Source of the DNA: a virus
Taxonomy: Duplodnaviria; Heunggongvirae; Uroviricota; Caudoviricetes
Length of the DNA: 12,951 nucleotides
Direction: 5' to 3' (one strand)
IMG/VR virus record: IMGVR_UViG_2671180662_000002
Shown here: piece after piece, positions 1 to 12,951 of the stretch
Position numbering within the stretch: the first letter of the stretch is position 1
Layout of the letters: every line of letters begins with the position of its first letter
Program-made: the position numbers and the translations under genes
Notes under the pieces: model-generated
What the model was told of the DNA's origin: nothing
The model's database searches: none
What the model saw: only the letters and a program-made list of their open reading frames with translations

Positions 1-61
1 AATCGGAAAATCGATACTGGAAAAACTCTAACTCGGTGGCCAGTTTTTGTTGACCACTTCA
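1..61 (+). mobile_element. Right terminal end (inverted repeat) of an IS3-family insertion sequence whose body lies upstream of the window
   Basis: Read on the minus strand inward from position 61, the sequence is TGAAGTGGTCAACAAAAACTGGCCAC. It starts with TGA and has GGCCAC at positions 21-26, mirroring the IS end at 12717 (TGAGGTAGCCTGAGTTTAACGGACAC, GGACAC at 21-26). IS3-family elements end 5'-TG...CA-3', and the + strand here ends ...CACTTCA at 61. All three forward frames are closed within bases 1-100, so the downstream terminase has no upstream continuation. Boundary is approximate to a few bp. Confidence 0.5.
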
Positions 62-1102
62 CCTTTCTTTCCGAACCTTGTTGATCACCTTCTGGTTAAG
101 CATCACACGGCTGATGGCGTTGAAGATGGCATTTCAATCTGCTACTTCAAGCCATACTCGCAAGGCCGTGCTCGCTGGCAGGGTGACACAATCCACGGCG
201 TGTGGTTTGACGAAGAGCCACCATACAGCATTTATGGCGAAGGTCTTACCCGTACCAACAAATACGGGCAATTCTCAATTCTGACGTTTACCCCGCTGAT
301 GGGGATGTCTGACGTTGTTACCAAGTTCCTGAAGAACCCCAGCAAGTCGCAGAAAGTGGTCAACATGACCATCTATGACGCTGAGCACTATACCGACGAG
401 CAGAAAGAGCAAATCATCGCATCATATCCCGAGCATGAGAGAGAGGCGCGTGCTCGCGGTATTCCTACGATGGGTAGTGGTCGAATCTTCCAGATACCGG
501 AAGAGACGATTAAGTGTCAGCCGTTCGAGTGTCCTGATCACTTCTACGTAATTGGCGGGATGGATTTCGGATGGGATCACCCACAGGCGCAAGTTCAGCT
601 TTGGTGGGATAAGGAGGCAGACACAATCTACGTTTCACGCGTGTGGAAGGCGAAAGAAAAAACAGCCGTTCAGGCGTGGGGAGCCGTTAAATCATGGGCG
701 CATAAAGTGCCAACCGCATGGCCTCATGATGGAAACCAGCACGAGAAGGGCGGCGGTGAGCAGCTCAAAGGGCAGTATGCAGACGCTGGATTTATGATGT
801 TGCAGGAGCATGCGACATGGCCTGATGGCGGTAACGCTGTTGAGCCAGGCATCACTGAATTGCGCGACATGATGCTCGATGGTCGCTTCAAAGTATTCAA
901 TACCTGTGAGCCATTCTTTGAGGAGTTCCGCCTCTATCACCGTGATGAAAACGGGAAAATCGTCAAGCTTAACGACGACGTGCTATCCGCCGTTCGCTAT
1001 GCATACATGATGCGCCGCTTCGCAAAAATGATGCGCGACATCAAAAAACCAAAAGAGAAAAAGATACCAGCCCCAATCAGGCCCATCGCACGGAGAACTT
1101 AA
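62..1102 (+). pseudogene. 2: Terminase large subunit (TerL), 5'-truncated: Walker B, coupling motif and nuclease domain retained, N-terminal region with Walker A absent
   Basis: Translation contains a Walker B-like GVWFDEE, an ILTFTP coupling-motif-like segment, and an RNaseH-like nuclease signature (YVIGGMDFG, then LNDDVLSAVRYA near the C-terminus). It sits immediately upstream of the portal gene, as in P22. The ORF-track start at 47 is a TTG inside the putative IS repeat, with an in-frame TAA at 29-31. About 347 codons remain, against roughly 470-500 aa for full-length P22-like TerL (recalled). Confidence 0.85.
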
Positions 1103-3268
1103 ATGGCCGACGAAAACAGACTCAATTCCATTCTGTGTAAGTTTGACGCAGACTGGATGGCGAGCGATGAAGCCAGAACCGAGGCGACAAATGACCTGTA
1201 TTTTAGCCGAGTGTCGCAATGGGATGACTGGCTATCAAACTACACTACCCTGCAATATCGCGGACAATTCGATGTTGTTCGCCCGGAGGTCAGGAAACTG
1301 GTCGCAGAGATGCGCCGGAACCCTGTCGACGTTCTCTTCCGACCCAAAGACGGCGCTAATCCTGATGCAGCCGATGTATTGATGGGGATGTATCGTACTG
1401 ATATGCGCCATAACACGGCAAAGATTGCCGTTAACGTTGGCGTTCGTGAGCAGATAGAGTCAGGCGTTGGTGCATGGCGTCTGGTCACGCAGTACGAAGA
1501 CAACGATCCAACAAGCAACAATCAGGTAATCCGACGCCTGCCAATCCATGAAGCCTGCTCACACGTCATATGGGACGCCAACAGCAAGCAGATGGATAAG
1601 AGCGACGCTAAGCACTGCACGGTGATTAACGCCTTGTCGCGCAATGGCTGGAAAGAGTTCGCAGAGGATTACGGTATTGACCCGGATACCCTGCCATCTT
1701 TCCAGAATCCTAACGATACATGGCTATTCCCGTGGGTGTCGAATGATGTCGTCTACGTCGCTGAGTATTACGAGGTAGAAGAGGAGAAGGAGAAGGTCTT
1801 CATCTACCGCGACCCGCTGACAGGTGAGCCGGTCAGCTATTACCAGCAGGATATCAAAGACGTCATCGACGACCTGGCTAATCGTGGATTCATTAAGGTA
1901 GCAGAGCGCAAGGTGAAGCGTCGGCGTGTGTATAAGTCGATCATCACCTGTACGCAGATACTGAAAGACCGCGAGAAGATAGCCGGAGAGCATATTCCAA
2001 TCGTTCCAGTGTATGGCGAATGGTCATTCGCTGGTGACAAGGAGTGCTACGAGGGTGTGGTAAGGCTGACGAAAGACGGTCAACGCCTTCGTAACATGAT
2101 TATGTCGTTCAACGCCGATATTGTTGCTCGGTCACCGAAGAAGAAACCGACCTTCTTCCCTGAGCAAATCGAAGGCTACGAATACATGTACGGCGGAAAT
2201 GATGACTATCCGTACTATCTGCAGAACAGGACTGATGAAAACGGTAACGACCTGCCGATTGGTCCAATCTCCTACATGGAAAACCCTGAAGTGCCGCAAG
2301 CCAACGCTTACATGCTTGAGGCTGCCACCAACGCAGTGAAAGAAGTGGCTAGTCTTGGCGTGGATGCGCAGGCGGCAAATGGTCAGGTCGCTTTTGATAC
2401 CGTCAATCAACTGAACATGCGGGCAGACCTTGAGACATACGTGTTTCAGGATAACCTGGCTACCGCAATGCGACGTGATGGCGAGATTTATGCCTCAATG
2501 GTCAACGATATTTATGACGTTCCTCGTCATGTAACGCTGACACTTGAAGATGGAAGCGAGAAAGACGTTCAACTCTATGCGCAAGTTGTCGATTACCAGT
2601 CCGGCAATGTGGTCACACTCAACGACATTCGCGGTCGATATGAGTGCTATACAGACGTTGGGCCATCCTTCCAGAGTATGAAGGAACAGAACCGCGCAGA
2701 GATTCAGGAGTTGCTCACCAAGGTTCCGCAAGGTACTCCAGAGTTCCAGATGCTGATGCTGCAATACTTCACGCTGCTTGACGGTAAAGGCGTCGAGATG
2801 ATGCGAGAGTACGCGAACAAGCAACTGGTGATGATGGGGCTGAAGAAACCAGAAACACCTGAAGAGATGGAGATGGTGCAGCAGGCACAACAACAGCCGC
2901 AGCAGCCATCAGCAGAGCAAATTCAGGCGCAGGGTATCCTTCTGCAAGGTCAGGCTGAATTGCTCAAGGCAGAGAACCAACAGGCGCAGATTCAGGTTGA
3001 AGCTGCCAAGGTTGAAGCCCAAAACCAACTCAACGCCGCGAAGATTGCAGAAATATTCAACAATATGGACCTCGACAAGCAGGCAGAACTGCGTGAGTAC
3101 CTCAGGCTCGTAGGTCAATTCCAGCAACAGCGCAGCAAAGATGCTCGTGCTAACGCTGAGCTGCTTCTTAAAGATGCAGACCAGACTCATTCACAACGCA
3201 TGGATTTCGCGAATCTTATGCGTCAAGTTCAAATCCCCTCCGGCGGAGTAGCCGAGACACCTCAATAA
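1103..3268 (+). CDS. 1: Portal protein (P22 gp1 family)
   Basis: 721 aa. The N-terminus ([28 protein letters not shown]...[10 protein letters not shown]) and long internal stretches ([43 protein letters not shown]) closely match my recollection of P22 gp1 (about 725 aa). The C-terminal 150 aa is Gln/Ala/Glu-rich and helical, consistent with the P22 portal barrel. GGAG ribosome-binding site 5 nt upstream; start abuts the TerL stop. Confidence 0.95.
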
Positions 3269-3281
3269 GAGAGAGTTAATC

Positions 3282-4193
3282 ATGGACCAAACCACCGACA
3301 TTCAGGCTTCTGAAGAATTAACCCTGCCCGGCAATCATGCAGCGGCATCTGCTGATGGCTTAGTTGTCGATAATGCCAACGACAGCGCAGGTCAGGAAGA
3401 AGGCTTTGAGATTGTCCGGAAAGACGATGAGAAACCAAAACAAGACCCGGCAACTAATGCTGAATTTGCCCGTCGCCGCATCGAACGCAAACGCCAGCGT
3501 GAGCTTGAGCAGCAGATGGAAGCGGTTAAGCGTGGAGAGTTGCCGGAGCACCTGCGGGTGAACCCTGAGTTACCAAAACAACCAGACCCTAACGATTATC
3601 TTTCCGAAGATGCACTGGCTAAGTACGACTATGACCAGAGCCGCGCACTGGCTGCCTTCCAGCAGGCAAACAGTGAATGGCAGATCAAGGCTATGGACGC
3701 ACGAAGCCAGGCTGTCGCCGAGCAGGGTCGCAAAACTCAGGAGTTCACCCAGCAATCAGCGCAATACGTCGAGGCGGCCCGTAAGCACTACGAGGCAGCG
3801 GAAAAGCTCAATATCCCTGACTATCAGGAGAAAGAGGATGCATTCATGCAACTGGTGCCGCCAGCAGTCGGTGCCGACATCATGCGCCTCTTCCCGGAGA
3901 AATCCGCCGCTCTCATGTATCACCTTGGTGCTAATCCTGAGAAAACACGCCAGTTGCTGGCGATGGACGGGCAATCCGCGCTGATTGAACTCACTCGACT
4001 GTCAGAACGTTTAACTCTCAAGCCTCGAGCCAAGCCTGTTTCAGAAGCCCCGTTACCTGATGAACCCATTCAGGGACATGCTGTTGCTGCAAATATCTCT
4101 GCGATTGAAAAGCAGATGGAGGCGGCAGCAAACAAAGGGGATGTAGAGACGTACCGCAAGCTCAAGGCGCAACTGAATAAAGGAATTCGATAA
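3282..4193 (+). CDS. 8: Scaffolding protein (P22 gp8 family)
   Basis: 303 aa, the same length as P22 gp8. Acidic, helical, with a basic C-terminal coat-binding region ([19 protein letters not shown]) and conserved stretches such as [30 protein letters not shown]. Sits between portal and coat. GAGAGAG ribosome-binding site upstream. Confidence 0.93.
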
Positions 4194-5488
4194 TGGCATT
4201 AAATGAAGGTCAACTGGTCACGTATGCTCTGGATGAAATCATCGGAACCGTCCAGAACCTGACGCCAATGGCGTCAAAAGTGACAAAATACCCCCCTCCG
4301 GCAGAATCCATGCAGCGTTCAAGCAACACCGTGTGGATGCCTGTTGAGCAGGAAGCGCCAACCCAGACTGGCTGGGATTTAACTGGCAACGCAACCGGGA
4401 TTCTGGAACTCTCCGTGAAGTGCAACATGGGCGATCCGGATAACGATTTCTTCGAGCTTCGTGCAGATGACCTGCGTGATGAGCGTTCTTACCGTCGCCG
4501 CATCCAGGCATCCGCCAAAAAACTGGCGAATAACATTGAGTCAGCGATTGCCAAACAGGCAACTGAAATGGGCTCGCTTGTTGTTCACGATACCCGCGCA
4601 ATTGGTCCATCGACTGGCCTGCCTGGCTGGGATTTTGTGTCTGATGCAGAGCGACTGATGTTCTCCCGTGAGCTAAACCGCGACATGGGCATCAGTTACT
4701 TCCTGAACCCTGACGATTACCGCAAAGCAGGCCGCAACCTGGTAGATGGTGACATCTTCGGGCGCGTTCCTGAAGAAGCATATCGAAACGGTACTATTCA
4801 GCGTCAGATTGCTGGCTTTGATGAAATTCTTCGCTCACCGAAACTTCCGGCAGTTACCAAGTCAACCGCGACTGGTGTAACTGTTTCTGGTGCGCAGAAG
4901 TTTAAGCCGCAGGCATACACCCTTGATACCGATGGTAACAAAGAGAACGTCGACAACCGTGTTGCAACGGTGACCGTATCCTCCACCACCGGATTTAAGC
5001 GCGGCGACAAAATCAGCTTCATTGGTGTGAAGTTCCTGTCTCAGATGGCGAAGAATGTGCTGACTGATGACGCGACTTTCTCAATCACCCGTGTGATCGA
5101 TGGTACTCACATCGAAATCACGCCGAAGCCGATTGCGCTGGATGACGCGTCACTGACAAAAGAAGAGAAGGCTTACGCTAACGTAAACACCTCTCTTGCT
5201 GATACCACTCCGGTAAACGTTCTGAACGTGGCAACAACCACCGCTAACGTGTTCTGGGCTGATGACTCAATCCGCCTGCTGTCTCAGCCGATCCCGGTAA
5301 CCCATGAACTGTTTGCTGGCATGAAAACGTCTTCCTTCAGCATTCCAGGTATTGGTGTTAACGGCATCTTCGCAACGCAGGGTGATATCAACACTCTGTC
5401 TGGTAAGTGCCGTATTGCTGTGTGGTATTCAGCATGTGCTGTACGACCAGAGGCAATTGGTGTTGGTCTGCCTAACCAGACCGCGTGA
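4193..5488 (+). CDS. 5: Major capsid (coat) protein (P22 gp5 family, HK97-like fold)
   Basis: 431 aa (P22 gp5 is 430 aa as I recall). N-terminus MALNEGQ and C-terminus [13 protein letters not shown] match P22 coat, with many conserved internal blocks ([49 protein letters not shown]). Start overlaps the scaffold stop (TAATG). Confidence 0.95.
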
Positions 5489-5496
5489 TAACCAGA

Positions 5497-5518
5497 GGGA
5501 GCTTCGGCTCCCGTTTTT
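5497..5518 (+). terminator. Rho-independent terminator-like hairpin just downstream of the coat gene
   Basis: GGGAGC (5497-5502), TTCG loop, GCTCCC (5507-5512), then G and TTTTT (5514-5518). A GC-rich 6-bp stem with a tetraloop and a T-run, 9 nt after the coat stop codon. Possibly a partial terminator or attenuator inside the late operon. Confidence 0.5.
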
Positions 5519-5532
5519 ATCTGGAGACAAGC

Positions 5533-5763
5533 ATGACACACATGATCTTTCGTCATGGCGACATGAAGAAGTGGAAAGGCGTTGGCTACGACTTTGAAAT
5601 CGTGAAAGCCGAAGAGCTTCAGGAATATCTGGATGCTGGCTGGTTTTCACATCCTGATGACCTTTTGAAGGATGTTGCAGAGCCAGAGCCAGAAGAAAAA
5701 CAGCGTAAAAAGCCTGGTCGAAAACCTAAGGCGGCAGCAGATGAACCTGACAACGAAGGGTGA
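5533..5763 (+). CDS. Small hypothetical protein (76 aa) between coat and gp4; acidic core with a Lys/Pro-rich basic tail
   Basis: ATG at 5533 with GGAG 6 nt upstream (5523-5526). Translation [76 protein letters not shown]. Its 3' end overlaps the gp4 start by 23 nt in another frame. The ORF-track start at 5485 is GTG and overlaps the coat stop; I prefer 5533. Function unknown. Confidence 0.45.
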
Positions 5764-6241
5764 TTTAGTTCTTGCGGCATTACGTAAGCTCGGTGTTGCA
5801 TCAAATGCCACGTTAACCGATGTCGAACCGCAGTCTATGGAAGACGGCGTCAACGACCTTGAAATGATGATGGCTGAATGGCTTGGCGGTGATGCGTCAC
5901 CTGGTATCAACGTTGGCTACATTTTTGCTGATGCAGATGTTGCTCCGGATCCGGGCGATGAGCACGGTTTATCAAATAACGCTATCAATGCCGTCATTTT
6001 CAACCTTGCCTGCCGAATTGCTCCAGATTATGCGCTGGAAGCGTCTGCAAAACTTATAACCACTGCCAGATACGGGAAAGAGCGACTCGTCAAACTGTCT
6101 GCAATGGACAGGGCAAAAGCAGCTAAATGTAAGTCCGGTTATCCAAACCGTATGCCTGTTGGTAGTGGTAACCAGTTGGCGAAGTGGAATGGTTGGAATT
6201 ACTTCCACCGAAAGGAACCTTGCGATAACGGGAGCGAATAA
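5741..6241 (+). CDS. 4: Tail adaptor / head-completion protein (P22 gp4 family)
   Basis: Start chosen at the internal ATG 5741 ([33 protein letters not shown]...), giving 166 aa. This matches the P22 gp4 N-terminus I recall ([21 protein letters not shown]...) and its length. Conserved [15 protein letters not shown] block. The ORF-track start at 5672 adds 23 non-homologous residues and is rejected. Confidence 0.85.
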
Positions 6242-7659
6242 TGCCTATTCAGCAACTTCCGCTTATGAAAGGTGTCGGCAAAGACTTCCGAAACGCCGAC
6301 TATATCGACTATCTGCCAGTGAATATGCTGGCTACACCCAAAGAAATCCTGAACAGCAGCGGATATCTTCGCTCATTCCCGGGCATTGCCAAACGTTCTG
6401 ACGTGAACGGTGTATCTCGCGGCGTCGAGTACAACATGGCGCAGAATGCTGTTTATCGCGTGTGTGGCGGCAAGCTGTACAAAGGAGAAAGTGAAGTCGG
6501 TGATGTTGCCGGAAGTGGTCGTGTATCAATGGCGCATGGTCGGACATCACAGGCGGTAGGCGTTAATGGTCAACTGGTCGAGTATCGCTATGATGGCACG
6601 GTCAAAACCGTCTCAAACTGGCCTACAGACAGTGGATTCACTCAGTATGAGTTAGGTTCAGTTCGCGACATTACGCGCTTACGTGGGCGTTATGCGTGGT
6701 CAAAAGACGGAACTGATTCATGGTTTATCACTGACCTTGAAGACGAATCTCATCCTGACCGTTACAGCGCACAATATCGTGCCGAGTCTCAGCCTGACGG
6801 CATCATCGGTATCGGGACATGGCGAGACTTCATCGTCTGCTTTGGTTCATCGACTATTGAATATTTCTCCCTGACTGGCGCAACCACCGTTGGTGCCGCT
6901 TTGTATGTTGCACAACCATCGCTGATGGTGCAGAAAGGCATTGCCGGAACTTACTGCAAAACGCCATTCGCTGATTCGTATGCGTTTATCAGCAATCCGG
7001 CAACGGGTGCGCCGTCTGTGTATATCATCGACTCCGGTCAGGTGTCACCAATTGCCAGCGCGAGCATTGAGAAAATCCTCCGCTCCTACACTGCTGATGA
7101 ACTGGCTGATGGTGTGATGGAATCGCTGCGATTTGATGCTCATGAGTTGCTGATTATCCACCTTCCGCGTCACGTCCTCGTGTACGACGCATCTTCAATC
7201 GCCAATGGCCCACAATGGTGTGTGCTGAAAACAGGTCTGTATGACGATGTGTACCGCGCTATCGACTTCGTTTACGAAGGCAATCAGATAACGTGCGGCG
7301 ATAAGCTGGAATCTGTTACCGGGAAACTGCAATTCGATATCAGCAGCCAGTACGACAAGCAACAGGAACACCTGCTGTTTACTCCACTCTTCAAAGCGGA
7401 TAACGCCAGAGTGTTCGACCTTGAGGTTGAATCGTCAACTGGCGTTGCGCAGTACGCCGACCGCCTTTTTCTCTCTGCAACCACTGACTGCATCAATTAC
7501 GGGCGTGAGCAGATGATTGAGCAGAATGAACCGTTCGTTTACGACAAGCGTGTTTTGTGGAAGCGAGTAGGGCGCATCAGGAAAAATGTCGGCTTCAAAT
7601 TGCGCGTTATCACGAAGTCACCTGTCACTCTGTCTGGCGCTCAGATAAGGATTGAGTAA
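6241..7659 (+). CDS. 10: Tail hub / tail accessory protein (P22 gp10 family)
   Basis: 472 aa, the same length as P22 gp10. N-terminus [49 protein letters not shown] is near-identical to my recollection of P22 gp10. Start overlaps the gp4 stop (TAATG). Confidence 0.9.
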
Positions 7660-8507
7660 TGGCTGATTCGAATCTCAATGTGCCGGTAATCATCCAAGCT
7701 ACGCGGCTCGATACATCAGTCCTTCCACGCAATATCTTCTCGCAGTCGTATCTGCTTTACGTTATCGCACAGGGCACTGATGTTGGTAACGTGGCTAACA
7801 AAGCCAACGAGGCCGGACAGGGCGCTTATGATGCACAGGTCAGGAACGATGAGCAGGATGTGATTCTCGCTGACCATGAGCAGCGAATTTCTGCTGCGGA
7901 AGCAACGCTTGTTAATCATGAGGAGCGAATCAGACAGGCAGAATCAACTCTTCAGGACCATGAAACACGAATAGCTCAGAATGAAAGCGATATTTCGTCG
8001 CTTGACACAAGAGTTCAGTCGCTGGAGTCGCAGGTTTCAGACCATGAAACGCGCATCGATGCTCTGGAGTATGCAACCACACGCAAGAAGTCAGAGGTTG
8101 TTTACTCTGGTGTATCTGTAACCATCCCGACAGCGCCGACCAACCTTGTTAGCCTGCTGAAAACGCTCACACCGTCATCCGGCTCGTTGGCACCATTCTT
8201 CGACACCGTTAACAACAAGATGGTTGTGTTCAACGAGAACAAAACCCTGCTCTTCAAGTTGTCGATTGTCGGCACGTGGCCCAGCGGAACCGCCAACAGG
8301 TCAATGCAGCTAACCTTTTCCGGCTCTGTTCCTGACACACTGGTCAGCAGTCGTAATGCGGCGACAACAACCGACAACATCCTGTTAGCTACGTTCTTCA
8401 GCGTGGATAAAGACGGCTTTCTTGCCACAAATGGCAGTACGTTAACCATTCAGTCGAATGGTGCGGCGTTTACTGCCACAACCATCAAGATAATCGCGGA
8501 GCAGTGA
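7659..8507 (+). CDS. 26: Tail needle / plug protein (P22 gp26 family) with a C-terminal knob-type domain unlike the P22 C-terminus (Sf6-type)
   Basis: 282 aa. The N-terminal 60 aa ([43 protein letters not shown]...) match the P22 gp26 N-terminus, followed by a coiled-coil segment with a 14-residue DHExRI repeat. The C-terminal ~130 aa is Ser/Thr-rich and beta-like, not P22-like. Length and architecture fit the Sf6 needle (recalled). Confidence 0.88.
7872..8069 (+). repeat. 42-bp periodic in-frame repeat encoding the trimeric coiled-coil shaft of the tail needle
   Basis: GACCATGAGCAGCGAATT at 7872, AATCATGAGGAGCGAATC at 7914, GACCATGAAACACGAATA at 7956 and GACCATGAAACGCGCATC at 8040 sit at 42-nt multiples. 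They encode D/N-H-E-x-R-I every 14 residues (two heptads). Confidence 0.7.
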
Positions 8508-8962
8508 TGATTACATTCAAACCAACGCGAAACATCGACCTGATAGAAGCAGTCGGAAATCACCCTGACATTATCGCCGGGAGCAACAACGGTGATGGAT
8601 ACGACTACAAACCTGAATGCCGTTACTTTGAGGTGAACGTGCACGGTCAGTTTGGCGGCATTGTTTACTATCAGGAGATTCAGCCGCTGACATTAGATTG
8701 CCACGCCATGTACCTGCCAGAGATTCGCGGCTTCAGCAAGGAAATTGGGCTGGCGTTCTGGCGATACATTCTGACTAACACCACCGTTCAGTGCGTAACA
8801 TCGTTCGCTGCACGCAAATTCCGACACGGTCAGATGTACTGCGCAATGATTGGCCTTAAGCGTGTAGGAACCATCAAGAAATACTTCAAAGGCGTGGATG
8901 ACGTGACTTTTTACAGCGCCACACGCGAAGAACTAATCGACTTCCTGAATCACGGGAGATAG
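8504..8962 (+). CDS. 14: gp14-position protein (virion assembly / ejection-associated), assigned by synteny
   Basis: 152 aa ORF whose start overlaps the needle stop (ATGA). It occupies the slot between gp26 and gp7 that gene 14 holds in P22. I cannot confirm sequence identity from memory, so the assignment rests on position and size only. Confidence 0.65.
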
Positions 8963-8964
8963 CC

Positions 8965-9657
8965 ATGTTATATGCATTTAAGCTGGGCAGAAAACTGCGC
9001 GGCGAGGAACCTTATTGCCCTGAAAAAGGCGGGAAAGGTGGCAGTTCTGATAAAAGCGCAAAGTATGCAGCAGAAGCCCAGAAGTATGCTGCAGACCTGC
9101 AAAATCAGCAGTGGCAGACGATCATGAAAAACCTTGCTCCGTTCACGCCTCTTGCGGAGCAGTATGTTAACCAGCTTCAGAACCTTTCCAGTTTAGAAGG
9201 TCAGGGGCAGGCACTTAATCAGTATTACAACTCTAAGCAGTATAAAGACCTTGCAGGGCAGGCGCGTTACCAGAGTCTTGCTGCTGCGGAGGCGACGGGT
9301 GGACTTGGTTCGACAGCCACAAGCAATCAACTGGCTACGATCGCGCCGACACTCGGTCAGTCTTGGTTATCAAATCAGATGAGCAATTACAACAATCTGG
9401 CAAACGTTGGGCTTGGTGCGCTGCAAGGTCAGGCAAACGCCGGGCAGACGTACGCCAACAACATGAGCAGCATTGCACAGCAAAGCGCAGCTCTTGCCGC
9501 TGCTAATGCCAATAAACCATCAAGTCTTCAGACTGCAATTAGCGGTGGCACGTCTGGTGCGATTGCCGGTGCAGGTCTTGCCAGCCTTTTGGGAACATCA
9601 ACGCCTTGGGGCGCTGGTATTGGTGCTGGTATCGGATTGCTTGGCTCGTTGTTTTAA
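8965..9657 (+). CDS. 7: Ejection (E) protein, P22 gp7 family
   Basis: 230 aa. N-terminus MLYAFKLGRKLRGEEPYCPEKGGKGGSSDKSAKYAAEAQKYAADLQNQQWQTIMKNLAPF closely matches my recollection of P22 gp7. Gln/Asn/Ala-rich body and a C-terminal Gly/Ala-rich hydrophobic segment (GAIAGAGLASLLGTSTPWGAGIGAGIGLLGSLF). GGGAGA ribosome-binding site upstream. Confidence 0.88.
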   Translation: MLYAFKLGRKLRGEEPYCPEKGGKGGSSDKSAKYAAEAQKYAADLQNQQWQTIMKNLAPFTPLAEQYVNQLQNLSSLEGQGQALNQYYNSKQYKDLAGQARYQSLAAAEATGGLGSTATSNQLATIAPTLGQSWLSNQMSNYNNLANVGLGALQGQANAGQTYANNMSSIAQQSAALAAANANKPSSLQTAISGGTSGAIAGAGLASLLGTSTPWGAGIGAGIGLLGSLF

Positions 9658-9666
9658 GGGGGAATC

Positions 9667-10998
9667 ATGGCTACTTGGCAAGGAACAAACGGCGGATTGT
9701 TGGCTGGTATCGGCGGCGTCAACTCAAACGCTCCGAGCGTAAATGACATCGGCAATACGCTTCAGCTTATCAGGCAGAACAATGATATTGAGCGTTCAGG
9801 CGCTAACAATGTTGGGCTGACTGCTTTGCAAGGTCTTTCAGGTATTGCGGGTGTTTTTCAGCAGGAAAAGCAGGCTCAGCGGCAGAAAGAATTTCAGCAG
9901 GCGTACGCTAATGCTTATGCGTCTGGTGATCGCGGTGCTTTGCGTCAGTTGGCTACTCAATATCCAGACCAGATTGAATCCGTTCGTAAAGGCATGGGAT
10001 TCATTGATGAAGAGCAGCGTAATTCTATCGGCACCTTAGCGGCTGGCGCACGCCTTGCGTCATCGTCTCCAGAAGCAATGCAATCATGGCTGCAAAACAA
10101 CGCCGGTGAGTTAGCTCGTGTTGGCGTTAATCCTCATGACGTCGCTCAGATGTACCAACAGAACCCGCGGCAGTTCGGCGAATTTGTCGATCACCTGGGG
10201 ATGAACAGTCTCGGGCCCGAAAAATACTTTGACCTACAGGATAAAATGCAGGGTCGCCAGGTTACCATGCGCGGTCAGGATCTGGATTCGCAAACCGCCG
10301 CTCGGAATCAGGCAATCACAATGCGCGGACAAGATATCCAGGCGAATTTAGGTCAGCAGCGCATTAATCTGGACGCAGAAACAAACCGCATTAACAACGA
10401 AAATAAGCGCCTTGACCGGATGCTATCAGCAGAAACTAACGACCTGAAGCGCCAGGAAATACAGAGCCGCATAGCAGCCAACAACCAGCAGTTGCAGCAG
10501 AAGCAGCAAGCGCTAAATGATGGCTACAAAGACGGCATCAACACCCTCACAACCAGCATGTTCACTCTGAACGATATCGTTAGTTCTCCTTCACTTAAGA
10601 GCATTACAGGCTTACGTGGAGTAATCCCCAACGTTCCAGGCTCACAGGCTGCAGACACTCAGGCACGACTTGATACCTTTAAATCACAAGCATACCTGAC
10701 AGCGGTTCAGGCCATGCGAGGCATGGGCGCACTTTCTGATGCCGAGGGCAAAAAGCTCGACCAGGCTGTTGGTTCGCTGCAGAACTCGCAGAGCGAGGAG
10801 TCCTTTCGTCGCAACGCTGGCGTCATCCTGAACACGCTCAACCAGAAGCGTAATGAGGCGGTTGGTAAGTACGTTCAGCAAAACGGTATCAAGCGAGTGG
10901 AAGCGCCTCAGGCTTCTATAGATTACCTGAAGCAGCACCCCGAGCTGTCAATCGACTTCATTAATCGCTACGGATATCTTCCATCTTTGGGGCAGTAA
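9667..10998 (+). CDS. 20: Ejection (E) protein, gp20-position
   Basis: 443 aa, Gln/Asn-rich and largely helical, with an internal duplicated motif (VTMRGQDLD and ITMRGQDIQ, 18 residues apart). It sits between gp7 and the last ejection gene as gene 20 does in P22 (P22 gp20 is about 471 aa, recalled). AGGGGG ribosome-binding site upstream. Assigned by synteny and composition. Confidence 0.72.
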   Translation: MATWQGTNGGLLAGIGGVNSNAPSVNDIGNTLQLIRQNNDIERSGANNVGLTALQGLSGIAGVFQQEKQAQRQKEFQQAYANAYASGDRGALRQLATQYPDQIESVRKGMGFIDEEQRNSIGTLAAGARLASSSPEAMQSWLQNNAGELARVGVNPHDVAQMYQQNPRQFGEFVDHLGMNSLGPEKYFDLQDKMQGRQVTMRGQDLDSQTAARNQAITMRGQDIQANLGQQRINLDAETNRINNENKRLDRMLSAETNDLKRQEIQSRIAANNQQLQQKQQALNDGYKDGINTLTTSMFTLNDIVSSPSLKSITGLRGVIPNVPGSQAADTQARLDTFKSQAYLTAVQAMRGMGALSDAEGKKLDQAVGSLQNSQSEESFRRNAGVILNTLNQKRNEAVGKYVQQNGIKRVEAPQASIDYLKQHPELSIDFINRYGYLPSLGQ

Positions 10999-12729
10999 AT
11001 GGCTAATTACCGTGATTTGTTAGAGCAGGCTGGCGCACGTTACGGTGTGCCAGAAGGGTTGATGACTGCACTGGGTGCCAAGGAGTCTTCTTACAACCCT
11101 GCCGCAGTAAGCTCCGCCGGGGCTGTAGGATTGACTCAGGTCATGCCTGGGACATGGCGTGATATGGGTTATACCGATGAGCAAATGCAAAACCCCGAAT
11201 ATCAGGCTGACGCTGGCGCGCGCTATCTGGCAAAGATGTACCAGCAGTTTGGTAACTGGCGTGACTCTCTTCAGGCTTATCACGACGGTCCCGGCAACGT
11301 TATGAAGGCAAAGCGTGGTGAATATACGCCAGGACCTGAAGGCCGCGGTTACGTTGATGATCGCTTTGCTCAATGGGCTGGTGACCCGGTGACAGACTCA
11401 ACAGTCGAACAGCGCGCCACCTCTGCAAAGGTACATCCTCAGCAAGACCCTAACAACCCGTTTGCACAACTGGAAGTACAGTCATCCGAACAAGTATCGG
11501 CATCAGGTGTGCAGTCAGACCCAAATAATCCATTTGCTCAGATTGAGCAGCAGGCAGCCAGTCAGCAGCCACCTCAACCCGTAAGTTCTGTCGCACCGAA
11601 ACCTGTTCAGCAACAAACAGTTAATCAGGCCAATAATGCACCAACACGGGAAGAACCATCATTGATGCAACAAGCTGGCGATTGGCTCACTGGTGGTCAA
11701 AGTGCAGGGCAAATTGCAGAACAGGCTGGTCGTGGTCTGGTAAACATACCATTTGACGTATTGCAGGGTGGCGCAAGTCTGATTAATGCAATCAGTCAGG
11801 GGCTTGGGGGGCCAAAAGTATTGGATGATGTTTATCGTCCAGTAGACAGACCGACAGACCCCTACGCGCAAGCTGGAGAGTCAATAGGCGGTTATCTTGT
11901 TCCTGGAGCAGGTGTAGCTGGAAACATGGTCATTGGTTCTCTCGCTGACGCGGCGAATCAACGGGGTGATTTTGCCGAAAATGCCGCTATTAATGCCGGA
12001 CTTAGCATTGCTACGCATGGCCTGATAAATGGCGTTACCCGTGGTGTTCGTGGTGCATCAAATATAATTAGTGGCAATAAAACATCTGCACAGAGAGCGA
12101 CCACTGCGCCAACAGAAACATCACCATTCTCCGGTGATGCCGCTGCAGCAACAAATCCTGCGGTTCATGCCGCAGAGGCAAGAGTAGCACAAGGTGTACC
12201 AATGACGCCTGCGACGAAGAACCCAGAGGAAGTCGTTCGCACAGTAGCAGCACAAAAAAGGCCAAATCTCGCTTCATCGCTTGATGAACTAGATATCAAT
12301 CCTCAGGCTGAAGTTCTGGAGTCTGCTGAAAGGCTTAATGTTGATTCATTACTCCCTTCACACTTTTCCGGGAACGAGCAATACAAGGCAGTTGAGCAAG
12401 CAATCAAGTCCCGTGCGGGTTCTGCTCTACAGGTGCAGGAAAATGAAGCAATCAGGCAGCTAGCACAGGGCGCGGGTGAGATAATTGATCGCGTTTCCGG
12501 TGCAAAAGATGCTCTTGGTATGAGCGACAAGTTTATTGATACGGTCAATGGAAGAATGTCTGCGCTGATGAAACGAAGCGACCAGCTTTATCGCAATGTT
12601 GAAAAGGCGATGCCTGCAGGTGCAAAAATTGATGCGCCATCAACAAGGTCAATGCTCAAACAGGTGGCAGAAGATCTTGGCGGGATGAAAAACCTTGACC
12701 CTATTGAAAAGAGAGTTGAGGTAGCCTGA
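10999..12729 (+). CDS. 16: Ejection (E) protein at the gp16 position, with an N-terminal lytic transglycosylase (SLT) domain; the last codons and stop come from the adjacent IS inverted repeat, so it is probably 3'-truncated
   Basis: 576 aa. Residues about 8-115 carry family-1 lytic transglycosylase motifs: AKESSYNP (candidate catalytic Glu29), [10 protein letters not shown], and [10 protein letters not shown] tandem motif DPNNPFAQ(L/I)E follows. The C-terminal half is Ala/Gly-rich. The stop TGA at 12727-12729 lies inside the putative IS left repeat, which starts about 12717. Start abuts the gp20 stop. Confidence 0.78.
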
Positions 12730-12951
12730 GTTTAACGGACACTCCTTCCTGAAATAGAATGGCATCAGAAGGAGCTAATAATGAGCAGAAAAACCCAACG
12801 TTACTCTAAAGAGTTCAAAGCCGAAGCTGTCAGAACGGTTCTTGAAAATCAACTTTCGATCAGTGAAGGCGCTTCCCGATTATCCCTTCCTGAAGGCACT
12901 TTAGGACAATGGGTTACCGCCGCCAGAAAAGGGCTCGGTACTCCTGGTTCC
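12717..12951 (+). mobile_element. Left end of an IS3-family insertion sequence (IS600-like), continuing beyond the window end
   Basis: Terminal repeat TGAGGTAGCCTGAGTTTAACGGACAC starts with TG and has GGACAC at positions 21-26, as in the IS3 left repeat I recall (TGATCTTACCCAGCAATAGTGGACAC). It is followed by an AGGAG ribosome-binding site and an OrfA-type reading frame. Exact first base is uncertain by a few nt. Confidence 0.8.
12781..12951 (+). CDS. IS3-family transposase OrfA (helix-turn-helix DNA-binding N-terminal part), 3'-partial at window end
   Basis: ATG at 12781 with AGGAG 7 nt upstream. Translation MSRKTQRYSKEFKAEAVRTVLENQLSISEGASRLSLPEGTLGQWVTAARKGLGTPGS has the short basic N-terminus and helix-turn-helix typical of IS3-family OrfA. 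It resembles what I recall for IS600 of Shigella. The ORF runs off the end of the window. Confidence 0.85.
   Translation, partial: MSRKTQRYSKEFKAEAVRTVLENQLSISEGASRLSLPEGTLGQWVTAARKGLGTPGS

Follow-up and report, generated by a model that had tools for sequence, protein, structure and literature searches.

The closest described systems are the P22-like temperate phages and the cryptic prophages of Shigella that have been degraded by insertion sequences (IS). IS600 and IS911 are among the five IS that are expanded in all Shigella, and much of this expansion was already present in the ancestor of S. flexneri, the lineages of which are young, having diversified only hundreds of years ago (PMC7373316).

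Here, we have analysed a stretch of 12,951 nucleotides, which we refer to as the window, in comparison with P22-like phages and with E. coli and S. flexneri genomes. The window very probably carries a late-operon fragment of a P22-like (Lederbergvirus-type) prophage of the S. flexneri chromosome, which is non-functional, eroded by IS and carried passively. It is a prophage remnant of an ordinary kind, a product of the well-known IS expansion in Shigella: like other IS-degraded cryptic Shigella prophages, it has genes that are cut by IS species expanded in Shigella, and nothing essential sets it apart from them. A full-text search of the literature has returned no paper that describes the S. 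flexneri IS911-terL'...gp16'-IS600 locus. Beyond correct annotation, the importance of the locus is slight, as a textbook case of the IS expansion of Shigella breaking up prophages; the flanking IS should be named IS911 and IS600, and never a repeat pair or a transposon.

The P22-like block and its relatives

The features of the window are the following, with the supporting evidence in parentheses.

1-61, + strand: right end of IS911 (IS3 family), IRR tip at base 61 (identity to annotated IS911 copies; body upstream of the window)
62-1102, + strand: terL', the 3' 1041 nt of the large terminase gene (intact gene of 1500 nt in E. coli F1005 and APC_JM3.2)
1103-3268, + strand: portal protein of the P22 gp1 type, full length, 721 aa (Pfam P22_portal, E = 3e-161)
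3282-4193, + strand: scaffolding protein, full length, 303 aa (Pfam Phage-scaffold, E = 6e-177)
4193-5488, + strand: major capsid (coat) protein of the P22 gp5 type, full length, 431 aa (Pfam P22_CoatProtein, E = 1e-163)
5497-5512, + strand: terminator-like G+C-rich hairpin followed by a T run, 9 nt past the coat stop (consensus scan)
5533-5763, + strand: small ORF, 76 aa (called in S. flexneri genomes and F1005, position conserved)
5678-10485, no strand: recombinant patch of 4.8 kb (distribution of differences and pN/pS)
5741-6241, + strand: gp4-type tail accessory (head-completion) protein, 166 aa (Pfam P22_Tail-4, E = 1e-58)
6241-7659, + strand: gp10-type packaged-DNA stabilisation protein, 472 aa (Pfam Phage_stabilise, E = 1e-298)
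7659-8507, + strand: gp26-type tail needle with an Sf6-type knob, 282 aa (Pfam Phage_tail_NK, E = 2e-116)
8507-8962, + strand: gp14-position protein (DUF2824), 151 aa (Pfam DUF2824, E = 1e-52)
8965-9657, + strand: gp7 ejection protein, 230 aa (Pfam P22_gp7, E = 3e-134)
9667-10998, + strand: gp20 ejection protein, 443 aa (Pfam Inj_translocase, E = 1e-67)
10999-12716, + strand: gp16-position ejection gene, first 1718 nt (intact ORF of 2736 nt in F1005 and APC_JM3.2; junction alignment)
12717-12951, + strand: left end of IS600 (IS3 family), IRL tip at 12717 (identity to annotated IS600; HTH_Tnp_1)

The phage DNA extends over positions 62-12716, and both breakpoints have been set to the base by alignment to an uninterrupted relative. 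Between the two IS ends, the window holds P22-type morphogenesis and ejection genes exclusively, from head, portal and needle to ejection, over about 12.65 kb; nine or ten ORFs of the block remain full length, the portal protein being equal in length to that of intact relatives, and the 76-aa ORF has no family match in Pfam. The order of the genes is terL-portal-scaffold-coat-gp4-gp10-gp26-gp14-gp7-gp20-gp16, as established with P22-specific Pfam families, and is collinear with that of annotated phages.

The block (62-12716) is approximately 97% identical to the E. coli phage APC_JM3.2, and the comparison of positions 59-12716 has yielded 97% identity, with the same gene order, to both this phage and an intact E. 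coli prophage. More generally, the Lederbergvirus phages of E. coli (APC_JM3.2, Dewey and IME10) share the gene order of the window and are 95-97% identical to it over most of its length, and Sf6 is 95.6% identical to it over about 6.2-10.2 kb, i.e. the gp10-gp20 block. Unlike the P22-like temperate phages, the remnant is not a phage genome: it is without immunity, replication and lysis genes, the small terminase, the 5' end of the large terminase, the 3' end of gp16, the tailspike, O-antigen modification genes, integrase and att sites.

That both terminal genes are cut, as the original prediction had stated, is seen at the level of codons. The terL' gene has lost 456 nt (152 codons) at its 5' end and, with them, the beginning of the ATPase domain; Pfam Terminase_6N matches it over profile positions 73-214 of 215, and the intact protein over 1-214. 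The gp16-like gene keeps 572 complete codons and is cut inside codon 573 of 911, with 1018 nt (338 codons) missing; its N-terminal lytic transglycosylase domain is retained (Pfam SLT, E = 9e-25, and a precomputed match to Phage_P22_gp16). Its frame enters IS600, where it meets a stop at 12727-12729, resulting in a product of 576 aa; this truncated protein is abundant in Shigella and seems to misguide the automatic annotation of the intact E. coli gene.

The small terminase and the tailspike, which might have been present elsewhere near the remnant, were searched for in 14 loci: neither is found within 10 kb, nor are the 5' part of terL, the 3' part of gp16 and arc. Since terS, the 5' end of terL, the 3' end of gp16 and the tailspike are absent within this distance, and since the terminase is without the start of its ATPase domain, the remnant cannot work as a phage, and the expectation that the prophage is very likely defective is borne out. 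With an incomplete terminase, and with host or IS DNA on both sides, it is not a functional (inducible) P22-like prophage.

C-terminal fragments of gp16 do exist in S. flexneri drafts, as a protein search has revealed. One family of fragments was considered as the missing 3' half and rejected, because it belongs to a different, Sf6-like prophage with oac and an integrase beside yfdC-type genes; a second family occurs on a rare contig with arc, a tailspike stump, gtr genes and a thrW-like att core, and shows no tie to the remnant.

The insertion sequences at the two ends

At 61 of 61 positions, bases 1-61 match the IS911 right end of over 1,100 records of E. coli, and the matching records are annotated as "IS3-like element IS911 family transposase". 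The terminus reads ...CCACTTCA, with its last base at position 61, and the reverse complement reads TGAAGTGGTCAACAAAAACTGGCCACC...; the orfB stop, TGA at 51-53, lies within the terminal repeat. Thus, the window is like IS911 in the identity of all 61 bases, in its TG...CA type tip and in the position of the orfB stop inside the repeat. Inspection of the outer flanks, which the original prediction had proposed, has located the body of the element in S. flexneri genomes that show no difference from the window over 1-12801: base 61 is there the last base of a complete IS911 of 1249 bp, with HTH_Tnp_1 and rve ORFs, which lies, for example, at positions 7711-8959 of one S. flexneri locus (L013).

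This copy of IS911 is unlike a simple insertion: there is no 3-bp target duplication around it in L013, the flanks being TCT on the left and CCT on the right, and its orientation depends on the strain; a second IS911 copy, in strain 2457T, does carry a TCT duplication. In complete genomes, the left neighbours of IS911 are approximately 340 bp of lambdoid DNA, IS2 and a type VI secretion remnant. Because the left flank is unrelated lambdoid DNA, IS911 would have been inserted first and the region rearranged afterwards.

At the other end, bases 12717-12951 are identical at 235 of 235 positions to the annotated left end of IS600; the tip, TGAGG, begins at 12717, and the ATG of orfA is located at 12781, not 12782, with a frame that leaves the window. 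The window shares with IS600 the terminal repeat and the first 57 OrfA codons, at 100% over the 235 bases, and these codons match Pfam HTH_Tnp_1 (E = 1e-15); it stops at bp 235 of an element that is 1264 bp when complete. The IS600 copy in complete S. flexneri genomes differs from that of the window, in that it is a stub of 85 bp (bp 1-85), which has neither transposase nor right end and is broken off by an IS1203/IS629-like element; psiF-phoA-iraP-ddlA follow this element, and the right junction is found 8 bp beyond psiF, at the place that adrA occupies in E. coli.

Positions 12802-12951 of the window continue along IS600 and, therefore, differ from every complete S. flexneri genome examined. 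The source strain of the window may be arranged differently at the right flank, since its IS600 passes bp 85. An assembly artefact, in which the contig was extended along the consensus of the multi-copy IS600 and not along the single-copy path into the IS1203-like element, is a real possibility, if somewhat short of probable: at each of the approximately 15 S. flexneri loci, complete or draft, that extend over the site, the sequence turns into the IS1203/IS629-like element after 12801; an exact 136-bp string that spans the gp16'/IS600 junction and position 12801 is absent from the genome, viral and metagenome collections; and in most assemblies the block lies on a contig of 10-20 kb bounded by repeats. 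However, the same sequence would arise in a real strain by recombination between the stub and a full IS600, and the collections scanned for the 136-bp string contain few Shigella genomes. A shorter junction string has its matches exclusively in genomes with the IS1203-like interruption. Contig ends within multi-copy IS, such as this one, require long-read confirmation.

With regard to the origin of the two ends, the original prediction had offered either two independent IS hits or an IS-mediated deletion. There is no target duplication around IS911, and the DNA outside both IS is non-phage or unrelated; therefore, a rearrangement beyond two simple insertions is supported. We infer the following order of events. 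In an ancestor of S. flexneri, IS911 would have entered the large terminase gene, and IS600 the ejection gene at the gp16 position; later IS-driven events, which may have been adjacent deletions and/or inversions, together with the insertion of the IS1203/IS629-like element into IS600 and rearrangements on the IS911 side, would have led to the loss or relocation of everything beyond the two IS points. The present state would be one of passive carriage and neutral decay, in which the remnant could still undergo homologous recombination with P22-like or Sf6-like phages that enter the cell. The original integration site is likewise a matter of inference; the site of the closest intact E. coli prophage, that of F1005, between sbcB and dacD, was considered for it and is uninformative, being unrelated to the Shigella location.

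Spread, decay and exchange in S. flexneri

S. flexneri 2457T, 8401, 2002017 and many further assemblies have these junctions as well; the remnant is fixed in S. flexneri, and 1949 blocks of the assembly collection list the 576-aa product, which is specific to the junction. Such sharing of junctions across S. flexneri lineages is what would be expected of insertions that became fixed in a common ancestor.

The differences between the window and the allele of the S. flexneri 8401 type are concentrated at positions 5678-10485, where they reach approximately 3.3%, against approximately 0.1% in the flanks; within this patch, pS is 0.11 and pN/pS is 0.06. The patch is an import by homologous recombination with another P22-like genome, in one lineage. 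Outside the patch, on the vertically inherited part, pN/pS is 0.68, which is indistinguishable from neutral; these substitutions look neutral, and number only 10, by which neutrality is not proven. Independent frameshifts, each private to a single strain, occur in gp7, terL' and gp16'. In that a dead prophage has traded a kilobase patch with live phages, the locus offers a modestly useful natural example of a known process.

Two readings would give the remnant a function. In the first, the ORF-intact head and ejection-protein cassette is kept for its interaction with Sf6-like or P22-like phages that infect the cell, either as a reservoir from which kilobase patches are swapped with them, a swap of which the 4.8-kb patch documents at least one case, or as a source of defective subunits that disturb their assembly; we hold this reading to be quite improbable. 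In the second, the structural block owes its persistence to selection, as a domesticated module; its role might then be to form capsid-like particles, to provide other phages or satellites with parts, or to hinder infecting Sf6-like phages. The portal, scaffold, coat, gp4, gp10, needle, gp14, gp7 and gp20 genes are indeed full length in most strains, the block is found across S. flexneri lineages, and its DNA has been exchanged with a functional phage lineage. However, the small terminase and the start of the terminase ATPase domain are absent, nothing promoter-like is present at the left junction, promoter-like sites being rarer than in shuffled sequence, and the value of pN/pS and the independent frameshifts also argue against selection; in lineages as young as those of S. 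flexneri (PMC7373316), intact ORFs are expected without it. Domestication is, on this evidence, very improbable, and passive carriage is the preferred reading.

The two elements as a pair

The two ends had been described as direct repeats on the + strand, with TGA at the tip and GGNCAC at positions 21-26. The shared motif is present (TGA at both tips, followed at 21-26 by GGCCAC in the IS911 IRR and GGACAC in the IS600 IRL), and the transposase reading frames of both elements are on the + strand; the ends are not repeats, given that the first 40 bases of the two tips agree at 15 of 40 positions and that a repeat finder run on the window has found no direct or inverted repeat joining its ends. 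Thus, of the proposed P22-like structural module between two same-orientation IS3-family ends, the module, the family and the orientation stand, and the repeats do not.

Neither are there two direct copies of an IS, by which the segment had been suggested to be mobilised or deleted as a unit: IS911 on the left and IS600 on the right show 53% identity when aligned in full, and at no point do they share more than 12 consecutive bases; for this reason they are neither substrates for homologous deletion nor matched transposon ends. Mobilisation as a unit has also to be abandoned, because the IS600 stub, which is all that remains of the element in every complete S. flexneri genome inspected, has no transposase and no right end and therefore cannot mobilise anything. 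That the module, bracketed by two direct copies of one IS, is a composite transposon or a unit deletable by recombination has a practically negligible probability: it resembles one in being a DNA segment between two same-orientation IS of one family with similar tips, but differs in having two IS species, with an identity and a longest match far under the needs of RecA-dependent recombination, no target duplication, and module-facing ends that are the IRR of one species and the IRL of another, so that two matching ends are available to neither transposase; moreover, the unit has not been seen at any other place, all recovered loci being the same chromosomal site.

The orientation of IS911 relative to the terminase stump varies among strains, and some of them carry the element flipped, exactly in place. 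As the cause of the flip, homologous recombination between IS911 copies in inverted orientation was considered and rejected, because it cannot alter which end of the IS abuts the flank. A terL' product of 350 aa is called in 61 blocks, a number that depends on the start codon chosen by the gene caller and does not, therefore, tell how common the IS911(+) junction is. The exact flip of IS911 among strains is, like the patch, a modestly useful natural example of a known process.

The P22-like module and its truncated end genes

The window holds a block of P22-like morphogenesis genes that lies between the ends of two different insertion sequences, and the gene at each end of the block is cut by the adjoining IS. 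Bases 62-12716 are ~97% identical both to the late region of the E. coli phage APC_JM3.2 (genus Lederbergvirus) and to the intact prophage of E. coli F1005, while their identity to the Salmonella P22-like phages is ~80%. The Pfam matches return the P22 gene set in its canonical order, as follows.

Features of the window, on its one strand
1-61: right end of IS911
62-1102: terL', the 5'-truncated gene of the terminase large subunit (Pfam)
Next in order: portal, scaffold and coat genes (Pfam)
Between coat and gp4: ORF of 76 aa
Next in order: gp4, gp10 and a tail needle with an Sf6-type knob (Pfam)
Next in order: DUF2824 (gp14 position), gp7 and gp20 (Pfam)
10999-12716: gp16', the 3'-truncated gene of the gp16-position ejection protein, with an N-terminal lytic transglycosylase domain (Pfam)
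12717-12951: left end of IS600

Compared with its intact relatives, terL' is without its first 456 nt (152 codons), and its ATPase-domain profile covers positions 73-214 only. The gp16-like gene is cut after 1718 of its 2736 nt, i.e. in codon 573 of 911, which leaves 572 complete codons and 1018 nt missing; the frame of gp16' continues for 13 nt into IS600 before it meets a stop. The genes between the two have the same lengths as in functional phages, and the expectation that only morphogenesis genes, with both terminal genes cut, would be found between the IS ends is borne out. The fragment is unable to package DNA or to form infectious particles.

Nine nucleotides past the coat stop, a G+C-rich hairpin (GGGAGC-TTCG-GCTCCC, 5497-5512) is followed by a T run and resembles a terminator midway through the late operon. 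In E. coli F1005, the gp16-like ORF (L003 16942-19677) is intact and encodes 911 aa; RefSeq nevertheless has here a pseudogene "missing C-terminus" whose end, at 18660, is the exact equivalent of the Shigella IS600 cut. This annotation is probably an artefact, brought about by how common the truncated Shigella protein is.

The bordering insertion sequences

On the left, bases 1-61 match the IS911 right end at every position (61/61) in over a thousand E. coli records, in which the feature that overlaps them is annotated "IS3-like element IS911 family transposase". In one annotated IS911 copy the transposase frame stops 8 bases short of the IS tip, so that in the window the tip (...CCACTTCA) falls on base 61 and the orfB TGA on 51-53. 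On the right, bases 12717-12951 are identical (235/235) to the left end of IS600: the tip (TGAGGTAGCC...) begins at 12717, the orfA ATG lies at 12781, and the 57 orfA codons that are present match the Pfam family HTH_Tnp_1 (E = 1e-15). Aligning the window with both an uninterrupted relative and a reference copy of the IS sets the phage/IS boundaries at 61/62 and 12716/12717. The original prediction had placed an IS right end and an IS left end with OrfA at these same positions, and had noted a TGA tip and GGNCAC at positions 21-26 in both; the two right and left inverted repeats indeed begin with TGA and carry GGCCAC (IS911 IRR) and GGACAC (IS600 IRL).

The further proposal that the two ends are direct repeats, through which the segment could be moved or lost as a unit, finds no support in the comparison of the elements. 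Over their full length, IS911 and IS600 share 53% identity in a global alignment and a longest exact run of 12 bp, so the pair cannot serve for RecA-dependent deletion of the segment, and a repeat finder run on the whole window detected no repeat that links its ends. By sequence, the two are different IS species, and the module-facing ends, IS911 IRR and IS600 IRL, would form no matched pair for either transposase, given their differing subterminal sequences. Furthermore, the IS600 of the complete genomes is a stub that has neither a transposase nor a right end.

Host genomes and flanking DNA

By exact-protein look-up, the block lies in the chromosome of Shigella flexneri: in 2457T (AE014073), 8401 (CP000266), 2002017 (CP001383) and many other strains. 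Over 1-12801, several genomes show 100% identity to the window, and in an assembly collection the junction-specific 576-aa product occurs in 1949 blocks and the portal in 2711. Reference genomes published since 2003 contain the locus. IS911 and IS600 are known elements, P22-like modules are well studied, and prophages broken up by IS are typical of Shigella genomes; the locus is nothing new in kind and of low interest, and a full-text search found no literature specifically on it.

In the window-type genomes (L013, L017), the left flank consists of a complete 1249-bp IS911, ~340 bp of lambdoid DNA, IS2 and the remnants of a type VI secretion cluster. The bases beside IS911 are TCT on one side and CCT on the other, hence the 3-bp target duplication that had been proposed as a check is absent. 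In every complete genome examined, the right flank consists of the first 85 bp of IS600 (to window 12801), a 1306-bp IS1203/IS629-like element (L010 11803-13108, in 2002017), psiF, which starts 8 bp past the right end of this element, phoA, iraP and ddlA; in ordinary E. coli, adrA adjoins psiF at the corresponding point. Unlike all these genomes, the window continues as canonical IS600 over its last 150 bases (12802-12951), and the exact sequence across 12801 has no match in the genome, viral and metagenome collections. Either the source strain recombined with another IS600 through the 85-bp stub, or assembly carried the end of a contig on along the multi-copy IS600.

No small terminase gene, terminase 5' end, gp16 3' end, arc or tailspike gene is found in the 10 kb to the left or right of the block in 14 S. 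flexneri loci. Together with the flanks, this means that neither IS sits as a simple insertion within a prophage that is otherwise complete; the rest of the prophage has been deleted or moved by IS-associated rearrangement. The original prediction was right in describing an IS-eroded, defective prophage, and wrong about the repeat pair.

To the left of IS911, 8401 (L014 2216-7700) and 2457T (L015 4757-7713) have a lambdoid lysis cassette (holin, lysozyme, Rz) in opposite orientation, which window-type genomes lack. Its Rz shares ~93% identity with the Rz of intact P22-like relatives, and the cassette may be the ancestral prophage's own lysis region, now inverted. Among the S. flexneri drafts, a rare contig (L024 1-5868, L025, L026) carries the last 274 codons of a gp16-like gene, arc/mnt, an N-terminal tailspike stump, gtrC-type, gtrB and gtrA genes and a thrW-like att core; the three independent contigs begin at the same base, 192 bp past the window's cut. 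The contig is a candidate for the gtr end of some P22-like prophage at thrW, and any link to the remnant would be conjectural.

Proposed origin of the remnant and its later changes

Both breakpoints are identical across the divergent 8401-type and 2457T-type lineages, and are thus older than the diversification of these lineages. In the history that we propose, IS911 would have inserted into terL and IS600 into the gp16-like gene of a P22-like prophage in an S. flexneri ancestor; an IS1203-like element would then have entered IS600 at bp 85, and an adjacent deletion or inversion would have joined it to the psiF-adrA intergenic region, while on the other side terS and the terL 5' end would have been lost through IS911-associated events. 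This history agrees with what is documented of IS600 and IS911, which have expanded in all Shigella; the common ancestor of S. flexneri already had much of this expansion (PMC7373316). A consensus scan found no outstanding promoter-like site at the IS911 junction, and 5 promoter matches in the whole window, where shuffled sequence would give 10.6.

The window and the 8401-type allele, a second version of the remnant, differ at ~170 positions, of which ~160 fall in a patch at 5678-10485 (L014 14560-19375); the clustering of the differences between near-identical flanks indicates that ~4.8 kb were replaced by homologous recombination in one lineage. In the patch, pS is 0.114 and pN/pS 0.06, values that are the signature of divergence built up in functional phages; the donor was another P22-like genome, and the exchange postdates the fixation of the remnant. 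The patch overlaps a block that is common to Shigella phage Sf6 at ~95.5%, but the best identity of either allele to a sequenced phage is ~96.6%, so no donor can be named. At 5678-5683, the alleles also differ by an in-frame 6-bp indel (CAGAGC repeat unit) in the 76-aa ORF. Outside the patch, 10 coding substitutions occur in ~7.7 kb, with a pN/pS of 0.68, which does not differ from the neutral value (p = 0.70). Apparent strain-private single-base frameshifts, in terL' of 2457T (window-equivalent 750), gp7 of 2002017 and gp16' of CP102212 (L017), affect three different genes and are consistent with neutral decay. Taken together, these patterns point to passive carriage and neutral decay, not to domestication.

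The IS911/terL' junction occurs in three states that share one identical terL breakpoint (window-equivalent 1-70); the comparison also took in the locus L012 (7710-8959).

States of the IS911/terL' junction
State 1: IS911(+) adjoining terL'; window, L013 (7711-8959), L017
State 2: IS911 inverted exactly in place; 2457T (L015 7713-8958), CP182555
State 3: IS911(+), then a 9-bp stub (GCCACTTCA) of an inverted IRL; 8401 (L014 7701-8959), L016

Homologous recombination between inverted IS911 copies is rejected as the cause of the flip, since it cannot flip an IS relative to both of its flanks. A candidate route has two steps, in which an IS911 copy would insert beside the end of one already present and the copies in direct orientation would then recombine; passages of PMC9333248 and PMC3299598 cite the targeting by IS911 of its own ends. 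An extra IS911 is present in 2457T (L015 3509-4757), with a clean 3-bp TCT target duplication. Its site is the exact IS911 left junction of the window-type genomes, which implies that a two-copy IS911 intermediate gave rise to the window-type arrangement.

What the first reader, a model, noticed from the sequence alone, without database searches (positions are those of the whole stretch)
1..120. Terminase large subunit is decapitated at an IS junction and lacks its Walker A region
The terminase reading frame has an in-frame TAA at 29-31 and no ATG start, and the other two forward frames close at 82-84 and 49-51. Walker B (GVWFDEE) sits only about 50 codons into the retained sequence, whereas terminase ATPase domains place Walker A roughly 90 residues upstream of Walker B. 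The ATP-binding part of the packaging motor is therefore missing, while the nuclease domain appears intact. A free-standing nuclease-only remnant could in principle still be expressed if the IS supplies an outward promoter.
Basis: partly seen in the sequence, partly recalled or inferred. Interest (0 to 1): 0.5.

Follow-up and report, generated by a model that had tools for sequence, protein, structure and literature searches.

The report
IS911-truncated phage terminase gene remnant
The first 61 bases are the right end of the insertion sequence IS911, which has cut off the first 153 codons of a P22-type phage DNA-packaging (terminase) gene in a defective Shigella flexneri prophage; this is an ordinary dead gene remnant already annotated in public genomes.

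Summary
Window 1-61 is the right end (IRR) of IS911, 62/62 identical to annotated copies. Terminase DNA starts at base 62. Against the 499-aa large terminases of phages IME10 (99% identity) and P22 (89%), the window keeps codons 154-499. It lacks residues 1-153, which carry the small-terminase-binding N-terminus and Walker A (GNQLGKS, 61-67). Walker B, the nuclease domain (P22 289-499, Asp321) and the basic C-terminal tail are intact.

Corrections:
- The third-frame stop is at 51-53, not 49-51. It is the real stop of the IS911 transposase orfB.
- TAA 29-31 lies inside the IS.
- Walker A sits about 136 residues upstream of Walker B, not about 90.

The window is 100% identical over 1-12801 to a Shigella flexneri chromosome. 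No 5' terminase half or small-terminase gene lies within about 9 kb upstream in eight chromosomes, and the IS has no target duplication, so this is a real loss. The IS600 at 12717 also truncates the last phage gene.

The IRR carries an outward -35 (TTGACC, 50-55), but no usable -10 follows. Read-through from the co-oriented transposase is possible but untested. The isolated P22 nuclease is reported to be inactive. Ordinary; low interest.

The parts
1..61 (+). Right end of IS911 (IS3 family). The element reads left to right and ends ...GTTGACCACTTCA-3' at base 61.
   Evidence: 62/62 identity to annotated IS911 / IS3 transposase ends. The full 1249-bp element with intact orfA and orfB is seen in L004, which is 100% identical to the window over 1-12801.
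3..53 (+). Last 16 codons of IS911 orfB (...SENRYWKNSNSVASFC) and its stop TGA 51-53. This is frame 3, a different frame from the terminase remnant.
   Evidence: ORF 8112..8951 in L004 ends at window 53; gene calls.
26..61 (+). IS911 right inverted repeat (IRR). The 36-bp length is from my knowledge of IS911; the sequence matches the left repeat (IRL) in inverted orientation at its tip.
   Evidence: Comparison of the IRR and IRL ends in the loci.
50..55 (+). Outward-facing -35-like hexamer TTGACC in the IRR. This is the -35 half of the IS911 circle-junction promoter.
   Evidence: Sequence. PMC9330008 states that IS911 has an outward -35 in its IRR. No matching -10 lies downstream.
62..1102 (+). 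5'-truncated large terminase gene (terL', P22 gene 2 type): codons 154-499 plus the stop.
   Evidence: 99% identical to phage IME10 gp2 and 89% to P22 gp2 over residues 154-499. Pfam Terminase_6N (partial) plus Terminase_6C.
197..217 (+). Walker B / catalytic glutamate motif GVWFDEE (full-length residues 199-205).
   Evidence: Translation; alignment A1.
467..1099 (+). Complete nuclease domain plus basic C-terminal tail (P22 gp2 residues 289-499). The catalytic Asp321 codon is at 563-565.
   Evidence: Match to PDB 4dkw over 289-497. Domain limits and Asp321 are from PMC11728703.
1103..12716 (+). The rest of the P22-like virion gene block: portal, scaffold, coat, gp4, gp10, gp26 needle, gp14, gp7, gp20, and a 3'-truncated gp16-like ejection/transglycosylase gene (10999-12716).
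   Evidence: Pfam families of the called genes; ORFs. The phage Sf101 homologue of the last gene is 911 aa, against 572 phage codons here.
12717..12951 (+). Left end of IS600 (IRL TGAGGTAGCC..., orfA start at 12782). It supplies the last 4 codons (three residues, EVA, plus the stop) of the truncated gp16-like ORF.

Best explanation
Window 1-120 is the junction between a complete IS911 element and the 3' two-thirds of the large terminase gene of a defective P22-like (Lederbergvirus) prophage in the Shigella flexneri chromosome.

An IS911 insertion in codon 153/154 of terL was followed by IS-mediated deletion or rearrangement. This removed the 5' third of the gene, which carries the small-terminase-binding helix, Walker A and about half of the ATPase fold, together with the small-terminase gene. 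The remaining 346 codons are a pseudogene fragment. It cannot bind or hydrolyse ATP, cannot be recruited by TerS and cannot package DNA.

The 12.65-kb phage block (terL' to gp16') is bounded by IS911 on the left and IS600 on the right, each of which cuts into a gene. The prophage is therefore a fossil.

Shown: the junction, the missing residues, the intact nuclease domain, and the absence of the 5' half nearby.

Inferred: the order of events, and that any transcript or protein from terL' is incidental. Such expression could arise by read-through from the IS911 transposase genes, with possible re-initiation at TTG 50, which overlaps the orfB stop as TTGA.
For: - IS end: 62/62 identity to IS911.
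- Homology to phage terL starts at 59-62 in all 25 listed records, of 114 matching phage records.
- The alignment shows that residues 1-153 are absent.
- Pfam Terminase_6N is matched over positions 73-214/215 only; Terminase_6C is matched in full.
- The PDB holds the N-terminal 33-residue peptide (6vi1/6xmi) and the nuclease domain 289-499 (4dkw). Only the nuclease part is retained here.
- The source is S. flexneri chromosomes: L004 is 100% identical over 12,801 bases, and the exact 350-aa product is deposited as 'putative terminase large subunit [Shigella flexneri]'.
- No terL N-terminus or gp3-like gene lies in the roughly 9 kb held upstream of the junction in 8 loci.
- The IS flanks TCT and CCT are not a target duplication.
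- The same terL nucleotide abuts IS911 in three different states across strains.
- Strain 2457T carries an extra frameshift in terL'. Together with the three states, this argues that nothing constrains the remnant.
- IS600 truncates gp16' at the other edge.
Against: - The 346-codon frame is still open in most strains and is 99.4% identical to a working phage gene. However, terL' is base-for-base identical between the window and the most divergent copy compared (L005), so there is no divergence from which to judge selection either way.
- It lies directly downstream of, and co-oriented with, an intact transposase, with no terminator-like site between them. Some expression therefore cannot be excluded.
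- Only about 9 kb upstream was examined. The 5' half could survive elsewhere in the chromosome.
Confidence: 0.9

Rival explanations
1. Simple IS insertion: the gene is merely split, with the 5' half lying intact on the other side of the 1.25-kb IS911. Precise excision or recombination could then restore it.
For: The window itself cannot show what lies left of the IS, and IS911 normally inserts with a 3-bp duplication.
Against: - In L004 and L008, which carry the same junction, the DNA left of the IS is an unrelated minus-strand gene of a lambdoid remnant.
- tblastn with TerL 1-152 and with the gp3-like protein finds nothing in 8 loci.
- The flanks TCT and CCT are not a duplication.
Confidence: 0.02
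2. Assembly artefact: the 61 IS bases are a repeat-collapse overhang at a contig end, and the real genome has a full-length terL.
For: - The window looks like a whole short-read contig bounded by IS911 and IS600.
- Most contigs carrying the identical portal protein are 10-20 kb long.
Against: - The identical junction occurs inside complete chromosomes of 4.4-4.7 Mb (L004 100%, L008 99.99%).
- Two sister variants occur at the same nucleotide in six further chromosomes.
Confidence: 0.01
3. This terminase clade naturally starts near this position, or uses a downstream Walker A.
For: None beyond the open frame.
Against: - The compared full-length relatives, IME10 gp2 and P22 gp2, are 499 aa, as are six 499-aa members of the exact product's protein cluster. 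IME10 and P22 have Walker A at residues 61-67.
- DNA homology stops exactly at the IS end.
- No P-loop motif is present in the retained 346 residues.
Confidence: 0.01
4. The remnant is expressed and does something. The candidates are a free nuclease, or an ATPase-dead decoy that still carries the C-terminal part of TerL and interferes with the packaging motor of incoming P22-like phages. It would be driven by IS911 read-through or by an IRR hybrid promoter.
For: - The frame is open.
- An in-frame TTG at 50-52 overlaps the orfB stop (TTGA), with a weak GGTGG Shine-Dalgarno-like site upstream.
- There is no terminator-like site between orfB and terL'.
- The IRR carries an outward -35.
- Phages with closely similar virion genes infect S. 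flexneri (Sf101, Sf6).
Against: - No -10 follows (2 of 6 at best) and the scan finds no promoter.
- A transcript starting from such a hybrid promoter would begin downstream of TTG 47 and TTG 50.
- In other strains the IS is flipped so that the transposase points away, or a 9-nt stub changes the spacing. 2457T has a frameshift.
- The isolated P22 nuclease is inactive in vitro (PMC5389665).
- The half ATPase fold is likely to be unstable (inference).
Confidence: 0.05

Closest known systems
Large terminase gp2 of Salmonella phage P22 and Escherichia phage IME10 (Lederbergvirus; Pfam Terminase_6N + Terminase_6C; PDB 4dkw nuclease domain)
   Same: Residues 154-499 are 89% (P22) and 99% (IME10) identical. 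Walker B, the nuclease domain with Asp321 and the basic C-terminal tail are retained, followed by the portal gene as in the phages.
   Different: It lacks residues 1-153 (TerS-binding N-terminus, Walker A and the first half of the ATPase fold), has no native start codon and has no small-terminase gene upstream.
IS911 (IS3 family), first described in Shigella; copy-out/paste-in element whose IRR carries the -35 of the circle-junction promoter
   Same: The terminal 61 bases are identical to annotated IS911 copies. orfB ends inside the IRR, and the outward TTGACC is present.
   Different: There is no 3-bp target duplication at this copy. The same junction carries the IS in either orientation, or with a 9-nt IRL stub, in other strains. 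This points to secondary IS-mediated rearrangements rather than a single clean insertion.
IS-eroded cryptic prophages of Shigella genomes (a general, well-known phenomenon; my own knowledge)
   Same: A block of phage genes bounded and truncated by IS elements (IS911 on the left, IS600 on the right), conserved across S. flexneri strains.
   Different: Nothing distinguishes it in kind. I found no paper describing this particular remnant. It is, however, annotated in public records.
Sf6 large terminase gp2
   Same: Same role, in a phage with closely related virion genes 8-12.
   Different: There is no detectable sequence similarity (BLASTP E = 0.065). Sf6 uses a different terminase type, so it cannot be used to count missing residues.

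Membership tests
P22-type large terminase (TerL, gp2) | N-terminal segment (residues 1-33) that is solved in complex with other terminase chains (PDB 6vi1/6xmi) | tested here: not met
   Residues 1-153 are absent.
P22-type large terminase (TerL, gp2) | Walker A P-loop (GNQLGKS, residues 61-67) | tested here: not met
   Absent from the translation. The Pfam Terminase_6N match starts at profile position 73.
P22-type large terminase (TerL, gp2) | Walker B / catalytic glutamate (GVWFDEE) | tested here: met
   Window 197-217, identical to P22 and IME10.
P22-type large terminase (TerL, gp2) | RNase H-like nuclease domain with catalytic Asp321, plus the basic C-terminal tail | tested here: met
   Terminase_6C positions 1-154/155 are matched. 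The alignment to 4dkw covers 289-497, and the Asp codon is at 563-565.
P22-type large terminase (TerL, gp2) | ATP-driven packaging and headful cleavage activity | not testable with these tools
   Activity is expected to be lost, from the missing P-loop (inference). The isolated P22 nuclease is inactive in vitro (PMC5389665).
IS911 (IS3 family) | Terminal inverted repeat ending ...CA-3' and matching the IS911 IRR | tested here: met
   62/62 identity to annotated IS911 ends. The IRR and IRL are compared.
IS911 (IS3 family) | Full element with orfA, orfB (rve integrase core) and a frameshift fusion | tested here: met
   This is seen in L004 (100% identical to the window over 1-12801), not in the window itself. 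The element is 1249 bp, with orfA of 100 aa from its ATG and orfB ending at window 53.
IS911 (IS3 family) | 3-bp direct target duplication flanking the element | tested here: not met
   The flanks are TCT (left) and CCT (right) in L004 and L008. This is consistent with an adjacent deletion or rearrangement after insertion.
P22-like (Lederbergvirus) prophage | Late gene order terS-terL-portal-scaffold-coat-gp4-gp10-gp26-gp14-gp7-gp20-gp16-tailspike | tested here: inconclusive
   The order from portal to gp16 is present and collinear. terS, the 5' part of terL, the 3' part of gp16 and the tailspike are missing from the block. It is a fragment of such a prophage, not a complete one.

The most novel reading that the evidence does not exclude
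The ATPase-dead TerL fragment (half an ATPase fold, the nuclease domain and the C-terminal tail) is co-translated at a low level from the IS911 transposase message, through the TTGA stop/start overlap. It then acts as a decoy that poisons the packaging motors of superinfecting P22-like Shigella phages. In that reading the IS-bounded remnant is a retained anti-phage element, not junk.
Probability: 0.03. Interest if true: 0.5.

Novelty: already known. Interest (0 to 1): 0.1.

Why it matters
It matters little beyond correct annotation. The CDS that some pipelines call 'putative terminase large subunit' in S. flexneri is a 5'-truncated pseudogene at an IS911 end. The prophage block it heads cannot package DNA. 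The locus is a tidy natural example of IS911 and IS600 eroding a prophage, and of IS911 being re-arranged repeatedly at one nucleotide. It is useful as a strain marker, but it is not a new biological system.

Tried and rejected
- **Sf6 comparison.** Sf6 uses a different terminase type, so P22 and IME10 were used instead.
- **Original IS911 promoter papers.** PMC1169952 and PMC125674 are not held. The outward -35 is cited from the review PMC9330008, and the exact published hexamers could not be checked.
- **Published description of the remnant.** The literature search found nothing specific. The epsilon34 genome paper mentions S. flexneri only for serotype conversion.
- **Donor of the divergent patch.** I looked for the donor of the 6000-10500 patch that distinguishes strain lineages. 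Both versions are about 95-96% identical to Sf6, phiKp_30 and Dewey, with no clear donor.
- **gp16'-IS600 junction in E. coli O26.** It does not recur there. That IS600 sits in a nin region, and the 16 extra aligned bases are chance.
- **Selection test on terL'.** Comparison between strain lineages is not informative, because there are zero substitutions in terL'.
- **A 172-aa gene beside the lambdoid lysis cassette upstream.** It is not a small terminase; it matches PHROGs of unknown function.

Full report
**1. The observation**

I read window 1-1500 and tabulated stops and starts in the three forward frames.
- The frame that ends at the terminase stop (1100-1102) has TAA at 29-31.
- That frame has no ATG before 299. 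Its other in-frame starts are TTG 47, TTG 50 and GTG 200.
- Frame 3 first closes at TGA 51-53, not 49-51.
- GVWFDEE is encoded at 197-217.

So the description is accurate apart from a 2-base slip.

**2. What the first 61 bases are**

Window 1-62 is 100% identical (E = 1e-23) to sequences annotated 'IS3-like element IS911 family transposase' or 'integrase core domain-containing protein'. These occur in 3360 E. coli records, on chromosomes and plasmids.

In an annotated example the transposase is co-oriented with the window and ends within these bases. In locus L004, which is 100% identical to the window over 1-12801, the complete element runs from TGAAGTGGCACAC... (IRL) to ...GTTGACCACTTCA (IRR). 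It has an intact orfA and orfB. orfB ends ...NSNSVASFC at TGA, which is window 51-53.

Window 1-61 is therefore the right end of IS911. The frame-3 stop is the real transposase stop, and TAA 29-31 is simply IS sequence that happens to lie in the terminase frame.

**3. What follows**

Megablast against phage genomes finds 114 records. In the 25 listed, homology starts at window 59-62, under genes annotated as terminase large subunit and portal. The best matches are E. coli Lederbergvirus phages IME10 and APC_JM3.2 (97.6%); P22 is 81% identical at the DNA level.

At the junction IME10 reads AAG TCT CCT, whereas the window reads TCA CCT. The TCA is the IS terminus, so phage DNA begins at base 62.

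- IME10 gp2 and P22 gp2 are both 499 aa. The window aligns to residues 154-499 (99% and 89% identity) and has nothing for residues 1-153.
- Walker A (GNQLGKS) is at residues 61-67 and Walker B at 199-205. The spacing is therefore about 136 residues, not about 90, but the conclusion stands.
- Pfam matches Terminase_6N only over profile positions 73-214/215, and Terminase_6C completely.
- In the PDB, the family has a solved N-terminal 33-residue peptide (6vi1/6xmi) and the nuclease domain 289-499 (4dkw). Only the nuclease part is retained.
- PMC11728703 gives the P22 gp2 layout as ATPase 38-284, nuclease 313-482 and basic tail 483-499, with catalytic Asp321. Asp321 is at window 563-565.

The remnant is thus the second half of the ATPase fold, the linker, the nuclease domain and the tail. 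It is not strictly 'nuclease-only'. Sf6 gp2, the other comparator proposed, is unrelated in sequence.

**4. Where it comes from, and whether the 5' half survives**

The portal protein encoded at 1103-3268 occurs with identical sequence in 2711 blocks of public assemblies. Most of these have a longest carrying contig of 10-20 kb, and some are chromosomes of more than 1 Mb. These include AE014073 and CP000266, which I know as S. flexneri 2457T and 8401.

The exact 350-aa product (starting at TTG 50) is deposited as 'putative terminase large subunit [Shigella flexneri]'. No complete E. coli genome in the collection carries the junction; the best hits all start at 59-62.

In eight chromosomal loci covering about 9 kb upstream of the junction, tblastn with TerL 1-152 and with the IME10 gp3-like small terminase finds nothing. 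Upstream lie IS elements, a lambdoid lysis cassette in the opposite orientation, and type VI secretion genes. The IS flanks in the window-type arrangement are TCT and CCT, which is not a target duplication. The 5' third of terL and the small-terminase gene are therefore truly gone from the neighbourhood. 'Decapitated' is the right word.

**5. The junction has a history**

The same terL nucleotide abuts IS911 in three states:
- (A) IRR abuts terL (window, L004, L008).
- (B) The IS lies in the opposite orientation, so IRL abuts terL. In L003 it is flipped between the very same flanks as in A. In L006 and L010 it is the second of two inverted copies that enclose the lysis cassette.
- (C) IRR is followed by a 9-nt stub of an IRL tip (GCCACTTCA) and then terL (L005, L007, L009).

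In L006 and L010 the first IS911 copy has a perfect TCT duplication. That arrangement therefore looks older, and the window type looks like a deletion running from one IS end exactly to the other.

I infer one ancestral insertion in terL, followed by IS911 end-directed deletions or replacements. I did not test the mechanism.

**6. The other edge**

IS600 begins at 12717 (TGAGGTAGCC...). It cuts the gp16-like ejection/transglycosylase gene after 572 codons. The homologue in S. flexneri phage Sf101 is 911 aa. The 12.65-kb phage block is thus truncated by an IS at both ends and lacks a tailspike gene. It is a fossil of a P22-like prophage.

**7. Could the remnant be expressed?**

The IS911 IRR is known to carry an outward -35 that pairs with a -10 in the IRL when the element circularises (PMC9330008). 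That hexamer (TTGACC) is at 50-55 and faces terL'. Three results argue against a hybrid promoter:
- At spacings of 15-19 nt the best -10 matches 2 of 6 positions.
- The consensus scan finds no promoter in window 1-1200 or across the IS in L004.
- A transcript from such a hybrid promoter would begin after TTG 47 and TTG 50. The next in-frame starts (GTG 200, ATG 299 and 305) have poor ribosome-binding contexts, except for a distant AGGGTGA before GTG 200.

The more plausible route is read-through from the co-oriented transposase genes:
- No terminator-like site lies on the + strand between orfB and terL'.
- TTG 50-52 overlaps the orfB stop as TTGA, a coupling-like arrangement that gene callers accept.

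This is inference only. Against any function:
- In state B the transposase points away from terL'.
- In state C the spacing differs by 9 nt.
- 2457T has a 1-nt deletion that splits terL'.

terL' is base-identical between the window and L005, the most divergent copy compared, so no test of selection is possible.

**8. Verdict**

The finding is correct and well read. It describes an ordinary, already annotated IS-truncated prophage pseudogene in Shigella flexneri.
- Novelty: already known.
- Interest: about 0.1.
- Most novel reading not excluded: a low-level, IS-driven dominant-negative terminase fragment, which I put at about 3%.

Noticed in passing
window 61/62; L003 8947-8959, L004 8947-8959, L005 8938-8959, L006 8946-8958: The same terL nucleotide abuts IS911 in three states in complete S. 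flexneri chromosomes: IRR-abutting, IRL-abutting, and IRR plus a 9-nt IRL stub (GCCACTTCA). In L003 versus L004 the IS is flipped between identical flanks. This suggests repeated IS911 end-directed events at one site.
   Followed up: partly
window 12717-12951 (gene 10999-12729): IS600 starts at 12717 and truncates the gp16-like ejection/transglycosylase gene: 572 phage codons, then three IS-encoded residues (EVA) and the IS-encoded stop, against 911 aa in phage Sf101. The phage block is therefore cut by an IS at both ends and has no tailspike gene.
   Followed up: yes
window 6000-10500 versus L005 14890-19395: Of 166 substitutions between the window and the L005-type copy, almost all fall in genes gp10 to gp20, while the flanks (including terL') are identical. 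This looks like a recombination patch acquired by a defective prophage. Both versions are about 95-96% identical to Sf6 and other phages, and no donor was identified.
   Followed up: partly
L006 around 9648 (window about 750): The AE014073 chromosome copy (L006) has a 1-nt deletion that splits terL' into 186-aa and 124-aa calls. It is either further decay or an error in the deposited sequence.
   Followed up: no
window 47-53: The IS911 orfB stop TGA (51-53) overlaps an in-frame TTG (50-52) of the terminase frame, giving TTGA. Pipelines therefore annotate a 350-aa 'putative terminase large subunit' with a 4-nt overlap to the transposase.
   Followed up: partly
window 12801 versus L004 21699: L004 has a further IS3-family element inserted into the IS600 at this point; from memory of its end sequence I read it as IS629/IS1203-like, and this was not tested. 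The window reads straight on into IS600 orfA. The window's overall shape (61 nt of IS911, then the phage block, then 235 nt of IS600) suggests that it is a whole short-read contig ending in repeats.
   Followed up: no
L005 2216-7362, L006 4974-7724 (upstream of the window): A lambdoid lysis cassette (holin, DUF1327, lysozyme, Rz) lies upstream in the opposite orientation to the P22-like block. It is next to type VI secretion genes and probably belongs to a second prophage remnant joined by IS rearrangement.
   Followed up: no

Follow-up and report, generated by a model that had tools for sequence, protein, structure and literature searches.

In bacteriophage T7, the terminator T-phi follows gene 10, and its termination efficiency has been measured. 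Stem-loops likewise follow the capsid genes of phages HK97 and lambda; in all three phages, the hairpin lies directly 3' of the most-needed structural gene and within a longer operon in which genes further downstream must also be expressed. Within the P22 group, equivalent elements after the coat gene have been annotated as terminator 't coat' in Sf6 and as 'tGP5' in HK620, and the P22 record has a 'stem_loop ... similar in location to stem-loops in phage HK97 and phage lambda', a parallel drawn by the record itself. P22 orf69, epsilon34 gene 6 and ST64T Orf-186 (PHROG 1175 / PHROG 3769) all occupy the slot after the coat gene and the hairpin, and have their stop codon inside gene 4. P22 orf69 is non-essential (PMC2629481, citing Eppler et al. 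1991), and late operons of P22-type phages are turned on by Q antitermination (PMC2629481). A literature search on orf69, hkbT, WDGH and the post-coat terminator yielded the epsilon34 genome paper as the sole relevant item.

The DNA analyzed here, referred to as the window, is a stretch of 12,951 nucleotides, and is the late operon for virion assembly of a P22-like phage (Lederbergvirus). Twelve consecutive genes on the + strand abut or overlap one another in the ORF list, apart from a gap of 44 nt after the coat gene, the widest in the operon, in which a hairpin lies. Positions 5400-5850 are 94-99% identical to the E. coli phages APC_JM3.2, CurroJimenez_Bas106, IME10, HZ41, Dewey and Louie. 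The genes flanking positions 5489-5763 are labelled coat/head protein and head-tail adaptor gp4 in the records of near-identical phages, the coat/head label being carried by the same ORF in APC_JM3.2, Bas106 and IME10. An earlier note on this locus had described a terminator-like hairpin and a small, unassigned ORF wedged between the coat gene and gp4. Both features are already known from annotations of model phages of the P22 group; modestly new are the link between the domain of the small protein and a repeat of endonucleases, the separation of protein-level from Shine-Dalgarno-level constraint on its tail, and the recognition of inconsistent annotation. Read together, the sequence comparisons make it quite probable that the locus combines a leaky, t-coat-type hairpin with a real, non-essential gene of the orf69 family, the product of which would be a DNA-binding accessory protein (Table 1).

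Table 1. Features of the coat-gp4 junction and their positions in the window.
Feature	Positions	Strand	Basis or remark
Coat (major head) protein gene, 431 aa	4193..5488	+	ORF list; stop TGA 5486-5488
GC-rich hairpin, 6-bp stem GGGAGC/GCTCCC, TTCG tetraloop ('t-coat'-type stem-loop)	5497..5512	+	Sequence, folding, covariation
T-tract GTTTTTAT 3' of the stem (U-tract of terminator-like element)	5513..5520	+	Read from sequence
Shine-Dalgarno GGAG of small ORF	5523..5526	+	Read from sequence; 6 nt before ATG 5533
Small gene, 76 aa, P22 orf69 / epsilon34 gene 6 family (PHROG 1175)	5533..5763	+	Translation, profile match, selection
N-terminal domain, residues 1-48, predicted folded: beta-hairpin, helix, invariant G36-W37, short second helix	5533..5676	+	AlphaFold2 and relatives
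(Glu-Pro)2 linker, 6-nt repeat GAGCCA	5680..5691	+	Copy number polymorphic among relatives
Basic Lys/Arg/Pro tail, AT-hook-like, predicted disordered	5698..5739	+	Translation and AlphaFold2
gp4 Shine-Dalgarno AAGGCGG, inside small ORF as Lys-Ala	5728..5734	+	Nucleotide comparison
gp4 (head-tail adaptor), 166 aa	5741..6241	+	First 23 nt (5741-5763) overlap small ORF, other frame

As the earlier note had stated, a hairpin with a T-run is present directly after the coat stop codon. Its arms (5497-5502 and 5507-5512) form six base pairs, five of which are G-C, and enclose the loop TTCG (5503-5506), which reads UUCG in RNA. The bases after the stem (5513-5520) are G, five T residues and AT; this U-tract, GUUUUUAU, adjoins the stem but opens with a G, which is sub-optimal for a terminator and, as judged from the sequence, should weaken termination. 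The core hairpin has a folding energy of -10.8 kcal/mol (-12.2 kcal/mol in its local context), which is adequate rather than too weak for the stable, GC-rich stem-loop of an intrinsic terminator. The region 5486-5535 folds at -16.7 kcal/mol, with a z-score of -2.6 relative to shuffles. An Rfam scan of the whole window matched no family. The minimum-energy fold also contains an outer helix, CCAGA/UCUGG, which would mask the ribosome-binding site of the small ORF; this helix was rejected, because the five variant loci lose the pairing with no compensatory change, and P22, Sf6 and Proteus V3 lack it altogether.

One explanation for the locus is chance, i.e., a random hairpin followed by a spurious ORF. 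For the hairpin, this would agree with a z-score of merely -2.6 and with the count of terminator-like sites in the window, which is 15 as compared with 14.0 +/- 3.8 in shuffles, so that the pattern by itself is at chance level. What places the post-coat hairpin above chance is not this pattern but its context and conservation. Among 81 close relatives (80 IMG/VR loci and the window), the 12 stem bases are the same in 80, and the sole variant, a change of A to G, leaves a G-U pair. T residues (T5-T7) directly follow the stem in 77 of these relatives, and G followed by T5 is found in four, including the window. A GC-rich hairpin directly 3' of the coat stop is also present in nine of nine other lineages sampled (P22, epsilon34, Sf6, APSE-2, phiSG1, Proteus V3, Vibrio 1.003.O, Shewanella ZP9 and Aeromonas 4_4512), with differing stem sequences; the energies in the ten lineages, including the window, range from -11 to -16 kcal/mol. 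In phiSG1, the hairpin is kept and an intact small ORF is absent.

In an alignment of nine tetraloop hairpins (the window and eight of the lineages), 98.1% of the stem cells are paired and three of the six pairs have changed on both sides. The covariation score was reached by none of 500 shuffles, and control alignments slid out of register were 41-72% paired. Because the alignment was anchored by hand on the hairpins, which favours pairing, the covariation is supporting evidence rather than proof. The covariation and the fixed position across distant phages nevertheless speak against a random hairpin. The terminator-like element of the earlier note is hence a conserved structure with terminator anatomy, located where annotators of the P22 group had already marked an element.

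The function of this structure can be read in two ways. That the hairpin gives partial transcription termination is suggested by its sequence, and the likelihood of this falls a little short of even. In this role, it would leave less message for the low-copy genes of head completion downstream. Shielding of the 3' end of the coat/scaffold message is an equally possible role. Under either role, coat protein would be produced in excess, and the effect on stoichiometry suggested in the earlier note is plausible. As a terminator, the hairpin would have to be leaky. No strong promoter-like site of their own was found in the window for gp4, gp10 or other essential downstream genes, and any termination would be partial because of this and of Q-type antitermination. 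Polymerase antiterminated by lambdoid Q proteins generally ignores intrinsic terminators. Since Q-modified polymerase is therefore expected to pass the hairpin, the effect on transcription may be small, or the effect may be purely one of RNA stability.

In the stricter form of this alternative, the hairpin would not terminate transcription in the phage at all; by blocking 3'-to-5' exonucleases or by serving as a processing signal, it would stabilize the scaffold/coat message. Consistent with this, the polymerase on these late operons is Q-antiterminated (PMC2629481), conservation is higher in the stem than in the U-tract, which is poor in the Aeromonas, phiSG1 and Shewanella phages, and the P22 annotators wrote only 'stem_loop', not terminator. 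However, at least four T residues are kept within the first 8 nt 3' of the stem in seven of the ten lineages, which would be needless for an exonuclease barrier, and the annotators of Sf6 and HK620 judged the post-coat hairpin to be a terminator. A hairpin without any terminating activity is thus considered fairly unlikely, and the terminator and stabilizer roles are compatible, so that both could operate. Partial termination would differ from that at T-phi in its setting: T7 uses its own RNA polymerase, whereas the window phage depends on host RNA polymerase under Q-type antitermination. As a naturally occurring and conserved element, the post-coat hairpin would lend itself to adjusting how much capsid protein is made relative to low-copy proteins, a principle that is well known.

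Downstream of the hairpin, the ORF of 76 codons is present as the earlier note had described it, with a good ribosome-binding site, which is kept in relatives, and an overlap of 23 nt with gp4. The label 'unassigned' has to be given up, because the protein belongs to the P22 orf69 / epsilon34 gene 6 family. It matches the profile phrog_1175 with an E-value of 1.4e-37 (residues 1-74 on profile positions 1-72 of 72), and P22 orf69 matches the same profile (E 4.5e-31). Phage CurroJimenez_Bas106 encodes a hypothetical protein with 100% identity to it, and homologues number in the hundreds among Escherichia and Salmonella prophages. When 1.84 billion representative proteins were searched exhaustively with HMMER, no more than 34 clusters were recovered, indicating that the orf69-type family is narrow, and a second profile search, of a 5.8-billion-protein set, found mostly the same close relatives. 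Pfam, NCBIfam and PADLOC searches with the 76-aa protein gave only a sub-threshold match to DUF7302 (PF23976) and nothing defence-related. The DUF7302 match reaches 16.0 bits, below the cut-off of 24.9 (E 0.016), and a weak match of this kind is found in just four of 25 family members.

The window protein is 33-36% identical to the P22 and epsilon34 proteins, with which it has in common the N-terminal domain and a basic G-R/P-K-P-K-A tail; unlike these proteins, it carries a (Glu-Pro)2 linker, and its gene overlaps gp4 by 23 nt as compared with 17 nt in the P22-type system. The same layout, i.e., coat gene, small gene and overlapping gene 4, is found in P22, epsilon34 and Proteus V3. A common N-terminal domain of about 46 residues and a basic tail are present in P22 orf69 (69 aa), the Proteus V3 protein (69 aa) and epsilon34 gene 6 (186 aa), and in the epsilon34/ST64T version a WDGH domain of 100 residues (PF25311, E 1.7e-40) is inserted between the two. 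In Shewanella and Aeromonas phages, the N-terminal domain is present at the same locus with a different C-terminal domain. The N-terminal domain has thus been recombined with other modules, which adds to the case for a real gene. In the Vibrio, Shewanella and Aeromonas proteins, the C-terminal domain was also considered as a SAP/HeH DNA-binding motif; Pfam did not bear this out and weakly favours an EF-hand-like loop, and the reading was dropped.

In Sf6 ('t coat' and gene 6) and HK620 ('tGP5' and hkbT; PHROG 3251), the order of elements is that of the window, with the coat stop, a GC hairpin with a T-run, a ribosome-binding site and a small ORF. This ORF encodes 61 aa with a short K-R-G-R-K tail and ends 26 nt inside the gp4 homologue, the Shine-Dalgarno sequence of which is AAGGCGG. 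APSE-2 has an unannotated 63-aa ORF in the same slot and with the same order of elements that, like Sf6 gene 6 and HK620 hkbT, belongs to PHROG 3251. Homology of Sf6 gene 6 to the P22-type proteins was considered and is not supported (hhalign probability 1%, E 0.057; different PHROG). The Sf6 gene 6 / hkbT type is a positional analogue of the window ORF, and possibly a very distant relative.

Nucleotide variation among the 81 close relatives demonstrates that the small ORF is a protein gene. In codons 1-48 (144 nt, ungapped), there are 28 variants, 20 synonymous and 8 non-synonymous, at 27 synonymous and 117 non-synonymous sites, corresponding to a pN/pS of about 0.09 (binomial p 1.9e-9). Codon position 3 holds 21 of the 28 variants, and the ORF list contains no opposite-strand ORF that shares wobble positions over these codons. 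In the tail, synonymous variants are common and non-synonymous ones occur in one or two loci each. The reading frame is intact in 78 of 81 relatives; nonsense mutations (W14* and W37*) are found in two of 80 loci, and the stop codon is lost in one. As gp4 is an intact ORF of 166 aa in every one of the 79 loci whose sequence extends to its end, the nonsense mutants fit with the small gene being dispensable, in line with the non-essentiality of P22 orf69. These results establish the small ORF as a real gene under strong purifying selection; that it might encode a real minor protein had been considered in the earlier note. The codon-position-specific substitutions and the full-length PHROG match, together with the covariation of the hairpin, also refute the idea that hairpin and ORF both arose by chance, which is hardly credible.

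The small gene is further constrained at its 3' end by gp4. The N-terminus of gp4 in the window aligns with MQIKTKGDLV of P22 gp4. The window, P22, epsilon34, Proteus V3 and Sf6 have, base for base, the same gp4 Shine-Dalgarno sequence, AAGGCGG, 6-9 nt before the gp4 ATG, and Vibrio and Shewanella phages have AAGGAG or GAGGA at this position. The last seven codons of the small ORF are dual-coding with gp4. Given the embedded Shine-Dalgarno sequence and the overlap of 23 nt, ribosomes that finish the small ORF would be delivered onto the gp4 start. Such coupling may add to gp4 expression, and it would add to, not replace, a function of the protein.

The earlier note had also raised the possibility that the small ORF is merely a translated leader which brings ribosomes to gp4, the peptide itself being functionless. 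In all lineages examined, the stop codon lies within gp4, at a distance of 17-26 nt from its start; this and the position of the gp4 Shine-Dalgarno sequence inside the ORF would suit a leader, as would the non-essentiality of the P22 gene (PMC2629481) and the toleration of nonsense mutations in two of 80 relatives. However, coupling cannot account for selection on the sequence of the small protein, which is strong at the amino-acid level far upstream of gp4, nor does it call for the confidently predicted folded domain that is conserved across genera. In addition, gp4 has a good, conserved Shine-Dalgarno sequence of its own, and the folding of its start region (5700-5790) is not stronger than that of shuffles (z +0.4). 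The two nonsense-mutant loci, in one of which the contig ends inside gp4, give no sign of gp4 damage. A role as leader only is therefore disfavoured, and would be very unlikely.

An AlphaFold2 model of the protein, built on an alignment of 25 sequences, predicts strands at residues 2-14 and 17-25 and helices at residues 26-34 and 41-48, with pLDDT values of 85-92 for residues 1-40 and disorder from residue 49 on. In this model, the 76-aa protein consists of a folded domain of 46-48 residues, a Glu-Pro linker of variable length and a disordered basic tail. Relatives from Enterobacteriaceae, Proteus and Shewanella retain the N-terminal domain; the Vibrio relative is marginal, and the Aeromonas relative is recognized by alignment only. 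The linker (Glu-Pro)n ranges from n = 1 to about 13 among relatives, resulting in proteins of 74-100 aa. Because the repeat unit is six bases long, these indels are uninformative as to coding. In the APC_JM3.2 record, the Glu-Pro repeat is labelled 'repeat_region'. Searches with structures returned nothing informative, and searches of Protein Data Bank (PDB) sequences with the protein, with the domain and family profiles and with the endonuclease-repeat profile (see below) returned no credible match.

The tail was likened in the earlier note to an AT-hook. Its Lys/Pro-rich composition stands as quoted there, and like the AT-hook (PF02178, an HMGA-type minor-groove motif), it is a short stretch, predicted to be disordered, in which many Lys, Arg and Pro residues surround a Gly-Arg core. 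Membership in the AT-hook family does not follow: the core is P-G-R-K-P rather than R-G-R-P, Pfam AT_hook gives no match to the window tail KKPGRKPKA at E-values up to 1, and even the best-scoring relative (P0153, tail KRRGRPPKA) reaches 14 bits, below the cut-off of 17.4. The tails of several relatives read KRRGRPPKA, PKRGRPPKAA or KKRGRRPKG. The Gly-Arg-Lys codons are GGT CGA AAA in the window, GGC CGC AAG in P22 and GGT CGT AAG in Sf6; as these differences are synonymous, constraint on this part of the tail acts on the protein. By contrast, and unlike in an AT-hook, the Lys-Ala part of the window tail is set by the gp4 Shine-Dalgarno sequence and not by protein function. This separation of protein constraint from ribosome-binding-site constraint matters for the design of clean knock-outs.

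The N-terminal domain provides a further hint at function. A phmmer search of the 1.84 billion proteins detected GIY-YIG/HNH-type proteins with 4-5 stretches of the motif (E 1.5e-5, 1.4e-4 and 6.6e-4). Three multi-domain proteins were matched. Two have GIY-YIG domains, one of these also having matches to NUMOD3 and a group I intron endonuclease model; the third matches HNH_5 weakly, at 17.7 bits (E 0.0034), below the cut-off of 27.5. Each carries, in its non-catalytic part, a repeat of about 30 residues, 'hYhxKDGxxKxVxxEELQxYLxDGWxxG', in four or five tandem copies. For this tandem repeat, no Pfam or NCBIfam model and no solved structure were found. Comparison of the repeat profile with the profile of the small-protein domain by hhalign gave a probability of 96.6% and an E-value of 4.8e-10, over 20 columns only. 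The two have in common a strand-helix-'GW' core with the motif 'ELQxYLxxGW', the repeats reading EELQSYLDNGW or EELQVYLNDGW. The window domain differs in being a single copy with a longer beta-hairpin and no nuclease domain, and in that HP(D/S) comes next instead of G(R/K).

The C-terminal regions of GIY-YIG homing endonucleases such as I-TevI and I-BmoI bind DNA. As the repeat likewise sits in the non-catalytic part of the proteins matched, a DNA-binding role would be plausible for it. For the small protein, the nucleic-acid-binding role proposed in the earlier note thereby gains an independent hint from the likeness of its N-terminal domain to homing-endonuclease repeats. From the 'ELQxYLxxGW' core, which resembles that of the endonuclease repeats, and the resemblance of the tail to an AT-hook, we infer that the small protein would be produced late in infection as an accessory protein that binds nucleic acid, probably DNA.

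Alternatively, the small protein might be an assembly factor or a minor virion component that acts through protein-protein contacts, for example with the portal, gp4 or coat protein, and not through nucleic-acid binding. The slot between coat and head-completion genes is fixed in every lineage, as might be expected of such a factor, and an acidic linker and a basic tail could bind protein surfaces just as well. Many P22 and Sf6 virion structures are held in the PDB, and no chain in it matches the protein or the family profile, which argues against an assembly factor, albeit weakly. The motif in common with endonuclease repeat regions and the RGRP-type tails of some relatives, as well as the non-essentiality of the P22 homologue (PMC2629481), also argue against this alternative, making it distinctly unlikely.

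For the DNA-binding accessory protein, a more specific and rather doubtful form can be suggested from the sequence features: the orf69-family protein might be a dedicated small DNA-binding protein composed of one homing-endonuclease-type DNA-recognition module, a slippage-prone (Glu-Pro)n spacer and an AT-hook-like tail. If so, it would act late in infection on phage or host DNA, e.g., on packaged DNA or against host defence, and a function would be assigned to a P22 gene that has been unexplained since 1991. P22 is a textbook phage, and DNA binding by a module in common with homing endonucleases and by a basic tail is a concrete and cheaply testable hypothesis for the small gene that follows its coat gene and precedes gene 4.

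Across near-identical phage genomes, the small gene between coat and gp4 is annotated inconsistently. Some records wrongly extend gp4 upstream, an error that is correctable.

The spot occupied by the small gene and gp4 (window 5672–6241) is annotated differently among near-identical phage genomes, including those of IME10 and Dewey (see table); the Louie annotation is like that of Dewey, with a 45-aa ORF out of frame and a gp4 bearing an upstream extension. An ATG in the gp4 frame is also found upstream in the window, at 5672, and opens a 189-aa ORF. As the Shine-Dalgarno sequence is conserved and the N-terminus of P22 gp4 agrees with the shorter form, the sequence supports position 5741, not the in-frame ATG at 5672, as the true start of gp4.

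The linker of the small protein is encoded by a 6-nt microsatellite, GAGCCA (Glu-Pro), whose copy number ranges from about 1 to 13 across the 80 close-relative loci (at about 1645–1760), resulting in small-protein lengths of 74–100 aa. Glu-Ser, Glu-Gln, Glu-Thr or Asp-Pro units also occur in these linkers. Lesions are present in three of the 80 loci. In L011, T-to-G changes at about 1455 and 1731 abolish the coat TGA, which is followed by a TAA, and the stop codon of the small ORF; L025 and L086 carry nonsense codons in the small ORF (codons 37 and 14, respectively). These lesions may be sequencing errors or may reflect prophage decay.

More distant members of the family differ in domain architecture. 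The WDGH domain inserted in the epsilon34 version (Pfam PF25311, E 1.7e-40) is likewise inserted in that of ST64T and is also contained in larger phage proteins (phrog_3392); a literature search found nothing on the PF25311 domain. The helical domain of the Shewanella ZP9 and Aeromonas 4_4512 versions opens with an EF-hand-like loop (DKDSDGKLTKEE and DADGDGKLSHEE, respectively), and Pfam EF-hand matches in this C-terminal domain are weak (E 0.006–0.06).

In APSE-2, the 219-nt 'gap' separating the capsid gene P24 from P27 is occupied by an Sf6 gene 6-type ORF, which matches phrog_3251 at E 7e-30 and is preceded by a hairpin and T-run. In Sodalis phage phiSG1, the hairpin is retained 3' of the capsid gene, and the 294-nt spacer upstream of the gp4 homologue contains no intact ORF of the orf69 family; the small gene appears to have been lost or to have decayed there.

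Features at the small-gene slot and elsewhere (coordinates of the window or of each relative's locus)
Source	Position	Feature
Window	5680–5691	GAGCCA linker DNA
IME10	1773–2378	gp4 lengthened upstream, 201 aa; small gene left out
Dewey	1561–1698	Annotated out-of-frame 45-aa ORF
Dewey	1773–2366	Lengthened gp4
epsilon34	157–717	186 aa; WDGH domain between common N-terminal domain and common basic tail
Shewanella ZP9	621–911	Family N-terminal domain, then ~45-residue helical domain; basic tail absent
Aeromonas 4_4512	226–519	Family N-terminal domain, then ~45-residue helical domain; basic tail absent
APSE-2	714–905	63-aa ORF, missing from annotation
phiSG1	600–895	Hairpin and spacer
Dewey	1–226, minus strand	HNH endonuclease gene
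Window	12732–12760	Promoter-like site TTAACG-17-TAGAAT

The HNH endonuclease gene of Dewey lies immediately upstream of the coat gene on the opposite strand, whereas in the window and the remaining relatives that place is taken by the scaffolding gene. The promoter-like site lies immediately past the last long ORF of the window (10999–12729); in P22-like phages, this is the place of the variable 'ant moron' region.

Follow-up and report, generated by a model that had tools for sequence, protein, structure and literature searches.

The open reading frame between the tail hub gene and the gp14-like gene of the analysed window (Table 1), a stretch of 12,951 nucleotides of viral DNA (IMGVR_UViG_2671180662_000002), almost certainly encodes an intact tail needle of the Sf6 type, consisting of an N-terminal plug, a coiled-coil shaft and a C-terminal knob, for which we propose domain functions, a route of length change, exchange of the shaft and knob as a module, and a setting in a prophage remnant. 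The reading frame starts with ATG and comprises 282 codons plus a stop, giving a protein of 282 amino acids, and the gene is 98.3% identical at the DNA level to Sf6 gene 9 (AF547987, 8254-9100). At least 1000 contigs carry the exact protein, which is named 'tail needle knob protein [Shigella]' in the database. Both neighbouring genes overlap the needle gene by a single base, which is shared by the TAA of the tail hub gene and the ATG of the needle on one side, and by the TGA of the needle and the ATG of the gp14-like gene on the other. Based on the Pfam families of the neighbours and the Sf6 annotation, the needle gene is situated between the gp10-like hub gene, which in identical form matches PF11134 (Phage_stabilise) in a relative locus (L005), and the gp14/gp7/gp20/gp16 ejection-protein genes. 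The gene order over the window (terminase', portal, scaffold, coat, gp4, gp10, needle, gp14, gp7, gp20, gp16') is that of P22 and Sf6, and we met no evidence that contradicts the family assignment. For Sf6, HS1 and P22 there are existing descriptions of the protein, its fold, the two tip types and the variation in shaft length, and the interpretation given in the initial annotation adds nothing to what has been published on Sf6 gp9. The discovery value is small, the exact sequence being already correctly named in public databases. Two reading frames on the minus strand are located within the needle gene (7716..7919 and 8102..8449); these were set aside because a characterised gene of 98% identity fully accounts for the plus strand.

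Table 1. Features of the needle gene and its direct neighbours, with positions in the window
Feature	Position	Strand	Evidence
Tail hub gene (homologue of P22 gp10, Sf6 gp8)	6241..7659	+	PF11134, Sf6 annotation
Tail needle gene (homologue of Sf6 gene 9, P22 gene 26)	7659..8507	+	ORF, translation, Sf6 identity
Putative N-terminal hub-binding/plugging domain, residues 1-73	7659..7877	+	P22 gp26 identity; Sf6 literature
Direct repeat pair in the N-terminal domain, 48 nt spacing	7766..7833	+	Repeat search; relatives' alignment
Putative trimeric coiled-coil shaft, five 42-nt units from 7872, 7914, 7956, 7998 and 8040	7872..8081	+	Motifs, autocorrelation, model, heptads
CATGAG microhomology pair, 7875-7880 and 7917-7922, flanking the 42-nt unit duplicated in L009	7875..7922	+	
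Putative shaft and knob mosaic module	7880..8504	+	blastn vs APC_JM3.2; Sf6 alignment
GACCATGAAAC 11-nt microhomology pair, 7956-7966 and 8040-8050, 84 nt apart	7956..8050	+	
Predicted C-terminal knob, TNF-like jellyroll trimer, residues 142-282	8082..8504	+	PF16532; 3RWN/4K6B; Foldseek; ligand residues
gp14-like gene (DUF2824)	8507..8962	+	PF11039 E=1e-52; Sf6 gene 10 annotation

The initial annotation described the C-terminus as rich in Ser, Thr and Asn, beta-like, and of the Sf6 knob type instead of the P22 type, and this was confirmed by several approaches. Ser, Thr and Asn together account for 35% of residues 150-282, and the family profile PF16532 ('Sf6-type phage tail needle knob', Phage_tail_NK) was matched with E=2e-116 and 386.2 bits (cut-off 27), whereby the full profile (1-175) aligns to needle residues 108-282. 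Residues 130-282 are approximately 97% identical to the knob crystal structures 3RWN (Sf6 gp9) and 4K6B (HS1) with E ~1e-88, and 4 of the 153 positions differ from 3RWN, namely S176 for T, L198 for F, A234 for S and A270 for S. The Sf6 knob is reportedly also the subject of a study by Bhardwaj from 2011. Prediction of the structure and its comparison with the Sf6 knob, which had been suggested as a check, gave a beta-rich domain (residues 144-281 of the AlphaFold model), and in a Foldseek search with this model 4K6B and 3RWN were the best matches (E ~1e-20, TM 0.80 normalised to target), followed by weak matches to jellyroll capsid and TNF-family folds. The confidence of the model is low in residues 227-258 (pLDDT <50), which probably reflects the prediction of an obligate trimer as a monomer from a shallow alignment.

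It has been described that knobs of this type contact L-glutamate with a set of residues and phosphate with an S-R-N triad (PMC3741392). All nine of these residues, E146, K200, S248, D250, L255 and K277 for L-glutamate and S231-R232-N233 for phosphate (Sf6 numbering), are present in the needle, consistent with a distal tip, residues ~142-282, that forms a TNF-like jellyroll knob and would bind three L-glutamates and one phosphate. The TNF-like knob and the existence of two alternative needle tip types have been published before, and chimeras have shown that the knob does not determine host specificity (PMC3741392). The knob of the present needle would affect the kinetics of DNA delivery and not host specificity.

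The possibility that we are dealing with a P22/HK620-type needle with a helical, lazo-like tip, in which the Ser/Thr-rich C-terminus is merely a diverged version of that tip, would agree with the 82% identity between residues 1-73 and P22 gp26, and with a surrounding backbone that is nearest to phages with a knobless needle of 233 amino acids. However, this reading has virtually no chance of being correct, since the alignment to gp26 stops at residue ~144, the C-terminus has the abovementioned identity to the Sf6 and HS1 knob crystals, and the tip region gives no DNA alignment to the needle of APC_JM3.2, with the 44% overall protein identity to the latter being all N-terminal. When the C-terminus was compared with the P22 gp26 structures, no alignment was obtained past residue ~144-149. 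The PF16532 match, the identity to 3RWN and 4K6B and the Foldseek result together rule out a P22-type helical tip, leaving the Sf6-type knob as the assigned tip.

At the other end of the protein, the claim that the first ~60 residues are of the P22 type was borne out. The 82% identity to gp26 in residues 1-73 is followed by 31% identity in residues 74-137, and the gp26 structures 2POH and 3C9I align without gaps over needle residues 1-137/144 (E ~4e-43), while 8EAP chain B, comprising gp26 residues 1-62, matches the needle N-terminus with E=1.7e-27. Since the ungapped alignment extends up to residue 137, the P22 match is longer than originally claimed, and the shaft itself is homologous to the P22 helical core. 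The N-terminal domain has also been kept in the P22/HK620-type needle of APC_JM3.2, with DNA homology up to position 7879. In Sf6, the N-terminal helical hairpin of the needle plugs the channel of the hexameric tail hub (PMC9728967), and in the same way needle residues 1-73 would enter the hexameric hub (gp10/gp8) and block the exit channel for DNA. The plug, shaft and knob functions have been established for Sf6, HS1 and P22, and are assigned here on the basis of 97-98% identity.

The intervening part, residues 72-141, is a heptad coiled coil. The (D/N)HExRI motif occurs at residues 72, 86, 100 and 128, a degenerate version, SLDTRV, being found at residue 114, and these positions set the period of the shaft at exactly 14 amino acids (42 nt). 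When residues 58-141 were arranged in a table of 12 rows of seven, I, L or V was found at position 6 of each shaft heptad, and the AlphaFold model contains a single continuous helix from residue 42 to 141 with pLDDT values of 81-98. The needle is probably a homotrimer, considering its identity to trimeric crystal structures and the heptad pattern, in which case residues ~42-141 would form a three-stranded coiled-coil shaft that reaches past the tailspikes, and the 14-residue period would correspond to two heptads with a recurring (D/N)HExRI motif. The shafts in the needle family comprise 11-16 heptads (PMC3741392).

The initial annotation had described the shaft as being built from a 42-bp DNA repeat encoding DHExRI every 14 residues, of which the periodicity stood and the clean repeat did not. 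Tandem Repeats Finder, run over positions 7600-8560 with a minimum score of 30, detected no array, so that the idea of a clean 42-bp tandem repeat was abandoned and the periodicity was measured by autocorrelation. The in-register DNA identity of the shaft at a lag of 42 nt was significant, 0.50 versus 0.276 ± 0.035 in codon shuffles (none of 5000 as high), a control in which an old duplication and constraint on the motif are not separable for the units of the window itself, and the protein identity at lag 14 was 0.43 (again none of 5000 shuffles as high). The 42-nt units have diverged to 38-62% pairwise DNA identity, with a longest exact in-register run of 11 nt, and the sole yield of a repeat search of the shaft region was a 23-nt core at 65-78%. 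The shaft repeat is a periodic coding pattern rather than a clean DNA tandem array.

A comparison of the repeat region across relatives, also suggested at the outset, did reveal copy-number variants in the form of perfect 42-bp and 84-bp duplications. A Shigella flexneri allele (L009), encoding a protein of 296 amino acids (P0004), carries a perfect 42-bp tandem duplication, visible as 48 nt that match exactly within the allele at an offset of 42, and without this 42-nt insertion it differs from positions 6159-10007 of the window by 1 mismatch in 3849 bp. The S. flexneri isolates with the 296-amino acid allele are represented by assembly GCA_013855085.1 and the sources of EGC2902306.1 and EGE3827959.1. 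One further contig, likewise from S. flexneri, encodes a second protein of 296 amino acids (P0005). Sites equivalent to the GACCATGAAAC pair flank an 84-nt unit that is duplicated in other relatives, with two copies in P0002 and three in P0001, and the loci L010-L013 contain exact self-matches of 95 nt and 179 nt at offset 84. P0002, with its perfect 84-nt duplication, was found in three independent samples. At the direct repeat pair in the N-terminal domain, P0006 from an E. coli relative has a perfect 48-nt (16-amino acid) duplication, and L015 matches itself exactly over 54 nt at an offset of 48. Needle alleles of +28, +56 and -14 residues were found at other loci, and among the best 120 of 2509 homologues the shaft length differs by a multiple of 7 in 112 of the 115 cluster representatives, forming two series whose step is 14. 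Whether a given change in length was a duplication or a deletion was judged from the majority state.

These perfect duplications indicate that duplication of the units is at work in this gene family. They bear on the idea that the 14-residue period arose by structural convergence on heptads, with no history of duplication and with the DNA period as a by-product of the motif. The codons that specify the same residues in different units often differ (CGA/CGC for Arg; ATT/ATC/ATA for Ile), and P22 gp26 has only the first two DHExRI motifs in common with the needle, as convergence would have it. However, precisely these units are perfectly duplicated in relatives, evidently in recent events, and the lag-42 DNA identity clearly exceeds that of the shuffles (0.50 versus 0.28), so that we judge convergence to be distinctly unlikely. 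The length changes look like rare duplications and deletions by way of 6-11 nt microhomology, or unequal exchange. The identical 6-11 nt strings at the motifs would permit the occasional in-frame gain or loss of 42-nt or 84-nt units, by which the length of the needle in this family would shift in quanta of 14 residues with conservation of the heptad register. Fourteen residues amount to about 2 nm of coiled coil.

The initial annotation also regarded the repeats as a substrate for slippage. The predicted 14-residue steps were observed, including the 42-bp duplication at this very locus, and the events do not resemble high-frequency slippage on near-identical repeats. In its strongest form, the slippage model would make the 42-bp region a hypermutable contingency tract, in which slipped-strand mispairing switches needle length at a high rate, as a host-range or adsorption device resembling phase variation. 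In-frame variants in 14-residue steps do exist, one of them at the same locus, but the divergence of the 42-nt units and the absence of an array in the Tandem Repeats Finder analysis argue against a hypermutable tract. In addition, the +14 allele is found in three assemblies versus at least 1000 contigs with the exact 282-amino acid protein, and the common length classes of 282, 303 and 317 amino acids belong to different sequence lineages with 80-87% identity to the query and are not interconverting alleles. The chimeras mentioned above, showing that host specificity is not set by the knob (PMC3741392), do not fit such a device either. We therefore consider a contingency tract very improbable, and a slipped-strand contingency locus was rejected, as high-identity head-to-tail repeats with frequent copy change were not found.

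Rare, microhomology-associated events thus remain our reading of the length variants. A broader proposal, which we put forward tentatively and regard as doubtful, is that shaft length is a naturally polymorphic, quantised trait and that selection in viable P22-like phages might sort the lengths. The mutational part of this proposal is borne out, at the sequence level, by the perfect 42-bp and 84-bp duplications, and the adaptive part is speculative, as are the candidate selective pressures: the reach of the tailspikes, the depth of the O-antigen or capsule, and the timing of contact with the outer membrane. The needle family and the length of its coiled coil are reportedly the subject of an earlier study by Bhardwaj (2009). 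A limited literature search gave no account of tail needles with tandem duplications, an absence that is weak evidence. The natural alleles provide direct evidence for a change in coiled-coil length without loss of the heptad register, and may be of help in gp26-based fibre engineering or in studies of DNA delivery kinetics.

The shaft and knob also stand out in the comparison with the closest phage backbone. As determined by blastn, APC_JM3.2 covers positions 59-7879 and 8505-12716 of the window with ~96-97% DNA identity, and within the phage part of the window DNA homology to this phage is missing from 7880-8504 alone. This places the mosaic junctions at 7879/7880 and 8504/8505, with needle codons ~74-282 being swapped. 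In the alignment with Sf6, identity is 100% in each 200-nt window from 7736 to 8135. The shaft and knob behave like an exchangeable module, in this case an Sf6-like module in an APC_JM3.2/IME10-like backbone, and the window illustrates the clean exchange of such a module among P22-like backbones.

The window represents an IS-bounded, P22-like prophage remnant in a Shigella chromosome. Its genes for the large terminase and gp16 are truncated and a tailspike is absent, so this copy probably builds no virions. The needle gene may be silent and, the prophage being defective, its role in plugging virions may never be exercised. Any relevance of this copy would be limited to recombination with an incoming Sf6-like phage or to complementation of such a phage, and this IS-eroded remnant, which is common in Shigella, could serve as a recombination reservoir for these phages. 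It is an ordinary needle gene, but the same locus in another Shigella isolate has one extra 14-residue shaft repeat.

The closest known systems include Sf6. Sf6 gp9 has the same length (282 amino acids), the same three-part architecture and 99% protein identity, and its gene has the same flanking genes, gp8/gp10-like upstream and gp10/gp14-like downstream. However, outside positions 6236-10203 the backbone is unlike that of Sf6, with portal, scaffold and coat genes that have no DNA match to it, and Sf6 is a viable phage whereas the copy described here resides in an IS-truncated prophage remnant. The needle of the E. coli prophage HS1 (317 amino acids, 4K6B) has a knob that is ~97% identical and a near-identical N-terminal domain, but HS1-type needles have 16 heptads compared to 11 in the present needle (PMC3741392), and in the alignment this 317-residue class has 35 additional shaft residues and a diverged shaft sequence. 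P22 gp26 occupies the same position in the gene order and has the same plug and needle role (PMC3741392); it shares the homologous hub-plugging N-terminus and a coiled-coil core of the same length and heptad register, yet contains only two DHExRI motifs, and its C-terminal domains (residues ~141-233) are replaced here by an unrelated TNF-like knob. The closest overall backbone is that of the P22-like Lederbergvirus phages APC_JM3.2, IME10 and Dewey. The APC_JM3.2 needle, in contrast, comprises 233 amino acids, lacks the knob and is non-homologous from codon ~74 to the end, and in IME10 and Dewey the megablast match to the needle gene of the window is confined to the first ~209 nt, or is absent.

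The needle gene product is an Sf6-type tail needle. The Pfam profile PF16532 ('Sf6-type phage tail needle knob') matched in full on residues 108-282 (E=2e-116), and over residues 130-282 only 4 of 153 positions differed from the crystallised Sf6 gp9 knob (3RWN), the HS1 knob (4K6B) being just as close. At the DNA level, the gene was 98.3% identical to Sf6 gene 9. An AlphaFold model built without templates showed a single long helix at 42-141 (pLDDT 81-98) with a compact beta domain behind it at 144-281, and a structural search with this model returned 4K6B and 3RWN as best matches (E about 1e-20, target-normalised TM 0.80), followed only by weak jellyroll and TNF-family matches. This bears out the initial annotation, which had proposed a beta-like, Ser/Thr/Asn-rich C-terminus of Sf6 knob type; these three residues make up 35% of positions 150-282. 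The P22-type N-terminus that it had also proposed was confirmed, with 82% ungapped identity to P22 gp26 over residues 1-73, but the estimate of ~60 residues was too short, since the likeness runs on into the shaft, where the register is kept up to residue 137 and identity drops to 31%. The exact 282-aa sequence is present on at least 1000 public contigs, titled 'MULTISPECIES: tail needle knob protein [Shigella]', and a match to the gene was found in 914 of 5426 complete E. coli genomes (covering at least 80% of the gene in 493); the matches listed carry the same annotation.

In the needle trimer, the N-terminal helical hairpins have been shown to plug the tail hub channel in a quasi-sixfold arrangement (PMC9728967), and the knob, a trimer of TNF-like fold, binds three L-glutamates (PMC3741392). 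Based on its identity to needles studied by others, the protein encoded here would likewise consist of an N-terminal plug, a shaft reaching past the tailspikes, and a knob. All six residues that contact L-glutamate are kept, as is the S-R-N phosphate triad (residue list from PMC3741392). Moving an Sf6-type knob onto P22 left host specificity unchanged, and tip alterations slowed K+ release, which argues that the tip affects how fast DNA is delivered (PMC3741392).

Features of the window and of the needle protein
Feature	Position	Strand	Details
Large terminase ORF	47-1102		5'-truncated: 351 codons versus 499 in APC_JM3.2
Needle ORF	7659..8507	+	ATG start, 282 codons
gp16-like ejection protein ORF	10999-12729		N-terminal SLT lytic transglycosylase domain, residues 7-110, E=9e-25
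IS3-family orfA (HTH_Tnp_1)	starts 12781		
Shaft motifs	needle residues 72, 86, 100, 114, 128		DHEQRI, NHEERI, DHETRI, SLDTRV (degenerate), DHETRI

The genes are arranged as in the P22/Sf6 morphogenetic operon, in the order large terminase, portal, scaffold, coat, a small ORF, gp4, gp10, needle, gp14, gp7, gp20 and gp16. The needle ORF overlaps both neighbours by one base: its ATG with the TAA of the 472-codon gene upstream, and its TGA with the ATG of the 151-codon gene downstream. Such close coupling is usual in phage late operons. No Pfam match is on record for the small ORF (5485-5763), which is located between the coat and gp4 genes and called as 76 aa in the locus L005; at the same position Sf6 carries its gene 6, whose annotation notes similarity to HK620 HKbT. 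Phage homology is limited to 59..12716, with flanks 1-58 and 12717-12951 falling outside, and IS elements form the boundaries of this phage segment. The large terminase lacks about 150 N-terminal codons, its Pfam Terminase_6N match beginning at profile position 68, and there is no small terminase gene upstream of it in the window. The gp16-like ORF ends 13 nt past the end of the APC_JM3.2 homology, around codon 573 in a homologue of 911 codons, and appears to be cut there by an IS junction. Two chromosome records (LR213455.1 and CP012735.1) contain near-identical loci (99.99%) with transposase genes on the flanks, beyond which psiF, phoA and iraP of the host follow in LR213455.1, and in one strain (CP007037.1) everything upstream of the needle gene has been lost to IS elements. 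The window is thus an IS-eroded prophage remnant without tailspike or small terminase, in which the needle gene is intact yet probably idle. Small P22-like remnants, Sf6-type needle gene included, have already been noted in many E. coli genomes (Leavitt et al., PMC3741392). In sister strains (flanks of loci L006-L008), a second IS lies inside orfA, 21 nt after its ATG, and the alignment breaks past window position 12801.

The best overall backbones were the P22-like phages APC_JM3.2, Dewey and IME10 (about 97% identity). The APC_JM3.2 needle is 233 aa long and lacks the knob. In blastn, 59-7879 and 8505-12716 aligned with this phage and 7880-8504 did not, a block that runs from around needle codon 74 (the first DHEQRI) exactly to the stop codon. 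Similarity to Sf6 DNA was confined to 6236-10203, and in 200-nt windows identity was 100% across 7736-8135 and 88-98% in the flanks. Because of the APC_JM3.2 gap and this local Sf6 identity, shaft plus knob behave as a cassette that can be exchanged, with the join in the conserved N-terminal part; functional P22/Sf6 chimeras were made with essentially the same join, at codon 69 (Leavitt et al., PMC3741392). A NUMOD4/HNH_3 homing-endonuclease ORF is located between the gp10-like and needle genes in a related locus (L014, 963-1508) and in E. coli matches H52, H87 and H90, and is absent from the window. Such an endonuclease beside the needle gene could promote exchange of the module.

The shaft motifs are spaced by strictly 14 residues (42 nt) over residues 72-141. 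In-register nucleotide identity at lag 42 was 0.50, compared to 0.276 +/- 0.035 in codon shuffles, and protein identity at lag 14 was 0.43, values reached by 0 of 5000 shuffles in either case, so that the suggested 42-bp period with DHExRI every 14 residues is far beyond chance. Their DNA marks the units as copies that are either old or under constraint: pairwise identities are 38-62%, the longest exact in-register match is 11 nt, Tandem Repeats Finder reported no array, and a second repeat search recovered only a 23-nt core (65-78% identity). One core position is I/L/V in every heptad. From the heptad table we infer that the other is His or Leu in alternate heptads, which would explain why the natural repeat unit is two heptads.

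The best 120 homologue clusters had lengths of 267/268, 282 (72 clusters), 296, 303 (27 clusters), 310, 317, 324, 331, 338 and 345 aa, with a few single odd lengths (285, 288, 298, 309, 316 and 416). Shaft length, taken as the distance from the conserved NDEQD to YATTRKK, could be measured in 115 representatives, and 112 of these were a multiple of 7 away from the window's needle. Two arithmetic series with step 14 emerged (61, 75, 89, 103, 131 and 96, 110, 124, 138). Three single sequences are off the heptad register, P0003 (309 aa, +27), P0056 (316 aa, +34) and P0104 (285 aa, +3); a defective allele, a sequencing error or a stutter in the coiled coil may account for each. Alignment of the repeat region across relatives revealed gains of 42-nt and 84-nt units and one 42-nt loss. 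An S. flexneri needle found in three assemblies (P0004) carries an exact duplicate of a 42-nt unit with CATGAG microhomology on both sides; in P0002, from three independent samples of which one is a metagenome, an 84-nt unit flanked by GACCATGAAAC is duplicated, and P0001 has this unit in three copies, while P0053 misses one 42-nt unit. These perfect tandem duplications and the step-14 series support the prediction that shaft length changes in 14-residue steps. A sequencing read is longer than any of these duplications, and one of them recurs in independent samples, which argues that they are real. In-register duplications and deletions would draw their microhomology from the conserved motif codons. 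In an E. coli needle (P0006; L015, 1501-2397), a 48-nt (16-residue) stretch of the N-terminal domain is perfectly duplicated, at the site of a direct repeat pair of the window (7766-7833, 48-nt spacing).

The S. flexneri locus L009 differed from the window over 3849 bp by a 42-bp insertion and a single mismatch, with no substitution in the needle gene itself, and because of this near-identity both a 282-aa and a 296-aa allele of the same prophage remnant seem to be present in the population. One further S. flexneri contig encodes another 296-aa protein (P0005). With the +14 allele in three assemblies versus at least 1000 contigs with the 282-aa protein, the length-change process is rare, and in a dead prophage it is presumably neutral. 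The common 303-aa and 317-aa classes, 80-87% identical to the window's needle, are distinct sequence lineages rather than fresh alleles. The length variants reveal a mutational mechanism and do not demonstrate an adaptive switch.

A limited literature search found no description of microhomology-mediated, 14-residue-quantised length polymorphism in needles, and its explicit demonstration, also at this locus, is what may be novel here. The inferences of the initial annotation were all correct and had already been published for Sf6 gp9, HS1 and P22 gp26, as had both tip types and shafts of 11-16 heptads, and the public database annotation of the needle sequence was already correct.

Follow-up and report, generated by a model that had tools for sequence, protein, structure and literature searches.

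The last long ORF of the window, by which we mean the whole 12,951-nt stretch of DNA analysed here, runs on the + strand from 10999 to 12729 and encodes a protein of 576 aa. Its neighbour genes belong to the Pfam families P22_gp7 and Inj_translocase, and the upstream gene order is common to the window and the phages Sf101 and APC_JM3.2: needle/DUF2824, gp7-like and gp20-like genes, followed by the 576-aa gene in the window and by a 911-aa gene in the two phages. Both its orthology to Sf101 gene 13 and its position after the gp7-like and gp20-like genes identify this ORF as the gene at the gp16 position. When 10999-12951 was compared with phage records by megablast, two classes of matches emerged. 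Sf101 (KJ832078) and APC_JM3.2 (MG197996) match query positions 1-1718, corresponding to window positions 10999-12716, with 98-98.5% identity, and many Stx-phage records match only from query position ~1718 on. The phage-derived part of the gene thus covers 10999-12716 on the + strand, that is, codons 1-572 and the first two bases of Val573, and it is 99% identical to aa 1-573 of the 911-aa product of Sf101 gene 13. By BLASTP, 566 of 573 residues are identical to the Sf101-type protein over residues 1-573, with nothing significant beyond, and at both the DNA and the protein level the similarity (98-99%) to the intact genes of Sf101 and APC_JM3.2 ends after 12716. Sf101 gene 13 and APC_JM3.2 gp29 are the intact orthologues of this gene, at a full 911 aa.

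The N-terminal part of the 576-aa protein is predicted to be a family 1 lytic transglycosylase (SLT) domain at aa 7-110, as judged by its Pfam PF01464 score (86.9 bits for a gathering cutoff of 21.3, E=9e-25). The SLT region also matches the structures of E. coli Slt70 and EmtA, and a PDB search with the protein for solved structures of the gp16-like body gave matches confined to the SLT domain. In PHROG 770 ('DNA transfer protein', gp16 type, 668 positions), the window protein covers positions 3-349 and the intact protein positions 3-651. The window protein does not reach the C-terminal module (positions ~350-651 of PHROG 770) that a full-length product contains, and the predicted 576-aa product is a fragment of a member of the Sf101-type gp16-position family and not an intact member.

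The point at which phage similarity ends can be read to the base. The alignment to Sf101 and APC_JM3.2 is identical through ...GAAAAGAGAGT (12716) and breaks at 12716/12717, where the phages go on with C TTT CGG GCA GTT... and the window with T GAG GTA GCC TGA GTT TAA CGG.... From codon 573 onward, the phages thus read GTC|TTT CGG... and the window GTT|GAG GTA..., so that 12715-12729 (GTT GAG GTA GCC TGA) encodes V-E-V-A-stop. On the other side of the break, 12717-12951 agrees at 235/235 nt with the beginning (bases 1-235) of the IS600 in E. coli VL40, a complete copy of 1264 bp. This VL40 element interrupts gspD, runs from TGAGG to CCTCA and is flanked on both sides by AGT, a 3-bp target duplication; its termini form an imperfect inverted repeat of ~27 nt with the ends 5'-TG...CA-3'. 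The window holds only the left inverted repeat (IRL), which is identical to that of VL40. Four IS600 copies sitting in four different sequence contexts (the window, E. coli 97-3250, gspD of E. coli VL40 and Stx2 phage EH0505) are identical from TGAGGTAGCC on, and the IS600 copies of Shigella and E. coli show no difference in the part visible in the window. In complete E. coli genomes, this 235-nt end of the window has thousands of matches, which carry the RefSeq annotation 'IS3-like element IS600 family transposase'. Positions 12717-12951 on the + strand are therefore the left end of IS600 (bases 1-235 of 1264), with the imperfect ~27-nt IRL and, 65 nt into the element, the beginning of orfA (ATG at 12782). 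The window ends inside IS600 with the first 170 nt of orfA; full reference copies carry a two-part transposase CDS. The triplet AGT at 12714-12716 is the presumed target triplet, as in the AGT/AGT flanks of the VL40 gspD copy. The window stops short of the right end of this IS600 copy, and the 23 relatives described below have all lost it.

Since the Sf101/APC_JM3.2 match ends at 12716 and the ends of the VL40 copy are fixed by its AGT duplication, the phage side and the IS side agree in placing the start of IS600 at 12717, as the original prediction had proposed ("about 12717"). This evidence is sequence identity and not a statistical pattern, so that chance is not at issue for the boundary. 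A start at 12716 was considered, a T being present at -1 in four of four IS600 copies, and was rejected because the VL40 copy would then be without a target duplication; moreover, Sf101 still matches at 12716, and the limits TGAGG...CCTCA give clean AGT/AGT flanks. With IS600 beginning at 12717, upstream of 12729, the ORF tail at 12717-12729 on the + strand (third base of Val573, then GAG GTA GCC TGA) is IS-derived: these 13 nt lie within the IS600 IRL, and the E-V-A-stop codons are its positions 2-13. The proposal that the gene takes part of its Val codon, its last codons (12718-12729) and its stop from the inverted repeat is thereby borne out. The IRL, TGAGGTAGCCTGA, contains stops in all three frames (TGA; TAG; TGA) within 13 nt, so genes entered in the same orientation gain at most three IS-encoded residues (no more than four IS-influenced codons). 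As a side observation, the insertions at 12717 and in VL40 gspD are independent events that share an 8-nt left flank, AAGAGAGT, at window positions 12708-12716, and the triplet AGT; the T at -1 in four of four inspected copies and the shared AGT may reflect a target preference or chance.

What the insertion removed is seen from the intact orthologues. The intact gene is 2736 nt long and encodes 911 aa in Sf101 (gene 13, annotated 'transglycosylase') and APC_JM3.2 (gp29), where an N-terminal SLT domain is joined to a gp16-like body. All four intact homologues checked run on past the insertion point as ...PIEKRV-FRAVNPGKNGALTYANL..., and none ends with ...EKRVEVA. DNA at least 99% identical is uninterrupted across this point in 55 complete E. 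coli genomes, one of which has a 927-aa ORF. The native C-terminus is thus replaced, as had been suggested: intact orthologues continue past Val573 and the window protein ends with E-V-A. By this comparison, 338 residues (37%) are missing from the window protein, E-V-A standing in place of residues 574-911. The lost 338-aa module recurs with 28-33% identity and 88-97% coverage (less in two records) in the other 32 matching phage records, whose proteins are of the 'transglycosylase/DNA transfer' kind and whose hosts include Escherichia, Salmonella, Klebsiella, Kosakonia, Ralstonia and Pseudomonas, among others. A Kyte-Doolittle scan of the 911-aa protein revealed no clear transmembrane helix: the segments it picked out, at 246-320 (retained) and 802-827 (lost), are glycine-rich and no more than weakly hydrophobic. 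We therefore do not claim that a 'membrane anchor' was lost with the C-terminus.

The size of this loss had been estimated at roughly 30 or more residues from the length of P22 gp16, which proves a large underestimate. The gp16-type proteins of P22 (609 aa), Sf6 (gp13, 665 aa) and HK620 (gp16, 722 aa) differ in size (PMC8954989). P22 gp16, Sf6 gp13 and HK620 gp16 share with the window gene the position in the ejection operon and the presumed role, and tblastn of the lost 338-aa module against P22, Sf6, HK620 and CUS-3 found no match. These four phages are the wrong comparators for the missing part. An alignment to gp16 homologues, the check first proposed, did locate the end of similarity at 12716, with Sf101 and APC_JM3.2 as partners; the phages named for it (P22, Sf6, HK620 and CUS-3) were unsuitable for the lost part. 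More generally, a truncation measured against P22 gp16 misleads, since ejection genes are mosaic. Compared with their CUS-3 counterparts, the injection proteins of Sf101 show identities of only 85, 34 and 32% (PMC4159516). Within the retained part of the window protein, a glycine-rich segment at about aa 221-358 is 79% identical to a 'DNA transfer protein' of Salmonella phages. The phages matched here are Salmonella phages that we take to be P22-like, and they match only at ~221-358.

The N-terminal domain points in another direction. The SLT-bearing region (aa 1-120, window 10999-11360) matches weakly the gp16-type internal virion proteins of T7-like phages, e.g. BA14; the likeness (33-35% identity) does not extend beyond the first ~120 aa, the remainder being unrelated in sequence. 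T7 gp16 combines an N-terminal lytic transglycosylase with a C-terminal part that spans the membrane and cytoplasm (PMC8954989), and the intact 911-aa protein follows the same domain logic. A 2022 review (PMC8954989) states that P22-like phages, with the gp16-type proteins of P22 and Sf6 among them, lack the N-terminal transglycosylase seen in T7 gp16. The P22 and Sf6 proteins also lack a match to the lost 338-aa module. The Sf101 type is, on its predicted domain content, a mosaic variant with a T7-like N-terminal transglycosylase and an exception to that statement, which means that some P22-like phages bear such a domain on the protein at the gp16 position.

At its other end the window is likewise bounded by an IS. 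The element upstream of the phage genes is of the IS3 family and begins with TGAAGTGGCACACTGAATTTGG; we take it to be IS911. Its right end occupies 1-61 on the + strand; further copies of 1-61 match in S. flexneri 2457T, and an IS3-family transposase gene abuts the terminase fragment. IS911 cuts off the 5' part of the large-terminase gene (47-1102), of which 351 codons are left, and the loss of the late promoter region and of part of the terminase gene is attributed to it. Phage genes thus fill 12.65 kb of the window, as an island with an IS end on either side. In single strains the island shows further decay: in 2457T the terminase fragment has broken into two ORFs (9097-10000 of its locus), and the gp7-like gene is not called in 2002017.

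The same remnant is widespread. The exact 576-aa protein was found in 1949 blocks of an assembly index, and the seven places shown are all NCBI genome assemblies, including CP001383 (2002017). A lookup with the portal protein retrieved the remnant in AE014073 (2457T) and CP000266 (8401), and the junction pattern retrieved two further genomes and four IMG/VR contigs. The gene/IS600 junction was absent from the complete E. coli genomes searched. Each of the 23 related S. flexneri sequences matches the window only as far as 12801, which is nt 85 of IS600. At 12801/12802 the relatives leave IS600 with the bases TGAACCGCCCCGGGAATCC... and enter an IS3-family element of ~1.3 kb ending ...CCCGGGGCGGTTCA, whereas the window stays in IS600. 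This ~1.3-kb element after the 85-bp IS600 stub is recognised by us as IS629. Host chromosome (psiF, phoA, iraP, ddlA) follows IS629 directly in the relatives. The flanks of IS629 there are ACG (left) and ATC (right). It thus lacks a target duplication, which fits an IS629-associated deletion or recombination better than a simple insertion. When the 10 kb on each side of all related loci were searched by tblastn with the lost 338 aa and the Sf101 tailspike, nothing was found. In the relatives, therefore, the downstream prophage is deleted and not displaced by the IS. The original prediction had expected a tailspike and immunity region downstream, separated from the ejection module by the IS. 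This does not describe the relatives, since 23 of 23 go from the stub through IS629 to psiF-phoA-iraP-ddlA and carry neither the 3' part of the gene nor a tailspike within 10 kb.

The window differs from all these relatives at its end: 12802-12951 continues as IS600 (to nt 235) where 23 of 23 turn to IS629. It shows 0 mismatches over 11,702 nt to the 2457T-type genomes. To the distinct 8401-type lineage it shows 163 mismatches, clustered at 5500-10500, and this lineage has the same stub/IS629 junction. The presence of the junction in both lineages implies that it predates their split and that the window is nested inside the clade. The 163 mismatches sit in the head-completion, needle, gp7 and gp20 genes, with nearly identical flanks, and this patch looks like a recombination from another P22-like phage in an already IS-bounded remnant. 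The exact 123-nt pattern joining the gene, the start of IS600 and the sequence past nt 85 had no match in viral contigs; a shorter junction pattern matched only genomes and contigs with the IS629-interrupted stub. We considered three readings of the window end, among which a draft-assembly path along the multi-copy IS600 after the 85-bp shared stub is the most likely. Consistent with it, in 1496 of the 1949 index blocks the longest carrying contig is 10-20 kb, the size class of the 12,951-base window. Recombination of the stub with a full IS600 copy elsewhere in the source strain could also produce this end, and the retention of an ancestral complete IS600 in the source strain is the least likely of the three. 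The truncation itself is unaffected by the choice among them.

If a complete IS600 had simply been inserted in the genome from which the window comes, the sequence beyond it would still include the gene's 3' third together with the tailspike and immunity region. This has in its favour that the window stays bona fide IS600 past 12801, where every relative switches to IS629. We nevertheless consider it improbable, given the 0 mismatches over 11,702 nt to the 2457T type and a junction common to the 2457T and 8401 types; the continuation of IS600 could be explained by an assembly path or by recombination between the stub and another IS600, neither of which restores the phage genes. Instead, we are highly confident that the locus is an IS600-truncated gp16-position gene in a dead, IS-bounded P22-like prophage remnant of Shigella flexneri, the downstream part of which has been deleted in the relatives. 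This confidence refers to the joint reading; what was observed directly comprises the two boundaries, how much was lost and what it was, and how the relatives are built downstream.

We infer the following order of events. The starting point is a P22-like prophage (Lederbergvirus, Sf101-like), of which the remnant retains head, head-completion and ejection genes. Its 911-codon gene at the gp16 position would have been entered at codon 573 by IS600, a member of the IS3 family, with element and gene in the same orientation. Translation would then run through three IS-encoded codons (Glu-Val-Ala) and end at the TGA at 12727-12729, leaving a 576-aa product that would keep the SLT domain and the N-terminal half of the gp16-like body and lack the C-terminal 338 residues. 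Later, probably in an ancestor shared by the sampled S. flexneri lineages, IS629 would have inserted after nt 85 of IS600. A rearrangement beside IS629 would then have deleted what remained of IS600, along with the 3' third of the gene and the regions for tailspike and immunity, so that IS629 now abuts psiF. This is a known kind of IS-driven prophage decay, that is, ordinary genome erosion. Shigella genomes contain many IS elements and IS-eroded prophages, and the junction is already present in the published genomes of 2457T, 8401 and 2002017.

By analogy to T7 gp16 (PMC8954989), the intact protein would use its N-terminal SLT part to cleave peptidoglycan at ejection and its C-terminal part to complete an envelope-spanning conduit. 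The non-functionality of the fragment is, like the order of events, something we infer: we regard the 576-aa ORF as a probable pseudogene fragment without phage function, since the predicted enzyme domain is kept but a delivering virion, the terminase, the tailspike and the late regulatory region are gone. Against this stands the fact that the ORF is still open in both sampled lineages. It might accordingly be argued that the SLT fragment has been retained and expressed as a domesticated peptidoglycan hydrolase or envelope-active factor, the IS providing a usable stop; across about 1950 index blocks and two lineages the ORF is open and almost unchanged, and its SLT score is well above the Pfam cutoff. 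We find this very unlikely. Such conservation is what recent common ancestry predicts, with 3 SNPs in the gene between lineages. The late promoter region and part of the terminase were lost to IS911, and neighbouring genes are broken in single strains (the terminase in 2457T, the uncalled gp7 in 2002017). The fragment has no signal peptide or export context, and in the phage the protein gets to the periplasm via ejection from the virion. A dN/dS test for selection on the fragment was dropped, because 3 SNPs are too few and the differences across the block resemble a recombination patch. Harder still to credit is an expression of the 576-aa protein, for example by read-through from IS911, and its co-option by S. 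flexneri as a cell-wall-active or anti-phage factor, even though this, if true, would explain why the ORF has stayed open across lineages. The reading of the ORF as a decayed fragment is preferred to both.

The truncated protein has left its mark on annotation. RefSeq marks open E. coli orthologues as pseudogenes ('incomplete; missing C-terminus') that end exactly at the codon equivalent to Val573; this is the case for a 927-aa open ORF in K_EC180 (locus 2054-4837) and for a 743-aa open ORF in XH992 (locus 2606-4837). Likewise, the profile of PHROG 21143, labelled 'lytic tail fiber protein', has a length of exactly 576. These features could be taken to mean that 576 aa is the natural length and that the 911-aa forms of Sf101 and of the E. 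coli prophages are derived fusions. We give this next to no credence: the ORF ends with 13 nt of IS600 that occur at thousands of unrelated sites, the intact protein fills positions 3-651 of the 668-position PHROG 770, and the C-terminal 338-aa module is conserved at 28-33% identity in the other 32 matching phage records, so that the junction alignment, the IS600 identity, the PHROG 770 coverage and the conserved module already refute it. Rather, since the RefSeq calls end at the Shigella insertion codon and PHROG 21143 has the length 576, it seems that the IS-truncated Shigella protein serves as the reference form in databases. The practical relevance of the locus thus lies in annotation, the truncated 576-aa product being very abundant in databases.

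Follow-up and report, generated by a model that had tools for sequence, protein, structure and literature searches.

Phage T7 ejects three internal proteins at infection, and the largest of them, gp16, carries an N-terminal lytic transglycosylase (SLT) domain that is presumed to cleave peptidoglycan locally during genome delivery; this lytic transglycosylase activity is conditionally dispensable (PMC8954989). The ejection proteins (E-proteins) of P22-like phages, unlike those of T7, are not arranged as a core stack (PMC8954989). In P22, gp4 is listed as a virion-associated lysin, with Moak & Molineux 2004 cited as the source (PMC5380687), and this agrees with the attribution of P22 muralytic activity to gp4 in the initial annotation of the locus described here.

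A 2022 review states that P22-like phages have no lytic transglycosylase domain. Four phages were analysed there, and the statement is true for those four and not for the P22-like group as a whole. In the literature searched (Casjens & Thuman-Commike 2011 lay outside its coverage), explicit description of an SLT domain in a P22-like gp16 was limited to database-style mentions and to the review's statement of absence, and no enzymatic or virion-proteomic reports on any P22-like SLT-gp16 were found. The paper on phage Sf101 says only that the injection modules of Sf101 and CUS-3 are different (PMC4159516). The SLT fusion is already known and is not a discovery of this work, since Sf101 gp13, a 576-residue Shigella protein and the E. 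coli copies already carry transglycosylase names in GenBank/RefSeq. We consider it likely that the locus analysed here encodes the gp16-slot E-protein of an Sf101-type P22-like (Lederbergvirus) prophage, in which an SLT domain is joined through a flexible linker to an ordinary gp16 body, and that this protein has a T7 gp16-like delivery role in intact relatives and survives here as a relic.

A truncated gp16-slot gene in a P22-like late operon

The DNA we analysed, referred to below as the window, is a stretch of 12,951 nucleotides (IMG/VR record IMGVR_UViG_2671180662_000002) filled by a P22-like (Lederbergvirus-type) late-operon segment. PHROG scans gave the complete P22-type head and tail gene order: portal (1103-3268), scaffold (3282-4193), coat (4193-5488), a homologue of the gp4-type head-tail adaptor (5672-6241, + strand; phrog_637, E=9e-67), gp10 (6241-7659), needle gp26 (7659-8507), gp14 (8504-8962), and homologues of the ejection proteins gp7 (8965-9657, + strand; phrog_598, E=3.5e-100) and gp20 (9667-10998, + strand; phrog_2534, E=3e-194). 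The gp4-type adaptor is 39% identical to Sf6 gp7, which is the homologue of P22 gp4.

The gene under study occupies positions 10999-12729 on the + strand. Its ATG at 10999 adjoins the gp20 stop codon (TAA, 10996-10998), and it encodes the largest ejection protein as an IS-truncated ORF of 576 residues. The order gp7, gp20, gp16-slot gene is common to the window, Sf101, P22, HK620, CUS-3, epsilon34 and Dewey. By tblastn, aa 221-371 of the window protein are 73.5% identical to P22 gp16, and the gp16-family body (aa 218-573; 11650-12717, + strand) matches phrog_770, 'DNA transfer protein', with E=2e-107. Thus, both its position after the gp7 and gp20 homologues and its similarity to P22 gp16 bear out the earlier placement of this gene in the gp16 position.

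The closest phage is Sf101, with 98.4% nucleotide identity over window positions 9600-12716. Its gp13 (AII27837.1, 911 aa, named 'transglycosylase') is a full-length orthologue that gives the same Pfam SLT match and has the same linker and gp16 body as the window protein; the two SLT domains are identical except at residue 90 (S90/A90). The window copy ends at residue 573 through insertion of IS600. By gene position and by homology to P22 gp16 it belongs to the gp16 family, but with 573 of 911 residues it counts as a piece of a family member and not as a functional one. An antisense ORF at 11020-11373 (117 aa, TTG start) was rejected as spurious, as it is contained in + strand coding sequence that is strongly conserved; its first coordinate is the same as that of the range 11020-11345 given in the initial annotation.

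The N-terminal lytic transglycosylase domain

According to the initial annotation, positions 11020-11345 (aa 8-116) encode an SLT domain at the N-terminus of the gp16-slot protein. A Pfam search, which it had proposed as a check, gave a strong SLT match. PF01464 (SLT) aligned to aa 7-110 (11017-11328, + strand) over profile positions 2-110 of 117 with 86.9 bits (E=9.3e-25), the gathering cut-off being 21.3 bits, and the whole domain spans approximately aa 1-125. In a phmmer comparison with PDB sequences, Slt70 (1qsa) matched with E=1.1e-11, and MltC, MltE (EmtA) and a phage tape-measure lytic transglycosylase were also matched. The NCBIfam lytic transglycosylase models Slt, MltC, EmtA, MltD and MltF matched the same stretch (E=2e-20 to 2e-5), and BLASTP against residues 1-200 of T7 gp16 gave 28% identity over ~120 residues (E=7e-11). 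A resemblance of motifs that arose by chance or as a compositional artefact is refuted by the Pfam, PDB and T7 gp16 matches; with E values of ~1e-25 (Pfam), 1e-11 (PDB) and 2e-20 (NCBIfam) and with all motifs aligned residue by residue, we give it practically no credence.

All four family-1 motifs are present on the + strand. Motif I, E-S-S-Y, lies at aa 29-32 (11083-11094), with the codon at 11083-11085 specifying Glu29, the predicted catalytic acid/base. Motif II, G-L-T-Q-V (11128-11142), which aligns to G-L-M-Q-I of Slt70, lies at aa 44-48, not at 43-47 as had been annotated; the annotated positions of motifs I and IV were right. The motif III region (aa 65-77; 11191-11229) has as its Slt70 equivalent D-P-E-T-N-I-N-I-G-T-S-Y-L (DPETNINIGTSYL). 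Motif IV, A-Y-H-D-G (aa 93-97; 11275-11289), is followed by P-G, and AYHDGPG (93-99) aligns to AYNAGPG of Slt70. Motifs II (G-L-M-Q), III (...Y-L) and IV (A-Y-N-x-G) were reportedly defined by Blackburn & Clarke 2001.

In the Slt70 alignment, window residue 4 corresponds to chain residue 453 of 1qsa and there is no gap before residue 53, so that Glu29-Ser30 falls on Glu478-Ser479. Glu478 is the catalytic acid/base of Slt70, reportedly identified by Thunnissen and van Asselt. In the T7 alignment, window residue 2 corresponds to gp16 residue 10, again free of gaps, and Glu29-Ser30 thus falls on Glu37-Ser38; Glu37, the published catalytic residue of T7 gp16, was examined by Moak & Molineux 2000 (as cited in PMC8954989). 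Glu29, which had been put forward as the candidate catalytic glutamate, is therefore upheld by both alignments.

The domain departs from Slt70 in having GLTQ for GLMQ in motif II and AYHDG for AYNAG in motif IV, departures that we call conservative. The exchange of T for M and of H-D for N-A, together with the conditional dispensability of the T7 activity (PMC8954989), would be compatible with a catalytically inactive domain that serves only as a peptidoglycan-binding or structural anchor of the ejection conduit. However, the Glu-Ser pair, G-x-x-Q, Y-L and A-Y-x-x-G are all kept, the score is well above the Pfam threshold, and residues E29, S30, G44, Q47, A93, Y94, G97 and G99 do not vary when the Dewey, IME_EC2, Skarpretter and T7 copies are aligned with the window protein. 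Overall identity of the aligned copies (Lederbergvirus, Murrayvirus, Skarprettervirus and T7) is no more than 30-63%, and motif invariance across such divergent copies is the pattern expected of an active enzyme. We consider an inactive anchor unlikely, and we infer enzymatic activity for the domain. An AlphaFold2 single-sequence model of aa 1-134 was all-helical and, at low confidence (pLDDT 54.5), was set aside as evidence on the fold. With a profile score above threshold, a catalytic Glu in an E-S pair and motifs II-IV, the N-terminus of the gp16-slot protein is, judged from its sequence, a genuine family-1 (Slt70/GH23-type) lytic transglycosylase domain.

The likeness to Slt70 (PDB 1QSA), MltC and MltE extends to all four motifs and the catalytic Glu. 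These are housekeeping enzymes that are exported, as periplasmic proteins or lipoproteins, and have further domains; the window domain, by contrast, forms part of a phage ejection protein without a signal peptide, and direct reading of the translation revealed neither a hydrophobic signal-like segment nor an export signal at the N-terminus. The window protein resembles T7 gp16 in that an N-terminal SLT domain is placed on the largest of three ejected internal proteins, and T7-like gp16 proteins were among the tblastn matches of the window protein. In contrast, the rest of the protein, a P22 gp16-family body instead, is not detectably related to T7 gp16: BLASTP similarity to residues 1-200 of T7 gp16 stops at window-protein residue 119, phrog_342 is matched no further than position 241 of its 1235, and no homology was found across the rest of the ~1300-residue T7 protein. 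The window protein falls outside the T7 gp16 family; by analogy, it would work like T7 gp16-N.

SLT domains occur in phage endolysins too, and 'endolysin' PHROGs were among the weaker matches of the window protein (phrog_669, E=5e-22, and phrog_10475), so a real SLT domain might instead act as an auxiliary endolysin in host lysis at the end of infection. We regard this as very improbable. The domain is in one ORF with a gp16-type ejection protein, within the E-protein gene cluster, and outside the group it is most strongly matched by proteins from the virion interior or the tail, namely T7-type gp16, tape-measure proteins and 'internal virion protein with endolysin domain'. In addition, the signal-less N-terminus argues against an endolysin, and Sf101 has its own holin/lysin/Rz cassette (PMC4159516). 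A lytic transglycosylase domain that acts during genome ejection is the reading we favor.

The linker, the gp16 core and exchange of the N-terminal segment

The SLT domain is joined to the gp16 body by a Q/P/A/S-rich linker of ~90 residues (aa 126-217; 11374-11649, + strand). This linker holds an imperfect 24-residue tandem with D-P-N-N-P-F-A-Q in each unit (aa 150-157 and 174-181). In the loci compared, no DPNNPF motif was found outside the segment formed by SLT domain and linker, and multiple alignment showed the linker to be missing from P22, Sf6, HK620 and CUS-3. The very conserved gp16 core, which includes DPYAQAGE, starts at approximately aa 50-60 in P22/HK620-type proteins and at aa 218 in the window protein; locally, this shared core is 73-92% identical between the window protein and SLT-less gp16 proteins. 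From the difference in where the core starts, we conclude that SLT domain and linker are an N-terminal addition, which is the outcome of the comparison with P22, Sf6 and HK620 gp16 N-termini that the initial annotation had suggested.

Pfam detected no SLT domain at E<=1 in P22 gp16 (609 aa), Sf6 gp13 (665 aa) or HK620 gp16 (722 aa), nor in CUS-3 gp16 (719 aa) or epsilon34 gp13 (708 aa). These five proteins occupy the same gene slot and share the core with the window protein, and their C-terminal halves are of different sequence types. Because all of these homologues are without SLT, the modular difference from P22 that had been proposed for this locus is real.

Nucleotide comparison revealed that the first ~200 codons (SLT domain plus linker, aa 1 to ~205) are present at >=98% identity on three different gp16 bodies, those of Sf101 and the window, of Dewey and of IME10. 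Relative to the window, homology runs throughout in Sf101, extends to aa ~300 in Dewey, after which an HK620/epsilon34-type body follows, and extends to aa ~207 in IME10, after which an Sf6-type body follows. Epsilon34 has no SLT domain, yet it is 92.5% identical in nucleotides over aa 202-300, which puts a recombination joint where the linker ends; the joints to other gp16 bodies are at the linker 3' end, at aa ~202-207. By these patterns, SLT domain and linker behave as a recombining cassette and not as a lineage trait. A stronger proposal, that the cassette (aa 1 to ~205) is an active, freely exchangeable plug-in that is added to and dropped from otherwise unrelated gp16 bodies of P22-like phages, seems to us evenly balanced between right and wrong. 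The SLT-gp16 of IME10 is a 797-aa ORF that is unannotated in NC_019501.

Near-identical copies of Sf101 gp13 are found in APC_JM3.2, Dewey, Huey, IME10 and phiKp_30 and in E. coli/Shigella prophages. In a collection of 50,697 phage records, the near-identical cassette was present in 10 (~7 distinct phages) and a match to the gp16 body in 96. The cassette also occurs at >=95% identity in 68 of 5426 complete E. coli genomes, and PGAP has named every listed E. coli copy 'lytic transglycosylase domain-containing protein'.

More distant examples of the same architecture are found in Murrayvirus (IME_EC2), Skarprettervirus, Sortsne-like phages and Kosakonia/Klebsiella podophages, with SLT domains 57-66% identical to that of the window. 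Their gene order is that of the window: gp7-like, gp20-like, the SLT 'DNA transfer protein/transglycosylase' and then tailspike. In contrast to the window protein, the SLT-gp16 proteins of Murrayvirus, Skarprettervirus and Sortsne-like phages begin with ~35 additional residues, a leader similar to the N-terminus of T7 gp16, are without the DPNNPFAQ linker and have different bodies.

State of this copy and a possible role in intact relatives

The phage segment (59-12716) has IS elements on both sides. At the left, a terminal sequence of the IS911 family (1-58, no strand assigned) is 100% identical to IS911-family loci and cuts the large terminase gene, inside which phage homology begins at base 59. 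At the right, Sf101 homology ends at 12716, and the sequence from 12717 onward is 100% identical to 'IS3-like element IS600 family transposase' loci. This is the left end of IS600, a member of the IS3 family (12717-12951, + strand), in which orfA starts at 12781. Its insertion interrupts the gene at codon 573 of 911, the C-terminal 338 residues being lost, and the 576-residue ORF consists of 573 native residues followed by E-V-A and a stop codon that IS600 supplies.

In P22-like phages, the late promoter lies upstream of the terminase genes. The IS911-family end within the terminase gene and IS600 at 12717 thus leave a remnant separated from its native late promoter, and cuts at both ends make it doubtful that the window protein is produced from that promoter. 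The initial annotation had correctly placed the domain upstream of the IS truncation, but its suggestion that the domain could still be produced is weakened by the severed late promoter and the loss of 338 residues. Production would be possible only through adventitious transcription, such as might start at an IS-derived promoter, and even then there would be neither an export signal nor a virion to deliver the protein. Although the SLT domain sequence is intact, the arrangement of the locus makes a function in genome delivery here very unlikely, and we infer that the remnant is neither expressed nor functional.

Two representative genomes, Shigella flexneri SFBU1023 and one that bears the label E. 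coli ECMA0423, have the same gene-16/IS600 junction, and each of them matches the window only as far as the first 85 bp of IS600. At that break, SFBU1023 has an IS629-like element, beyond which the sequence is no longer phage gene 16. At NCBI, the exact 576-aa protein carries the name 'MULTISPECIES: lytic transglycosylase domain-containing protein [Shigella]'; it occurs on at least 1000 contigs, of which many are ~12.6-13.8 kb long, and is widespread in Shigella flexneri assemblies. An exact truncated allele that is intact over its 573 native codons on so many Shigella contigs, with the same IS junction in two representative genomes, might be taken to mean that Shigella flexneri has kept the protein as a useful domesticated lytic transglycosylase. 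However, such wide occurrence is explained by clonal descent in a heavily sequenced pathogen, the protein is without an export signal, and the IS-flanked segment is cut off from the late promoter. Moreover, related genomes show IS600 further disrupted and the downstream phage DNA gone, which is typical of prophage decay, and domestication appears exceedingly improbable to us. As far as its junctions tell, the window copy is a dead-end relic in a Shigella flexneri lineage.

In intact relatives (Sf101, Dewey, Huey, IME10 and APC_JM3.2), the best-supported model is the one drawn by analogy with T7 gp16, in which SLT-gp16 would be packaged in the head as an internal protein and would leave through the tail when the phage infects a cell. 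Its SLT domain would refold in the periplasm and, with Glu29 as acid/base, would cleave MurNAc-GlcNAc bonds locally. The opened murein mesh may let the trans-envelope conduit of gp7, gp20 and gp16 form, and the flexible linker would tether the enzyme to the gp16 body, which would help build the conduit. Such a domain would be dispensable in principle, since P22-like phages without it infect the same hosts.

At the level of sequence, the observation made in the initial annotation is confirmed and its interpretation is supported in every testable part, with two corrections, one to the numbering of motif II and one to the prospect of production. The window copy itself matters little: an IS element has reduced it to a fragment, the Shigella prophage around it is decaying, and its automated label is already correct. 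The analysis confirms that some P22-like phages and prophages, a minority, have a lytic transglycosylase like that of T7 gp16 fused to their largest ejection protein. The practical value of this result is modest; it is mildly noteworthy only for the mosaic spread of the cassette and for its conflict with a generalisation in print. The near-identical cassette on three bodies amounts to a natural set of chimeras in which the part played by the domain in DNA delivery can be studied. If the cassette is indeed an active, freely exchangeable plug-in, then isogenic pairs with and without it (Dewey versus HK620/epsilon34-type bodies) would make the entry of gp16 into the periplasm, and its orientation, directly testable, and a subset of P22-like phages would breach peptidoglycan with an ejected T7-style enzyme, instead of or besides gp4.

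Insertion sequences bordering the phage segment

The left end of the window (1–58) consists of an IS911-family terminal sequence, which adjoins phage DNA directly and reads, as oriented there, ...GGCCAGTTTTTGTTGACCACTTCA. Base 59, within the large terminase gene, is the first base with phage homology, and the 12.7-kb phage segment is thus flanked by insertion sequences on both sides. At the right end, gene 16 is split by IS600 (window 12717–12951; the comparison region is 640–2100 of the fetched locus L009). S. flexneri SFBU1023 and a genome labelled E. coli, ECMA0423, both carry the same gene-16/IS600 junction, and in each of them the match to the window stops 85 bp inside IS600. In SFBU1023, this 85-bp stretch of IS600 is followed directly by an IS629-like element, and the DNA past that element is not related to gene 16.

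Gene 16 homologues in the databases

The window protein (10999–12726) matches the profile phrog_21143, whose length is exactly 576, over positions 1–576 with 1365 bits. The IS-truncated Shigella allele may be the sequence from which this PHROG family was made. The family is called 'lytic tail fiber protein,' a misleading name for an ejection protein. A second label concerns Salmonella phages 22 and 25 (KR296686.1 and KR296687.1), whose P22-type gp16 genes are named 'transglycosylase.' The SLT domain was not found in P22 gp16 itself; the label in these two phages was probably acquired from SLT-bearing homologues via the common gp16 core.

Linker duplication and an antisense reading frame

The linker which follows the SLT domain contains an imperfect 24-amino acid tandem duplication (window 11440–11583, AA 148–195), whose units are identical at 13/24 amino acids and 39/72 nucleotides. 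Both units include the motif DPNNPFAQ, which, among all fetched loci, occurs only in the cassette formed by the SLT domain and linker. On the minus strand, inside the SLT coding region, lies an ORF of 117 amino acids with a TTG start (window 11020–11373). It shares its start coordinate, 11020, with the range first noted for the SLT domain (11020–11345), and this antisense ORF showed no sign of being a gene.

The cassette on other gp16 proteins

An identical SLT-plus-linker cassette is found in phage IME10 (NC_019501; locus L011, 3001–5394), in a 797-amino acid ORF which carries no annotation in the IME10 records; there the gp16 body fused to the cassette, with the joint at AA 207, is of the Sf6 type. 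The SLT-bearing gp16 proteins of Murrayvirus (locus L012, leader at 3902–4010) and Skarprettervirus (locus L013, leader at 3896–4010) begin with a leader of ∼35 amino acids, MANIFDQFDQN..., which, when compared with 3596–3625 of locus L007, resembles the extreme N-terminus of T7 gp16 (MDKYDKNVP). The Lederbergvirus cassette lacks this leader. The likeness of the leader to T7 gp16 is a hint that the ejected lytic transglycosylase domains share a common ancestor.
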